DNA of 64,000 bases from Myxococcota bacterium (GCA_039028615.1 JBCCHT010000007.1:64001-128000); one strand, 5' to 3'; positions 1 to 64,000 are shown, counted from the first letter of the stretch. Numbers and translations: made by a program. The notes: generated by a model not told the origin, from the sequence alone.

Positions 1-2403
1 CACGATCGCCACGGCGGCATGGCGACGATGCTCGACGAGCTCACCCGCGACCCCCGGGTCACGGTGCAGCGCATCGCGTACTTGCTGGGGGTGGTGATCC
101 TGGTGCTGATCGTCGCGGGCTCGTGGTGGTCGCAGCGAGAGGAACGCAGCGCCCGGGCCGAGGGCGAGCAGCTCCGGGCCAAGTTCGAGCGAGCGCGGGT
201 GCTCAACGCCGAAGACGAGCTCCGCCGCGCCCAGTCCCGCACCGTCTCGGAGAAGTGGGACGACCTGGTGCTGGCCTACGCCCGCCAGGTGCTCGACGAC
301 GAGCCCACCGTGGCCCTCGCCGCGCTCAAGCACCTCACCCCGAACAACACCGACTGGCTGCCCGCCGCCCGCACCATCGCCGCCGATGCGGGGCAGCGCG
401 GGGTCATGTATCGCAACGTCGATCCCGGCCTCGGTCGCGTCGCTCGCCTCGGATTTACCGATGGCGGGCGCGTGCTCGTGATGGCCGGCCGCGGCCTGTC
501 GCTGTGGGAGCCGGCCACCGACCGCCGCTGGCGACTCGAAGACCCGGGCACGACGCTCCGCGACGTGGCCTTCACCGCCGACGGCAAGAAGATCGCCGCC
601 GTCGGCCAAGACGAGGCGATCTACGTGTGGACCCTCGACCCGCGCACGAGCGGGCCCGGCACGATGCGGCGGATCTCGAGCAACGACGGCCCGCTGTCGG
701 CCATCGCTCTGTCCGCCGACGGCGAGACCCTGGCCGTGGGTGCCAACAGCGGGCGCGTTCGCCTGCTCGACTGGGACGGCCGCAGCACCCGGTCCATGAA
801 CGACCACAAGGGTGCGATCCGCTCGCTGGACTTCTCGCCGGACCAACAGCGGCTCGCCTCCGCGAGCGACGACGGCACCATTCTCCAGTGGTTCCTCGAG
901 CGCGAGACCCACTGGGAGCTGGCGCATGGTCCCGGCATTCGTCAGGCCCGCTTCGATGGCGAGGGCGTGGCCCTGTGGTCGACGGCCGAGGACGGTCGGG
1001 TGCGACGCTGGTCGGACAAGGGCACGCCGCTCATCGTGGACGAGCTCGAGGGGGTCACCCTGCTGCAGCGCACGCCGACCGGCGATCACATGCTGGCGTG
1101 TCGCGGAGACCGAGAGCTCGTGCTGCGCGGCGGCGGTGATCCGCAGCCGCTACGAGGATTGCCCGCGCTGGTCACCGCCATCGCCCTGACCGACGACGGC
1201 ACCTGGGCCGCCGCCGCGACCGGCAACGAGCGCGTGGTGCTGTGGCGCCTGACCGGCATGGGCGGCGACGGCTCGCAGCCCGACGGCTCGCGCATCAGCA
1301 ACACGGGGGGCACCACCACCGCCCTGGCCTTCTCTCGCGCGGGCAGCTTGCTGGCCACCGCCAGCCGACAAGGTCGCGTGCAGCTGTGGTCCGAGCAAGG
1401 CGAGTTTCGCGGTGAGCTCGGGCAACACGGCCGCACGATCCTCGACCTCGACTTCTCACCCCAGGGTCACGAGCTGGCCGCCTACGACGAAGAGGGCGGA
1501 CTGATGGTGTGGTCGGTGGCCGACCACGACCAACCCCCCATTCGCCTGCGTCGCAAGGGCGAGCGCCGCTCCGCCGCCTGGACCTGGTCTCCCGACGGCA
1601 ACATGATCGCGGCCCCGCAGTGCTCGTCCTCCGATCGCTGCGAGGTCGTGCTCTATCCGCTGTCCGGAGACGAACCCGTCGCGCTGGGCAGCACCGACTC
1701 GCCCGCCACAACCCTGCTCTACTCGCCCTCGGGGCGGCGCCTGCTGAGCGACCACCCCACCGACTCGTGGCTGTGGGACCTCGAGGACCTCACCGGGCAC
1801 GCACTCGAGTGGCCCGATGGCGTGCAGCCGGGGGAGCGCCTGGCCTTCGCCTACGTGCGGGGTGGGGTCCGTATCGCGACCGGCGAAGAGCTGCGCGACG
1901 AGGAAGCCCGCGTAGTCTCCACGACCCTGCGAGTGTGGCACTTGGGGCAGCGCAGCGACGACGTGCACATGCTCTTCGAGCAGCCCGAGCTGCGAACCTT
2001 GCTCGTCGACGATCAGCGGCGGACGCTGCTGCTCCGCACGCACGACGACAACACGCTGATGTGGCGCCTGGCCGGAGACCGCTTCCGCTTGCTCCCCACC
2101 ATCGGCAACAACGTCGACCGGCTCATGATCTCCCCCGATGGCCAGGCGCTGCTGCTGCGCCCGCGATTCGTGCGTGGCCGCCCCAACGACAGCCTGTGGG
2201 TGGACATCGAGTCGGGCCAGACACGACGCTTCTCGCGGCGCAACGATCCCATGGCGTGGTCGGCCCGAGGCACGGTGGCCGACTCGATGGGCCGTCGCGG
2301 CATTCGCATCTGGCGAGATCCCACCCCGGACGAGGTCGGGGCCTTCATTCGTTGGCTCTGGGACGAGACCAACGCGCAGGTCGACCCGGCCAGCATCCGC
2401 TGA
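1..2403 (+). CDS. 3' part of a probable Ser/Thr kinase-TM-WD40 beta-propeller protein (5' truncated by window edge)
   Basis: Frame is open from base 1 (HDRHGGMATMLDEL resembles kinase subdomain XI). It is followed by a TM helix (IAYLLGVVILVLIVAGSWW) and many WD40 repeats (HKGAIRSLDFSPDQQRLASASDDGTILQW). Confidence 0.85.
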   Translation, partial: HDRHGGMATMLDELTRDPRVTVQRIAYLLGVVILVLIVAGSWWSQREERSARAEGEQLRAKFERARVLNAEDELRRAQSRTVSEKWDDLVLAYARQVLDDEPTVALAALKHLTPNNTDWLPAARTIAADAGQRGVMYRNVDPGLGRVARLGFTDGGRVLVMAGRGLSLWEPATDRRWRLEDPGTTLRDVAFTADGKKIAAVGQDEAIYVWTLDPRTSGPGTMRRISSNDGPLSAIALSADGETLAVGANSGRVRLLDWDGRSTRSMNDHKGAIRSLDFSPDQQRLASASDDGTILQWFLERETHWELAHGPGIRQARFDGEGVALWSTAEDGRVRRWSDKGTPLIVDELEGVTLLQRTPTGDHMLACRGDRELVLRGGGDPQPLRGLPALVTAIALTDDGTWAAAATGNERVVLWRLTGMGGDGSQPDGSRISNTGGTTTALAFSRAGSLLATASRQGRVQLWSEQGEFRGELGQHGRTILDLDFSPQGHELAAYDEEGGLMVWSVADHDQPPIRLRRKGERRSAAWTWSPDGNMIAAPQCSSSDRCEVVLYPLSGDEPVALGSTDSPATTLLYSPSGRRLLSDHPTDSWLWDLEDLTGHALEWPDGVQPGERLAFAYVRGGVRIATGEELRDEEARVVSTTLRVWHLGQRSDDVHMLFEQPELRTLLVDDQRRTLLLRTHDDNTLMWRLAGDRFRLLPTIGNNVDRLMISPDGQALLLRPRFVRGRPNDSLWVDIESGQTRRFSRRNDPMAWSARGTVADSMGRRGIRIWRDPTPDEVGAFIRWLWDETNAQVDPASIR

Positions 2404-2470
2404 TCGGTTACGCGTCGGTACGATGGCGGCAACGGGGCGCAGTTGACCCTGGTTGTCGCGACCATCGATA

Positions 2471-4144
2471 ATGCGCCCACGCCGACGGCGTCTCACCGTG
2501 TCCGATCTCCTCGATTCTGCCGATGAAGAGCATCCGCTGATCGGCGAGACGCTGGACGGTCGCTACCAGATCGAGGCCCTGCTCGGCCGCGGAGGCATGG
2601 GCGCGGTGTTCCGCGCTCGCCACCTGAGCCTCGACCGCCCGGTCGCGGTCAAGCTGCTGCACCCGCAGCTGTCCAGCGACCCCCGCGTGGGCAAGCGCTT
2701 CGATCGCGAGGCCCAAGCGGTCTCCAAGCTCGACCACCCCGGCTGCGTCCAGGTCATGGACTTCGGCACGAGCGAGCTGGGCATCAAGTACCTGGTGATG
2801 CAGTTCCTCGACGGGCACGAGCTGCGCGACCGGACCGGCGTCGGGCTCGAGATCTCCGAGGCGGTGGACATCGTCGACCAGGTGCTCGACGCCCTCGAGC
2901 ACGCCCACAAGCGCGGGCTCGTCCATCGCGACCTCAAGCCGGAGAACATCTTCCTCGTGCGCGACGACGATCACCGCCAGGTGGTCAAGCTCGTCGACTT
3001 CGGCATCGTGAAGCTGCTGGAGGGCAACGAGAACCAGGAGCGGCTCACCCAGCTGGGCATGGCCTTCGGTACGCCCACGTACATGAGCCCCGAGCAGGCG
3101 GCGGGCGGCACCATCGACGCGCGCACCGACATCTATGCCGTGGGCGTGCTGTTGTACGAGCTGCTCACCGGAGCGCCGCCCTTCGACGCGGACGAGCCCG
3201 GGATCTTGCTGCGCATGCACATCCTGCGGGACCCTCCGCCGCTGCCCGACACCATCCCGCCGTCGATCGTGGCGGTGGTGATGAAGCTGCTCGCGAAGGA
3301 AGCCGAGGATCGCTACCTCACCGCTCGCGAGGCCCAGGCGGCGCTTCGCGAGGCGGTGGAGAACATGGAAGCGCAGTCCGACTCGGGCGCGTTCCCCCGG
3401 CTGGTGCCACCGGGTCCCGGTGCCGCCGCTCCGCCTCCGCCCGCAGCTCGGCCCACCCACGCGGACGCGGCCGGGCTCCCCCCGTCCACGGGTCCAGGGT
3501 TGGGGCATACCCCACCCACGGATCCCGCTGCACCGACCGCCTCCAACCCAACGCCAGCCCCTCCTCCGCACGCGGCCGTCACCGATCCCGCTCTGCTCGC
3601 GACCGCGGCCAACCCGGCCACGCCGGTCGCGGGCATGGCTGCGCCGCCGCCCCACCCCGCGTCGTCGGGTACGGTACGCGCCCCTCCCCCCGGGCCCCTG
3701 CCCACCTATGGGCCCAACCAGAGCGCCAGCTTTGCCCACGGCCCCTCCGGCGCCCATGCCCCGTGGAACAGCGGCGCGGGCATGTCGGCGGCCCACTCGA
3801 TGACCGCCAGCCAGGCTTCGCTCCGCAAGCAGGACGCCTCGCATCGCGCCCTGTGGATCGTCGTCAGCGTGGCCGTCCTCGCCATTTTGGTCTGGGTCGG
3901 CGCCGCGATCTACTGGATGAGCCCGTCATCGCGAGACCTGCCCGCCCCGGCCGCGAGCCCCGACGCCGATCACTCCCGCTGGCACTTCACCGACGGTGTC
4001 GACCCGGCAAGCGCCAAAGACTCGGAGGGCTCGGACTCCACCACGAGTACCGCCGCCTCGGAGGAGGAGCCCAAGAAGCCCAAGCGCAAAAAAGAGCGCA
4101 AGGGAAAGGGCAAGAAGGACAAGAAAGAGGGCAAGGGCAAGTAG
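2471..4144 (+). CDS. Hanks-type Ser/Thr kinase with Pro/Ala linker, TM helix and Lys-rich C-tail
   Basis: GRGGMGAV, VAVK, HRDLKPEN, DFG, GTPTYMSPE. Start is either ATG 2471 or GTG 2498. Confidence 0.93.
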   Translation: MRPRRRRLTVSDLLDSADEEHPLIGETLDGRYQIEALLGRGGMGAVFRARHLSLDRPVAVKLLHPQLSSDPRVGKRFDREAQAVSKLDHPGCVQVMDFGTSELGIKYLVMQFLDGHELRDRTGVGLEISEAVDIVDQVLDALEHAHKRGLVHRDLKPENIFLVRDDDHRQVVKLVDFGIVKLLEGNENQERLTQLGMAFGTPTYMSPEQAAGGTIDARTDIYAVGVLLYELLTGAPPFDADEPGILLRMHILRDPPPLPDTIPPSIVAVVMKLLAKEAEDRYLTAREAQAALREAVENMEAQSDSGAFPRLVPPGPGAAAPPPPAARPTHADAAGLPPSTGPGLGHTPPTDPAAPTASNPTPAPPPHAAVTDPALLATAANPATPVAGMAAPPPHPASSGTVRAPPPGPLPTYGPNQSASFAHGPSGAHAPWNSGAGMSAAHSMTASQASLRKQDASHRALWIVVSVAVLAILVWVGAAIYWMSPSSRDLPAPAASPDADHSRWHFTDGVDPASAKDSEGSDSTTSTAASEEEPKKPKRKKERKGKGKKDKKEGKGK

Positions 4145-4154
4145 GCACGCGACC

Positions 4155-5396
4155 ATGAGCTCCGTCCCCACGACCAACGAGCCTCCCCAACCCGGCGACG
4201 TCTACGAGGGCTTCACCGTCACGCGCATGCTGGGCACAGGCACCTTCGCCTGGGTGCTCGAAGCGCGCCATCCCGACTACGCGGGACCGGTGGCCATGAA
4301 GATCTCGCGGCACCCGGTGGAGACGGAGGAGACCGCCCTGCGGGCGCTCCGCGAGATTCGCATCCTGGGCTCGCTGTCCAATCCCCACGTGGTGCACATC
4401 TTCGACCACGGCCTGGGGCCCGACGAGCGCTGGTACATGGTGATGGAGCTGCTCGAGGGCGGAGAGCTGTCCGCGGGTCACGACTTCGACCGACCGATGC
4501 CCCCGGCCCAGGCCGCGCGGGTGGTGCAACAGGCCTGCCTCGGCCTCGACGAAGCCCACCGCGCGGGCATCGTGCATCGCGACATCAAGCCCGACAACTT
4601 GTGGAAGACGCCCGACGGCACCATCAAGGTCCTCGACTTCGGCCTCGCCCGCGCCTGGGATACCGACAACACCATCGGCGCCAACGCGACCACGGGGCAC
4701 ATGCTGGTGGGCACCCCTCACTACGCCCAGCCCGAGCAGATCCACTCCGGCAAGCTCACCCCGGCCTCCGACGTCTACAGCCTGGGCTTTCTGCTCTACG
4801 AGCTGCTGGTGGGTCGGACCCCGCTGTTCGCCGACCAACGGGTGAGCGAGGTCCGGGACCGGCTGATCGACGAGCCCCTCAAGTGGCTCATCGCCCACGT
4901 CAAAGAAGCCGTCGTGCCGCTGACCCACTACCCCGAGGGACGGCGAATGCCGCGACGCTTGGTCGAGGTGGTCGACGCCGCGCTGGCCAAGGACCCCACC
5001 GAGAGGCCGGCCACCGCGGGCGCGCTCGCCAATCGACTCGCGTGGGTGCTGCATCACGATCTCGGCTGTGCCCTCGGTGGCGTGCTCGAGGTTCGCTACG
5101 CCAATGGAGCCAAGCAGCGACACTTGGTGCTTCCGGGCGTGCACCGCATGGGCATCGGGCCCGACTGCGAGATCGCGCTCGGCCGCGGCTCCACCCCGCG
5201 CGTCGATGCCATCCTGGAGTGGGCCGGGGCGCCCTACGAGGCCGAGCTGCGCCCGCTCGCCGAGGACGACGCGGTGCGGGTCAACGGCCACATCATGAAC
5301 CGCCGCGTACGCTTGGTGCCGGGCACGTTCATGGAGATCCGCGGCGTTCGGCTGGAGCTGCAGTACCCGCGGTCGATGAAGACCCCGAAGCGATGA
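4155..5396 (+). CDS. Ser/Thr kinase with C-terminal degenerate FHA-like domain
   Basis: GTGTFAWV, VAMK, HRDIKPDN, DFG, GTPHYAQPE. C-terminus has FHA-like DCEIAL...VRVNG...L.PG..MEI. ATG lies 10 nt after the upstream stop. Confidence 0.9.
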   Translation: MSSVPTTNEPPQPGDVYEGFTVTRMLGTGTFAWVLEARHPDYAGPVAMKISRHPVETEETALRALREIRILGSLSNPHVVHIFDHGLGPDERWYMVMELLEGGELSAGHDFDRPMPPAQAARVVQQACLGLDEAHRAGIVHRDIKPDNLWKTPDGTIKVLDFGLARAWDTDNTIGANATTGHMLVGTPHYAQPEQIHSGKLTPASDVYSLGFLLYELLVGRTPLFADQRVSEVRDRLIDEPLKWLIAHVKEAVVPLTHYPEGRRMPRRLVEVVDAALAKDPTERPATAGALANRLAWVLHHDLGCALGGVLEVRYANGAKQRHLVLPGVHRMGIGPDCEIALGRGSTPRVDAILEWAGAPYEAELRPLAEDDAVRVNGHIMNRRVRLVPGTFMEIRGVRLELQYPRSMKTPKR

Positions 5397-5735
5397 AGCA
5401 GGCACGAGCGCGAAGCCGCCCGATCCATCGCCGCAACGCGGATCCACCGCCGCGTCGGTATTTTTTTCGGCCGACGACCGGTCGCCAAACAGCGTCTAGC
5501 GGCCGAATTCGACCGGTTGCAAAGTCTCTGGTCCAACGTCGCGAAGCTCACGACCGTGTAGGGCAACGACGCTGATTCCCCTGCAACCTGTGGGGCCGCG
5601 ACTCGTCAATGGGGGTGTCGAGGCCGCTCCGTGGGACGAGCGGCCGACACTGACCAAAACGTCGTGCTCCGTTGGGGGGCCCGTCCGTCGAGAGTGCCGA
5701 GTCACTCGCGACGACGAACGTTGGAGGACTTCATC

Positions 5736-6719
5736 ATGGTTGCCGAGTACATCGAGAAGATTCAGGAACTGGCCGGACGCTTTCGTGACAACGAGCGCAA
5801 CCTGACCCTGTACTTCCCCGATCTCCAGACCGCCCCCGCTGCCGACAGCTACAACCGGGTCTTCGGGGCCCCGGTCGGGCTCACCGACGAGCACTGGCCC
5901 ACCTTCCCCGAGCTCGGCGAGCTCCTGTCGCAGGCCGACTGCGTCCAGCACTGGGACCACCGCGACACTCGCATGGAGCACGTGTTCACGGTCGACCTGC
6001 GCGGCATCAAGCTGCTGGGCGCCCCCGAGGACGCCGAGGCGATGATGCTGTTCATCAGCAACGCCAGCTTCCACCGCGCCTGCGCCGACGGCAACCGACA
6101 CACCCAAGTCGTGTTCCTGCGCCGCGAGGATCTCGACCGCGGCCTGTACCAGGGTGCCCTGCCCGAGCGCTCGCTATACCGCTGGAGCCGTCGCTTCAGC
6201 CTCGTGCCCGTGGACGTCCCCGGCGAGGTCTTCGAGGTGCCCCAGCTCGATCTCCTGCCCGACGATCTGCTCGTCGAGCTGTACGACGCCATCGCCGACG
6301 CCCCCGCTCGCTTGGGTGGCCTGCCCACGGGTGTCGAGCGCACCGACGGCGCCCCCGGGGGCTGGGACGAGAGCTCGCCCACCCTGCCGCGCGACAACCC
6401 GCCCGTGGTCCAGGCTGGTGGCTTCCAGTCGCTCCTCGAGGCGCCGGCCCACGCCAACAGCCGTCCCACCGTGCCCGACGGCAGCACCCAGTTCGAGTCG
6501 CGCCGCACCATCGTGCACGGCGACAGCCTGCTCGAGCGCAGCTACACCGACGGCGACCCGGCCAACGCCCGCACCTTCGGACACCGCGTGCCCCGGTCCG
6601 CCCCCTCGAGCCCCTTCCTCATGCAGTTCCACCGTCGCTTCGCCGACGTCAATCTCGGCCCGGAAGGCGTCATGTACGTCTCCGGTCGCAGCGCCTACGT
6701 CCAACCTCCCGCGGCCTGA
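5736..6719 (+). CDS. Hypothetical protein, YwqG/DUF1963-like
   Basis: GGAGG RBS before ATG 5736. Motifs NRVFGAP..WP, MEHVFTVDL, RLGGLP, FLMQF..NLG..GVMYV resemble the YwqG fold. Confidence 0.55.
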   Translation: MVAEYIEKIQELAGRFRDNERNLTLYFPDLQTAPAADSYNRVFGAPVGLTDEHWPTFPELGELLSQADCVQHWDHRDTRMEHVFTVDLRGIKLLGAPEDAEAMMLFISNASFHRACADGNRHTQVVFLRREDLDRGLYQGALPERSLYRWSRRFSLVPVDVPGEVFEVPQLDLLPDDLLVELYDAIADAPARLGGLPTGVERTDGAPGGWDESSPTLPRDNPPVVQAGGFQSLLEAPAHANSRPTVPDGSTQFESRRTIVHGDSLLERSYTDGDPANARTFGHRVPRSAPSSPFLMQFHRRFADVNLGPEGVMYVSGRSAYVQPPAA

Positions 6720-6726
6720 GCGGGTC

Positions 6727-6840
6727 AGGCCCACCACCGCGTCTGTCGGGCTCCCAATTCCCTTCCCGACAGCGCACTCCCTTCATCACCGCCCACTCCC
6801 AGGGGCGGTGATGATCTTTGGGGCGAAGCGGTGAAGGCCT
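6727..6840. terminator. Tandem hairpins between convergent genes (bidirectional terminator or structured element)
   Basis: CTGTCGGG/CCCGACAG (6743-6772) and a perfect 12-bp TCATCACCGCCC/GGGCGGTGATGA stem (6783-6814). Confidence 0.6.
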
Positions 6841-8428
6841 ACAGATCGTTCCAGGTGCCGGTCACGGCCGGCGCCGGGTCGAGATCGTAGCGGCGTCGTG
6901 CCGTCAGGCGCGGGCTGGTGCCCCCGGCAAGCTCGACGTCGTGGCCGATGAGACCCCGCCGGGTGTCGCCCGTGTCGAGCTCGAACTCGAGCAGGCCGCT
7001 GACGCCCCGGAGGTTGATGTTCTGCCCCGCATCCAGCGTCGACTGGGCGGTGGTGATGAACGACAGGCCCTCGCCAAAGGAGACCGCGGTACCGCTGGGA
7101 TCCGACAGGCGCTCGATCGCCGCCGAGATTTCGGCCCCCGTGCCGTCCCCGCTGGGGATCGAGCTGAGCGCCAGCATCACGGTCATGGCCGCGTCGTAGG
7201 CCTGGCCCGCGTACAGCCCCGCGTCATCGTCGGGGAAGCGGATCTCGTAGCGAATCTCGAAGGGCCCGTGGTTGTCGGCATCGCGGCTGTCGTGGGTGAT
7301 GCCCTCGATCCGGTTGGCCAAGGTGGGACGGAAGCCCTCGCTGACCCCTTCGACGATGGTCTCCATGACCGGGGCCGCCTCGCTGCTGAGCACGAAGGTC
7401 GGCAGGGTGGGCTGGGGATTCGCCTGGGCCCAGGCCTCGAGATAAAAGAGCACCAGCTCGCGCGCTTCGACGCTGCCGAGCACCACGATGACGTCGGGGT
7501 CGAGCTCGAAGATGGTGGCCACGCGGGCGCCGTACTCGGACAGCAGGGCCTGCGAGTCGGAGAACGAGTCCAGGTCGGAGTACAGCAGGGTGCCCAGCGC
7601 GTTGTTGGGCAGGATCCCGCTCAGGCGCGGCGCGAGGTCATCGAGCAGGCCCTGGCCGTAGAGGTCGTTTTTGACCAACGCCACGACCCGCTGGGGCACG
7701 GGGTCGAAGGCCGCGAGTCGGTCGGCGATGCCGGCCGCCTGCACGGCGTCGTTGCCCGCGGTGCGCCACACCAGCTCTTCGTCGACCAGCTGTCCCAGCA
7801 CTCGGGCCGAGGCGGTCGGGCTGATGAGGAAGGTCCCCGCGGGCGCGGTCACGTTGGCGACGTCCACCATCTCGGAGGACAGGCCCGGACCCACGATCGC
7901 GTTGATGCCCGCCACGGTCAGCTCGCGGGCGGCCGCAGCCGCTTCGCTGCCGCTGCCCTGCGAGTCACAGGCGACCCAGGCGATCCGCTTGCCGCCGGGC
8001 AGCGTGGTGGTGGCGTTGAAGTCCTCGACCGCCAGCTGCACCGCGTTCTCCAGCGGAGCGCCGAATGAGGCGTAAGTGCCCGTCCGCGGCAGGATCGAGG
8101 CGATATGCACGATCTGATCGGGCGAGCCGTCGGGTCGAATCCGCAGCTCGCAGCGATCGGTGGTCAGCGCCGCGCACGACCCGGCCGGACCGCAGACGAC
8201 GCTGTCGTCGTAGGCCGCGTGGCAGTCGGCGTCCTCGAGGCACGAGACGTCCGAGGGCGGCGTGGGAATGACGCAAACGTTGTCGCGACAGACCAGGTCC
8301 ACCCCTTGGCTGTTGGTGCAGTCGATGTCCTCGATGCACTCGGAAAAATCCAGCGCGAGCGAGCAGCTGGTCGCCACCCCCAAGCCGAGTCCTGCCGCCA
8401 TCACGGCGATGCACTGTGCAAGTCGCAT
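6839..8428 (-). CDS. Lipoprotein: Cys-rich N-terminal repeats plus type-1 periplasmic (branched-chain amino-acid-like) binding domain
   Basis: Lipobox-like ATSC; C..D.DC repeats; IASILPRTG..AVQLAVEDFN, AIVGP..S, ISPTAS, YG.GL, AYDA, GVSG...F. Confidence 0.85.
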   Translation of the reverse strand: MRLAQCIAVMAAGLGLGVATSCSLALDFSECIEDIDCTNSQGVDLVCRDNVCVIPTPPSDVSCLEDADCHAAYDDSVVCGPAGSCAALTTDRCELRIRPDGSPDQIVHIASILPRTGTYASFGAPLENAVQLAVEDFNATTTLPGGKRIAWVACDSQGSGSEAAAAARELTVAGINAIVGPGLSSEMVDVANVTAPAGTFLISPTASARVLGQLVDEELVWRTAGNDAVQAAGIADRLAAFDPVPQRVVALVKNDLYGQGLLDDLAPRLSGILPNNALGTLLYSDLDSFSDSQALLSEYGARVATIFELDPDVIVVLGSVEARELVLFYLEAWAQANPQPTLPTFVLSSEAAPVMETIVEGVSEGFRPTLANRIEGITHDSRDADNHGPFEIRYEIRFPDDDAGLYAGQAYDAAMTVMLALSSIPSGDGTGAEISAAIERLSDPSGTAVSFGEGLSFITTAQSTLDAGQNINLRGVSGLLEFELDTGDTRRGLIGHDVELAGGTSPRLTARRRYDLDPAPAVTGTWNDL

Positions 8429-8444
8429 GCAGTAGGGCTCCCAG

Positions 8445-9296
8445 TCAGAAACGAAGCGTGGCGTTGAGGCCGGCGCCTTGGCGGCTGGCCCAGGGCGAGA
8501 TCCGCGGGCGACGAGCGACCGCATCCGACCCCTCGCGCCCGGCCTTGTCGCGCTTGACGGAGACGATGGTGACCACGATGCCCGCGACGGCGAGCGCCCC
8601 GCCGACGCCGAACAAGATGTCGGCCCCCAGCGCCAGGCGTCGGCCCTGGTTCGCGGTGGGGTTGCGCTGCTCGAAGGTCTGCTGGTCTTCCAGCTCCTGG
8701 CTTCGAGCGAAGGCGAGGCCGCCCAAGACGCCGCCCGTGGCCAAGCCCGCCGCGCCGACGCCGAGCATGGTGTACCCGGCGATGCGCAGCTTGGTCGGCC
8801 CTTCGGGCTCCGGCTCGGGTTCAGGCTCGGGCTCGGGTTCGGGCTCCGGCTCGGGCTCGGGCTCCGGCTCGGGTTCGGGTTCCGGCTCGGGTTCAGGCTC
8901 GGCCGTCTCTTCGAGGATCGCCCGGAGCACCCGCAGTCGCTCGAGACCGCGCTCGCGAGCCTCGAGGGGGACCCCCGGCTCCTTCACGAAGCGCTCGTAG
9001 TACTCGACCGACTTTTCGAGGTTGCCTTGTTCCTCGTAGACCCGCCCGATGTTGAACATGTAGTTCGGCTCGGGCTCGATCGCGTAGGCCTCCTCGAACA
9101 GGCGAACCGCCTCGTCGTACTCCTTGGCCTGAAACTTCTCGACGGCCTCCGAGATGATGGCGTCGACCTCACTGTTGCCGCTGGGCTGCGCCAATGCGGT
9201 GCGAGGCACGACGCTCAACCCGACCGCGAGTGCGACCGTACCTGCGACGAGTGCCCGTGAGACCCGGGCGAGATTGTTGATGGAGTGTTGGGTCAC
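8445..9296 (-). CDS. Secreted TPR protein with (PE)n linker and hydrophobic C-terminal region ending in F
   Basis: Signal peptide, TPR ([23 protein letters not shown]). Its GTG overlaps the kinase stop (GTGA). Confidence 0.85.
8805..8903 (-). repeat. Hexamer tandem repeat encoding a (PE)~16 linker
   Basis: GGCTCG/GGTTCG/GGCTCC units on the + strand. Confidence 0.9.
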
Positions 9297-11536
9297 TTTC
9301 CTCCGCCGACCGGGAGGAAGATACCCTTGTCGTCCTTCTTGGACGACTCCATGAAAACATCACTCTTGGGTTTGGTTTTCGTCTTGTGGGGCTTGGACGA
9401 ATCAGGCCGCGGATTGGAGCCAGAAGGCGGTCTCCCCGCTCCCGACTTGGGTCGTTTGCCCTTGGTTTTGTGAGTACCCGTTGCAGTTTCGGGTGGCGGC
9501 TCGATCGGATCCTCCCGCTTCACCAACTCGGCCTTGACGGCAGCATTGGCCCCCGCGCTGACGTCGATGGTGCTTTCCCACGGGTAGTGATCCGGGGCCG
9601 AAACCCGCACGCGGTGCTCACCTAGAGGCAACTCGAGTTGCACGGGCGCCTCGCCCCGATCTTCACCGTCGACCTCGACCCGCGCGCCCGCCACGGCTCG
9701 CACTTCGACCGTGCCGATGTTCGCGGGGGTCGGTGTCGGTTGGGCCACGGGCGCGGTCGGGATCTCACCCTCTGCCGTCGGCGTGGCCGGGGCGGTGGCG
9801 GGAGGAGGCGCGTTCGACGCGGCCGATTCCTCCTCGTCGAGGATCAGGAAGGCACTCAGGCCACCGAGCGCGAGCGCCGCGAGGCCGGCGACGGCCACCA
9901 AGATCCCCAGGCGCATGCCGTTGTCGCGACGCTCCTCGGGGTAGGCCGGGGTGATGGTCACCGCATCGGTCGCGCCCGCGGCCACGGGTGCGGTGGGCAA
10001 GGCCGCCAGGGGAGGATCGTCGAGCGCTCCCGTGTCCTTGTTGGCTTCGAGGGTGGTCTCGGTGGAGTCGTCGTCGACGTCGATGGTGAGGACGTCGGAG
10101 ATCTCGGCATCGGCCGCGGCAACCAGGGTCTGCTTGCCCGTGCGCTTGTCCTCGATCTGCTCGAGCCGCTCGACGGCTTCCTTGGCATCGGCCGCGGTGA
10201 CGCGAATGGTGGCCGAGGTCGGCGGGCTGACGAGCCTTGCCGCTTCGGGCTGCTTGCGGGCCGCGGGCACGGGACCGGCGGGAGGCCGCGTCTTGCCGCG
10301 CGGCACCATGGTGGCCCCGGTTCGCGCCGGACCTGGCCGAGGCGGCGGCGGAGGCCGCTTCGAGGGCCCCGTGCTCTCGAGCTTGGGCTTGGGTTTGGGC
10401 CGCGGCATGCCCGAGGGCATCTGCTTGGCCTTGTCTCGCAACGACGCGAGCTCTTCCTCGGCGAGCTTGAGCGGGGCCTCGCCCGTCTTGGCCGCCTTGC
10501 GCAGCAAGGGGCGGGTCCACTCCGCGCTGTCGTTGGTGTCCGATTGCAGCGCGGCGACGTTGGCCGGACCCGAGGTCATGCGCGCCGACCAGTACTTCTC
10601 GGCCGCGGCGCGGGTCTTCTTGTTGGCGTCGGGCAGCTCGAATAGCGGCGCCGGGATGAACTCGAACAGCGCCTCGGCCATCGCGGTGGCGTCGTTCGGC
10701 CGATCGTCGGCGTCCTTGGCCAGGCAGCTCTCGATGAGCTCGATGAGCTCGGCCGGGATGCGATGGGTCTTGGGCAAGCGCTCGGCGAGCGACTTGGGCT
10801 TGCCGTGCACGTGATTGACCAGCACCGCGGCGTCGTGATCGCCCGAGATCGGCGTCTCGCCCGTCAGCATCAGGAAGAACAGGACCCCCAGCGCGTACAC
10901 GTCGACGCGAACATCGAGCTTCTCGCCCTTGATCTGCTCGGGCGACATATAGGCCGCCGTGCCGATCACGTGCGCTTCGGTGATCTCGTCGTCCTCGTCC
11001 TCGTCGATCAGACGGGCGAGGCCGAAGTCCAACATCTTGACGTGGTTGGCCTTGCCCCCGTGCTCGGAGAGCATGATGTTGGGCGGCTTGATGTCGCGCA
11101 GCATGATGCCGCGCTCGTGCACGTAGCCCGCCCCCAGCAGGATCTGCGCCGCGATGGGGATGAACTCCTCGAGCGGCAGGCGCTTGCGCCGGTTGAGATA
11201 GCGCCGCAGCGGCTCGCCGCGGATGAACTCCATCACGATGAACGTGCGGCCCTCGAAGTGGCCGTGGTCGTACATCTTGACCACGTTGACGTGGTCGAGC
11301 TCGGACATGCGCCGCGCCTCGCGATCGAAGCGGGCGACCGCGTCACGGTCTTCGGCCCAGTGCGGGGCCAGCACCTTGACGACGACCTGACGACGCTCCT
11401 TGCGATCGTGAGCGAGGTACACCAAGCCCACCCCGCCGCGGCCGATCAAGCGCTCGATCGCATAGCGGTTGCCGACCGTCCTCCCGAGGAGAGCGTCGTG
11501 GTGGAGCGAATCGGTGGCCGTGCTGGTCGCCATCAT
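9293..11536 (-). CDS. Membrane Ser/Thr kinase with periplasmic PEGA domain
   Basis: [34 protein letters not shown] helix; PEGA ([20 protein letters not shown]). Confidence 0.92.
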
Positions 11537-11927
11537 CTCTTGGCACCGAGACCGCTGCGGGCCTGGGCGCGCGGTGCCGAACGAAGCAAACGAACCCGAG
11601 AGCGAGTTCGGGTTCCGCCGAGCGCATTTTCCAACATTTGCCCACTACCCGTCGCGGGTCCTCGTGGAACGTCGGACCTTGCCTGACAATGTGTAGTGAC
11701 ATCCCACACAAAAGAACTGCGTTCAACGCATTTCTGTGGCGAATCCTGAAAAATCAGGGGGCCGGGAAAAAGCCGCCCAGGAGCCGGACTCGCTTTCTCC
11801 CAAAGGAGGCCGGCGCATAACACGCTGAGGCGATCTCCGGCGTTGCGACCGGTAGAAAATGACCAGGGCGAGCACACTCGGCGGCGTCACCGATCGACGA
11901 TTCGGTGTCATCGCATAGGATGCTCGC

Positions 11928-12734
11928 GTGTCGCCGTCAGACACGGTCGTCGCCCCTCCTCCGACCGCGCCATTGTTCGAGATCCGAGGTCTGCACAAGG
12001 CCTTCGACGACCTCGTGCTCTTCGAAGACACCTCGCTCTCGGTCCATCGCGGGGAGACCTTGTCGATCATCGGCGAGAGCGGCTGCGGCAAGAGCATCTG
12101 GCTCAAGATGATGATCGGGCTCATCGAGCCCGATCAAGGCCAGATCCTCTTCCGCGGCGAGGACGTCGGGCGGATGAACAACGAAGGCCTCGGCAAGCTC
12201 CGGCGCAGCGTGGGCTACCTGTTCCAGGGCGGGGCGCTATTCGACTCGATGACCGTCGTCGACAACGTCGGCTACGCGCTGCGCGAGCACAAGAAGATGC
12301 CCGAGGACGAGATCCGCGAGCGCGTCAGCGTGTGCCTGGAGAAGGTCAACCTCAACCGCCGCATCCTCGACCAGTGGCCGGCGGAGCTGTCGGGCGGCAT
12401 GCGCAAGCGCGTGGCCCTGGCGCGAGCGATCGCGGTGGAGCCGGAGGTCGTGCTCTACGACGAGCCCACCCAGGGCCTCGACCCCCAGAGCATCACCATC
12501 ATCGCCGAGCTCATCAGCGAGCTCCAGGCCGACCTCGACATCACCAGCGTGCTGGTGACCCACGACATGCGCTGTGCCTTCAGCGTCAGCGACCGCATCG
12601 CGATGGTTCACGACCGCCGCATGCCCTACCAAGCGACGCCTCAGGCCCTGGCCGAGAGCACCGACCCCATCGTGCAGGAGTTCATCTCCGAGGCGCTCGA
12701 GGAGCTCGCCAACGACATGCACGCCGAGCCCTGA
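11928..12734 (+). CDS. mlaF: ABC transporter ATP-binding protein, MlaF/Ttg2A family
   Basis: GESGCGKS, YLFQGGALFDSMTV, LSGGMRKRVALARA, LYDEPTQGLDP, VTHDM. Confidence 0.85.
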   Translation: MSPSDTVVAPPPTAPLFEIRGLHKAFDDLVLFEDTSLSVHRGETLSIIGESGCGKSIWLKMMIGLIEPDQGQILFRGEDVGRMNNEGLGKLRRSVGYLFQGGALFDSMTVVDNVGYALREHKKMPEDEIRERVSVCLEKVNLNRRILDQWPAELSGGMRKRVALARAIAVEPEVVLYDEPTQGLDPQSITIIAELISELQADLDITSVLVTHDMRCAFSVSDRIAMVHDRRMPYQATPQALAESTDPIVQEFISEALEELANDMHAEP

Positions 12735-12743
12735 GCGGGCGCT

Positions 12744-13847
12744 TCAGCGGCAGCCTTCGTCGCGCGGAGGGCACTTGAAGCGCACGTGCAGGTGGTCGTC
12801 GTGCTTGGGCACGTGCTGCACGAAGCGGTTTTTCGCCCAGCGCCCGTCGGGGTACTGGAAGATGCCGGCCAGCGCCTTGCGAGAGACGCCCGACTTGCGC
12901 GCGGCCTTGTACAGCGTCCCTTGGACTTCGTAGTCCAAGAAGATCTTGGCGGGGCCGCTGCTGGTCTTGGACGCGCGGTGGAACGCCTGGACCAGGGCCC
13001 ATGTCGCCGCCGCATCGAGCTTGCCCTTGCTCGCCTTGACGAACTCCTCCGGGTACCCGTCGGGCACGCCGCGAAAGTACAGGCCCAGGTCGATGTCCCG
13101 GCCGCTCTGGTGAGAGCCGTGCCCGGGCAAGGGCCCACCGCCCCGCGCCGAGATGTCGCCGATCGCCAGCCGATGCACCTTCGGATGCTTGCGATGTACC
13201 GCGTCGATGGCCCGCCGCGTGTGGTCCACGACGTGCTGCGCCCCCCAGACCCAGTCGGGGCGACGCCGAAAATAGAGCGGACTGTGCGGGAGCTGGGCGC
13301 CGCCGACGAGCGTGCCCTTTTGCGGGCGCCCGCGGCTCTGTCCGGGGATCACCCGAATGGAACGCCGCGGCGTGCCGCTATCGATGAGCAGGGTCTGCCC
13401 CACCATGATCACGTCGCCGTCGAGCCCGTTGCTGTCGCGAATCTGTGAAACGGTGGTGCCGTAGCGCACCGCGATCCCGGACAGCGTATCGCCGGCCTCG
13501 ACCCGATGGCTGCGTACTCGGGGGCCCTCGGCCTTGCCCGTGCAGTACGGAATCTTCAGTTTGGTGCCCACTTGAAGCGGGCCGGAGCCGAGCTCGTTGA
13601 CCCGTCGTAGGTCGCCCACGCGACATCCGTTGTCGTGCGCGACCTGCCACAGCGAGTCCCCCGCGACCACCGTGTGGCGGGCGCGGATCGTCTCCTTCGC
13701 TCGGGCGACTTCGGGCTGGGCGATGAGCAGGCCCAGGGCCAACCCCATGCCCCAGCGCAGGGGCCGTGCCCAGCGTCGGGCGGAATCCGTCGATGACGCG
13801 CAGATCACCACGGTCCGAGTCTCGGCACGAGCGGCGAATCGAGGCAA
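12744..13847 (-). CDS. 2x LysM + penicillin-insensitive murein endopeptidase (MepA-like); start uncertain
   Basis: LysM motifs HTVVAGDSLW and HRVEAGDTLSGIA; IGDIS..GG....H.SHQSGRDID and HDDHLHVR. Confidence 0.88.
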   Translation of the reverse strand: MPRFAARAETRTVVICASSTDSARRWARPLRWGMGLALGLLIAQPEVARAKETIRARHTVVAGDSLWQVAHDNGCRVGDLRRVNELGSGPLQVGTKLKIPYCTGKAEGPRVRSHRVEAGDTLSGIAVRYGTTVSQIRDSNGLDGDVIMVGQTLLIDSGTPRRSIRVIPGQSRGRPQKGTLVGGAQLPHSPLYFRRRPDWVWGAQHVVDHTRRAIDAVHRKHPKVHRLAIGDISARGGGPLPGHGSHQSGRDIDLGLYFRGVPDGYPEEFVKASKGKLDAAATWALVQAFHRASKTSSGPAKIFLDYEVQGTLYKAARKSGVSRKALAGIFQYPDGRWAKNRFVQHVPKHDDHLHVRFKCPPRDEGCR

Positions 13848-13908
13848 GAAAGTGGCGATCTCGGCGACGTCCCCCGGTCACTGGGGCTAGTCTCTCGGTC
13901 CTGCTGCG

Positions 13909-16900
13909 ATGGCCGACTCGGAAGATGCCAGCGAGCCCGGGGTGAGCACGCCCTCCGCCGACCGCCCCTTCGATGTCGCGCTCGGCACGGACACGCTCGG
14001 CCAGGGCGTGCTCAACAACGACATCTTGCAGCGAGTCTTGGGCGAGCCCGACCCCGAGACCCAGGTCCGGCTGGGCCGCTACACCATCAAAAAGCGCCTC
14101 GGCGCGGGCGGCATGGGCGTGGTGTACCTCGCTCGAGATCCCGAGCTCGATCGCGAAGTCGCTCTCAAGGTCCTCAACCCCGAGCTGCGCTACACCGAGG
14201 ATCGCGACGAGGTCGAGGACCGCATTCGTCAAGAAGCGCGGGCCATGGCGCGGCTGAGCCACCCGCACGTGGTGCACGTGCACGACGTGGGCACCCACGA
14301 AGGCTCGCTCTACGTCGCGATGGAGTTCCTCGATGGCGGCACGCTCAACCAGTGGTGGTCCGAGCACGACCGTCGATGGCAAGAGATCGTCGAGGTCTTC
14401 ACCGCCGCCGCCCGGGGGCTGCATGCCGCTCACGAGGCGGGCATCGTGCACCGCGACTTCAAGCCCGAGAACGTGCTCATGACCCGCGAGGGCGTCCCGA
14501 AGGTCACCGACTTCGGCCTCGCCCGGGTCTCGGATCAAATGCGGGCCAGGGTCGGCCAGTCCATCAGCCCGGTGGGCGGCGCGGCGTCGCTCGGCGAAGG
14601 GGTCACGCTGACCTCGGTCAGCGGCACCCCGGCCTATATGGCCCCCGAGCGCATTCGCGGCCGACCGGGCGATGCCCGCTCCGACCAGTTTTGCTTCTGC
14701 GTGTCGATGTACGAGGGCTTGCTCGGCCGCCGCCCCTACCAAGCCAACTCGATGATGGGCCTGCTGACCCGCATCATCTTCGACCAACGCGAGCCGCCCC
14801 CGGACAACTCGCTGCCGCGAAGCCTGTGGGCGATCATCGAGCGCGGACTCAGCAACGATCCAAAAGACCGTTTTCCCTCGATGGCCGCCCTCGAGGCCGA
14901 GCTCCAGCGATGCCTGCAGCCGGCCTGGAAACGCCACGGGGTGCCGCTGTTTCTCGGCGTGGTGGCCCTGAGCGCGGTCGCGGGCGCGACCTTCAGCCAG
15001 CAGCTCGACGAGGTCGACTGCGAGGACGAGGCCAGCCGCATCGAACGAACGTGGAGCCCGGAAGCCCGCACGACCACCCGCGAAGCCCTGCTCGGCACCG
15101 AGGCCGCCTACGCGCAGTCGACCTGGGAACGCATCGAGACCGAGCTGGACGACTGGACCGGGCGGTGGCGCACGCAATCGCAGGCCGCCTGTGAGGCCCG
15201 AGCCACCGATACGCACGCGGGGCGGCGCGCCGAGTGCCTGGCCGGAGCCGAGCGACAGCTCATCGCCTTGGTCGAAGTGCTGGGGACCGCCGACGCCGAG
15301 ATGGCCGAGCAGGCGAGCCGAGCGACCGCCGACCTGGCCGACCCGGACCGCTGCGCCGACGATGACTGGATCATGACGGGGGTCACCCCGCCGCCGCCGC
15401 TCGGGGTCCGCGATGCCGTCGAGGCGGCGCGGACGAAGCAGGCCAAGGCCGTCGCCCTGATCACCGCCGGTCGCTACGAAGACGCGCGCGCGCTCGTCGA
15501 GCAGGTCATCGCCGCCGCCGAGGAGACGAAGTACACGCCGCTGCTCGCCCGCGGCACGCTCTCCCTCGCCGACCTCGATGCCAACCAGGGCCAGTTCGAA
15601 TCCGCCAAGGATCGCTATATCCAGGCCTACAACCTGGGCAACGAGGCGGACATGCCGTTCATAGCGGCCAAGGCCTCGTTGGAGCTGATCACCACGCTGG
15701 GCGTGCTGCTGTCGCGGCTCGACGAGGGCTATACCTGGGCGCAGCTATGTGAGGGCCACCTGCGGCGGCTGGGTGACAACGCCCCTCTGCTCGAGGCGAT
15801 ACGCCTGCGCTCCTTGTCGCAGCTCGACTATCGCAGCGGCAAGCTCGATCGCTCCCTGCAGCGAGCCAAAGATGCGTATGCCCTCATCGATGCCAACCTC
15901 GCCGCCGATGATCCGAGGCGCCCGGGCTACTTGGAGGCGGTCGGCCTCGCCGAGTACAAGGTCGGCCACGCCGACGAGGCGATGAAGGTCCTCGACGAAG
16001 GCATCGCGCTCGCCGAGCGGATCCACGGCCCCATTCACCCCGACATCTCCCTGCTGCTCAACGACCGCGCCCAGATCTTGACCATGACGGGGCGGCCCGC
16101 CGAAGCCCTCGAGGCGATCGATCGCATCCAGGAGATCGACCGCGCCACCTTGCCCCCCGACCACCCCATGATCTCGACCATCATGGGCAACAAGGCCGTC
16201 GTGCTCCGCACCATGGGCCGCGTCGCCGAGGCCCGCGACATCTTGAGCGAGTCCCTCGAGATCGAGATTCGTCGGCTGGGCCCCGAACACCGCCAGGTCG
16301 GACACACTCACATGAACCTCGGCACGGTGGAGCACCTGCTGGGCAACCTCGACCGCAGCCTCGAGCTGCTCGACAACGCGGAGGACATCTACGCCAAGTC
16401 GGGGACCGCCGACCTGGCCATCGTCCGGGTCCGAGCCTCGCGAGCCCAGGTCCTGCTCGACGCCGGCCGCACGCAAGAGGCACTCGAGGGCGTGCAAGAT
16501 GCCCTGAAGATCGACGCGTCGATCGGCGGCTCCGACCGCGGCCACACCTCCCATATTCGGCTCACCCTCGTCCAGATCCTGACCGCGATGGGCAAGCTCG
16601 ACGAAGCCCTCGAGAAGGCCGAGCTGAGCATCGCCGAGGGCACCGAGCGCGACGGCGAAGAGGCGAGCGTCGTGCGCAAGGGTCGAGTGTTGCGCGCCGA
16701 CCTGCTCGAGCGCCTCGACGACCCGGCGGCCTTCGAGCAGCTCGACGCCCTGTTTGCCGAGCGATCGAAACTCGACGATCCGGGGCCTCACTACCCGACG
16801 CTGCGCTTCGCCCTGGCCCGCGCCCGCTGGAAGCGAGGCGAGCACGCGCCTGCCCTCGCCCTGGCGAAGGAGGTCCGCGACACGATCGGCAACGGAGGCA

Positions 16901-16956
16901 AGGACGCCTGGATCGCGGCCGAGATCGACCAGTGGCTCGCCACCCGGCCGAAGTAG
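13909..16956 (+). CDS. Ser/Thr kinase-TM-TPR protein
   Basis: GAGGMGVV, VALK, HRDFKPEN, DFG, GTPAYMAPE; kinesin-light-chain-type TPRs (GP.HP). Confidence 0.94.
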   Translation: MADSEDASEPGVSTPSADRPFDVALGTDTLGQGVLNNDILQRVLGEPDPETQVRLGRYTIKKRLGAGGMGVVYLARDPELDREVALKVLNPELRYTEDRDEVEDRIRQEARAMARLSHPHVVHVHDVGTHEGSLYVAMEFLDGGTLNQWWSEHDRRWQEIVEVFTAAARGLHAAHEAGIVHRDFKPENVLMTREGVPKVTDFGLARVSDQMRARVGQSISPVGGAASLGEGVTLTSVSGTPAYMAPERIRGRPGDARSDQFCFCVSMYEGLLGRRPYQANSMMGLLTRIIFDQREPPPDNSLPRSLWAIIERGLSNDPKDRFPSMAALEAELQRCLQPAWKRHGVPLFLGVVALSAVAGATFSQQLDEVDCEDEASRIERTWSPEARTTTREALLGTEAAYAQSTWERIETELDDWTGRWRTQSQAACEARATDTHAGRRAECLAGAERQLIALVEVLGTADAEMAEQASRATADLADPDRCADDDWIMTGVTPPPPLGVRDAVEAARTKQAKAVALITAGRYEDARALVEQVIAAAEETKYTPLLARGTLSLADLDANQGQFESAKDRYIQAYNLGNEADMPFIAAKASLELITTLGVLLSRLDEGYTWAQLCEGHLRRLGDNAPLLEAIRLRSLSQLDYRSGKLDRSLQRAKDAYALIDANLAADDPRRPGYLEAVGLAEYKVGHADEAMKVLDEGIALAERIHGPIHPDISLLLNDRAQILTMTGRPAEALEAIDRIQEIDRATLPPDHPMISTIMGNKAVVLRTMGRVAEARDILSESLEIEIRRLGPEHRQVGHTHMNLGTVEHLLGNLDRSLELLDNAEDIYAKSGTADLAIVRVRASRAQVLLDAGRTQEALEGVQDALKIDASIGGSDRGHTSHIRLTLVQILTAMGKLDEALEKAELSIAEGTERDGEEASVVRKGRVLRADLLERLDDPAAFEQLDALFAERSKLDDPGPHYPTLRFALARARWKRGEHAPALALAKEVRDTIGNGGKDAWIAAEIDQWLATRPK

Positions 16957-16959
16957 GCG

Positions 16960-17370
16960 TCAGCCCTTGCCGAGGCGGCTCTGCAGCGCGAAGCGCCCCG
17001 GCCCGGTGAGCAGTAGCCCGAGGAACACGACGCCCGCTTCGATGGCGTGGCTGGCCCCCATGATCCCGTCGCCCTTGCCCAGGTGCATGGTCGCGGCGAC
17101 GGCCATGGTGGCGATCAGCATGGTGCAGGCGGGTCGGAACAGCAGCCCGAGCGCCAGGAGCACGCCGCCGGCCAGCTCGGAGGTGGCGGCCGCGAAGCCC
17201 CACATCGTAGGCGCGAAGTCGATGCCCAGGTGCCGCATGGCGTGACCGAGCTTGGTCCACGCCTTGGCGCCACCCGCCATCTTGGGCCAGCCGTGCAGCA
17301 CGAACATGGTGCCCATGCCGAGGCGAATGACGAGCAGGCCGTGGTCACGCCACTTGTCGAGGCCGGACAT
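16960..17370 (-). CDS. DoxX family membrane protein
   Basis: LLVIRLGMG.MF..HGWPK, E..GG.LL.LGL..R, GPGRFAL. Confidence 0.9.
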   Translation of the reverse strand: MSGLDKWRDHGLLVIRLGMGTMFVLHGWPKMAGGAKAWTKLGHAMRHLGIDFAPTMWGFAAATSELAGGVLLALGLLFRPACTMLIATMAVAATMHLGKGDGIMGASHAIEAGVVFLGLLLTGPGRFALQSRLGKG

Positions 17371-17398
17371 GGCCGCGACCATGAAACACATCGCGAAG

Positions 17399-17438
17399 CC
17401 CCGCAAGCCCCAGCGGAGAGACGCCGGGGCTTGCGGGG
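17399..17438. terminator. 13-bp perfect inverted repeat downstream of the Hpt gene
   Basis: CCCCGCAAGCCCC ... GGGGCTTGCGGGG. Confidence 0.6.
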
Positions 17439-17462
17439 TTCACGACCGTCGGGATGCAGCCC

Positions 17463-17789
17463 TTACTTGCCCCCAAGTCGGGCCCGCGATAGCGCGCCCA
17501 GGGCTGCTTCCCATTCGTCCTGTCCCCCCGCGATGCGTCGGAGCGAGCGCTCCAACCCCGCGGCGGCTTCACCCTGCTCTACGAAACCATACGAGCCTGC
17601 GGTGCCGGCGAGTCGGTGCGCGGCATTGATGGCCTCGGCCAGTGCCCCCGGCGAACGCTCGCAGTGCGCTCGCTTGACCAAGGTCTCGAGCTCGTCGAGC
17701 CGCCCGCCGAGTCGCTCTCCAAAACGACCCCGCAGCTCACTGAGCTTGGTCCGTGCTCGGCTCCGATCCTGAATCTCTGACGTCATCAA
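17463..17789 (-). CDS. Stand-alone Hpt phosphotransfer protein
   Basis: AAHRLAGTAGSYGF. Confidence 0.88.
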   Translation of the reverse strand: MMTSEIQDRSRARTKLSELRGRFGERLGGRLDELETLVKRAHCERSPGALAEAINAAHRLAGTAGSYGFVEQGEAAAGLERSLRRIAGGQDEWEAALGALSRARLGGK

Positions 17790-17794
17790 CGCTC

Positions 17795-18190
17795 CTACCC
17801 CTTCCCCTGTCCTGCTCGTTCGAAGATGGCCGTCAGCTCGGCCGGCAACCCCATGGGATCGAAGGGCTTGCAGATCACTCCGATGGCGCCCATCTCGAGG
17901 TACCGCTGGACCTCGTGCCGCTGCACCTTGGCGGTGACGAACACGACCGGCAGCGCGGCGGTGGCCGGCTGCTCGTTGAGGCGTCGGAACGTCTCCAGCC
18001 CGTCCATCTGGGGCATCATCACGTCGAGCATGATCACGTCGGGCTGCTCTTGGGCCGCGAGCTCGAGCGCCTCGGCCCCACTGCTGGCCAGCACGACGCC
18101 AAAACCCCCGACCTCCTGCAGCGCCATCTCTCCGATGACTCGGATGTCTTCGTCGTCATCGACGAGCAGCACCTTGCGTATCTCGCTCAT
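17795..18190 (-). CDS. Single-domain response regulator
   Basis: VLLVDDD, LDVMMPQMDG, VTAK, KPF. Confidence 0.93.
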   Translation of the reverse strand: MSEIRKVLLVDDDEDIRVIGEMALQEVGGFGVVLASSGAEALELAAQEQPDVIMLDVMMPQMDGLETFRRLNEQPATAALPVVFVTAKVQRHEVQRYLEMGAIGVICKPFDPMGLPAELTAIFERAGQGKG

Positions 18191-18348
18191 GCGCCCCCGG
18201 TCTCCCGCCTCACCTTCGGTGCACCAACCGGGCCAACCTCGTCACCCCTGACGCCTCCACCACATGGCCGGAGCCTCCCCCGCTGGTGGTCCGCGTCAGG
18301 GTGCGCCATCGGGGAACTATGCCCCACTCTTGCGCGTATTGCGACGGG

Positions 18349-19719
18349 TCACTCCCGCTTGTAGCGCTCGAGCTTGCGGTACAGCGTCTTGCGGTCGAGG
18401 CCCAAGATCTTCGAGGCCATGGTCTTGTTGCCCGCGACCGTCTCCACGACGCGCAGGATGTAGCGGCGCTCGACCTCTTCCATGGGGACCAATTCGGTCG
18501 GGTCGTCGGCCGCCACGACCACATGGGAACGCCGATACTTCACGACCCGATCGGGCAGGTCGTCGACCTCGATGTCCGCGTAGCGGGTGAGCGCCACGGC
18601 TCGCTCCATGCAGTTTCGCAGCTCGCGAACGTTGCCCGGCCACTCGTAGTCGGACAGACGCTGCGCCGCCGACGGCGAAATCCCGCGCACTTGCTTGCCC
18701 GCCTGGAGGGCATACCGACCCAGAAAATGCTGGGCCAACGACAGGACGTCGGTCCCGCGCGAGCGCAACGGGGGAAGGTTGAGGTGGATGACGTTGATCC
18801 GAAAGTACAGATCTTCGCGGAAACGCTGCTCTTCGACGGCCGCTTCGAGGTCGCGGTTGGTCGCGGCCACGACTCGCACATCGAAGTCGATCTCGTTGTT
18901 CGAGCCCACCGGGCGAACCCTTCGCTCCTCGAGCGCACGCAGCAGCTTCGGCTGCATCGCCAGGGGAATCTCGCCCACCTCGTCGAGGAACAACGTGCCG
19001 CCGTTGGCCTGCGCAAACAGGCCTACACGGTCGCTGCGGGCATCGGTGAAGGAGCCCTTGGCATGCCCAAAAAGCTCGCTCTCGAGCAGGTTTTCGGGCA
19101 CGGCGGAGCAGTTGACGGCCACGAAGGGTCCATCCCGCCGCGGGCCTCGATCGTGCACCGCCCGGGCGACCAGTTCCTTGCCGGTCCCGCTCTCGCCGGT
19201 CACCAGGACCGACGCGTCGGAGTCGGAGACCCGCTCCAGCAGGTCGTAGACCTTCTGCATGGCGGGGCTGCTGCCCAGCAAGCCGCCGTAGGATTCCTTG
19301 ACCTCCACCACCGCTCGCAGGCGTCGAGCCTCGTCGCGGATTCGGCACTCCCGAACGATGCGACTGATGCGAAGCCCCACCGCGTCCACGTCGAGTGGTT
19401 TGGTGATGTAGTCATATGCCCCAGCCCGGATCGCAGCGATGGCCGACTTCATGCTCCCGAAGGCGGTCATCACCATGACCACCTGATCGGGGCGGTCATC
19501 GATGACCCGGGAGCAGAACTCGATGCCGCTCATCCCCGGGAGGTTGATGTCAGCCAGGATCACGTCGAAACGTTCGTCCGAAAGCGCGGCCAGCCCTTTC
19601 TCGGCGGATGCGCACCCTCGGGTCTCATAGCCTTGGGCAATGAGCCCGGCCACGAGCAGCTCCAGGAGATCCTCATCGTCGTCAACGACCAGTATTCGTC
19701 CCAGTAATCGTTCAGCCAT
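18349..19719 (-). CDS. NtrC-type sigma54-dependent response regulator (REC-AAA+-HTH)
   Basis: REC domain, GESGTGKE, ESELFGH.KGSFTDA, LFLDEVGE, WPGNVREL, Fis HTH (LGLDRKTLYRK). Confidence 0.95.
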   Translation of the reverse strand: MAERLLGRILVVDDDEDLLELLVAGLIAQGYETRGCASAEKGLAALSDERFDVILADINLPGMSGIEFCSRVIDDRPDQVVMVMTAFGSMKSAIAAIRAGAYDYITKPLDVDAVGLRISRIVRECRIRDEARRLRAVVEVKESYGGLLGSSPAMQKVYDLLERVSDSDASVLVTGESGTGKELVARAVHDRGPRRDGPFVAVNCSAVPENLLESELFGHAKGSFTDARSDRVGLFAQANGGTLFLDEVGEIPLAMQPKLLRALEERRVRPVGSNNEIDFDVRVVAATNRDLEAAVEEQRFREDLYFRINVIHLNLPPLRSRGTDVLSLAQHFLGRYALQAGKQVRGISPSAAQRLSDYEWPGNVRELRNCMERAVALTRYADIEVDDLPDRVVKYRRSHVVVAADDPTELVPMEEVERRYILRVVETVAGNKTMASKILGLDRKTLYRKLERYKRE

Positions 19720-19873
19720 TTGATGTGCTCGCCTCTCGAGGTCTCTCGCGTTATACCAACGAACGCCGAGACGGACTCCGAAGTGCTGGTGTTCAAAGTC
19801 CAAAGGGGGCTGTAGCCTTGTGCCCCGGCGCCCCTAGACACCCCGCACCGTCCTCCTGCCGTAGCCGACGACC

Positions 19874-20875
19874 ATGACGCCCTTCATCGCGGTCATCCCC
19901 ACCCTCGCCATCCACCTGGGCGCGACTCCCTTTTTCGCGGGCAGTCTCGCGCCCGAAGATGCAGCCGTGCCCGCCGGTACGGTCTCGGCGGATCCTGCAA
20001 GCAGCGGCTCCACCGAAGTCGACGGCCAGGGGTCCTTCGCCACCGCCGACGCCGAGAGCCGGGACAGCGAAGACGCAACCGAGCTCGAGATTTCGGCCGG
20101 CGGGCTGCTGTCCACGGGTAACGCCTTCGCGGCGGCGGCCACCGGCCAAGGTCGCTTCCGACTCCGCCGCGGCATCCACCAGGTGGGCTCTCAGGTCGCG
20201 GGCAACTACGGCATCGCCGACGTCGAGACGGAGACCATCCAGGTCAGCTTCCCCAACGGCGCCGAGATCAGCCAGACCGCCCTCGATCGCGACACCACCG
20301 TGGCCAACATCCAGGGGATGGTTCGCTACGATGTGTTCTTCGCCAAGCGTTGGTCGGCGTTCCTCATGGGCACCGCCCGACGCGACCGCTTCCAGGGTCT
20401 CGACCTGCGGCTCAACATCGACCCGGGCGTGGCCTTCTATGCGCTCACGGACGCCAAGCACCGCCTGTGGTTCGAGGCCGGCTACGACTTCCAGTACGAC
20501 ATCCGTCGCGAAGACGCGATCTTCGAAGAGCAGCTCGTCGATCCGCTCGTCGACGAGGACGGCGATGGCTTCGCCGACACCCAGCGCGTCCGCATCGCCG
20601 ACGACACCCTGGTCAACCACGCGGCGCGTGTGTTCATCGGCTACAACAACTCGCTGAACGATCGAGTCACCTTCGACACCGGGCTCGAGTACCTGCAGAG
20701 CGTCGTGGTCGGCTCTCGCTTCCGGCTCAACTGGCTGAACGCCCTCACGGTGCAGATGGCCGATCGACTCGGCGTGGGCGTGACCTTCACGCTGCGCTAC
20801 GAGAACGAGCCGCTCCCCGACGTCGCCAAGCTCGACACGATCACCTCCGTGTTGCTGACCTTGCGCTTCATCTAG
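19874..20875 (+). CDS. DUF481/YdiY-like outer-membrane beta-barrel
   Basis: GGLLSTGN, RYD.FF, DRFQGLDLR...GV; terminal beta-strand ending RFI. Confidence 0.75.
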   Translation: MTPFIAVIPTLAIHLGATPFFAGSLAPEDAAVPAGTVSADPASSGSTEVDGQGSFATADAESRDSEDATELEISAGGLLSTGNAFAAAATGQGRFRLRRGIHQVGSQVAGNYGIADVETETIQVSFPNGAEISQTALDRDTTVANIQGMVRYDVFFAKRWSAFLMGTARRDRFQGLDLRLNIDPGVAFYALTDAKHRLWFEAGYDFQYDIRREDAIFEEQLVDPLVDEDGDGFADTQRVRIADDTLVNHAARVFIGYNNSLNDRVTFDTGLEYLQSVVVGSRFRLNWLNALTVQMADRLGVGVTFTLRYENEPLPDVAKLDTITSVLLTLRFI

Positions 20876-20885
20876 GGGGGACGCC

Positions 20886-22682
20886 GTGGCCAAGGTTCCC
20901 GGGCAACGAGCAGGCGCCCACCCGCTTCAGCCCCTGCTCGACGCGCTGACGATTCGCGCTGGCTTGGTCGGCGAGAACGGAGACCTGCTGTCGGCCAACG
21001 GAGCGTGGCGCAAGGCTCGGGGCCACCCGCTGGCTGGCCCCTCCCTGGTCCCGGGCGCCAACTACCTTCATACGCTGGCCCGCATCACGGGCCCGGCCCG
21101 AGACGACGGGCAACGGGTCGCCACCGCCCTGCAACGCGTGCTCGAGGGCGGCTCGGAGGTGCTCACCCACACCTTCCGCTACGGGTCGCCCGACCACGCT
21201 CAATGGTCGCGAACGTCGGTTTGTCCCATTGAGGGCCAACCCCGGTGCGCCGCGATCCTGCACGAAGACGTCACCCAGCAGGTCCACGCCCAGGCCGCGC
21301 TCAAGCGCAGCCAGGCTCGGCTCCGCACCATCCTCACCGGGGCGCCGATCGTGCTGTTCTCGCTCGATCGCGACGGCGTGTTCACGGTGGTCGAGGGCAT
21401 GGGCGGCACGGGCACGGGCTTCGTCACCGAGGACCTCGTCGGTCGCTCCGTCCACGACGCGTACCGGCACATGCCCCACCTGCTCGAGATCATCCAAGAC
21501 GCGATGGTCGGCCGGGTCGGCGTCATCACCCAAATGGTGGGGCACATCGCCTTCGAGGTTCGCTGCTCGCCCATCTACCGCCGCGACCGCATCGACGGCG
21601 TGGTGGGGGTCGCCACCGACGTCACCGAGCGCCTCCGGGCGCAGCGCATGAAGGACGAGTTCGTCTCCATCGTCAGCCACGAGCTCCGTACGCCCCTGAC
21701 CTCCATCCGAGGCTCGCTCGGGTTGCTCGAGGGTGGCGTGGCCGGAGAGCTCCCGCCCAAGGCCAGCGACCTCGTCCGCATCGCTCGCTCCAACACCGAT
21801 CGACTCATCCGGCTCATCAACGACATCTTGGATCTCGACAAGATGGAGGCGGGGCAGGTCACCCTGCAGCGCTCCGCCGTGCCCGTCCGCGGCCTGATCG
21901 ACGAGGTCATCGGCGAGATGAGCGGCTACGCCCAGCAGATGGAAGTGGCCATCGCGGTCGAGGCCTCGCACTGCGACCCGGTGCACGCCGACCGCGATCG
22001 ACTGGCCCAGGTCCTCACCAACCTGCTCTCCAACGCGGTCAAGTTCTCTCCCGCCGGAGGCCAGGTGGTCGTGCGAATGGAGACACGAGCGACTCGGGTA
22101 CGCATCTCGGTGGTCGATCGCGGGCCGGGCATCGCGGCGTCGGACATCCCCAAGCTGTTCCAGAAGTTCCACCAGCTCGACGCGTCCGACGCCCGCAGTC
22201 GGGGTGGCAGCGGCCTGGGCCTGGTGATCGCCAAGACACTCGTCGAAGCGCACCACGGACAGATCGGCGTCGAGTCCGAGGTCGGCCAGGGCTCCACCTT
22301 CTATTTCGAGCTTCCCGTCTCGCGTCAGCGAACGGTGACCGTGGTTCCGCCCCGGGTGTCGCAGTCCCCCGCCGTGGCCATCGACGCTCAGGCGATCGTC
22401 GCGCCCCAGCAGCGCGGCACCACCGGGTTGCTCGCCGAGCTCGAAGCCCACCTGCGCGACGCTACGCCGGCCGACGGCGCCAAGCTCCGGGACGCCCAGG
22501 CCACCGCTCGCATCATGGGCTCGACCCTCGCCGCCGACGCGACGGCCGAGCTGCGCGGGGCGATCGAGCTCGTGGCGCGGGCCCTCGACGAGGCGCTGCA
22601 GGGCCCCGAACGCACGCGCCCGTCCGCGTTGGAGACCGCGCGGCAGAACACCGCGCGGATCCGCGAGTTGTTGGGGCCCTGA
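20886..22682 (+). CDS. Cytoplasmic PAS-PAS sensor histidine kinase with C-terminal helical extension
   Basis: VSHELRTPLTSI, NLLSNAVKF, DRGPGI, GGSGLGL; two PAS domains. Confidence 0.93.
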   Translation: MAKVPGQRAGAHPLQPLLDALTIRAGLVGENGDLLSANGAWRKARGHPLAGPSLVPGANYLHTLARITGPARDDGQRVATALQRVLEGGSEVLTHTFRYGSPDHAQWSRTSVCPIEGQPRCAAILHEDVTQQVHAQAALKRSQARLRTILTGAPIVLFSLDRDGVFTVVEGMGGTGTGFVTEDLVGRSVHDAYRHMPHLLEIIQDAMVGRVGVITQMVGHIAFEVRCSPIYRRDRIDGVVGVATDVTERLRAQRMKDEFVSIVSHELRTPLTSIRGSLGLLEGGVAGELPPKASDLVRIARSNTDRLIRLINDILDLDKMEAGQVTLQRSAVPVRGLIDEVIGEMSGYAQQMEVAIAVEASHCDPVHADRDRLAQVLTNLLSNAVKFSPAGGQVVVRMETRATRVRISVVDRGPGIAASDIPKLFQKFHQLDASDARSRGGSGLGLVIAKTLVEAHHGQIGVESEVGQGSTFYFELPVSRQRTVTVVPPRVSQSPAVAIDAQAIVAPQQRGTTGLLAELEAHLRDATPADGAKLRDAQATARIMGSTLAADATAELRGAIELVARALDEALQGPERTRPSALETARQNTARIRELLGP

Positions 22683-22831
22683 GGCAATACGCCCCGCCCC
22701 GCCCCCGCGTTTCCCCGCGAGGCTGACCGCCCCAGGTCGGCCCACACAACCCTCCATCGCCCCCAAACACGCATATTCGGCGCAAGCCCGCGGGAGACCG
22801 GTACGATTGGCGCGGCGAATGCAACGTTGGG

Positions 22832-24634
22832 ATGAGCGCGGCCTGCTCGACCCCCAGCGGCCCCCGCTCCATGAGCGATTCCTTGAACACGTCGGTTCGT
22901 TTTCCCCTGCGCGCCAAGCTCGCGGCGTTTGCTGGCGTATTGCTAGTGGCGCACATCGTGGGCGTGGGGCTGGCGGCGCTGGAGCTGACCCGCGCCACGG
23001 TGACCCGCGCCGCGCGTGAGCTTCAGATCGCCATCATCGAGACGGTCAGCCGCGACATCGAAGCCGAGTTCGCCCAGGCCTACGACGGCCTGGACGCCAT
23101 CGGCCGCACCTCGGTCGACCTGACCATCGACCTGGAGGCGCGGATCTCCATGTCGAAGACGCTGGTCGACAGCAACGAGGTGCTCGACAACGCTCTGCTC
23201 TATTCCGCGCAGGGCGATGATCCGCTGCCGATCGTGGCCGAAGACATCGCGGAGCTGAACCCACCGCCGACGCTGCCGAAGGAGCTTCGCGACCAGGCGA
23301 TCGCCGGCGGCGTCGCGACCGGATCGGCGAGCCCCGGCCCCGGGGGCCCGCGGGTGCTGGTGGTCATGCCGATCCAGCGCGAGGACGAGGTCGTCGGGTT
23401 CGTGGCGAGCCGCGTGCCGCTGACCGGCATCCAAGAACAGATCGAGAGCACCGCCGCTGCCCACTTCGCGCAGATGCCCGACCCGCTGCTGCTGGTCGAC
23501 GATCAGCTGCGGATCTTGGCGCATCCCGATCGGACGCGGGCCTTCGAACTCGGCTCTGCCGCCGACGAGCCGATCCTGGCCGGAGTGGACGCGGGCGCGC
23601 TGCAGGCCCAGTTCTCGTCCTCGGGCGAGTTCACCCGCCCCGACGGGAGCGAAGTCGTGGGCACGGTCGTCGGCTTACAGACCCGCCCCTGGGCTCTGGT
23701 CGCGCAGGTCCCCACCGAGGTCGCCTACGCGCCGGTCTTTGCCCTGCGCAACGTGGTGGCGGCGACCATCGCCATCGCCGTGCTCGTCGCCCTGATCGCG
23801 GCGTTCGTGCTCGCGCGGCGCATCACCTCGCCGCTAGCCCAGCTGTCGCGCTTCGCCGCCGACATCTCCGAGCGCCGCTTCAGCTCGCGGGTCACCATCG
23901 CGACCTCGGACGAGCTGGCCGTGGTGGGCCAGGTGATGAGCCAGGCCGCGGCCGACCTCGAGCACAGCGAGAAACAGATTCGAGTCGAGCAGGAGATCCG
24001 GTCGGATCTCGGGCGCTACCTCCCGGCCGAGCTGGTCGACAAGGTCGTGCGCCGCGAGCAAGACATGGCGCTGGGCGGTGCCCGCCGCGAGATCACGGTG
24101 ATGTTTGCCGACGTCGTCGAGTTCACGCCGCTGGCCGAGCAGATGCCACCCGAGCAGGTCGTTCGCATTCTCAACGAGCTGTTCACCATCGTCACCGAGA
24201 TCGTGTTCCGTCACGAGGGCACGGTCGACAAATTCGTCGGAGACTGCGTCATGGCCATCTGGGGCGCACCGACATCCATGGAGGACCACGCAACGCGTGC
24301 CCTCGAGGCCGCAGAGGAGATCATTTCATGGCTGGAGGTGGGGAACGCGACGTGGGAGAAGAAGTACGGAGTGACGGTCCGGATCGCGATCGGGATCAAC
24401 TCGGGGGAAGCGGTGGTGGGGAACGTGGGCTCGGAGTCGAGGATGGAGTACACGGCGATCGGGACCACGGTGAACGTGGCGGCGCGCCTGGAGGCCATCG
24501 CCAGACCGCAGCAGATTTTGATCTCAGCGAATACGGCACGGATGGCGGGGGAGGGCTTCCAACTGGCGGAGGCGGGGGAGCGCACCCTGGCGGGCAGCAC
24601 CGAGTCACTGCAGCTTTTCGAGGTGGTGGTGTAG
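22832..24634 (+). CDS. Class III adenylate cyclase: TM-dCache-TM-HAMP-cyclase
   Basis: VMFADVVEFT, DKFVGDCVM (Lys, consistent with ATP), GINSG, EYTAIGTTVNVAARLE. Start may be ATG 22871. Confidence 0.92.
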   Translation: MSAACSTPSGPRSMSDSLNTSVRFPLRAKLAAFAGVLLVAHIVGVGLAALELTRATVTRAARELQIAIIETVSRDIEAEFAQAYDGLDAIGRTSVDLTIDLEARISMSKTLVDSNEVLDNALLYSAQGDDPLPIVAEDIAELNPPPTLPKELRDQAIAGGVATGSASPGPGGPRVLVVMPIQREDEVVGFVASRVPLTGIQEQIESTAAAHFAQMPDPLLLVDDQLRILAHPDRTRAFELGSAADEPILAGVDAGALQAQFSSSGEFTRPDGSEVVGTVVGLQTRPWALVAQVPTEVAYAPVFALRNVVAATIAIAVLVALIAAFVLARRITSPLAQLSRFAADISERRFSSRVTIATSDELAVVGQVMSQAAADLEHSEKQIRVEQEIRSDLGRYLPAELVDKVVRREQDMALGGARREITVMFADVVEFTPLAEQMPPEQVVRILNELFTIVTEIVFRHEGTVDKFVGDCVMAIWGAPTSMEDHATRALEAAEEIISWLEVGNATWEKKYGVTVRIAIGINSGEAVVGNVGSESRMEYTAIGTTVNVAARLEAIARPQQILISANTARMAGEGFQLAEAGERTLAGSTESLQLFEVVV

Positions 24635-24645
24635 CCACCCAGCGC

Positions 24646-25977
24646 ATGGCCCACGAGCTGCGGGCGGGCATGGTCCTGGCCGAGCGCTACGTCATCGAGA
24701 ACAAGATCGGCGAGGGCGGCATGGGCCAGGTCTACCGGGCCACCCAGGTCAACCTGCGCCGCGAGGTCGCCCTCAAGCTGCTCGACTCCACCCTGCTCGA
24801 CTTCGATGTCGGACGCCGCCGCTTCTTGCGGGAGGCCCGAGTCGCCGCCGCGCTGCGCCACCCGAACGCGGTCGAGATCTACGACGTCGGGACCGACGGG
24901 CCCCACGTATTCATCGCGATGGAGCTGCTCGATGGCGCCGTGCTCCGCGACTACATGGAGGACCACGGGCCCATCCCGCTGGCGGAGGCCCTGGAGCTCA
25001 CGCTGCAGATCGCCGAGCTGCTGGTCGCCGCCCATGGGCTGCCGCTGGTGCACCGTGACCTCAAGCCCGAGAACGTCTTCGTGCAGCGCGACCAGGCCGA
25101 CGAGCTGCGCGTGCGGGTGGTCGACTTCGGGCTCGCCTTCATCGAAGGCAGCGACGAGACGGGCCGCATGACCCGCGAGGGGCTGGTGGTCGGCACCCCC
25201 GCGTACTTGTCCCCCGAGCAGGCCCAGGGCAACCACGTCGGCCCGGCCTCCGACATCTACTCGCTGGGCTGTGTGCTCTACGAGATGCTGACGGGCCAGT
25301 GCGTGTTCAGTGGCAGCCAGATGAACGTGCTGACCCAGCACGTCTACGTCGCCCCCATCTCCCTGCGCGAGCGGGCCCCCGACGCGGGCTTTCCCTCCGA
25401 CCTCGACGATCTGGTCATGCGCATGCTGAGCAAGCGCCCCGACGACCGGCCCACCGCCGACGCGATGCTGCAGGAGCTGCACACGGTGCAGGGCACGATG
25501 GCCGGGCAGCGCCACCGGGGTCGTGACGATCGCCTGCTCCAGACCCGTCGCAACCGCATGATCTCCGTGCCGGCTCAGAACCCACCGACCATCGATCGCC
25601 AGGCCGTCGAGCGTGGTGCGGTGGGCGTCGAGCGCCTGGAGGTCGGCACTTTCGGCAGCTTCTCCGAAGACCTGTGGCTCGGCCTCGCCAGCAATGGCCT
25701 GACCCCCGTGCCCCTCGAGGTCGGCCAAGACCCCGCCGCCGCCGGTTGTCACGTGGCGCTCGTGGTCGTCGAAGACCTCGCCCACCTCTCGGCCCTGACC
25801 TCTACCGGGATCCCGGTGGTCGCCGTGAACACGGCCTCTCAGGTCGAGCTGCTCGCCGAGCTGGTGCGGCGAGGAGTCAGCGAGGTGGTGTCCCCGCCGC
25901 TCGAGGCCGACGTCCTCACCCGCAAGATCCGACGCGCCGTCGAGCGCCACCGACGACAGATGAAGAGGAAACAATGA
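24646..25977 (+). CDS. Soluble Ser/Thr kinase with C-terminal degenerate receiver-like domain
   Basis: GEGGMGQV, HRDLKPEN, DFG, GTPAYLSPE; C-terminal IPVVAV...VRRGVSEVVSPPL...L.RKIRR. Confidence 0.9.
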   Translation: MAHELRAGMVLAERYVIENKIGEGGMGQVYRATQVNLRREVALKLLDSTLLDFDVGRRRFLREARVAAALRHPNAVEIYDVGTDGPHVFIAMELLDGAVLRDYMEDHGPIPLAEALELTLQIAELLVAAHGLPLVHRDLKPENVFVQRDQADELRVRVVDFGLAFIEGSDETGRMTREGLVVGTPAYLSPEQAQGNHVGPASDIYSLGCVLYEMLTGQCVFSGSQMNVLTQHVYVAPISLRERAPDAGFPSDLDDLVMRMLSKRPDDRPTADAMLQELHTVQGTMAGQRHRGRDDRLLQTRRNRMISVPAQNPPTIDRQAVERGAVGVERLEVGTFGSFSEDLWLGLASNGLTPVPLEVGQDPAAAGCHVALVVVEDLAHLSALTSTGIPVVAVNTASQVELLAELVRRGVSEVVSPPLEADVLTRKIRRAVERHRRQMKRKQ

Positions 25978-28142
25978 GCATCTGGCTGTCCACCGCCCTC
26001 ACCGCGGCCCTGCTCGCCGCCCCCGATCCCTCGGTCGAGACCTTCGAGTACACGATCCAAAAGGGTGACTCCTGCGCCAAGATCGCCAAGTCCGTCTACG
26101 GCGATCGCAAGCACCACGAGGTCATCCATCAGTACAACCGCTGGCTCGGCCCCACCCTGCCTCATCATCTCGAGGAAGGGCAGGTGCTGGTGCTGCCCAA
26201 GAGCCTGCCCCCCGCGCTCCCCGACGCCGAGGTCACCGCGGCTCGCCGCAAGGTCGAGGCCAAGCCCCCGGAAAAACCCGAGTGGAAGAAGGCGAGCCCC
26301 GGGCTCGACCTGTATCGCGGGTGGCGGGTGAACACGCAGGAGCGCGCCTCGGCCGAGATCACGTTTCGGGACTACTCGAGGATCGAGCTGCGCGAGAACA
26401 CGCTGGTCATCATCTACGGCGGCTCGCGGACTCGGGCCCGCCGCAAGACGACCGAGGCCACGCTCGACCGCGGCGCCATGCGGACCCGCCTGGCCGCTTA
26501 CGCGGGCAAGCCCAAGGACTCGGCCGTCACCGTCACCACGCCCTCGGCCGTCGCCGAGTTCGACGGCGGCAGCACCCTGGTCACCGTCGACCCCGAAGGC
26601 ACCAGCCGCGTCGCCAACCACGGCGAGGGCAAGGCCAGCGTGCGCTCCAAGAAGGGCGGCAAGCGGGTGAAGGTCGGCTCCAAGATGGGCTCCAAGGTGA
26701 AAAAAGGCGCCAAGCCGACCAAGCCCAAGCCCCTGCCCCCCACCCCGCAGTGGGACAAGCGTGCCCCCGCCATCTTCGTGGCCCCCAGCGGGTCCGGCAC
26801 GGTCACGGGACGCTGGACCCCCTCGGACGAGGCCAAGTCCTATCGCGTCGAGATCAGCCGCCAGGCGGACGGACGCGAGATGGTCAGCAGCCAGACGGTC
26901 CCCGGCACGATCACGGAGTTCGAAGGCAAGCAGCTCGCGCCCGGCGACTACTACATCTCGATCGCGGCCATCGACGACGACTCCTTCGAGAGCCCCCCGT
27001 CGGCCCCGGTCAAGCTCAGCCTGGTCTCGGTGCCGCTGCTCACCCCGGGGGCGGCGCCCCTGCCCGCGCTCGACGACCCCGATGCCGCGGCGGCAGCCGG
27101 TCCCACCGAGGTCCCTCGCGGCACGCGTCTGGACGTCCCGCGCGGCCTCCAGTGTCGCGTCGACGATGGCGAGCTGTCGCGCTCGCCCATGCTCCGCGAC
27201 GCCGGCGAGCACACGGTGACCTGCGTGACCGAAGACGACGTGGCCGTGCCCGGCTTCACCGTCGTGGTGGTCGACTACCAGATCGCCGCCGCGGCCGAGG
27301 CCAGCACCGCGGTGCGAGGCAAGACCGCGCTCGCCTCCTTCTCCGTCGATGCCTCCGTGCCCCTGCCCCGCCGGCTGTGGGTCGAGGCGCCCGAGGGTTT
27401 CTTGGTCGCCGCGCCGGTCAAGGGCATCGGGCTCGACGAAGGCACCTGGTCGGTGCGCGTGCACGCCGATCGAGACGCGCCCGACGAGGCGTCGCTGTTC
27501 GTCATGGCCGATGCGGGGGGCGAAAAAGTGCAGCTCGGCACGGTCCCGCTCAGCGTCGTCGATCCCAAGGACGTCACGCCCGAGACCAAGGTCGAACCCG
27601 AGCCCGCCGCCGAGGGTCGTGAGCTGCACATCGTGGAGACGGGCGTGCTCGGAGGCGCGATTTTCCCCGCTTCCGACCACGACCTGTACCAGGAGCGCTT
27701 CGCCCGGTCGCTGGGCTACGAGTCGCTGAACGTCGCCGCCCCGACCTTCGGCTTCCGGCTCGGCTACTACCCCATCCGCTGGGTCGGCCTCGAGCTCGAG
27801 AACACGATGGCTCCCACCGCGACCCGCGACACGGGAGAAGACAGCCTGCTCTTCGCCGTACGGGGCCACATCGTGGGTCAGCTGCCCTGGCGAATCACCC
27901 CCACCCTGCACGTGGGCGGTGGCGCGCTCGGGGCCAACGGCGGAGCCGCGCTCGGTCGCGACATCGATGCCGGCTTCCACTTCGGCGGCGGCGTGAAGTT
28001 CTACATCACGCGCTGGGCGATGTTGCGCCTCGATGCTCGCGACACCATGACCGAAGCGTTCGGTGGCGGCCTGACCCACTCCCCCGAGGTCACGCTCGGT
28101 TTCTCGGCGGTCCTCGGCCGGCGGTCCGCCAAGAAGGAGTAG
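25974..28142 (+). CDS. Secreted LysM-FecR-Fn3/Ig-like-outer-membrane beta-barrel protein
   Basis: LysM (YTIQKGDSCAKIA...GQVLVLP); FecR-like (V.T...ASAEITF.D.S.IEL.ENT, VTTPSAVA); C-terminal barrel similar to the neighbouring OmpA barrels; ATGA overlap with the kinase. Confidence 0.8.
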   Translation: MSIWLSTALTAALLAAPDPSVETFEYTIQKGDSCAKIAKSVYGDRKHHEVIHQYNRWLGPTLPHHLEEGQVLVLPKSLPPALPDAEVTAARRKVEAKPPEKPEWKKASPGLDLYRGWRVNTQERASAEITFRDYSRIELRENTLVIIYGGSRTRARRKTTEATLDRGAMRTRLAAYAGKPKDSAVTVTTPSAVAEFDGGSTLVTVDPEGTSRVANHGEGKASVRSKKGGKRVKVGSKMGSKVKKGAKPTKPKPLPPTPQWDKRAPAIFVAPSGSGTVTGRWTPSDEAKSYRVEISRQADGREMVSSQTVPGTITEFEGKQLAPGDYYISIAAIDDDSFESPPSAPVKLSLVSVPLLTPGAAPLPALDDPDAAAAAGPTEVPRGTRLDVPRGLQCRVDDGELSRSPMLRDAGEHTVTCVTEDDVAVPGFTVVVVDYQIAAAAEASTAVRGKTALASFSVDASVPLPRRLWVEAPEGFLVAAPVKGIGLDEGTWSVRVHADRDAPDEASLFVMADAGGEKVQLGTVPLSVVDPKDVTPETKVEPEPAAEGRELHIVETGVLGGAIFPASDHDLYQERFARSLGYESLNVAAPTFGFRLGYYPIRWVGLELENTMAPTATRDTGEDSLLFAVRGHIVGQLPWRITPTLHVGGGALGANGGAALGRDIDAGFHFGGGVKFYITRWAMLRLDARDTMTEAFGGGLTHSPEVTLGFSAVLGRRSAKKE

Positions 28143-28193
28143 CGCGACGCGGGGCCGCGATCGGGTATCGTGGAAGCTCCGGACCTCGCGCTC

Positions 28194-29648
28194 ATGACCC
28201 ACGGCTCGCTGCTCTCCCTGTCGGTACTCGTCGCCCTCGCTCCGGCCGCCGCCATCGCGGCCCCGGACGCGTCGGGCGAGGCGAGTGCCTCCGTGTCGGT
28301 GGGCGGCTCGACCCGCGGCGACGCGACCGAAGCCGATCCGGCCGATCGCAAAGACCGGCCGTGGATCCGCCGCTGGACCCCTGAAAACGGGATGATCGAG
28401 GTGGGCCTCTACGGCGGCGTGCTGCTGCCCTCCCCCCGCATGGAGCTGTTCGAGGCCGACACCGATCTGCCCGCGCAAGGCCACAAGCCCTTCGCCACCG
28501 TGGCCCCCGACTTCGGCATTCGGGCCAGCTTCCTGCCGATCCGCTTCTTCGGGGTCGAGGCCGAGGGCGGAGCCATGCCCACGCGCACCACCACCGACGA
28601 GGCCGCCCTGCTGTGGACGGCCCGCGGGAGCCTGGTGGGGCAGCTCGGCATCCGCAGCGTCACCCCGTTCGTGCTCGTGGGCGGCGGGCTCATCGGGGTC
28701 GCCAGCGAGCGCAGCTCGGTGGGCAACGACGTCGATGCTTCGGCGCACTTCGGCGGTGGGCTCAAGATCTTCACCAGTCGCTACACCAACCTGCGACTCG
28801 ACGTCCGCGACATCATCACCGCCCGCCGGGGCAACAACGCGGGCGTGGTGCACAACCCGGAGGTCCTGCTCGGGTTCGGCGTCACCCTGGGTCGCCACAA
28901 GGAGCGGCCCGTACCGCCGCCCTCCGACATCGATCGCGATGGCGTCCCCGATGCCGACGACGAGTGTGTCGATCGGCCCGGTCTCCCCGAGCTTCGGGGC
29001 TGCCCCATTCCCGACACCGATGGCGATGGCATCCTCGACCCCGACGACGAGTGCGTCGAAGAAGTCGGCGTGCCCGAGTACCGGGGCTGCCCCATCCCCG
29101 ACACCGACGGTGACGGCATCCTCGACCCCGACGACGAGTGCGTCGAAGAAGTCGGCGTGCCCGAGTACGCGGGCTGCCCCATCCCCGATACCGACGGCGA
29201 CGGCATCCTCGATCCCGACGACAAGTGCGTCGAACAGATCGAGTCTCTCAACGGCTTCGAAGACACCGACGGTTGTCCCGACGAGGTGCCCCAAGAGGTC
29301 GCTCGCTTCACCGGGGTCATCGAAGGCATCGTCTTCGCGACCGGCAAGGCGACGATCCGCAACAAGTCCCACAAGGTCCTCGGCGCCGCGCTCTCCGTGT
29401 TGCGCAAGTACGAGACCCTGCGCGTGGAGATCACCGGGCACACCGACGATCGCGGACCACAGGAAGTGAACACACGACTGAGCGGTCGTCGGGCCGAGGC
29501 GGTGAAGGCGTGGTTGGTCGAGCGAGGCATCGACGAGTCGCGGATCGTTACCCGGGGGGCCGGTCCGTCCATGCCGATCGCCCCGAACACCAGCAAACGT
29601 GGTCGGGCGAAGAATCGGCGGATCGAGTTCAAATTACTGACCGACTGA
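28194..29648 (+). CDS. OmpA family protein (barrel-TSP3 repeats-OmpA_C)
   Basis: DTDGDGILDPDDEC repeats; ITGHTDDRG, N.RLS.RRAEAV, NRRIEF. Confidence 0.93.
   Translation: MTHGSLLSLSVLVALAPAAAIAAPDASGEASASVSVGGSTRGDATEADPADRKDRPWIRRWTPENGMIEVGLYGGVLLPSPRMELFEADTDLPAQGHKPFATVAPDFGIRASFLPIRFFGVEAEGGAMPTRTTTDEAALLWTARGSLVGQLGIRSVTPFVLVGGGLIGVASERSSVGNDVDASAHFGGGLKIFTSRYTNLRLDVRDIITARRGNNAGVVHNPEVLLGFGVTLGRHKERPVPPPSDIDRDGVPDADDECVDRPGLPELRGCPIPDTDGDGILDPDDECVEEVGVPEYRGCPIPDTDGDGILDPDDECVEEVGVPEYAGCPIPDTDGDGILDPDDKCVEQIESLNGFEDTDGCPDEVPQEVARFTGVIEGIVFATGKATIRNKSHKVLGAALSVLRKYETLRVEITGHTDDRGPQEVNTRLSGRRAEAVKAWLVERGIDESRIVTRGAGPSMPIAPNTSKRGRAKNRRIEFKLLTD
28998..29235 (+). repeat. 87-bp near-identical tandem repeat (~2.7 copies) encoding TSP3 units
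   Basis: Units start at 28998, 29085 and 29172 (GCPIPDTDGDGILDPDDECVEEVGVPEY). Confidence 0.9.
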
Positions 29649-29839
29649 TCTATCGCGTTCGGGCCGCTCGCTTGCGTCGGACGATTAGTCGTCTTCGTCG
29701 GCGGCAGCCTGACTACGTGTAAGGGCAGTGCCAAATCCCACCAAAACTAAACTTGGTGAGTTCGGCTCAAAAGGGACCTCGCGTCACGTTTTAGGGTTGC
29801 GTGTTCGTTCGAAGAACAGCAGGATCGACACGTCGGCCC

Positions 29840-29855
29840 TGGCATGTGCGTTGCA
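29840..29855 (+). promoter_or_regulatory. sigma54 -24/-12 promoter
   Basis: TGGCATGTGCGTTGCA = GG-N10-GC with TGGCA and TTGC; no credible downstream + strand CDS. Confidence 0.7.
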
Positions 29856-29865
29856 CATCGCTGGA

Positions 29866-30076
29866 CATCAACGGGACTTGTTGTTTTCGTCGTCGGCAAT
29901 ACCGACCAACCAAGAACCGCGACACTTCAAGAGCTACAGCGCGACCGTGGTCACCGTTCGGGTCACATTTTGGGGGCGACCCGGGCGGTGGCCCATTTTC
30001 GCCAGCACGAGTTAATGCGACCGAGGTCGCCGCTCGGACCCAATTTGGGGGCGGTCCGGGCGGCGACCGTTTTATT
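29866..30076 (+). ncRNA. Candidate sigma54-dependent small RNA with three stem-loops
   Basis: Lies downstream of the sigma54 motif. Two homologous 16-bp hairpins show compensatory changes and G-U pairs only on the + strand, and end in a U-rich tail. Confidence 0.55.
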
Positions 30077-30126
30077 GACCACCGGCCGGGAACGGTACGA
30101 CCGCGGGTTGGAACCCCCGTCGAAGC

Positions 30127-31602
30127 TCACTCCAGGCGGAACTCGATGCGTCGGTTCTGAGCTCGTCCGCGCTTGGACTTGTTGTCGGCAATCGGCTCGT
30201 CCGGACCCGCGCCGCGAGTGGTGATGCGTGAAGCATCGACGCCCTTGTCGACCAAGTAGTCCTTCACTGCGTCGGCCCGACTCTGCGACAGCGCCATGTT
30301 CTTGTCGCGCTTGCCCTTGCTGTCGGTGTGCCCGCTGATCTCGACCTTCACGCCTTCGTACTTGTTCAACACCCCGGCGACCTCGTCGAGGATGCCCTTG
30401 GACTTCTTGCGGATGGTCGACTTCCCGGTGTCGAAGCGGATGCCCTCGAGGACACCATTGAACTTCGAGATTTCGTCCGGCAGGTCGTCGGGGCAGCCGT
30501 CGGTGTCTTCGAAACCGTTGTAGTTCTCCGGCTCGTTCTCGCACGAGTCGCTGATGTCGAGGATGCCGTCGCCGTCGGAGTCGGGGATCGGGCAGCCGTT
30601 GGGACCGTCGCCCCACTCTTCGGGGCACTCGTCGCGACCGTCGTCGATGCCGTCGCGGTCACCGTCGCGGGTGGTCGGGCAGCCATCGTCGCCGTCGCCC
30701 CACTCGTCGGGGCACTCGTCGTAGTAGTCGGAGATGGTGTCGTCGTCGCGGTCGGACCGCTGCTCTCGCCACTTGTCGCCGACCCACTTGGTGAGGCGAA
30801 TGTTCACCTCGATCCCGAACAGCAGCTCGCCGTGGTGGGCCCGGCCTCCGGTGGTGCTGGTGCCGGTCACGATGTGCCGACCGTCCATGCGTACCGCGAC
30901 CCAGTCGTTGATGTAGAACTTCGCGCCCGGGCCCCAGTGGAACGCGGGGTCGGTGCTGTTGAGGATGTCGGAGCCGGCCGAGCGCGCGCCCAAGACCCCG
31001 CCACCCACCGCGAGGGTCGGCGACAGCCGATACGGCAGCGCTCCGATGACGTGCCCGCGCACCGCGAAGAAGTGGGCGCTGGTCCCTTCGCTCGCGCTAT
31101 TGGTGGGCATGCCTCCGCCCTCGAAGCCGACCCCGACGTAGGGGATGGGCATGTACTCGAGGCGGAACCCGGCGTCGAAGTTGCTGCGGCGAGTGCTGGG
31201 CTGCGGACCCAGGCTGCGATCGAAGAGCCCGTGGTTGTTGGCGCGCCAGAACACACCCAGGTAGCCCCCCGCGTTGAGCATGTGATTGGTCGGCTTGTAG
31301 CGCTGGAAGAAGGGCCGGTTGTCCTTCTCCTTGGGCTTTCGCTTGCGCTTGCCTTCGCCGCTGGCCTTCGCCCCGCCGCCCAGGCTCACCGACGCACTGC
31401 CCGACGCCGACGCCCCCGAGTCCTCGTCGTCGGCGTCGCTCGCCGGCGCCTCGTCCTCCTCGTCGTCGAGCACGAGGTCGTCGTCCTCGGCATCGGGTGC
31501 CGCCACCGCGAGACTGGGGACGAGCCACGGGGCCAAACCCAGGCCCAGGCTCAACATAATCACGCGGGAGGGGTCGAACACCGTTCGTCGTAGCTGTGCC
31601 AT
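30127..31602 (-). CDS. OmpA family protein (barrel-TSP3 repeats-OmpA_C)
   Basis: DGDRDGIDD..DECP repeats; ISGHTDSKG, LSQSRADAV, NRRIEF. Confidence 0.93.
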   Translation of the reverse strand: MAQLRRTVFDPSRVIMLSLGLGLAPWLVPSLAVAAPDAEDDDLVLDDEEDEAPASDADDEDSGASASGSASVSLGGGAKASGEGKRKRKPKEKDNRPFFQRYKPTNHMLNAGGYLGVFWRANNHGLFDRSLGPQPSTRRSNFDAGFRLEYMPIPYVGVGFEGGGMPTNSASEGTSAHFFAVRGHVIGALPYRLSPTLAVGGGVLGARSAGSDILNSTDPAFHWGPGAKFYINDWVAVRMDGRHIVTGTSTTGGRAHHGELLFGIEVNIRLTKWVGDKWREQRSDRDDDTISDYYDECPDEWGDGDDGCPTTRDGDRDGIDDGRDECPEEWGDGPNGCPIPDSDGDGILDISDSCENEPENYNGFEDTDGCPDDLPDEISKFNGVLEGIRFDTGKSTIRKKSKGILDEVAGVLNKYEGVKVEISGHTDSKGKRDKNMALSQSRADAVKDYLVDKGVDASRITTRGAGPDEPIADNKSKRGRAQNRRIEFRLE

Positions 31603-31782
31603 GCAATGCGGCTTTCGGGGCGAGATGGAGGTCGGTGAAGGCGAAAAACCTACATCTTCACGCTACACGGCCGGCGCGGGGAAGGTCAATTTCCTCGACC
31701 GCTGCGCCCCCTTTTCGGAGCAACCACGGCCTGGATTCTGGCTCCCGCCACGGTCGGTGGGGCTCGATGCCCCACTGACTTT

Positions 31783-33501
31783 TCAAACCTCGTCGCAGGT
31801 GGTGCCGACCGGCGCCTCGAGCTGACAGCTCACCTCGACCGAAGTGCCCGCCGCGATCGGAACGCCCGGGCGTCGCTCGATCACGAACTCGAGGTTCGAC
31901 CCCACGGTGACGCACTGCGGCGACATGTCGTCGACGTCGTTGGGCGTCGACTCGTCGGGATCGGTCAGCGCCAAGTAGCACGCGTCGACATCGGGTGAGG
32001 GGAAGGCCCAGCCACCCTTCAGCACGGTACACGGGGGCACGGGCATGTCCGGCGTGGCCCCGGTGAAGGTCTCGAAGAGCGTGCAGTCGGGCTCGAGCGA
32101 CGCCGTCTCCGGCTCGGCATCGACCACGCACCCGTTGAAGCACGCGCGCTCGCTGACCTCGCCGATCGCGTCGGCGATCTGCTCGAGCGGCGCCGAGTAG
32201 TCGTCGGAGCAGATCGAGTGGATGTTGCGCTCTTCGGTGGCGAACGCCTCGGCGAACTGCCGCAGTCGAACCGGGGGGATGCCCGGTGGGCTGTGGACCG
32301 TCTCCGTGCCCTGCCCGCAGCCGGGCCCGATGCCGTACTCGAGGTTGAAGTCCTCGAAGGCCGAGTCCTCGTAGATGATCTCGCCGGTGTCGGGGTAGTC
32401 GAGCGGCACCCCGGCCAGCAACGCCACCAGCACCTCGCCTTGGCCCCCGTCCATCTGCTTCTGCTCGGAGATGTCGGTGAGCACGTCGATGTAGCGCTGC
32501 ACGGGAAAGAGCACCGCCTCGTCTTCATCACTGGTGATCAAGCCGTCGCGGTCTTTGTCGGCCACCACGCAATCGTCGTAGACGCCGGGACCGCCTTCGC
32601 AGCTCACCCCCGCCGCCCAGCACACGCCGGACGAGGAGCGGTCGGGGTGGGTCCAGAACACCGAGCCCGCGTCGCTGCTGATCCACGACATGTTGGACTC
32701 GCTCATCGAGCAGTCGGCCTCGTCGGTCACGAAGATGACCGCGAGCAAGGCGTCGTCGCGCACGAAGCCCTCGAGGTCATCGAGCAGCGCGTTGCGCATC
32801 GCCTCGAGCGGCCGCTCGAAGCCCGGCCCGTTGATCCCCTGCGGACCGATGCACTGGAGCACCTCGGTCATCCCCACGCCCGGCGGCAGGTTGGTCTGTC
32901 CGCTGCTCTTTTCGACCCAGGGCTCGGGGATGGTGATGAGATCGATGTCGCAGTTGTCGAGGCAGCCGCGCTGACGCTCGTCGATGGTGCCGAACTGCCA
33001 GGTGAACGTGAACTCGTTCAGGCGCGTGCGACAGCTGGTGGCTCGCAGCCCGCCATCCCCCGCGCTGGTGGTGATGCCGATGCGGTAGTTGGCCCCGACC
33101 TGCTGGTTTTCGAGGACATCGATGAACGACGCGAAGTTCTGTGCCAGCGTGCCCTGCTCACCGCCCATCGAGCCCGAGTTGTCGATGACGAACAAGATGT
33201 CCACCGCTCGACGCAGGCTGATCGCCGCCGTGCACAGGTCCGGCGAGTCGATGCACGAGGGCTCCCCCGTCGACGTGCTCTCGGTCGTATCGGTGAGAGT
33301 GGTGGCCGTCGGATCGGTGTCGCTGCCGGTCGAGTCGGGCAGTCGTCCGCTGTGGCCGGGAGGCACATCGGAATCCACACCACCCGTGGTCGCCGGGCCG
33401 TCTCCCGCCCCGCCCGCGCTCGAGCTGGTCGAGAGGCCCGGAGGCGTACGACCGCAGGCCGCGAGGGCGACGAAAGCTGCCAAAAACGAAGACCGCGACA
33501 T
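31783..33501 (-). CDS. Myxobacterial vWA-domain Cys-rich lipoprotein
   Basis: Lipobox LAAC; VDILFVIDNSGSM (MIDAS), E.PLEA, VIFVTDEADCS, SICSDDYS. Confidence 0.85.
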   Translation of the reverse strand: MSRSSFLAAFVALAACGRTPPGLSTSSSAGGAGDGPATTGGVDSDVPPGHSGRLPDSTGSDTDPTATTLTDTTESTSTGEPSCIDSPDLCTAAISLRRAVDILFVIDNSGSMGGEQGTLAQNFASFIDVLENQQVGANYRIGITTSAGDGGLRATSCRTRLNEFTFTWQFGTIDERQRGCLDNCDIDLITIPEPWVEKSSGQTNLPPGVGMTEVLQCIGPQGINGPGFERPLEAMRNALLDDLEGFVRDDALLAVIFVTDEADCSMSESNMSWISSDAGSVFWTHPDRSSSGVCWAAGVSCEGGPGVYDDCVVADKDRDGLITSDEDEAVLFPVQRYIDVLTDISEQKQMDGGQGEVLVALLAGVPLDYPDTGEIIYEDSAFEDFNLEYGIGPGCGQGTETVHSPPGIPPVRLRQFAEAFATEERNIHSICSDDYSAPLEQIADAIGEVSERACFNGCVVDAEPETASLEPDCTLFETFTGATPDMPVPPCTVLKGGWAFPSPDVDACYLALTDPDESTPNDVDDMSPQCVTVGSNLEFVIERRPGVPIAAGTSVEVSCQLEAPVGTTCDEV

Positions 33502-33530
33502 CTAATTCCTACCAAAGGGTATGCTACGAG

Positions 33531-34154
33531 GTGGCGGTCACCGCCGCAAGCGTCGGACCGCAACGAAGCGCCCCCGGACTCGCAAACGCGCGGCGGCCTC
33601 GCGGCTGGCCGGGTAGGTCTCCACCAGACAACGGGACCCCTCGTGCTATTGGAACAAGTACCGTGGCGTGGTCTCGCCGAGCGCGACTTTTGGGGATCTT
33701 GGCCCTCGTGGCCCTGTCCACCCCGTTTGCGTTGGTGATCGAGACCGGCATTCGGCAGCAAATGATGCCACCCGACTTCGAGAAGGTTCGGGCGTGGCTC
33801 AGCCCGGCCCTCACCCCGTGGGCGTGGGGCATGGTGCCGCTGGCCGTGGTGGCCACCGTGGTGGGCTGGGGTATCCGGGGCTGGCTCGTCCGCCGCGGGC
33901 TCCGCAAGGCTCCCGCCGATGCCGATCCGGTCAAGCTCCGCGATCGCCTCTCGCTCGAGAGCGTGATCTTGGCCAGCTCGGCCGCTCAGCTCCCCGCCCT
34001 CGGCGCGACCCTGCTGTTCATGATGGGCGCGCAGCTGCTGCCCGTCGCCGTCACCATGGCCGTCGCCACCCTCGGCGTGTTCTCGCTCGGCATCTGGACC
34101 CGCGACCGCGACGTGCCCGTCGAAGATCGCGGGTCCCTCGAGACCGTAGACTAG
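33531..34154 (+). CDS. Hypothetical membrane protein (about 4 TM); start uncertain
   Basis: Hydrophobic segments, host-like codon usage; its stop overlaps the convergent gene's stop. Confidence 0.65.
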   Translation: MAVTAASVGPQRSAPGLANARRPRGWPGRSPPDNGTPRAIGTSTVAWSRRARLLGILALVALSTPFALVIETGIRQQMMPPDFEKVRAWLSPALTPWAWGMVPLAVVATVVGWGIRGWLVRRGLRKAPADADPVKLRDRLSLESVILASSAAQLPALGATLLFMMGAQLLPVAVTMAVATLGVFSLGIWTRDRDVPVEDRGSLETVD

Positions 34155-37100
34155 TCGCGCTCGGCGTAGGCCCGCAGCACGCGGAAGGCCCAGTCGTGGC
34201 TCTCGGTGCCCTGGCCGTACTTGGTCATGAAGGTGCGGGCGAACTGCTGGCGCTTTTCGGCCTCGGCTCCGTTGAGCTCGAGCGCGATGAGTCCGGCCAC
34301 CGCCCGCATCGTGCCCGGCAGCGGGAACTCGGGCTGCTCGAAGGTCGGCTCGAGCTTGTCCCATAGCTGCGGGCCATCGCGTCGCGCCAGCGCGTCCATG
34401 ATCTCGATGCTCAGGCGAATGTCGGCCGGCATGTCGGGATGAAGCTCGATGTTCTCGACGACTTCCTTCCACCAGTTGCTGCTCGCCACATCGACGTGGG
34501 GAATGGTCAGCTCGTAGAGCTGATACGTGGCCACCATCCACGCGTCCCAGTTCTCCGGGAGCACCGCCTGCTTCTGCTTCCACAGCGGCATGTACACCGC
34601 ATTGAGTTCATCGGGGATCGGCGTGTTCGGGTCGTCGTAGACCCGCAACAACAGCGCCGCGTGCTCGAGCTCCTCGAGGATGTGCGGGTCGCGACGGTCA
34701 CCGATGCCCCAGGCGGGATAGGGCCGCGGCTCGATCCCCGCCAGCACGGGCAGCAGCGGCCCCGGGCTGAAGCGAATGCGATGCAGGAACTCGGCCGAAG
34801 ACCGCAAGAAGCGCTGCTTCTCCGCCCCGGTATCGAGCAACGGCGCGACGTCGCGGTTGGGCACGCGCTTGGAGATGAACGGATGCAGCAGCTGGCGATT
34901 GGCCACGATGAGCCCGTCGATCTGTGCCGCATCGTGGATCCCCAGCAGCGCGAAGCTCTCCTTCATGCCCTCCCACTCCAGCACGTCGGCGGACAGCTCG
35001 GGGACCGGCCCGTCGGGGGCGCTGAGGATGACCCAGTCGTAGTTGCCCACGCGCACGATGAGGTAGTCCTCGAACTCCTGGTCGATGGCCGACAGAACGC
35101 TCATGAGCAGCTCGTCGGACAGCTCGTAGCCGTGCAGCCACTGGCCGAGCACGCCGCCCGGCTTCAGGTAGCGCTTGACCTCCTGATAGAACTCGACGGT
35201 GAACAGGCTGGAGACGCCGCTCACCCACGGGTTGGTGGGCTCGGAGACGATGAAGTCGTACTTCAGCCCGGCCGAGGCGAAGTAGGCCTTGGCGTCGTCG
35301 TAGATGATCGAGCTGCGCGGGTCCTCGTAGGCGCGATGGTTGACCGCGTTGAACAGGCGAGAGCCCTCGACCATCTGCGGCTCGATCTCCACCGTGTCGA
35401 GCCGGGTGAGGTTGGGCGAGCCCAGCACGGTGTGCACCGTGATCCCCGAGCCGAAGCCGATGATCGCCCCGTCGGTGGCCTCCGGTCGGGCCATCAGCGG
35501 CACAATGCCCACCAGGAACTGGGTGGGCTCGTCGCCCGCGATCTCGGGGCCCAGCTCCGGGTCGCGATCTTCGGGCCAACGATCGAGGATCACCGACGCG
35601 TCCGGTTTTCCGTTGGCGTAGATGACGTGATAGCCCTCGTAGGCCTCGTTGCGGATCACGGTCACCGTGGAGGTGCGCCCGTCGACGTAGTGGAGGATTT
35701 CGTAGCTGTCGGGCAGGTGGATGCGCCCGCTCCGGAACACGGTCGAGGTCAGCACCATGGGGTCGATGTGGATCGAGCTCATGGCCACCGCCACCGTCAG
35801 GACGGTGCCCGCGATGGCCGTGCGCAAGAACGTGCGCACCCGGGCGGTGGCTCGGCCCACCCGCACCTCGTGCAGGATGAGCAGGACCCCCAAGACCATG
35901 TCGAACACGGCCCCCAGGATCACCACGCCCTTGATCCCGATCAGCGGCATGAGCAGCAGGCCCGCCGCCACCGCGCCGCTGATGGCCCCCAGCGTGTTGA
36001 CCCCGTAGACGTTGCCCACCACGCTCTCGGCCTGGCCGCGCTTGAGCATCACGTGGGTCAGCAGCGGCAAGGTCATGCCCGCGCAGAAGGTGGCGGGGAA
36101 CATGATCAGCAGGCACAGCAGGTAGCGCAGGACGTTGAAGACCCGCCACAGGCTCTCGGTCCGCGACAGATCGAGCTGCACGAGGATCAGGTCGCGGGAG
36201 CCCGCGTCGAAGTCCATCAACCAGCCCATCGCCATGATGGCGTACTGGTACAGCGGCAAGGTGAGGATGGCGGCCAGGCCCATGGCCAGCTGCACCACCG
36301 CCAGCACCACCTCCGGGCGCTTCATTCGATCCATGCGCTTGCGGATGAACAAGCCGCCCATCGCCAGGCCGAGGATGAACGCCGACAACATCACCTCGAA
36401 GGAGTGGGTCGCCGACCCCAGCACCATCGAGAGCAGGCGAATCCAGCCGATCTCGTACATGAACGAGGACAGGCCGGTGCCGAAGGCCACCGCCAAAAAC
36501 AGCCACACCAGCGGCCCCCGGCTGGCCTCGCTGGTCTTTTCCTCTTCTTCGCGATGCTCGATGGGCGGCGCGGGTTCTCGATCCCGCAGCGCGATCAACA
36601 TGATGAACACGTTGATCGCGGCCGCGACCATCAGCGTGCCGGGCAGGCCGAGGCGGGCCACCAGCACGAAGCCGGAGAACAGCGCCCCCAGCGACGCGCC
36701 CAGGCTATTGGTGAAGTACAAAAGGCTCAGCACCTCGCCCGAGCGCTCGAGGTCTCGCCTCAGGATCCCCACGCTCATCAGCGGGAAGGTCGTGCCCAGC
36801 ATCACGCACGGCGGAAGGATCAGTGCGGCCGCGACGAGCCACTTGGTCACCGAGACTGCGACTCCGCCGCCCAATGCGGGAAAGAGCACGTCGTAGCTGA
36901 GGCGTACCGCCCCCTCGTGGAGGTAGGGGAACGCGAGTGCGTAGAGTCCTATGCACCCTTCGATCACACCGTAGACCCACACCGGTGAACGCACGCGCTT
37001 GAGGTAGCGACCCGCCAGCAGGGCGCCGGCCGACATCCCGCCCATGAACAGGCTCAGCACCAGGATCTGTGCCGTAGCGGCGCTTCCGACGAAGAGCCGG

Positions 37101-37210
37101 ATGTAGCGCGACCAGAGCGACTCGTAGATGAGGCCGCTGACCCCGGACAAGAAGAACAGCAGCAGCAGTACGCCCCACCGTCGGGTGGGCCGGGGTTGTG
37201 GTTCGCGCAT
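34151..37210 (-). CDS. Fused multi-TM (MFS-like) / spermidine-synthase-like protein
   Basis: FFLSGVSGLIYE..W.R, LY..NSLGA..G, IIGFGSGIT, VEIEP, DDAK, YDFIVSEPTNPWVSG...LFT.EFY. Confidence 0.9.
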   Translation of the reverse strand: MREPQPRPTRRWGVLLLLFFLSGVSGLIYESLWSRYIRLFVGSAATAQILVLSLFMGGMSAGALLAGRYLKRVRSPVWVYGVIEGCIGLYALAFPYLHEGAVRLSYDVLFPALGGGVAVSVTKWLVAAALILPPCVMLGTTFPLMSVGILRRDLERSGEVLSLLYFTNSLGASLGALFSGFVLVARLGLPGTLMVAAAINVFIMLIALRDREPAPPIEHREEEEKTSEASRGPLVWLFLAVAFGTGLSSFMYEIGWIRLLSMVLGSATHSFEVMLSAFILGLAMGGLFIRKRMDRMKRPEVVLAVVQLAMGLAAILTLPLYQYAIMAMGWLMDFDAGSRDLILVQLDLSRTESLWRVFNVLRYLLCLLIMFPATFCAGMTLPLLTHVMLKRGQAESVVGNVYGVNTLGAISGAVAAGLLLMPLIGIKGVVILGAVFDMVLGVLLILHEVRVGRATARVRTFLRTAIAGTVLTVAVAMSSIHIDPMVLTSTVFRSGRIHLPDSYEILHYVDGRTSTVTVIRNEAYEGYHVIYANGKPDASVILDRWPEDRDPELGPEIAGDEPTQFLVGIVPLMARPEATDGAIIGFGSGITVHTVLGSPNLTRLDTVEIEPQMVEGSRLFNAVNHRAYEDPRSSIIYDDAKAYFASAGLKYDFIVSEPTNPWVSGVSSLFTVEFYQEVKRYLKPGGVLGQWLHGYELSDELLMSVLSAIDQEFEDYLIVRVGNYDWVILSAPDGPVPELSADVLEWEGMKESFALLGIHDAAQIDGLIVANRQLLHPFISKRVPNRDVAPLLDTGAEKQRFLRSSAEFLHRIRFSPGPLLPVLAGIEPRPYPAWGIGDRRDPHILEELEHAALLLRVYDDPNTPIPDELNAVYMPLWKQKQAVLPENWDAWMVATYQLYELTIPHVDVASSNWWKEVVENIELHPDMPADIRLSIEIMDALARRDGPQLWDKLEPTFEQPEFPLPGTMRAVAGLIALELNGAEAEKRQQFARTFMTKYGQGTESHDWAFRVLRAYAERD

Positions 37211-37280
37211 TGCGGCGCGAAACATAGCGCGGCCCCTGGACGGCCTACCAGTCAAGGGGTGCTATAGTCCCGCGCACGTC

Positions 37281-37595
37281 ATGAAGTACTCCGTGAAGCA
37301 CGGCTTGTCGGAACGATCCCAGGTACGCACCGTCGTCGAGAAGGCATACCTCGCCTACGAGGAGCGCCTGGCCGACTACAAACCCTCCATCCAGTGGGGC
37401 ACGGACGACAAGGCCACAATCGGCTTCAATGTGATGTCGCAGGCCCTCAGCGCCCAAGTCGAGTTCGACGACGACGAGCTGCGCATCGACGGCAAGGTGC
37501 CGTTTCTGTTCAAGCCCTTCCAGAAGAAGATCGAGGACGTCCTCGGTCGCGAGATGGAAAAGTGGCTCGAGAAGGCTCGCAACGGCGAACTCTGA
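37281..37595 (+). CDS. Polyhydroxyalkanoic acid system protein-like (PHA_gran_rgn)
   Basis: 104 aa; V.H.L, W..D, G.VPFLFKPF..KIE; TATAGT -10 box upstream. Confidence 0.65.
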   Translation: MKYSVKHGLSERSQVRTVVEKAYLAYEERLADYKPSIQWGTDDKATIGFNVMSQALSAQVEFDDDELRIDGKVPFLFKPFQKKIEDVLGREMEKWLEKARNGEL

Positions 37596-37640
37596 GCGGG
37601 CGCTCCCAACGGCGCCCGCCCCCGTGTGCGACCGGTCGAC

Positions 37641-38897
37641 TCAGTCGACCTTGCAGATCTCGTCAGTGTCGAACTCCGCTTCGTAGTCGACACCCGGGAT
37701 GTCGAAGCCACGGGTCTTGGCGTACTCCGACATGAACTTGTCGTAGAGCGCGTCGGGGCACTCGTCGCCGACCTTGGCCGCCTCGAATCGCGTGGCGAGC
37801 TGCGACTGGATCTCGTCGGTCAGCTCGCGGTCGTCCATGCGAAGCAACCCTTCGTCGTCGAGGGTCGGCCCCGCCTCGCCGAAGTGCTCCTCGAACATGC
37901 GCTTCATGCTGGCGGCCGGGTCCTCGTGGCCTTCGCCCATCACGTCGAGCAGGTGGGCCAGGTAGAACGAGACCCCCGGGATGCCGCCCGACGCCTCGGT
38001 CACCACCGCCGGACCCTCCACCGCGATGGCCCGCCCCGACACGCGCTCCTGCAGCAGCACGTCGAGCGCCTTGGTGGTGTGCTCGAGGTCGGCCTTGGCC
38101 AGACCGATGAGCCCCTTGCGATAGACCCCCTCGTTGAGCGGGTTGCCGCGGTAGCTGATGGTCAGCAGCGAGAAGCCCTCGGACAGCACGTCGGCGGCCA
38201 GCAGCGTCGACATCCAACGATCGACGATTCCACCGCCCATGACGTAGATGGTGCCGATGGCCTCCTCGGGGGTGCCCGGCTCCACCGTCATCTCGACCAC
38301 GCGCGAGGGCTCGCCCTTGCGATCGTTGCGGCCGGTGAAGGTCTTGATGTTGACCGGGTTGCCCAGCGCACGCAGGGCGCTGTTGACCGCCTTGCCCGTG
38401 CGGGGGTCGAGCGCTCGCGGAGCGGCCAGCGACCAGATGACGCCGTCGATCTTGCCGCCGAAATGCTCTTGGATCTCGGCCACCACCGCGTCGCGCACCG
38501 CCGGGTCGAATGCGTCGCCCTGCACCGTGCGAGCGACGAGGCCTCGCGCCCGGAGCCCGCGCTCGAGCGCGACGTTGCGATGAAAACCGGGCGAGCCGAT
38601 CTTGCGGTTCTTGTTGTTGCTCTCGGGCGAGGGCAGCGCGTCGAGCGAGAGGTTGAGGGTGTTGGCGCCGCGGCACATGCCGAGCACCGCTCGCGCCGCG
38701 CTCCCGAAGCCACCCGAGCCGCCGACGATCAGCCAGTTGCCTCCCGATCCCGGCTTGGGCGCCTCGGCCGGCGCCACCGCCTCGAGCATGGCCTCGGCCG
38801 CGCGCTGAGTCCCGACCGGATGGAAGTTGCCGGGAAAGATCACGTGGCCCATGCCGGCGATGAAGCGATACTGGAACTTCGGGATCGCGAGCTTCAT
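37641..38897 (-). CDS. fabV: Enoyl-ACP / trans-2-enoyl-CoA reductase, FabV family
   Basis: HPVG, LIVGGSGGFG, GDAF, WSLAAP...DP.TG, T..VMGG, Y..G.IG.AK.DL, VVT.AS..IP, R.DD.EL, GF...GVDY. Confidence 0.88.
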   Translation of the reverse strand: MKLAIPKFQYRFIAGMGHVIFPGNFHPVGTQRAAEAMLEAVAPAEAPKPGSGGNWLIVGGSGGFGSAARAVLGMCRGANTLNLSLDALPSPESNNKNRKIGSPGFHRNVALERGLRARGLVARTVQGDAFDPAVRDAVVAEIQEHFGGKIDGVIWSLAAPRALDPRTGKAVNSALRALGNPVNIKTFTGRNDRKGEPSRVVEMTVEPGTPEEAIGTIYVMGGGIVDRWMSTLLAADVLSEGFSLLTISYRGNPLNEGVYRKGLIGLAKADLEHTTKALDVLLQERVSGRAIAVEGPAVVTEASGGIPGVSFYLAHLLDVMGEGHEDPAASMKRMFEEHFGEAGPTLDDEGLLRMDDRELTDEIQSQLATRFEAAKVGDECPDALYDKFMSEYAKTRGFDIPGVDYEAEFDTDEICKVD

Positions 38898-39041
38898 GAC
38901 GAAGCGGGTCGTAACACATCAGCGCGAGAGCCCGCGAGCGGAGCCGCGCAGCCGCCCATGACCGTGGCGACGCTCACGCGCACGCCCCTGCACGCCCGCG
39001 CCCCGTTTGCCTTGTTCCGGTCGCGATGAAACCCTGACCGA

Positions 39042-39446
39042 GTGACCGACACGGGCCTAGAGATCGAGAAGCTCTGGAGTGCGCTCAAAGGCCTCGAAAT
39101 CGGCCTGCTCCCCGAGGAAACGACGGTGCCCACCGTTCGCATCCAGGTCGAGGGCGGGGGCGTGCTCGAAGTGTTCCGCGCCCAGGTCGTGGAGGCCGCG
39201 ATGGTCGCGTGGCGGGTGCGTGGTTTCACCGACGATGGCTCGGTTCGCCTCGCCGTGATCCTGGGGACCCAGGATGGTCGCGCGATGGTGACCGAGCGCG
39301 TCATTCCCGAGCAGGCCAGCACCGTGGTCGCCGGGCTCGTGACGAACTTCGAGACGAGCACGCGGAGCATCAGCGACCTGTCCGAGGCCATCGCCGTCGC
39401 GATTCGCGAGCGCATGGGCGACCCGATTCCGCCCGGCAAGAACTGA
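39042..39446 (+). CDS. Hypothetical protein
   Basis: 134-aa ORF with host-like codon usage filling the gap; no recognised motif. Confidence 0.6.
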   Translation: MTDTGLEIEKLWSALKGLEIGLLPEETTVPTVRIQVEGGGVLEVFRAQVVEAAMVAWRVRGFTDDGSVRLAVILGTQDGRAMVTERVIPEQASTVVAGLVTNFETSTRSISDLSEAIAVAIRERMGDPIPPGKN

Positions 39447-39448
39447 GG

Positions 39449-42076
39449 TCACCGTCGCGGCAGCGCGTCCGCGACTCCGTCGCCGTCTTCGTCGACCGGG
39501 GCCGCGCCGTCGAACCAATCGATCTCGGCGACGACCTCCGTCTCGATCCCCGTGGGGTGCACGCTCCGCGTGGGCACGTCGAGCTTCATGACCTCGTGGG
39601 GTCCTTCGCCGCCCGTGGTGAAGAACAAGGTGCGAGCGTCGGCGCCGTAACTCATGGCCGTCAGTCCGGGTGGAGTCACCAGTCGGCCCGTGGTCGCGAG
39701 CACCTCGGCCGACAAGGCCTCGTCGTAGATGCGGACCTCGTCGATCGAGCCGGGGAAGCTCTGTCGACAAACGTCGGTGTCGAGGCCCGAGCGACGACAG
39801 GTGGCGCGACGACCGTTGCCGATGACCAGCGGCACGTCGTTGCCCGGCATCGCGCCCTTCACCGGAGTGCTGGCGGTGAGCGCCCCGTCGACATACATCC
39901 GCAGCATCGCGCCGTCGTAGGTGACCGCCAGCTCGTACCAACGGTCGCGCTCCAGGCCCCGCGGGTGCCGAATCGTCTGGGGACCCGTGCTCGTCGTCAT
40001 GGAGAACGCGGGGCGCATCTCGGCCACGCGAAGCTGGAACGCACCATCGGTCTCGGCTCGGTCCGTCTTCGACATCAGCATCGTGTGCGCGTAGCTCCGC
40101 GAACTCATGTCGTCGACCTCGATGCGGAACCGGGCGGTCATCGTGAACGCGGCGAGCCCCGTCAGCCAAGCCGGCGACCCACACTCGAGCCGTCCGTCGT
40201 CGAGGAAATTGGCGACACGCCCCACCACGCCCTCGTCGGCCTGCTCCTCGTCCTCGATCGTCACCGGTCCGATCACGGTGCACGACGGGGGTGAATCGCC
40301 GAGCCGGGGCGCCTGCCCGTCGAACGACTCGAAGAAGCGCGGGCGATGGAGGGTGCTCTCGACCACGATCGAGCTTCGCACCATGACCGCCAGGTGCTCG
40401 CCCTGCGGGTCCCAGGCCGAGCGCCCGCAGCACTCGGGCGCAAACACGGGCATGGGCTCGAAGCGCCCCGCGTCCACATTGACGAGACCCGGCTGCGGCG
40501 GGATGCGCCCCTCGTTGACCCCCGGACCGTTGCAGCGAGACCCGAGCGCCACCACCGAGCCGTCGCGGGGGTTGATGGAGGGGAACATCAGCACCACCTC
40601 CGGCTGGATGAAGTGGCGTCGCTGCGAAAAGGGCCGCTCGGGCTCGACGCGAAAGAGCGTCTCGGCACAGCCGGGCCCGCGGGAAAAGAGCAGACCCTTG
40701 CCATCCGGTTCCCAGCTCAGCCCGCGGTACTCGTTGTTGCTGAGCGTGTCGGCGATGGTCTCGAAGCCACCGCCGTCGAGGCCGAACGTGTGCAGCCGCG
40801 GGATGCCGTCGTAGTCGCCGTCCGGGGTGCGATCGGACATCACGGCGATCGTGTCCTTGCGGGGGGAGACCATCGCCCCGGAAAACTCGTTCGAGATGCC
40901 ATCGCTGGTGAGCCCTTCGGTCATGCGGACCCGGGCCGAGCCGTCGTCGCGGACCAGCCACACCTCGGCGCGACCGCTGGCGCGGGAGATCGTCGTCAAC
41001 CATCCCCCCTGCGGCTCCGGGGTGGGCTGCACTCGGGCCTCGGCGACGGCGGGAGGCTCGGTCGACAGAGGTTCGGCCGTCGGCAACGCGAGCCACACTC
41101 CGGTCGCCGCCAAGGCGCCCAGCGCCCCCGCGCCCAGCACGGGTCCGAAGCGACGTCCTCGCGTCGGGCCACCGTGCGCCCACCGACGCAACGCCGGCAT
41201 CAGCTCCTCGCGAAGCTCGGCGATGGTCGCATGGCGTTCCTCGGCCTGGCTCGACCACGCCCGCACCAAGGGCTCGCGAAGGGCCAGCGGGAGCAAATCC
41301 GCGGAGTCGTCGTCCAAGGTCCACGGAGGTCGTCCCGTCGCCGCCTCGATCAACGTCACCGCCACCGCGTACACCTCGGAGCGCACGTCGTAGTAGCCCG
41401 CGTGGTGCTCCGGGGCCATGTACGCGGCCGTGCCCGGAGCCGCGCCCGTTCGCGTCAGCTTCTGCTCCGTCTTCACCAGCCCGAAGTCGAGCAGCTTCAC
41501 GTAGGGCGGGGTCGCGGACCAGAACACGTTGGCGGGCTTGATGTCGCGATGCAGCACCGCGGGGTGCAGCGCCGACAGCCCGTCGAACAACCCCTCGGCC
41601 AGGCGTAGCAGCTCGTGGGCGCGAAGCGGCCCGTCACGCAGCCGCTGCGCCAGGTCCATGCCCTCGAGGTGCTCCATCACCATATACGGACGCTCGTTCC
41701 AACGGCCCACGTCGAGCAGTCGCACGATGTTGGGGTGTCGAAGTCCGGCCAGCGCATTGGCCCCATTGACGAAGCGCTGCTCGGCCTCGTCCGCCGAGAG
41801 CAGGAGGATCTTGATCGCCACCTTCAGCGCTGGAACGGCAATATTGTGCGCGGCCCAGACCACCCCGAAGCCACCCGCCCCGAGGCGATGATCGAGTTCG
41901 AAGTTGCCGAGTCGCAGCCCCGGGCAGAGTTCGTCGGGCTCGGCCAGCCCCTCGTGTGCCGACAACGTCGAGCGCGGCGGCGGGATGTCGCCCTCCGCCA
42001 CGTGGGCGAGCAACTTGGCCAGGCCGTTGCGTTCGGCCTCGTCGAGCTCCTGCTCGGATGGCGAGTCGTCGGGCAT
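39449..42076 (-). CDS. Ser/Thr kinase-TM-TolB-like propeller with inserted LamG/ConA domain
   Basis: GAGGFGVV, VAIK, HRDIKPAN, DFG, GTAAYMAPE; LamG motifs WYELAVTYDG..LRMYVDG and F.GSIDEVRIYD.ALS. Confidence 0.88.
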   Translation of the reverse strand: MPDDSPSEQELDEAERNGLAKLLAHVAEGDIPPPRSTLSAHEGLAEPDELCPGLRLGNFELDHRLGAGGFGVVWAAHNIAVPALKVAIKILLLSADEAEQRFVNGANALAGLRHPNIVRLLDVGRWNERPYMVMEHLEGMDLAQRLRDGPLRAHELLRLAEGLFDGLSALHPAVLHRDIKPANVFWSATPPYVKLLDFGLVKTEQKLTRTGAAPGTAAYMAPEHHAGYYDVRSEVYAVAVTLIEAATGRPPWTLDDDSADLLPLALREPLVRAWSSQAEERHATIAELREELMPALRRWAHGGPTRGRRFGPVLGAGALGALAATGVWLALPTAEPLSTEPPAVAEARVQPTPEPQGGWLTTISRASGRAEVWLVRDDGSARVRMTEGLTSDGISNEFSGAMVSPRKDTIAVMSDRTPDGDYDGIPRLHTFGLDGGGFETIADTLSNNEYRGLSWEPDGKGLLFSRGPGCAETLFRVEPERPFSQRRHFIQPEVVLMFPSINPRDGSVVALGSRCNGPGVNEGRIPPQPGLVNVDAGRFEPMPVFAPECCGRSAWDPQGEHLAVMVRSSIVVESTLHRPRFFESFDGQAPRLGDSPPSCTVIGPVTIEDEEQADEGVVGRVANFLDDGRLECGSPAWLTGLAAFTMTARFRIEVDDMSSRSYAHTMLMSKTDRAETDGAFQLRVAEMRPAFSMTTSTGPQTIRHPRGLERDRWYELAVTYDGAMLRMYVDGALTASTPVKGAMPGNDVPLVIGNGRRATCRRSGLDTDVCRQSFPGSIDEVRIYDEALSAEVLATTGRLVTPPGLTAMSYGADARTLFFTTGGEGPHEVMKLDVPTRSVHPTGIETEVVAEIDWFDGAAPVDEDGDGVADALPRR

Positions 42077-42123
42077 CGTCCTGGGAAGTCGAGTGCCATC
42101 AGGATACTCTGACATCGACCCCG

Positions 42124-42786
42124 GTGACCGAGACCTCCACCATAGAAGAGGAGCGAGAGCAGCTCGCACGGTGGCGAGGAGGCGATCGTGAGGTCGGTCA
42201 GGCACTGGTCTCCAAGCACTATCTGCGGGTATTTCGGCACTGCCGCGGCCGCCTGATGGATCGAAACGCGGCCGAGGACGCCGTTCAGGTCACGTTCATG
42301 CGCATGCAGCAGCAGAAGATCGGCCTGCGCGGCCGCCTGCTGCCCACCCTGCTCAAGGTGGCCGAGTACGTCTGCCGAGAAGCCAAGCGCGACATGAACA
42401 AACACGGCCACGCCGGTCGGGTCTCGCGACTGAAGACCGACCGCGCTGTGGAGTCCATGATCGACGTCGCCCGCGAGGAGGACCTCGTGTGGCGGATCAT
42501 CGAGCGCCACCTGACCGAGCAGGAGCGCCACATCCTCGAGCTGAAGTACCTACGCGGGCTCGAGGGCGCCCAGATCGGCCTGCTCATCGGCGAGGACGAG
42601 GAGGTCAAGGTTCGACACCGCGTCCGCAAGATCAAGCTGAAGATGCAGGCCGAGCTGGAGAAGCTCACCACGGACACCGAGTTCGTGCGCTCGGCTCTGC
42701 ATACGCTGGACGAATGGACCCGCACGGTACTCGAGCGACGAGATCGCCAGGGAGCGCCCGTCACCGAGCTGGACGACTGGGCGTGA
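42124..42786 (+). CDS. ECF sigma factor (kinase-associated type)
   Basis: LARWRGGDREVGQALV..H, AEDAVQ.TF, L...ER.ILEL.Y..GL....I; C-terminal TLDEW extension. Confidence 0.8.
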   Translation: MTETSTIEEEREQLARWRGGDREVGQALVSKHYLRVFRHCRGRLMDRNAAEDAVQVTFMRMQQQKIGLRGRLLPTLLKVAEYVCREAKRDMNKHGHAGRVSRLKTDRAVESMIDVAREEDLVWRIIERHLTEQERHILELKYLRGLEGAQIGLLIGEDEEVKVRHRVRKIKLKMQAELEKLTTDTEFVRSALHTLDEWTRTVLERRDRQGAPVTELDDWA

Positions 42787-42796
42787 GCGTCGATGT

Positions 42797-44128
42797 CTAC
42801 AGGTCGACGGGGGCGTAGGTGATGTCGATCAACGAGGAGAGCGTCGACCACTCGCGGACGAGCTTGTCGCGCGCTTCTTTGCCCACCAGCACCTGGGTCT
42901 TGCCGCTCTCGTCGATGTCGAGAAACAGGTTGGTGACCCGCTCGTAGTTCGCCAACGCGAACTGAGAGTGCGTGGTCATGATGATCTGACAGCCGCCGAT
43001 CTTGCCCTTCTTCCTGCGCTCGATTCGCTCCTTGGTCAGGTCCACCAGGTACTCGTAGAAGTGATACTGGTTGAGCGGTGACAGGTGCAGCTCGGGCTCG
43101 TCGAGCAAGAACACGCAGCCGGAGGCTTCGAGGCACTCGGTGAGGATCAACAGGCTCAGGATCTCGTTTTCACCCGAGCTGAGAAAATCGACGGCCCGGG
43201 GCTTGTCCGTGGGACCCATCGTCACCGTCGCCGTGATCTCGTCGCCGTACGCCTCGTCCGGCCACGGCTCGCCAACAGGCCACGGCTCTCGCGGCGCGTC
43301 GGGGTCGGCGCCTTCGGGGCGAGGCTTGAAGTACTGGAACGTGACGTCGTGGAGGTCTCGGGCGACGAGCTTGGTCAGATCATCGTCGTCGTCGAGCTTG
43401 GGGTCTTGGATCTTGCGCCACGCTCGACGCAGCCGCTCGGCCCCCAAAAGTCGCGCCGACGGGCCGCGTGGGTCCTCGATGGCATGGAACCGTCGCACCA
43501 CCGTCGCGGCGAGCGTCTCTTTGAGGTGCTTGGGGCTCTCCCGCAGGTCCATGCCCACGCCGTAGTCGTACATGTCCGTATTGGCGTAGGACATGAAGGA
43601 GTGCGGAGGCACGAAGCCCTCCCGCTTCTTCCGCAGGTCCTTGATCCGCTTGGGAGGCCGAAGGCGCCCCTTCTTGCCGTTGTCCCGGCTGAACACCGAG
43701 TGCTCTTGCTTCTCGCCCGCGTCGACCTTCTTCGGCCGGCTATAGCGGATCTCGTCTTGGAGCTTCTCGTAGTCCTCCTTGCGCAGCGACACGTCCGAGG
43801 TCTCGTCTGCGGTGGCCCACCAGTGCTCGAACTTCCCCTCCGCCAACGCCACGGTCAGGTGATCCGGGTCGCTGCTGTGAAAGGCGACGTGGTGCTCGTG
43901 TGGACCGAGCCGGTAGCACAGCCGTACGGTCGCCAGGGGCTGACCCACCTCGTCTCGCCAGGGGATCTCCGGGCTGTGCCCCAGCAGGGCGAGGGCCTCG
44001 AGCAGCGTCGTCTTGCCCGCACCGTTACGACCGCTGACGACCACGAAGTTCTTCTCGAGGACGGTGGGCTCATCCTGGTCGAGGCCCTTGAGTCCTTCGA
44101 TCTGAAACGAACGAATCACGAGGCTCAT
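42797..44128 (-). CDS. Stand-alone ABC-type ATPase (AAA_21; PtuA/AriA/OLD-ATPase-like)
   Basis: N-terminal I.SFQIEGLKGL, Walker A GRNGAGKTT, signature LSSGE, Walker B/D-loop LLDEPELHLSP, H-loop TTHS; GGAGG RBS and ATGA overlap with the SIR2 stop. Confidence 0.88.
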   Translation of the reverse strand: MSLVIRSFQIEGLKGLDQDEPTVLEKNFVVVSGRNGAGKTTLLEALALLGHSPEIPWRDEVGQPLATVRLCYRLGPHEHHVAFHSSDPDHLTVALAEGKFEHWWATADETSDVSLRKEDYEKLQDEIRYSRPKKVDAGEKQEHSVFSRDNGKKGRLRPPKRIKDLRKKREGFVPPHSFMSYANTDMYDYGVGMDLRESPKHLKETLAATVVRRFHAIEDPRGPSARLLGAERLRRAWRKIQDPKLDDDDDLTKLVARDLHDVTFQYFKPRPEGADPDAPREPWPVGEPWPDEAYGDEITATVTMGPTDKPRAVDFLSSGENEILSLLILTECLEASGCVFLLDEPELHLSPLNQYHFYEYLVDLTKERIERRKKGKIGGCQIIMTTHSQFALANYERVTNLFLDIDESGKTQVLVGKEARDKLVREWSTLSSLIDITYAPVDL

Positions 44129-45531
44129 GCGACCTCCTGCAGGCACTCGCTCGCTCGGCGGGCGTACTCGTCGACGAATTCCATGAGCGGTCGGCCAACG
44201 GCTGGGCTCGGCACTTCCGCCTCCACCCAGCGGTGGTTCGAGCACCCTCGGGCCTTCAGCAACCGGTGAATGGCGGCGGTGACGTGGCCGTGCTGATCGA
44301 GATCGATGAACACTCGGCCCTGCTGGCAGATCCGCTCGATGTCGGCGCGCGAGGGGTACTCGGCCAAGTGGGGTAGATCCGAGTGCCGGGCATCGTGGTA
44401 GTAGATGCGAACCCGGGGCGGCCTCTCATCCCCCTCCGCCTGGTGCCACAGGATGGCGTTGCGAAGGGCGATCGCTGCGATGGTCTGGTCCTTGTCTTGA
44501 ACGCTGGCCAGGATGTACACGGGGGTGGCCGGGCGACTGTCGTCAACGCCGAAGCTCGTGCTCTGGGGCTCGGCGAGCGTACGCAGGACTCGCACGAAGC
44601 CGCTGTGATCCCAAGGGCGGTGCTGGTGGTAGAGCCACACCTGCGCCCCGCGTTCGTGCCACTGCTTCCACCGCGCTTCGTCGACCTCGAGGTGGCCGAT
44701 GAGGATCGCCGACTGACGCCCCTTGTACATATCGAGCGCCGCGTCGAGATGCGGATCCAGACCGCTCGACCCCAACACCAGGAGGTGGTGCTTCTTGCAG
44801 TCCCGCAAGAAACGGTCAATCAGCCGCTGTCGCTCTTCCGTTCCGTAGTCACAGACGGTGAGCGTCATCGTAGGCGGGTCACTCACCGTGCCGTGCAGCT
44901 TGACCACACAAAAGCCCTCGTACTTGTCGAGCTCTCGGTGATGCGTCGTGATGATGTGGGGAATCGTGCCGCGATTGCGAAGGGCGAGGGCGCCCTCGAG
45001 TGCCAGGTCGTAGTTGGTCGTATAGAACCGCTTCGTCGGGATCCGGGCCGCCAGGTGGTGCACGTACTGCGGCACCATGTGGTCGCTGGCGAGAAGCTCT
45101 GCCAAGTAGCTGCGAAAATCTCCGTCGTCGTCGGAACTCCTTTCTAGGCACGACCTCCGGATCTTCGTTGCGATGTCCTGAAGTTCCTCGAGGGTGAGCG
45201 ACTCTTTCGACAGCGCCTCCGAGACGCCCGCAGAAGAGAAGGCGTCGGAAAGCTCGGTCAGCAGTCCCTTCCAGGTGGGCATGGAGCTGCCGTCCGTGCG
45301 CTGGAGATAGGTGCTCAACCCCGCCCCGACATGGGTGATGAATCCCGTCCCTCCTCGAACGGAGGCTGGCGTCAGCCAGTCGAAACGAAGCTTGCCGATG
45401 TCGTGATTGCCGAGAAACGACGGCGGATCGGCCGACGCTTCGATGAGCTGCTGTTCCTCGAGCAACTGATTTTTGATGTGTGTGCGGTATTCCTTGATCT
45501 TGCTTCTGAGGGTTCGCTTGCTTTCGTTCAC
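44125..45531 (-). CDS. SIR2-like (SIR2_2) NAD-cleaving domain protein with extra C-terminal alpha/beta domain
   Basis: VGAGLS, P.W..L, YTTNYD..LE, VKLHG, LLVLGSS..DP; GGAGG RBS 4 nt before GTG. Confidence 0.88.
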   Translation of the reverse strand: MNESKRTLRSKIKEYRTHIKNQLLEEQQLIEASADPPSFLGNHDIGKLRFDWLTPASVRGGTGFITHVGAGLSTYLQRTDGSSMPTWKGLLTELSDAFSSAGVSEALSKESLTLEELQDIATKIRRSCLERSSDDDGDFRSYLAELLASDHMVPQYVHHLAARIPTKRFYTTNYDLALEGALALRNRGTIPHIITTHHRELDKYEGFCVVKLHGTVSDPPTMTLTVCDYGTEERQRLIDRFLRDCKKHHLLVLGSSGLDPHLDAALDMYKGRQSAILIGHLEVDEARWKQWHERGAQVWLYHQHRPWDHSGFVRVLRTLAEPQSTSFGVDDSRPATPVYILASVQDKDQTIAAIALRNAILWHQAEGDERPPRVRIYYHDARHSDLPHLAEYPSRADIERICQQGRVFIDLDQHGHVTAAIHRLLKARGCSNHRWVEAEVPSPAVGRPLMEFVDEYARRASECLQEVA

Positions 45532-45714
45532 GGGGCCTCCTGTCCGAGGCCGCCGGGCGCCGTCCGCCCTGGCCTCAGCGTGTACTGATGGCCAGAGCCC
45601 GCGCGTAACCCGCAAAGTGCATTTTTCTCCGAACTTTTCTGCTGCCCCGCCCTACTCCCTCGAATTCACCCGAATACGACCAACCAGCCGCCGCGTGTAC
45701 CATGGCGCCCGACC

Positions 45715-46212
45715 ATGCCGCTGCGCTCTTCCCTGCCTTCGCTGCTCGCCCTGCTGCTGGCCGCTGCATGCACCGGACCGGCCGGCCCCGGACCGCAGGA
45801 GGCCAACTTCCCCAAGGGCAGCCGCACGAGCGCCAACGCGGCGCTGCAGCTGGAGCTCACCGCGGCGCGCTACGAGATGCGCTTGGTCTCGATCGAGGTC
45901 GCGCTGCACAACCCGGGACAGACCGCCCTCACGCTCGAGCGGCAGGGCATCCTGCTCGAGTACAACCAGCTCGAGTTTCCGGTGACGGACTTGGGCACCG
46001 AGGTGCTCGCGAACGAGATCGTGGTCGACCCGGGCGCGACGATACAGCTCCAGCTGGGCTTCGTGACGGAGCAGGCTCTGCTCGAAGCGGCGAAGCTGCA
46101 CGTGATGTCCATCCGCCGCGGCCCGGAGAGCTGGGCCGAGCCGCTGACTATCGCGGTGCCGCCTCCCGCCGCGTTCGTCGACGCAGCGACCGAGCCCGAT
46201 CCCGAAGCATAG
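45715..46212 (+). CDS. Hypothetical lipoprotein (beta-sandwich-like)
   Basis: Lipobox LAAAC. Confidence 0.7.
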   Translation: MPLRSSLPSLLALLLAAACTGPAGPGPQEANFPKGSRTSANAALQLELTAARYEMRLVSIEVALHNPGQTALTLERQGILLEYNQLEFPVTDLGTEVLANEIVVDPGATIQLQLGFVTEQALLEAAKLHVMSIRRGPESWAEPLTIAVPPPAAFVDAATEPDPEA

Positions 46213-46222
46213 GCCGGAAGGT

Positions 46223-46257
46223 CCATCGCCGCCGAGCCAAAAGCCCGGCGGCAATGG
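46223..46257 (-). terminator. Hairpin downstream of the WD40 lipoprotein gene
   Basis: Minus strand CCAT-T-GCCGCCGGGC-TTTTG-GCTCGGCGGC-G-ATGG, with G-U pairs on the minus strand. Confidence 0.55.
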
Positions 46258-46269
46258 TGCGAGTCCTCG

Positions 46270-47745
46270 CTACTCGCCGGGCTCGACCTTGACCTGGAAG
46301 CCCTTCTTGAACTGGTTCTGCTTGCGGCCGTTGATGACCACGTTGGAGGTCTCTTCGAGGATCTTCAGCGTGACGGTCTTGCCGGAGACCTTGGTCACCT
46401 CGACCGTGGCGATGCCCATCCAGCCGCTCATGGTCATGCGACCCATCTGGCGCTCGAAGTGGCGGGACATGGACCCCTTGGTCCCCACCGCGGGCCGAGC
46501 ATCGGAGCTGGCGCGGACCCGCACCGTCTTGCCCTTGCGGGATTCGATGGTGCCCTCGAGCAAGGGGCCGACGGCGGCCGGATCACCACCCGCGGCCGGG
46601 TCGTCGCCCGCCTCGGCGACGGCAGGCACATAGGTCGACGCCGGCATGGCGGCAGTGGAGAAGCAGGAAATCCGCCCGTCGCGATCGCCCGCACAGGCGA
46701 TGGTGTTGTCGGCCGAGGCCCCGAGCCACTCGCCCGTGCGGTACTTCTCCGCCTTGGGGTCGTCCAACGACTTCCCCTCCTTCTCGCCCGCGGAGTAGAG
46801 CACGAAGCCATCGGAACCGGTGGCGGCGATGAGGTCGGGCGCCAACCAGGTCGCGCCGGTCAGCCAGGAGCCGCACCCGTGGGTGCCGACCACCTCCCCG
46901 CTCCCGACATCGTAGATGCGGGCCTCGAAGCTGCCGTCCTGCACGAATAGCCGCGTGCCGTCGGGCGAGGCCGCCATCGCAGTAGGGCGACGGTCGGTCC
47001 GCACCAGCTCGCGGGTGGCCTTGGTCGCCATGTCGTGAATGAAGGTGCCGCCCTCCTCTTCACCCGCCGCGACCCAGCGGTCGTCGGGCGCCACGGCGAC
47101 CCCCTCGACTTCGTCCGGCACGGTGAAGCTGTCGACTTCTTTGAGGGTCTTGGTGTCGACGATGTGCACCGCCCCCTTCCGGCTACCGAGCGCGACGAGG
47201 GACCGACCCCAGCCGACGACCTCGATGTCGCGCGAGCCGACCTTGCCCACCACCTTCTGCGCGAGGGTGGGAAACTCGAGGGTGCGAATCTCTCCGCTGC
47301 CGCAGAGGATCAGGCCTTCGGTGTCGGACACGATGCGGAGGCCGTTGTCGGCGACGTAACACGTGCGCGCGCTCTGGAGGATGCGACCGTCGTCGCTGGC
47401 GAGGACCCGGAGGTTGTTGCGACCTGCGCTCAAGACCCAGCCCGAGGGCGCCACGGCGATCGCATTGTTCCAGTCATCGGTGTCCTGGCCCCACGCGAAG
47501 GCGAAGGTGGGGCGCGGCGGCGGGGCTTCGACCGCCTCCTCGACCTTCGCGGCGGGGGGCGTCTCGGCGGCGGCCGTCGGTTCGGCGGCAGGACCCGAGT
47601 CGTCGGGGCGGGGCGCAGCAGCGACGTCGGGTTCGGGTGGTGAGGTCGGTGCGGGGGCGCCCGAGGTACGACATGCGGCCGACGACAGGGCACAAACCGC
47701 GCTCAGCCCGAGGGCGAGGCGGTACGACGAAGCAATGGGGGGCAT
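46270..47745 (-). CDS. WD40/beta-propeller lipoprotein with small C-terminal beta domain
   Basis: Lipobox-like SAAC; repeats such as VAVAPDDRWVAAG and MAASPDGTRLFV. Confidence 0.8.
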   Translation of the reverse strand: MPPIASSYRLALGLSAVCALSSAACRTSGAPAPTSPPEPDVAAAPRPDDSGPAAEPTAAAETPPAAKVEEAVEAPPPRPTFAFAWGQDTDDWNNAIAVAPSGWVLSAGRNNLRVLASDDGRILQSARTCYVADNGLRIVSDTEGLILCGSGEIRTLEFPTLAQKVVGKVGSRDIEVVGWGRSLVALGSRKGAVHIVDTKTLKEVDSFTVPDEVEGVAVAPDDRWVAAGEEEGGTFIHDMATKATRELVRTDRRPTAMAASPDGTRLFVQDGSFEARIYDVGSGEVVGTHGCGSWLTGATWLAPDLIAATGSDGFVLYSAGEKEGKSLDDPKAEKYRTGEWLGASADNTIACAGDRDGRISCFSTAAMPASTYVPAVAEAGDDPAAGGDPAAVGPLLEGTIESRKGKTVRVRASSDARPAVGTKGSMSRHFERQMGRMTMSGWMGIATVEVTKVSGKTVTLKILEETSNVVINGRKQNQFKKGFQVKVEPGE

Positions 47746-48005
47746 GGGCCCGAGGCTAGCGCCCTGCGGGTAGGCGGCACGGGGCGCGAGGCGAATCCCG
47801 TTCTTCCGCGGCCCAACGCCGATCTAGCCCTCGCCCGGCCAAGGAGACTCTTCGCCGCCCCGCGCTCGAATAGGGCCCCGCCGACGATCGTCGAACCCGA
47901 ACGAGCCCGCTCGATCGAGACACTGCGGCCCCGCCCTGACACCAGTGTCGCGATCGCGAGGCGCCAAACCGGAGCCAAATGCCCGTTCTGTGACCCCGTG
48001 CATGT

Positions 48006-48021
48006 TGGCACCATGGTTGCA
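48006..48021 (+). promoter_or_regulatory. sigma54 -24/-12 promoter
   Basis: TGGCACCATGGTTGCA; predicted +1 near 48032, ATG at 48034. Confidence 0.75.
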
Positions 48022-48033
48022 CAACAGCGCGGC

Positions 48034-49059
48034 ATGCCTTGGTTGAGACTTGCTGCTGCGCTTACGTTGCTCCCCTCCGCCCTGATGCTCGGGGCTTGTG
48101 ATCACCAGGTGGAAGAGCCCGACGAGGACCTGGTCGCCGACGGGGAAGACGAGCCGCTGGACGAGGAGGACAGCGACGGCAGCGAGGAAGACGAGGACGA
48201 GGACGACAACGACGGCCAGGACGACGACACCGACAACGACGACCAGGACGACGACGACACCGGTGGTCCTCCGCCCAGCAACGATCCTCCCGCCCCTCGC
48301 CCGGACGCCGCCGTGCTGTGCGACTTCGACGTGTGGAACGGCTACGAGTGCATGACCGACGACGGTCAGGAGGGCACCAACTACTGCATCATGGTCGACG
48401 GCGAGGAATTCTACACGCCGTGCTCGACCGAGCCCCCCAGCTGCCAGCCGGGCGACGGCTGGGATAAAGGCTGCGTGGGCGAGATCTGCTACTGGGACGG
48501 CGACTCCTTCGAGCGGTACTCGTGGAGCGAGGACGACTGCAACACGCCGCTGGTCGTCAACTTCGAGTCCAGCCCCATCGAGTTCTCCCCCGCCCGGGCC
48601 GCCTCCTTCGATCTGAGCAGCGACGGGAGCTGCATGAGCACCGACTGGCCCACCGCGCCCTGGCTCGCCCTCGATCGCGACGGCGACGGCTTCATCCGCA
48701 GCGGCGCCGAGCTGTTCGGCAGCGCGACCAAGATGTCCTCCGGCGGCTACGCCGAGCATGGCTTCGCCGCGCTGGCCGAGCTCGACAGCAACCGCGACGG
48801 CAAGATCGATCAAAAGGACGATCGCTTCGGCGAGCTGGTGCTGTGGCACGACCTCGACGAAGACCGCGTCGGCGCCTACGGCGAGCTTCAGCCAGTGGCC
48901 CAGACCTCGCTCGTGTCCATCGACCTGAGCTTCGACCGCCGAGCGCAGTGCGACTCGAAGGGCAACTGCGGCTACGAGCGCACCGCCTTCGAGTACCGCA
49001 CCTCGCAGGGTGACGTGGCCACGGGCGAAGTGGTCGACGTGCACGTGGCCTGCCGCTAA
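48034..49059 (+). CDS. Lipoprotein: Asp-rich linker, Cys-rich domain and FrpC self-processing-module-like Ca-binding domain
   Basis: LGAC lipobox; CNTPLVVNF...WLALDRDGDG.I.SGAELFG...HGFAALAELDSN.DG.ID..D..F..L.LW.D. Confidence 0.8.
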   Translation: MPWLRLAAALTLLPSALMLGACDHQVEEPDEDLVADGEDEPLDEEDSDGSEEDEDEDDNDGQDDDTDNDDQDDDDTGGPPPSNDPPAPRPDAAVLCDFDVWNGYECMTDDGQEGTNYCIMVDGEEFYTPCSTEPPSCQPGDGWDKGCVGEICYWDGDSFERYSWSEDDCNTPLVVNFESSPIEFSPARAASFDLSSDGSCMSTDWPTAPWLALDRDGDGFIRSGAELFGSATKMSSGGYAEHGFAALAELDSNRDGKIDQKDDRFGELVLWHDLDEDRVGAYGELQPVAQTSLVSIDLSFDRRAQCDSKGNCGYERTAFEYRTSQGDVATGEVVDVHVACR

Positions 49060-49126
49060 CCGGTCGGTGCCCGAACAAGGCCTGGGTGAGACCTCGCGGT
49101 CCGCCCGGGCCTCGTTGCGTCTGCGC

Positions 49127-49711
49127 TCAGAGCAGCCGATCGAGGCGCTCGACCACGGTCGAGCGGACCTTGGACGACAAGAATACCCCGGGCACGTGGC
49201 GCAGCATCAGCTCCCAGCGGAAGCCCTCGCGCCGGCGATGATCGGACGCGATGTACTGCCGCAGCTCCAGCGCCGACTCGCGGTGAAAAGCCCACAGCAC
49301 GTGCCCGCGCACCTCGATCTGGTAGTGCGCATCGTGAGGCCAGCGCAGCGTATGCCGCCGCCCCAGCCCGCACGACGGGCAGCGCACCGCCCCCGCGTCG
49401 GTGCCGAAGCAGCGGTGACCATTGCGAGGCGGGCGCCAGTGCGACGGCTCGTACCCGGGGGGCAGGTCGGCGATGACCTGCTCGGGCGCCCCGTGGAGGG
49501 TGGCGTGGAACAGCGCCGCCACCCAACGACTGCGGGTGCCTTCGCCGATCGTGCGGCAATCGAAGTGCGAGCTCCGCTCGAAGAACTCGCGCTCGTCCGT
49601 CCGCTTCACCCGCACCGCGGTCGCAAACTCGAAGCGCGCCGGCTCGCCGCACTTCGGACACCGCACGTCGAGCCGATGCGGCATCGGGTTCCAGTCGTAG
49701 GGCCCCGTCAT
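49127..49711 (-). CDS. Hypothetical protein with two CxxC zinc-ribbon motifs
   Basis: VRCPKCG, VRCPSCG, LWAFHRE...L..YI. Confidence 0.7.
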   Translation of the reverse strand: MTGPYDWNPMPHRLDVRCPKCGEPARFEFATAVRVKRTDEREFFERSSHFDCRTIGEGTRSRWVAALFHATLHGAPEQVIADLPPGYEPSHWRPPRNGHRCFGTDAGAVRCPSCGLGRRHTLRWPHDAHYQIEVRGHVLWAFHRESALELRQYIASDHRRREGFRWELMLRHVPGVFLSSKVRSTVVERLDRLL

Positions 49712-49827
49712 CTGCGCTGCCGCCTCGGCCGAGGTCGAGATGAGGGTCGGACGGCCACGGAAACGACGATACGCCGCTCGCAGCACTTTTTCGCAATCGA
49801 AATCGGCGCCCGTCCGCTTTCTCCCGC

Positions 49828-50319
49828 GTGACCCCCCGCCCCTTGCCCCCCGCAGGGCGGTCGGTGTTCGCATTCGTCGTCGGTCTGCTGGTCGCGAGCG
49901 CGCCCGGCTGCCGCGATGACGAAGCCGCGTCCCCCGATCTCCCCCTCGACGCCCCCTGGACCCCCGGCAACGGCGAGTTCGACGACTCCTGCGAGCAGGG
50001 CTGCGAGGAGTTCCTGGAGCTGACCACGCCCCACTCGGGAGAGCTCGATCTGCGCCTCGCCACCGAGCTCGACGATCCCTTGGCGCAGTGGGGCGAGTGC
50101 ATCGGGACCTTCTTCGCGTGCTGGGGCGACGAGCAACGCCCGGTCCCGGAGTGCGTGCAGGCAGCGACCTGCCCCGCCGCGTGCAAGGCCGAGTTCACCC
50201 GCCAAGTGGTCGACGCCGAGGACGAAGAGCAAGAGATCCACGCATTCAACCGCGTGTTCGTGGATGACGACGCGCCCTGCCGGGCCCCCGACGACGACGC
50301 CCCGGAGGCCTCGCCATGA
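49828..50319 (+). CDS. Cys-rich acidic lipoprotein
   Basis: Lipobox-like APGC; 8 further Cys; ATGA overlap with the next gene. Confidence 0.7.
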   Translation: MTPRPLPPAGRSVFAFVVGLLVASAPGCRDDEAASPDLPLDAPWTPGNGEFDDSCEQGCEEFLELTTPHSGELDLRLATELDDPLAQWGECIGTFFACWGDEQRPVPECVQAATCPAACKAEFTRQVVDAEDEEQEIHAFNRVFVDDDAPCRAPDDDAPEASP

Positions 50320-53300
50320 AACGCATCGCGCATGCCACCGCCGTCCTGGCCGTGCTGTCGACCCAGGTCGGCTGGGACACCCAGACGGTCGGTCCGGCCA
50401 ACAACCAGTGGGAATCGCTGTACATCTTTCCGCCCGAGACCAGCTCGCCCGGCGACCGCTTCTATCTCGGCATCCCCCAAGAACCGTCGCTGGTCACGGG
50501 CAACGAGCACACCGAGCTGAGCCACATCGCGATCCAGCAGCTGGGGTGGACGCAGCTGTACGGGGAGCTGCCCGCGGTGATCGACCTCAACGAGTCGGTC
50601 TATCGCCGCCACCAGCTGCAGGTCCCGGTGAGCCCCGGCTTCAGCGACGCCTACGGAGACGTCACCGACACCGGGCTCACCGAGCGCGCCATTCCCCATC
50701 CGGCTCGGTTCTCCGGGACCGCCGACTACAGCTACACCGTTGCCGACTGGCTCAACAAAAATCAGTTCTGCCCCGCGCTGCCCGAGGGCGTGCCCCAACG
50801 CGACGAGTGCCACACCTTCGAATACTGGCTGGGCGCGGTGTTCAACTCGAGCCACTTCGGCGACCAGGCCACCGCGGTCTACAAGCACTATCACCGCATC
50901 GCGATGGCGTTGGCTCGCAACGCCCAGTTCATGGGCGCGCAGCTCGAGGCCGCGATCGACCAGGGCCGCGCCGACCAGACCGAGCTCGAGGCCTACGTCC
51001 GCGAGGCGGAGCTCGAGGCGTTGATCTACGAGGGCTACGCCCAGCACTACCTGCAAGACCGCTGGTCTTCGGGGCACATGTGGAACCGGTGGAACGCACC
51101 GAGCTACGAAGCCCAGGAGGCACCGATCCGCGAAGAGGCCGAGCTGTCGCCCCACCGGGTGACGGGGCTGGTCTCGGGGATGATCCACGGCGGCGAGGCG
51201 AAACTGAAGAACCTGGCACTCGCCGGCGTGGGGCTGCCCCGCGAGCTGGTGGCCGACCCGATGTGCTCGCCCGTCATCGGCAAGGACGCGCAGGGCAACG
51301 ACGCCGCGCTGGGGGTCGACCACGTCGACCGGGTGTGTGCGGACTCGGGGGCGAACCTCGCCAGCTGCACCGATCCGGGGGTCGGCGACTACCGCCTCCG
51401 CGACATGATGCGATCGCAGTTCGGGGCCAGCTACTACGGGCAGGACTACCCGCTGGACGTGGACGGCCAGCGCACCGAGATGCTGGCGTGCTCGACCGCG
51501 GGCTGGGCCGACGTCGCCAGCCAGTTCCACGACGACGGCTCCGGCCGCTACGGCACCTTCGACCTGACGCTTCCTTCCGGCACGGCCCGCTTCACCGACA
51601 GCAGCCTCGACGAGGTCCAGGTCGGCGGGGCGCGGGTGCGTTGCTGGGACCAGTGGGCCACCAACACCGCGATGAGCCAGGGCCGGGCGCTCCGGGTCGT
51701 GCTCGGTGCCGCCTACCTCGGCCGCGTGGTCGTCCGCTTCGGGCCTCGCTTCTCTCGACTGCTGAAGTTGGTGAAGGGCCAGGACCTCGTCCACCTGTAC
51801 GAGCAGATGATCCTGGCCCGCAACCGCGATCCAAACGGCACCACGCTGGCCCGCAACTGGCAGCCGGATCCCCCCGGTCCCTTCGTCAGCAACAACTACG
51901 GCCTGCTCTCGCTGCAAGGCAGCAAGCCCGGAGGCGAGTACGTCGACGCCATCCCGGCCGCCTACCACGAGCCGGTCGACGGCGGGACCAGTACGCCCTT
52001 CGACGAGCTTCCCGACCAGAGCGACGCCTACGGCACCGCGTGGAGCCACACCGAAGAGCGCACGGAAGAAGCCGCCCGTCCCGGTCTGGACAAGCACACG
52101 ATCTACGGGTTCTTCAACAAGGCCCATAGCCACTACTGGTGCGCCGAGGCGGGGAACAAGCTGCCCTGGAACGACGAGGTCGACCTGTTCCTCACCGGCG
52201 ACGACGACGAGCGCACGCACCCGCGGCAAGGCATGCGCATGCCGGTTCCGCGCCCCGAGGAGGCCAAGGAGCAAGGCGAGACCCTGCGTCGACTCGATGC
52301 CTGCGTGCTCATGGCCGACCGCCTCTACCAGGGCACCCGAGCGTTCTATATGCCCGAAGGGGAGCGAGAGTACCTGGGCGAGTCGGCCGAGTCTCGCCGG
52401 GTGGAGCACGGAGGCGTGGGCCGCCCCGAGGTCGATGCGCCGTGCTCCGTGTTCGCCGACGTCGAGTTCCCCGGCTGGGAGGACAACCCCCGGGACCTGC
52501 ACCCCGGCTATGTCGTCGCCACCGACCCCGAAGACGCGGACAGTGGCCCCTACCTCCAGCGAGAACGCTACGACCACGCCTACTACGAGAGCATCGCCAA
52601 CTGGTGCCGGGCCCTTCCCGTGGTCAACGTCGACACCAACGACATGGCGGTCGACGAGTCCGGCGTTTCGCTCAACGTGAGGCCGGGCATCACCGAGTCG
52701 GGCGAGGTGTCCTTCGCGGATTCCGTGCTCAACCCCCACGTCACCTTGCGCGGGTACAACTTCGGCGACATCGAGGGCCGCGTGCGTCTCGACAGCATCA
52801 ATGGCTGCGTCGACGTGGTCAACGTCTCGCCCTTGGCCGACATCGTGTCGTGGAGCGACCGCGAGATCACCATTTCGGTCGACAACACCCGCTTCATTCC
52901 CGACCTCTACGACATCACGATCATCCGGGACGACCGCAACGAGGACGGCGGACGCGTCCGCTCCGTGGGCCGAGCCCGCCTGGACATCTCGGTGGCGGTG
53001 TTCACCGACGTCGCCAGCCCCGGCGCTCCCCTGCCTCCAGCGAGCAGTAACCAGCCCTTCCGCGCGATCCATCCCTACTGCGACGGTGGCGTGCCCTTCC
53101 GTCACGAGATCTGGGACTGCACGGAGCTCGCCACGACTCAGCTGGTGGACTGCGGCGACGACCAGGTCGGCGCGGGCACCCGCCTGTGGAACGACGAGGG
53201 GCCCTTCGACCCGCAGCCCGGGCCCTGGGACGAGCACACGTGGACGGTCGACCAGGTCGGCACCTGCGAAGACATGTTCTTCCCCTCCGCGGCGTGCCCC

Positions 53301-53420
53301 GACCACGTGCCCGCCTACTACGGGCTCACCTATCGCTTCGACCGTCTGAGCAACGACCCCATCACGGCCACCGATCGCACCTGGAGGTTCGTCCTCGGGT
53401 GGGCTCGGCCCGGCCTCTAG
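50316..53420 (+). CDS. Large secreted protein: Zn-dependent phospholipase C/P1-like domain, IPT/TIG-like domain, Cys-rich C-terminus
   Basis: Signal peptide; GNEH, NSSHFG, EGYAQHYLQDRWSSGH; IPT-like VTLRGYNFG..G.V...IVSWSDREITISV. Confidence 0.7.
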   Translation: MKRIAHATAVLAVLSTQVGWDTQTVGPANNQWESLYIFPPETSSPGDRFYLGIPQEPSLVTGNEHTELSHIAIQQLGWTQLYGELPAVIDLNESVYRRHQLQVPVSPGFSDAYGDVTDTGLTERAIPHPARFSGTADYSYTVADWLNKNQFCPALPEGVPQRDECHTFEYWLGAVFNSSHFGDQATAVYKHYHRIAMALARNAQFMGAQLEAAIDQGRADQTELEAYVREAELEALIYEGYAQHYLQDRWSSGHMWNRWNAPSYEAQEAPIREEAELSPHRVTGLVSGMIHGGEAKLKNLALAGVGLPRELVADPMCSPVIGKDAQGNDAALGVDHVDRVCADSGANLASCTDPGVGDYRLRDMMRSQFGASYYGQDYPLDVDGQRTEMLACSTAGWADVASQFHDDGSGRYGTFDLTLPSGTARFTDSSLDEVQVGGARVRCWDQWATNTAMSQGRALRVVLGAAYLGRVVVRFGPRFSRLLKLVKGQDLVHLYEQMILARNRDPNGTTLARNWQPDPPGPFVSNNYGLLSLQGSKPGGEYVDAIPAAYHEPVDGGTSTPFDELPDQSDAYGTAWSHTEERTEEAARPGLDKHTIYGFFNKAHSHYWCAEAGNKLPWNDEVDLFLTGDDDERTHPRQGMRMPVPRPEEAKEQGETLRRLDACVLMADRLYQGTRAFYMPEGEREYLGESAESRRVEHGGVGRPEVDAPCSVFADVEFPGWEDNPRDLHPGYVVATDPEDADSGPYLQRERYDHAYYESIANWCRALPVVNVDTNDMAVDESGVSLNVRPGITESGEVSFADSVLNPHVTLRGYNFGDIEGRVRLDSINGCVDVVNVSPLADIVSWSDREITISVDNTRFIPDLYDITIIRDDRNEDGGRVRSVGRARLDISVAVFTDVASPGAPLPPASSNQPFRAIHPYCDGGVPFRHEIWDCTELATTQLVDCGDDQVGAGTRLWNDEGPFDPQPGPWDEHTWTVDQVGTCEDMFFPSAACPDHVPAYYGLTYRFDRLSNDPITATDRTWRFVLGWARPGL

Positions 53421-53456
53421 TCCCCCTCTTTGCCCCCCTCACCACGAGACCCCACC

Positions 53457-53915
53457 ATGACCGTACAACGCCCCCTCCTGTCCCTCACCGCTGCCCTCTG
53501 CTTCACTCTCGCGACCGCGTCCGGTTGTGGCGACGACAGCAGCACGGGTGACGATGCCGCCAACGCGTCGACCGGCAGTGCCGACACCGATGCCACGCCC
53601 ACCCCCGCGGAGACTCCGGCCTCCACGGGTGACCCCGGCTCCACGGGCGATCCCAGCTCCACCGAGTCCACGGGCGACCCCGCGGGCGAGTCCACCGGAG
53701 CCGCCTGCGGTCCCGCTCAGCTATGCGCCCGCACGATCAACGAATGCGAGATCGAGCTGACCCAGCCGCAGTGTGAAGGCTGGTATGCCGACCCCGCCCA
53801 GCACATGTGTGCCGACATCGAAGGCTACACCTCGTGCAACTGCGGCTGCATCGACGAGCCCACCTGCGACGCCTACTTCGAGTGCGGCATGCTGTGCTTC
53901 GAGGACTTCTGCTAA
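53457..53915 (+). CDS. Lipoprotein with ST-rich linker and Cys-rich C-terminal domain
   Basis: ASGC lipobox, STG repeats, about 12 Cys. Confidence 0.75.
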   Translation: MTVQRPLLSLTAALCFTLATASGCGDDSSTGDDAANASTGSADTDATPTPAETPASTGDPGSTGDPSSTESTGDPAGESTGAACGPAQLCARTINECEIELTQPQCEGWYADPAQHMCADIEGYTSCNCGCIDEPTCDAYFECGMLCFEDFC

Positions 53916-53919
53916 CAAG

Positions 53920-54813
53920 TCACTGGCAGGCGAGGTGGAGGTCGACGATCTCGCCCGTCCGCACCGCACCGTGGTCGTCGATGAAGGTGAAGCTCGCCCG
54001 CTCGACGCCACAGTTGCCCCGGCCGTCGCACTGCGAGTGCACGCGATAGCCGAGCTCCAGCTCGAGGATCTGGTAGTGCGCCAGAGGCTCGGTCTCCGCG
54101 AAGGTCGAGCGCCGGTCCTGGTCGTGGTCTCCCCACAGCACCAGCTCCGAGAACCGTGAGTCCAGCGGAGTGATGCGACCGTCGCCGTCTTCGTCGAGCT
54201 CGGCCAAGGCGACGAACCCATGGGGTGCCCGCTCACCGCTACCGAGCCGGGTCCCCGAACCGAACAGCTCGCGCCCGGAGTCGATCGAGCCGTTGCCGTC
54301 GCGATCGAGCGCGAGCCAAGGGGTCTGCGCCGCGGGCCAGTCGGTGGTGATACAGCCGCCCGTGCCGTCGAGATCGAAGGTGGCGGCCCCGGCCGCGTTC
54401 ATGCGCGCGGGCAGGCCATCGAAGGACAGCACCAGCGGCGTATTGCAGCCCGCGAATTCGTCTCGGTTCGAGTCCCAGTGCGGCACGCCGCTGTAGAGGT
54501 CGCAGGTCTCGAACAGGCCGGCGGTCTGCTCGCTGTTGCCGCAGCTGCGGGACTCTCCTGGCTGACAGTTGACGAATTCGAGGCACTCGCCCCACTCGTC
54601 GCGCTCGATGCCGTCACGAATGAGGCCGTCGCAGAACTGCGTGCCTTCTTCTCCGTCGGGGAGCGCACAGGCGCGCTGCTCCCCCACCTTTTCGCAGGCT
54701 TCATGCCGAGGCGTCTGCTCCTCGCTGCCGTCGACGACCACATCGCAGGCGAGCAAGAGCGAGCTGCCCAGGCACAGGGCGGCGGAGAACCGAATCGAAG
54801 TCATCGAGGTCAT
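53920..54813 (-). CDS. Lipoprotein with Cys-rich domain and FrpC SPM-like domain (paralogue of 48034)
   Basis: LLAC lipobox; CNTPLVLSF...WLALDRDGNGSIDSGRELFG...HGFVALAELDEDGDG. Confidence 0.8.
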   Translation of the reverse strand: MTSMTSIRFSAALCLGSSLLLACDVVVDGSEEQTPRHEACEKVGEQRACALPDGEEGTQFCDGLIRDGIERDEWGECLEFVNCQPGESRSCGNSEQTAGLFETCDLYSGVPHWDSNRDEFAGCNTPLVLSFDGLPARMNAAGAATFDLDGTGGCITTDWPAAQTPWLALDRDGNGSIDSGRELFGSGTRLGSGERAPHGFVALAELDEDGDGRITPLDSRFSELVLWGDHDQDRRSTFAETEPLAHYQILELELGYRVHSQCDGRGNCGVERASFTFIDDHGAVRTGEIVDLHLACQ

Positions 54814-54908
54814 GGCAAGTCTCTAAGGCGTACGTGAATGCGAGCCCTCGAGCTCGCCTTCTACTTCCACGAGTACCCACCAACCGCCAATCGATCGCTT
54901 CGCCCCCT

Positions 54909-54994
54909 GAAAAACGAAATGCCCGTGGCCGCTGTCCAAAAAGCGGCCACGGACGGCGTCTAGGCGCCGAAGAGCGCGACGAACGCCTAGACGC
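54909..54994 (-). terminator. Two 11-bp perfect hairpins with U-rich tail (intrinsic terminator of the 55009 gene)
   Basis: GCGTCTAGGCG/CGCCTAGACGC (54956-54994) and CCGTGGCCGCT/AGCGGCCACGG (54923-54952), then ATTTCGTTTTTC on the minus strand. Confidence 0.7.
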
Positions 54995-55008
54995 GAGGCG
55001 GCTCGACA

Positions 55009-55512
55009 TCAAAAGTCGATGGGATTGATGCCTTCCTCGCCGCCAGGGCCTTCCTCACCGGCCGAGACTCCGCCGGTCGCGGTCGTCGTGGTCGTGGTCG
55101 TCGTGGTGCTGCTGGTGCTGGACGTGCTCGAGTTCATCGTGGTGCTGCTGGATGTGCTCGTGCCCGTCGTTCCCGTGCTGGTCCCACCGCCGCACGTTCC
55201 GAACGGATCACACTCGGCACACCACACGCCCCACGGCAAGATGATGCAGTCGTAGCAGCAGACCTCGGCCACGTCCTGGTCGGCGACCAGCTCGTCCGAG
55301 CCCGGCATGGAGATGGGCTCACCGTCCTCGTCGAAGAACATGACTTCGGACAGCTCCACTTCCATCGGCTCGCTGTTTTCCTCGGTGAGGACGATGGCCG
55401 AGTGGTCCTCCGTGTAGCGAGCGGAGACCTCCTCCATGGAGCTCCCGAAGTCACACGCGAGATACAGGCCACCGATGGCTACGACGGCAGCCAGCTTGGT
55501 CAAACTATGCAT
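55009..55512 (-). CDS. Acidic lipoprotein with a 6-Cys mini-domain and Ser/Thr-rich tail
   Basis: GAGGA RBS; YLAC lipobox; CCYDCIILPWGVWCAECDPFGTC. Confidence 0.7.
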   Translation of the reverse strand: MHSLTKLAAVVAIGGLYLACDFGSSMEEVSARYTEDHSAIVLTEENSEPMEVELSEVMFFDEDGEPISMPGSDELVADQDVAEVCCYDCIILPWGVWCAECDPFGTCGGGTSTGTTGTSTSSSTTMNSSTSSTSSTTTTTTTTTATGGVSAGEEGPGGEEGINPIDF

Positions 55513-55701
55513 TGGTTGTTTCCTCAATTACGCCGGAGAGGGCGGAGACACTGGACGCACCCGGCCATACGCACAGCGCCGAACCCATCGCCTCACGGAA
55601 TCCAACACCCGCGCCGCGAAGGTTCCGTTGGCTTTCGTGGCGGCGATTCGAAAACTGACTGCGGGCCCACTTCGGGCCTCAGCGAAGGCGGGACGAACGA
55701 T

Positions 55702-57048
55702 TCATCCCTCGCCGACGAGGCGCGCTTGCATTCGAAGCCGCAGTCCGCTCCGAGGCCGCGGGAACGGCAGGTAGCGGTAGCGAAGGTCCTGCCCGTCCGC
55801 GAGCGCCCAGTCGTACTCGCGGAGCAGCTTCGCCAGCACGATCTGCATCTGGATCATCGCGAAGTGCTCGCCGATGCAGCGCCGCGGACCGCCACCGAAG
55901 GCGATGAACGCAAAGGGGTGCTGCTCGTGCTCGGCCCGAGGCGCTCGCCACCGCGAAGGATCGAAGCGCTCGGGCTCCGGCCACACCGACTCGTCGCGAT
56001 GGGCTCCGCTCGGGCTCATCAGCGCGACCATGCCCCGGCGGAGGCGAAAGCCGCCGTACTCGGTGTCGGCGATGAACTCTCGAAACGCGCCGCCGATCGG
56101 GGGCACGACCCGCATGCTCTCGTTGAGGACCGACTCGAGCACGGGCATCGAGCGCAGGGCGTCGAGGTCGAAGGGCGCATCCCCGCGAGCGTCCTGCTCG
56201 GCCCGGGCCTCGGCCAGCACCTCGGGATGCTGCAGCAGATGGACCAGGACGTTGGTGAGCGCGGTGACCGTGGTGTCGTGCCCTGCGAACATCAACAGCT
56301 GGATCTCGTCGACGATGGTGGTGTGCGGGAGGGGCTGGCCGTCTTCGTCGCGCAGCTCGAGCAGGGTCCCCAGCACGTCCACCCCGGTCTGGGGCCGCCC
56401 CGCCCGACGCTCCACCTCCGCCCCGATCGCCGCGAAGAGGCGCTCCCGGGCGCTCATGGCCCGGGCGAAGGCAGTGCCCGGAATACGCCACGGCAGGGGG
56501 ACGAACATGCCCTCCACCCAGTGGTCGAAGTCGGCGCTGAGCCGGGGCAGGTCGAGCGCATCGAGCTCGCCGAAGATGTGCCGCGCGGCGACCTCGAAGG
56601 CCAGGCGCTTGAAGCGATCGACGGCGACCGTCTCGCCCTCGTGCTCGGCCCAGCGCCGCAGGTGCTCCTCGCTGACCCGCACGATCGGCTCGACCCACGG
56701 ACCCATGCCCGCGCGGCGAAAGTGCGGCCCGAGTACGCGCCGCCGGGCCCGATGGGCGTCGCCCACCAGCATCGCCATGCTCTGCGCCCCCAACAGCCGC
56801 AGGATGGCGGGGCTCCACTTGTTGCGGAGCACCTTGCCCTCGTTGGCGAAGATGAAGCGGCTGGCCTCGGGCCCCAGCAGGGCCACCAGGCGCATCCCCA
56901 GCACCCGCGCCTGAAAGACCGATCCGAACTGCTCGCGACGGCGCGCCACGAAGCCGAGCGGGTCGCGTACGAACTCGATGGTCTCGCCCACCAGGGGCAG
57001 GCTGGGTCGCCGGGGCGGGAGCGGTCGCTCGTTCGTCACGTCGTTCAT
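55702..57048 (-). CDS. Cytochrome P450 (CYP120/CYP26-like)
   Basis: LPLVGET, AGHDTT, ESMR, PERFDP, FGGGPRRCIG. Confidence 0.93.
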   Translation of the reverse strand: MNDVTNERPLPPRRPSLPLVGETIEFVRDPLGFVARRREQFGSVFQARVLGMRLVALLGPEASRFIFANEGKVLRNKWSPAILRLLGAQSMAMLVGDAHRARRRVLGPHFRRAGMGPWVEPIVRVSEEHLRRWAEHEGETVAVDRFKRLAFEVAARHIFGELDALDLPRLSADFDHWVEGMFVPLPWRIPGTAFARAMSARERLFAAIGAEVERRAGRPQTGVDVLGTLLELRDEDGQPLPHTTIVDEIQLLMFAGHDTTVTALTNVLVHLLQHPEVLAEARAEQDARGDAPFDLDALRSMPVLESVLNESMRVVPPIGGAFREFIADTEYGGFRLRRGMVALMSPSGAHRDESVWPEPERFDPSRWRAPRAEHEQHPFAFIAFGGGPRRCIGEHFAMIQMQIVLAKLLREYDWALADGQDLRYRYLPFPRPRSGLRLRMQARLVGEG

Positions 57049-57079
57049 CGCGGACCCGACCTGGGCTCGACCCGGCCGA

Positions 57080-57691
57080 CTACTCGGGCAGCGCGCCCTG
57101 GCCTTCGCGCAGGACCTCGATCTGATCGTCGACCAGCTTGAGCACGGTGGAGGGCTCGGGCCACAGCGGGCCGCCGTCCACGACCACCTGCACGTCGCGC
57201 CCGTGCCGATGATCGTAGAGCTCGGCCTCCTCCAGCTCGAACTCGGCATCGGCCGACGTGACCGAGCCGGTGAGCAGCGGCTCGCCGAGCAAGTCCACCA
57301 ACATCCGACACACGGGATGGTCGGGCACGCGCATGCCGACCTCGTGCCACCGGTTCTTCATCTGGCGCGGCACGTCGTTGGTGGCCGAGAGCACCATCGT
57401 GTAGGGCCCGGGTAGCAGCCGTCGCACCACTCGAAACACCCGGTTGCCCATGTGCCCGTAACGCCCGATGTCCGCGATGTCGTTGACGAGCATCGTCAGC
57501 GGCTTGTGGTGCTTTTCCGGGTAGCCCTTGAGCTTGCGGATCTTGGCGATGCCCTTGAGACTCGACAGCGCGCAGCCGAACGCGTAGCCGGTGTCGGTGG
57601 GATAGATGATGACCCCTCCCTTGCGCATGGCGTCGATCGCCGGCTGGAGGTTCCGCGGCGCGGGCCGCTCTATGTCGACTCGGACGAGCAT
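57080..57691 (-). CDS. Sua5/YciO/YrdC family protein
   Basis: IIYPTDTGYAFGC, LLPGPYT, VGMRVPDHP, VDGG....PSTV. Confidence 0.92.
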   Translation of the reverse strand: MLVRVDIERPAPRNLQPAIDAMRKGGVIIYPTDTGYAFGCALSSLKGIAKIRKLKGYPEKHHKPLTMLVNDIADIGRYGHMGNRVFRVVRRLLPGPYTMVLSATNDVPRQMKNRWHEVGMRVPDHPVCRMLVDLLGEPLLTGSVTSADAEFELEEAELYDHRHGRDVQVVVDGGPLWPEPSTVLKLVDDQIEVLREGQGALPE

Positions 57692-57880
57692 CGATGAAGG
57701 CGGGGTTATCCCTCAGCCTCGTCGCCCTGACCACCACGGCACTCGCCCCGATTCGCGCCAAAACTGGCGCCAGGGGCGAGAATCCGCACGCTTGGCCCCA
57801 GGGAGCCGGCACCGGAGATAGCCTCAAACCCAGACAACCGATCGGTAGACAAAAACTGGCTAAGCGGTAGAATGCGAGCC

Positions 57881-59065
<1,185 letters not shown>

Positions 59066-59084
59066 TCGAAGGGGAAGATGCACG

Positions 59085-60221
59085 ATGGATTTTGAGCTGA
59101 CCTCCGAACAAAAGATGCTGACCCAGACGGTCGCATCCTTCGTCAAAAAGAGTTCGCCCGTAGAGCGCTTCCGTAAGCTCCGCGCCGACCAGCGCCCCTT
59201 CGACCCCGAGGTCTGGGCCCACATGGGCGAGCTGGGCTGGCTATCGGTGCCCTTCTCCGAGGAGGCGGGGGGCTTCGGCGGCGGGCTGGTCGAAGTGGCG
59301 ATCGTCCTCGAAGGCCTGGGCAAGGCGCTCGCGCCCGAGCCCTACCTCGCTTCGGTGGTGCTCGGCGGCCTGGCCTTGGCCCGGGCCGGCAACGAGGCCC
59401 AACACGAACAGTGGCTGGCCCCGATGATCGAGGGCGAGACCACCTTGGCCCTCGCGTGGGCCGAGCGACGCGGCCGCTACGACGCGAGCCAGCCCGAGAC
59501 CACCGCCACGCCCAAGGGCTCCTCGTGGACCCTCAGCGGCGAGAAGGTGTTCGTGCTGGGCGGCTTCCAGGCCAACCAGCTCGTGGTGTCCGCCCGCACT
59601 CCCGATGGCGTGGGTCTGTTCGTGGTCGACCCCGAGGGGCCGGGCGTCGATCGTCAGCCGATTCGAACCATCGACGGGCACGGGGCAGCTCGCCTCCGCC
59701 TCGACGGTGCCGAGGTCGGCGACGAGCACCGCCTGGGCTCCGTCGGCGACGAGGCCAGCGCGGTCCTCGAGCGCGTGCTCGACATGGGCACCGCGGCCGC
59801 CTGCGCCGAGGGCTTGGGCGTCGCTCGGGCCATGCTCGACATGACCGTCGCCCACCTCAAAGAGCGTGAGCAGTTCGGGGTGCCCATCGGGAGCTTCCAG
59901 GTGCTCCAGCACCGTGCCGTCGACATGTTCGTCGAGGTCGAGCTGCTCCAGTCGATGTCGATCCTCGCCTCGCTGCGCGGCGACGACCCGGACGCCGAGC
60001 AGCGGCGGCATGCAATCAGCGCAGCCAAGGCCAAGCTGGCCACCGGGGGGCGCTTCATCTCGCAGCAGGCCATTCAGCTGCACGGCGGCATCGGCATCAC
60101 CGACGAGCACGACATCGGGCTCTACTTCAAGCGCATGCTCGCCCTGAACACGATGCTCGGGGACGAGCAGCACCACGTCGAGCGCTTCACCGCGCAGCCC
60201 AGCTTCGACCACGGCGGCTGA
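59085..60221 (+). CDS. Acyl-CoA dehydrogenase (PimD-like small subunit)
   Basis: REQFGVPIGSFQVLQHR, IQLHGGIGITDE. Confidence 0.92.
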   Translation: MDFELTSEQKMLTQTVASFVKKSSPVERFRKLRADQRPFDPEVWAHMGELGWLSVPFSEEAGGFGGGLVEVAIVLEGLGKALAPEPYLASVVLGGLALARAGNEAQHEQWLAPMIEGETTLALAWAERRGRYDASQPETTATPKGSSWTLSGEKVFVLGGFQANQLVVSARTPDGVGLFVVDPEGPGVDRQPIRTIDGHGAARLRLDGAEVGDEHRLGSVGDEASAVLERVLDMGTAAACAEGLGVARAMLDMTVAHLKEREQFGVPIGSFQVLQHRAVDMFVEVELLQSMSILASLRGDDPDAEQRRHAISAAKAKLATGGRFISQQAIQLHGGIGITDEHDIGLYFKRMLALNTMLGDEQHHVERFTAQPSFDHGG

Positions 60222-60305
60222 CCGAGCCCGCCCGTAGCCGCGCCGAAGTGCCGTCCCGACATCGGGCGCGGCATTTCGGCGCGCGAGCGTCTACCATGGG
60301 TTGGG

Positions 60306-61400
60306 ATGACCCTGTGGCCCCTCATCACCGCGCTGGCCGTTTCGTTCCCCACGCCGCTGGAGTCCGCGCTGGCCTCGGCCGTGCGCAGCCCGGCGCAGCC
60401 GGCCGACGCCGCAGCCACGCCTGCGCCGGCCGCCGAGGACGAGCCCGCCGGGCCACCGCCGGGCCCCCTGCTCGAAGAACCGCCGGGGCCCGACGACGGG
60501 ATGACACCGAGTGACGAGGCCGCGGCCAGGGCGGAGGCGCCCCCGACGAAGAAGGTCGAGATCACCGCGCCTCGCCCCGAGTTGGGTGTCCCCGAGCCGC
60601 CCCCGCCCGTGCATCCGCTCTCGGTCCGCTGGGGCATCACCGCTCCGATGATCGCCACCACCGGCCTCGCCTTCGTCCTCATGGAAGGTCTAGGTGCGGC
60701 CGGGCCCGCCCCCGACGCGTGCACCCCGGTCGAGGCGGGCATCTGTCCTCAGCTCGGCGCGCTCGAGCCCATCGATTCCATCGCGCTGGGTCACTACAAC
60801 GACGCGGCCGCCACCGCCTCCGACGTGATGGTGGCGCTGTCGATGGCCGGCCCGCTCGCGGCGAGCCTCGCCGACTCCATCCTCTGGGCCCGCCGCGATC
60901 GCGAGCGCGGCCAAGCGAACTACCGCAAGCGGGGTGCGGCGCGCTTCGGCATCGACACCGCGATCTGGGCCGAGTCGATCGGCGTGGCCATGTTCACCAC
61001 CAACGTGCTCAAGGAGGCGGTGGGTCGCACGCGGCCGCTGACTCACCTGGGCGGGCCCGAGCTGGTCGCCAACGGGGTGGAGCCCGATGGTGACTTCGGC
61101 CGCTCGTTCCCCTCGGGGCACTCGGGGCTCGCGTTCTCGTCCGCGGTGGCGGGCGCGATGCTGCTGACCCTACGGCAGTGCGAGCCCCAGCCCGGTCGGC
61201 GCTGCGCCCCGCGGACCCGTCGCCAGCGCGTCGCCCTGGGCCTGATGTGGGGCTTGGGCCTCGCCGCCGCATCGACGACGGCCACCCTGCGCGTGGTCGC
61301 GGGCAAGCACTACCCCACCGACGTGCTCATGGGTGCGGCGATCGGCACGACCAGCGGGATCGTGATCCCGCTGCTGCACGACCGCCGCCGTCGCCACTGA
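60306..61400 (+). CDS. PAP2 family phosphatase
   Basis: K..VGR.RP, SFPSGH, R..AGKHYPTDV. Confidence 0.9.
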   Translation: MTLWPLITALAVSFPTPLESALASAVRSPAQPADAAATPAPAAEDEPAGPPPGPLLEEPPGPDDGMTPSDEAAARAEAPPTKKVEITAPRPELGVPEPPPPVHPLSVRWGITAPMIATTGLAFVLMEGLGAAGPAPDACTPVEAGICPQLGALEPIDSIALGHYNDAAATASDVMVALSMAGPLAASLADSILWARRDRERGQANYRKRGAARFGIDTAIWAESIGVAMFTTNVLKEAVGRTRPLTHLGGPELVANGVEPDGDFGRSFPSGHSGLAFSSAVAGAMLLTLRQCEPQPGRRCAPRTRRQRVALGLMWGLGLAAASTTATLRVVAGKHYPTDVLMGAAIGTTSGIVIPLLHDRRRRH

Positions 61401-61407
61401 CCGGCCG

Positions 61408-64000
61408 CTACCAGCGGACCTTGGTCTTGATCTTGTGGTCCTGCTCGCTGGCGGGGAACTTCGTCGATTGCACGATCCGCAGCGCGCAGTCGCCCACCGG
61501 ACCCGAAGGCTTGACCTTGGGCACCAGCGCATTGCCGCCGTCTTTGACCACGAGCGTGTCGATGTCGATGGGGCCGGGCCCCAACGCCTTGCACTTGCGC
61601 TTGATCCGGCTCTTCATGGCCCCGAGCGCCTGCTCGAAGGTCATGGGTGCCTTCTTGGGCGCCACCTTCTTGGGCGCCTTGGGCTCGGGCGGCTCGAAGT
61701 CGGGCTCCTCTTCCGGCTCGGGCTCCGGCTCGGGTTCCGGCTCCGGCTCCGGCTCGTCGGGCACGTCTTGGGCCTTGGCGGTCCGGGTGACCTTGGACAG
61801 CTCGTCCTCGGGTTCTTCGTTGCCGCCGACGATGAGCCAGCCGATCCCCGCACCGCCCAAGATCACGGCGACGCCGATGCCCAAGATCAGCAAGGGTCGT
61901 CGCTTGGGCTCGTCCTGCTCGTCCCACTCGACGCGCTCGTTGGACATCGAGGGCGGCTCGACGCGCACGGGCGCCGCGGACGACATGGCCGGGTTGGACC
62001 CCGACGGCATGCTGTCCTCTCGAGGAGGCATGCCTGGACCCACGCCGGCCGGGCGCGGCATCCCGGGGCCCGCACCGATCGGCGGAATCCCACCGCCCGG
62101 AGAGGGCGCGACGCCACCCGCTCCACGCGGGGGCATGCCAGGACCGACGCCACGACGAATGCCATCGCTCGCGGGCGACGGCGAACCACCGGGCGGGGGC
62201 ATGCCGGGTCCCGCTCCGATCGGCGGCATTCCGGGTCCTGCTCCGATCGGCGGTAGTCCAGCACCGCCACCGCCACCGCCGAGCGGCGGCAGACCGCCTC
62301 CGCCTCCACCCGCATTGCCGGGCGCGTCGGGCTTCGGCATTCCGGGTCCGGCCCCGATCGGCGGAAGTCCACCACCTCCACCACCGAGCGGCGGCAGACC
62401 ACCGGGACCACCACTGAGCGGAGGCAAGCCGGGACCTGCTCCACCGCCGCCACCGGGTCCGCGGGGAGGCATCCCCGGGCCAGCGCCGATCGGCGGCAAC
62501 CCGCCGCCGCCGCTACCGGGCGCGGGCATCCCCGGGCCTACGCCGATCGGTGGCAACCCGCCACCGCTACCCGCGGGATCGGGCGGGCCGAGCGGGGGCA
62601 TGCCGGGACCGGCACCGAGGCTGGGCGGCGCACCGCCGCCTCCTCCGAGGGGAGGCAACCCGGGGCCATCGCCGGACAGCGGCGGCAAACCGGGTCCCGC
62701 TGCGGGCGGGCCCAAGCCTGGCGGCTCACCCAATGCGGGCGGGGGCGCACCCAGACCTCCCGGATCGGCGCCCAGCGGAGCTGGCATCCCGGGAGGCTCG
62801 GCTCCACCGCCGGGTCCCAGCGACCCGAGGTCGGGGATCGAGCCGGGAAACATCGTGGGCGCAGCAACGGCACTGCCGGGGGTAACCAAGGCCGGCATCG
62901 AGGGCCCGTGACCTGGGCCCGCTGCGGGCGGGGCAGCCATCGCGGGCGGAGCCATCGCGGGCGGAGCCATCGTAGGTGGAGCCGCGGCGGGCGGAGCTGC
63001 ACCCGGAGTTCCTCCGACGCCCGCCCCGAGGCCCATGCGAAGGCTCGGTCGTGAAGCGAGGAAGGAGGACGCGGGTCCCCCCGCCGCCGGAGCAGCCGCC
63101 GGAGCGGCAGCCGGGGGCGCCATCGCGGGCGACGGAGCCATCGCAGGCGACGGGGCCATCGCAGGAGGCGCGGCCGAACCCGGGGGCATCGAGCCTCCGA
63201 GGGTGCCGCTGACCACCGACGGCGGACCTCCGCCGGCCGGCGGCGCGTCACCGATAGACCCGGCCACGATGACCGAGGGGCCCTTGGCCGGCGGCGCGCC
63301 CGTGGGCGCGGGCTGTCCCCCCGTGGTCATCTTGGCGTAGCGCGGCCGACCTCCGGGAGCCGCCGCGGGGGCGGGTCCAGGCGCGGCAGCCCCTGGGGCA
63401 GCCGCTGCCCCGGCGCCTGCACTCGACAGCGCACGCTCGAGCTCGACCGCCGACCCGAAGCGCTGGTCGGGCGTCTTGCCCAGGCACCGCATGATGATCT
63501 GCTCCACGGCCTCCGGGATGCTGGGCTCCAGGCTCCGCGGCGGCGGCACGGGCTTTTGCGCGTGCATGGAGATCGCCTTGAAGGCGTTGGGATGGGAAAA
63601 CGGCACCTGCCCCGTCAGGAAGCGGTACAGCACCACGCCCAGCGAGTAGAGGTCCGACTGCGGCGTCACCTGGCCGCCCATCCCTTGCTCGGGCGCCATG
63701 TACTCGGGGTCGCCGAACAGCGTGGTGGTGGTGGAATCGGGAGAAGCCTGGCTTGCCTCGACCCCGACCTGCACCAGGCCAAAGTCCGCCACCTTGACCA
63801 GCGGCTGGCGTTTGCCTCGCGGGTCCAGGAACAAGAAAATATTGGCGGGCTTGATCGCGCGATGGATCACTCCCACCTGGTGGCCGGCCGCGATGGCAGC
63901 CGCGAGCTGCAACGCGATGGGCTGGACACGAGCCCACGGCCACTTGCCCTCTCGGGCGAGGATGGCGTGCAGGGTGTCGCCCACCGCCAGCTCGACGGCG
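61408..64000 (-). CDS. Ser/Thr pseudokinase-like protein with very long Pro/Gly repeat linker, TM and small periplasmic domain (5' truncated)
   Basis: HRAIKPAN (catalytic D replaced by A), DFG, GDPEYMAPE; frame is open to the window end. Confidence 0.88.
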   Translation of the reverse strand, partial: AVELAVGDTLHAILAREGKWPWARVQPIALQLAAAIAAGHQVGVIHRAIKPANIFLFLDPRGKRQPLVKVADFGLVQVGVEASQASPDSTTTTLFGDPEYMAPEQGMGGQVTPQSDLYSLGVVLYRFLTGQVPFSHPNAFKAISMHAQKPVPPPRSLEPSIPEAVEQIIMRCLGKTPDQRFGSAVELERALSSAGAGAAAAPGAAAPGPAPAAAPGGRPRYAKMTTGGQPAPTGAPPAKGPSVIVAGSIGDAPPAGGGPPSVVSGTLGGSMPPGSAAPPAMAPSPAMAPSPAMAPPAAAPAAAPAAGGPASSFLASRPSLRMGLGAGVGGTPGAAPPAAAPPTMAPPAMAPPAMAAPPAAGPGHGPSMPALVTPGSAVAAPTMFPGSIPDLGSLGPGGGAEPPGMPAPLGADPGGLGAPPPALGEPPGLGPPAAGPGLPPLSGDGPGLPPLGGGGGAPPSLGAGPGMPPLGPPDPAGSGGGLPPIGVGPGMPAPGSGGGGLPPIGAGPGMPPRGPGGGGGAGPGLPPLSGGPGGLPPLGGGGGGLPPIGAGPGMPKPDAPGNAGGGGGGLPPLGGGGGGAGLPPIGAGPGMPPIGAGPGMPPPGGSPSPASDGIRRGVGPGMPPRGAGGVAPSPGGGIPPIGAGPGMPRPAGVGPGMPPREDSMPSGSNPAMSSAAPVRVEPPSMSNERVEWDEQDEPKRRPLLILGIGVAVILGGAGIGWLIVGGNEEPEDELSKVTRTAKAQDVPDEPEPEPEPEPEPEPEEEPDFEPPEPKAPKKVAPKKAPMTFEQALGAMKSRIKRKCKALGPGPIDIDTLVVKDGGNALVPKVKPSGPVGDCALRIVQSTKFPASEQDHKIKTKVRW
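62020..62760 (-). repeat. Degenerate Pro/Gly peptide repeats (GGLPP[I/L]GAGPG[M/L]P)
   Basis: About 10-15 imperfect copies in the translation. Confidence 0.85.

Follow-up and report, generated by a model that had tools for sequence, protein, structure and literature searches.

Two overlapping minus-strand genes, one for a protein with a predicted SIR2 NADase domain and one for a compact ABC ATPase, form a real, intact and unusual operon within the window, by which we mean the whole 64,000-nucleotide stretch of DNA analyzed here. The pair is likely a one-off version of a swappable candidate anti-phage module and not a widespread two-gene system; what is conserved, as far as sequence comparison goes, is the ATPase family, with SIR2 as one of several partners. 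By analogy with characterized systems, we see roughly even chances that the pair provides abortive anti-phage defence, with the PARIS/Septu-class ATPase gating the predicted SIR2 NADase.

Locus layout and translational coupling

The upstream gene (44125..45531, minus strand) starts with GTG and encodes 468 residues, comprising an N-terminal helix, the SIR2 domain and a C-terminal α/β domain. It is followed by the gene for a 443-residue ABC ATPase of the AAA_15/AAA_21 class (42797..44128, minus strand), with a predicted Rad50/SMC-head-like fold that lacks the coiled coil. Both reading frames are intact. The SIR2 stop and the ATPase start overlap in the tetranucleotide ATGA at 44125-44128, with an AGGAGGT ribosome-binding site at 44132-44138 (together 44125..44138, minus strand, read from the sequence), as would be expected from the translational coupling, with ATGA overlap and GGAGG site, that had been claimed in a preliminary description of the locus. 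An AGGAGG Shine-Dalgarno sequence, also read from the sequence, serves the SIR2 GTG (45536..45541, minus strand).

The operon consists of these two genes only, because a convergent ECF-like sigma factor gene ends 10 nt from the ATPase stop, and a divergent lipoprotein-like gene flanks the SIR2 start at a distance of 183 nt. No permease is nearby, as originally reported, among the six neighboring genes scanned with Pfam. The locus holds no sigma-70 promoter or terminator beyond the level seen in shuffled sequence and no telling repeats, and no mobile-element features were found near the pair. The stretch is contiguous, with zero differences, on one contig of a sequencing run that may be its source.

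The SIR2 protein

A helix at residues 5-32 (minus strand) precedes the predicted NADase SIR2 domain (44557..45354, minus strand; residues ~39-325), which is assigned by fold match and by Pfam SIR2_2, the sole Pfam domain in the protein (E 3e-14, exceeding the curated cut-off). The motifs that had led the preliminary description to call this a SIR2_2-type gene were all located, at residues 69 (GAGLS), 171 (TTNYD), 211 (KLHG) and 254 (GSSGLDP, given there as GSS..DP). The catalytic Asn (N173, in TTNYD) and catalytic His (H213, in KLHG) are both present, at what we take to be the positions of the ThsA/DSR2 catalytic Asn and His, and from its sequence the domain is predicted to be an NADase.

The structure model, with a mean pLDDT of 67 from a 19-sequence alignment, matches SeThsA (7uxt) and KomC (8zsf) with Z 21.6 over residues 39-323, Avs5 with Z 18-19, SIR2-HerA with Z of about 12.8-16, and the classical Sir2/sirtuin deacetylases with Z no higher than 13.8; ThsA also takes the top Foldseek rank. 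The modeled fold is thus of the defence type. The structures of ThsA, KomC and Avs5 are helical, to judge by their entry titles. The SIR2 protein has no close relative in a set of 1.84 billion representatives, where the best of 326 matches shares 37% identity and aligns over the SIR2 domain only, and three of 60 related genomes contain weak matches, again confined to that domain. A full-length homologue of either the SIR2 gene or the ATPase gene was found in none of the 60.

The preliminary description did not mention the additional C-terminal α/β domain of the SIR2 protein, which is four-stranded in a low-confidence model (44128..44529, minus strand; residues ~335-468). Its β/α pattern is compatible with TIR, and SIR2 with a C-terminal TIR is a common architecture among the nearest SIR2 proteins, TIR or CAP12-TIR being matched in 9 of 18 hand-picked homologues. 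Pfam TIR gives no match, however, and the fold match to the IL-18Rβ TIR (Z 7.3) is level with unrelated folds. A TIR-tail profile scores 4.8 bits, above 300/300 shuffles, but in a shifted register and with an hhalign value of 4%, and by eye there is no Glu in the helix corresponding to the catalytic-Glu helix of TIR. Searches among SIR2 relatives, PDB sequences, Atlas features and the TIR gene of family locus L044 (see below) yielded no significant match. The domain is possibly a degenerate TIR. SLOG was considered and rejected as an assignment: our own SLOG profile, small enough that a very remote SLOG could escape it, does not score above shuffles, and the hhalign probability is 0.3%.

The ATPase and its family

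Walker A (residue 33), LSSGE (316), VFLLDE (339) and H387 were located in the ATPase, as the initial claim of intact ABC motifs in a 443-residue protein would have it, while the canonical Q-loop Gln is not discernible by eye. The same description gave the protein neither a long coiled coil nor a TOPRIM domain; indeed, the longest helix in the structure model (pLDDT 77) spans 23 residues, and neither TOPRIM nor a CxxC motif is present. Pfam assigns AAA_21 (2e-18) and AAA_15 (3e-15). AAA_21 carries the Pfam label putative AbiEii type IV TA.

Comparison with AriA, PtuA, LmuB and OLD, as had been proposed, places the ATPase in the PARIS/Septu class. In fold it is nearest to Rad50/SMC heads (Z 18-20), followed by PtuA (15.8-17.6), OLD (15.3), LmuB (13.2-14.5), AriA (14.2) and transporter ATPase domains (at most 13.5), with Foldseek concordant. 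The top PADLOC matches are AriA (the best, at 3e-19) and PtuA, with mad3, NsnB, GajA and AbiLi also matched, all over shared ATPase motifs only; LmuB is absent among the 25 PADLOC matches listed, and the NCBIfam PtuA model, whose cut-off is 500 bits, gives a score of 27. Sequence and model together favor a place in the PARIS/Septu AAA15/21 class over a role as a transporter subunit.

A coupled two-gene operon at a variable chromosomal site, with the Pfam label just mentioned, could also be read as a toxin-antitoxin or addiction pair, in which the ATPase would neutralize a constitutive SIR2 NADase without any phage trigger. We hold this to be very unlikely, since the intact ATP-hydrolysis motifs would suggest a switch over a passive antitoxin, and the mobile-element search near the pair was negative.

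The ATPase belongs to what sequence comparison indicates is a small, rare and distinct family, which we refer to as the NTD-RESPK ATPases after a signature loop, NTD[M/L]..G...D.RES[P/V]K (43529..43582, minus strand; residues 183-200), whose columns are invariant in alignments A1, A3 and A6. In position it seems to correspond to the Q-loop of ABC ATPases, coming after a predicted strand in a region that is poorly modeled in the structure prediction. Relatives are 22-33% identical to the ATPase and all share the loop. There are 31 distinct sequences: this ATPase, 20 of the 21 other matches of a first search (P0027, which is without the motif, being omitted), four from a second and six from genome searches. 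The 25 members of alignment A6 match PADLOC models on shared motifs only (best 6e-24, among the best 25 of 129 families listed), and no PADLOC model is specific to the family. In a tree, this ATPase sits on a long basal branch whose placement is not settled, and we do not claim its apparent closeness to an FMO fusion.

The family was found in eight genomes, including this one, over ~1,800 overlapping genome searches that scored a subset of the candidates in each genome (4-28 in the large samples). Matches to the family profile in these overlapping samples numbered 5/101, 3/401, 2/401, 4/87, 1/121, 0/5, 0/201, 1/251, 1/171 and 1/61. Searches with alignment A1 were swamped by Walker A patterns: among the 13 matches listed for genome contigs (3 of 64 parts scanned) at least one is a true family locus, among those listed for metagenome contigs there are two loci, both Walker-A-only, and among those listed for viral contigs five, covering the N-terminal Walker A region only. 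A signature DNA pattern that recovers 8/8 family loci hits no viral contigs, and P0002 and P0013 have no plasmid matches.

Relation to known defence systems

NAD+ depletion by SIR2 domains is a feature of several abortive systems, as reported in excerpts of 10.1101/2022.05.11.491447 and PMC13064643. PARIS, AbiL, Septu, Gabija and OLD are known immune systems built on compact ABC ATPases, and these release nucleases. In the case of PARIS, the available text of PMC11464382 describes an AriA hexamer that sequesters AriB and frees it on binding a phage protein, an AriA/AriB couple that co-evolves and is rarely swapped, and AAA15/21 ATPases at large as having varied effector domains and being probable sensors. 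Our pair shares with PARIS (8UX9) the two-gene operon and a compact AAA15/AAA21 ABC ATPase, the AriA match (3e-19, Z 14.2) being at class level, with no AriA-specific full-length match. Unlike PARIS, the pair lacks the DUF4435/TOPRIM nuclease AriB and has a SIR2 partner instead (Pfam SIR2_2 only, SIR2 fold), and the NTD-RESPK family swaps partners where AriA and AriB co-evolve. With the PtuAB proteins of Septu and retron I-A (8EE4, 9E8Z) the ATPase class is likewise shared (Z 15.8-17.6), but there is no HNH nuclease PtuB and no reverse transcriptase, and the NCBIfam PtuA model stays below its cut-off.

Lamassu offers a different kind of likeness. SIR2 and FMO are among its effector types in the portion of PMC12663957 available, TIR and SIR2 are listed as effectors in that of PMC10586767, and both sources describe LmuB as a coiled-coil protein of ~600 or ~800 aa on average that is usually accompanied by LmuC. 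As in Lamassu-Sir2/ABC-3C, an effector gene with an LmuA-type SIR2 domain precedes an ABC-class ATPase in our pair, and the effectors of the NTD-RESPK family (SIR2, TIR, FMO-like) come from the same pool. On the other hand, the ATPase at 443 aa has neither coiled coil nor zinc hook (CxxC), the two genes overlap directly with no LmuC between them (LmuC itself is lost in one Lamassu clade), and the tail of the SIR2 protein is α/β, in contrast to the helical CTD of short LmuA.

The closest SIR2 folds are those of Thoeris ThsA (SIR2-SLOG) and Kongming KomC, both at Z 21.6. Thoeris I requires SLOG and a TIR gene, according to excerpts of 10.64898/2025.12.03.692087; here SLOG was not detected and there is no ThsB TIR gene nearby, six TIR queries finding nothing in the window at E 0.01 and ThsB being absent among its 42 other ORFs. 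Nor is there a HAM1 partner as in Kongming. SIR2-HerA (Nezha) also pairs a SIR2 NADase with an ATPase in two genes, but our ATPase is of the ABC class by motifs and fold, not HerA/FtsK, and the SIR2 fold is more distant.

These comparisons bear on two further readings of the pair, as Lamassu-Sir2 in reduced form or as a Thoeris ThsA orphan that a TIR signal from elsewhere would activate. The best PADLOC matches of the SIR2 protein are ThsA1 (3e-11) and LmuA (1.5e-5), ThsA leads the Foldseek ranking, and the four plasmid SIR2 matches examined, out of ten, are all flanked by TIR genes in a Thoeris-like arrangement. The PADLOC matches are confined to the SIR2 domain, however, the C-terminal domain gives no SLOG score, the TIR queries were negative across the window, and the ATPase is far from the ~600/800 aa of LmuB given in the available text of PMC12663957, with no coiled coil or CxxC and no LmuC-like gene between. 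We regard either origin as the most improbable of the readings weighed here.

The pair thus lacks defining features of Lamassu, PARIS, Septu and Thoeris and has no full PADLOC match, an outcome that would have counted against the initial reading. It resembles PARIS/Septu in its ATPase and Lamassu in its effector swapping, and is a member of neither; our verdict is that it represents a variant of ABC-ATPase-gated defence and not a new category. A full-text literature search, confined to main texts, found no description of the ATPase family or of a SIR2 plus compact ATPase pair, which the preliminary description had likewise not recognized as a named system, and the portions of PMC11381338 and PMC12065111 available describe neither. 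The family may already figure in the classification of Krishnan et al. (2020), the likeliest one to contain it, and the novelty of family and pair is provisional.

Chromosomal site and base composition

The site is variable within the genus and able to carry defence genes, because the block of kinase, sigma factor, ATPase and SIR2 genes is absent from congener G004, G005 has restriction-modification and ATPase genes there, and G002 has different cargo. The conserved lipoprotein-like gene (45715..46212, plus strand), found in 4/5 congeners, bounds the variable site on its right. The absence in G004 follows from the position of its homologue of the ORF at 39042, only ~780 nt from the lipoprotein gene. 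In G005 the interval from fabV to the lipoprotein gene is ~31 kb and includes a type I R-M system (HsdR, M, S) and two NsnB/PDC-M55A-like ATPases. A Ser/Thr kinase gene (minus strand) and the ECF-like sigma factor gene (plus strand), at 39449..42786, belong to the same variable block and show no sign of module membership. The preliminary description looked to defence-island enrichment as a check; the 64-kb window is no defence island, with no dedicated defence gene among the 42 other ORFs, whose matches are generic (kinases, a cyclase, OmpA-like domains, a sigma-54-type regulator, a transporter ATPase).

The pair was also said to be less GC-biased than its flanks. This holds for total GC, at 0.631 for SIR2 (2nd percentile) and 0.642 for the ATPase (4th percentile) relative to 5,582 roughly called long ORFs, but not for third-position GC, which is near normal (0.81, 20th percentile, and 0.88, 55th percentile, respectively). 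Codon use and codon adaptation of both genes are close to those of the host. Composition is therefore weak evidence for recent transfer.

Such a site invites the main rival explanation, that chance stacked the two genes at a hotspot: a SIR2 (or SIR2-TIR-like) effector gene acting on its own would have landed before an ATPase bereft of its membrane partner, the two being co-translated but functionally separate, or the ATPase idle. That the pair is a singleton, that SIR2 proteins with a C-terminal TIR are common (the 9/18 above) and that the site is variable all fit such an event. The exactness of the ATGA overlap and the strong ribosome-binding site do not, nor does the intactness of both genes with all catalytic motifs, although codon use is host-like, nor the tight coupling or fusion of family ATPases elsewhere to varying partners. 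We consider chance stacking improbable, if by no means negligible.

Partners of the ATPase family at other loci

Family neighborhoods were read at seven other loci, over 12-18 kb each, and SIR2 occurs at none of them (0/7), the SIR2-TIR profile matching only the TIR gene of L044. At 4/7 loci (L038, L042, L043, L044), more than for any other partner, the ATPase is adjoined by an MntP-like multi-pass membrane protein, which is present in both well-supported main clades; these proteins are mutually homologous, with Pfam Mntp significant for L042 only. No MntP-like gene was found in the source genome of our pair. An Ion_trans_2 pore protein adjoins the ATPase at 2/7 loci (L040, L041), with a degenerate one seen by eye in L043. 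TIR partners likewise occur at 2/7: L044 has an intact gene for a TIR-membrane protein 10 nt upstream (ThsB1 model, 8e-49) and L038 a partial TIR upstream of the ATPase. L039 has DUF2061 fused to the ATPase, and in P0028, a protein without genomic context, an FMO-like Rossmann oxidoreductase that matches Lamassu LmuA (1e-48 over residues 30-414) is fused to it. C-terminal membrane helices are predicted in the ATPases of 6/7 loci and are absent from this ATPase and from P0013. Defence neighbors appear at 2/7 loci, with Upx ~2 kb upstream in L038 and Cas8e/Cse1 directly after in L040, and the cassettes of L040, L041, L043 and L044 have GC below their flanks.

In the reverse direction, a compact ABC ATPase lies directly beside SIR2 in 0/35 viral loci of SIR2 relatives; of the three profile matches there, one is a PARIS-like pair lying upstream, one a transporter and one an 872-aa ATPase encoded on the opposite strand. 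Lack of a conserved pairing across genomes, which the preliminary description took as counting against its reading, is so far what we find, with 0/7 at other family loci and no full-length homologue in the 60 relatives. Its reading of a PARIS/Septu-like ATPase with a SIR2 effector thus keeps its defence-type SIR2 fold and its ATPase class but loses conservation.

The prominence of membrane partners raises the prospect that the family energizes or regulates ion or metal handling at the membrane (MntP-like exporter, K+-channel-like pore) in a non-immune capacity, with this copy a relic. A membrane partner or fused membrane part is present at 7/7 other loci, and ZIP, Nramp or RND-type transporter genes (RND by eye) adjoin L040, L041 and L044. 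Against this, the ATPase fold is Rad50/PtuA-like and not that of a transporter ATPase, the family's distribution is sparse and patchy, TIR, FMO-like and SIR2 partners occur, and ion channels are themselves candidate TIR-linked effectors in the excerpts of 10.64898/2025.12.03.692087. We think a purely ion- or metal-handling role unlikely.

Proposed mechanism and significance

By analogy with PARIS, an oligomer of the ATPase would act as the sensor, binding SIR2 and holding it inactive before infection, perhaps via the C-terminal α/β domain. On infection the ATPase would release SIR2, as AriA frees AriB, and the freed protein would self-assemble, in the manner of the helical ThsA, KomC and Avs5 structures, to cleave and drain NAD+. 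The SIR2 partner was probably gained by effector swap, displacing the family's more usual membrane partner.

We favor this ATPase-gated SIR2 because of the SIR2 fold and motifs, the coupled translation and the AriA/PtuA-class ATPase, and because the family pairs elsewhere with immune effector domains (TIR in L044 and L038, LmuA-like in P0028). An immune function is favored further by the Upx and Cas8e neighbors, the low-GC cassettes and the R-M genes at the same interval in G005. The case for a gated effector is weakened because the pair was seen once, the commonest partner is MntP-like, the window has no dedicated defence gene among its 42 other ORFs and codon use is host-like; because PARIS genes are rarely swapped, unlike those of this family; and because none of the 35 viral loci of SIR2 relatives places a compact ABC ATPase directly beside SIR2.

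More broadly, and tentatively, the NTD-RESPK ATPases may be an undescribed modular immune platform, in which one compact ABC sensor would serve interchangeable outputs: an MntP-like exporter or K+-channel-like pore leading to ion or Mn loss, a TIR, an FMO-like oxidoreductase, or a SIR2 NADase. This would amount to Lamassu-like effector swapping on a PARIS-type scaffold without coiled coils, with MntP-like proteins as a new kind of anti-phage effector, of which no published case was found in the literature searched. With a single example of the SIR2 pairing, this locus by itself is of limited value, and a better lead is offered by the partner-swapping family with its MntP-like and channel partners. 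Were an NADase-gating member of that family confirmed, a compact ABC sensor scaffold would prove as modular as Lamassu, and, given the MntP-like and channel partners elsewhere in the family, whether losing metal or ions can serve as a defence output could be tested directly. Manganese level modulates CBASS, according to the available text of PMC12802263.

Membrane and transporter genes beside the ATPase family

A divergent family of MntP-like membrane proteins, in which both conserved Asp motifs are retained, is encoded in tight coupling to the AAA15/21 ABC ATPase family at four loci from other genomes (L038, 9928-10695; L042, 6455-7345; L043, 6568-7383; and L044, 10077-10979), and most of its members are overlooked by Pfam and PADLOC models. 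Three cassettes of the ATPase family adjoin transporter genes (L040, 4014-4796; L041, 3402-4694; and L044, 4035-9859), the set comprising ZIP, Nramp and, as judged by eye, RND-type genes. The GC content of the ZIP and Nramp genes is intermediate, as if they had been acquired together with the family cassettes.

The ATPase gene of L038 (7379-9931, genome G447) is preceded by a partial TIR, with Upx nearby, and its product carries an additional N-terminal helical domain, by eye effector-associated-domain-like, as well as several membrane helices at its C-terminal end.

Other SIR2 proteins

The closest match to the window's SIR2 protein, P0035, has a C-terminal domain of another kind, and SIR2 tails in its group vary widely (TIR, CAP12-TIR, SLOG and others). 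On a viral contig (L086, 2199-9052), a PARIS-like pair stands in a row with a SIR2 protein of 987 aa, DSR-like in size, and a TIR-like/DUF4062-like gene, all labeled by eye. Two further SIR2 domains lie elsewhere in the window's own genome (contigs C14, 10741-11145, and C23, 111315-111590), inside long open frames of 1,514 and 1,249 aa.

The variable site and its surroundings

In the congener G005, the counterpart of the variable site (L063, 10642-20000, and L064, 1-1470) holds a type I R-M system followed by two tandem NsnB/PDC-M55A-like ABC ATPases separated by an unassigned 309-aa gene; downstream come an FHA-like gene, then ECF and kinase genes. Within the window, a gene for a secreted-looking 1034-aa protein (50316-53420), unmatched by PADLOC models, forms a coupled pair with a small gene (49828-50319) whose product is Cys-rich and resembles a lipoprotein.
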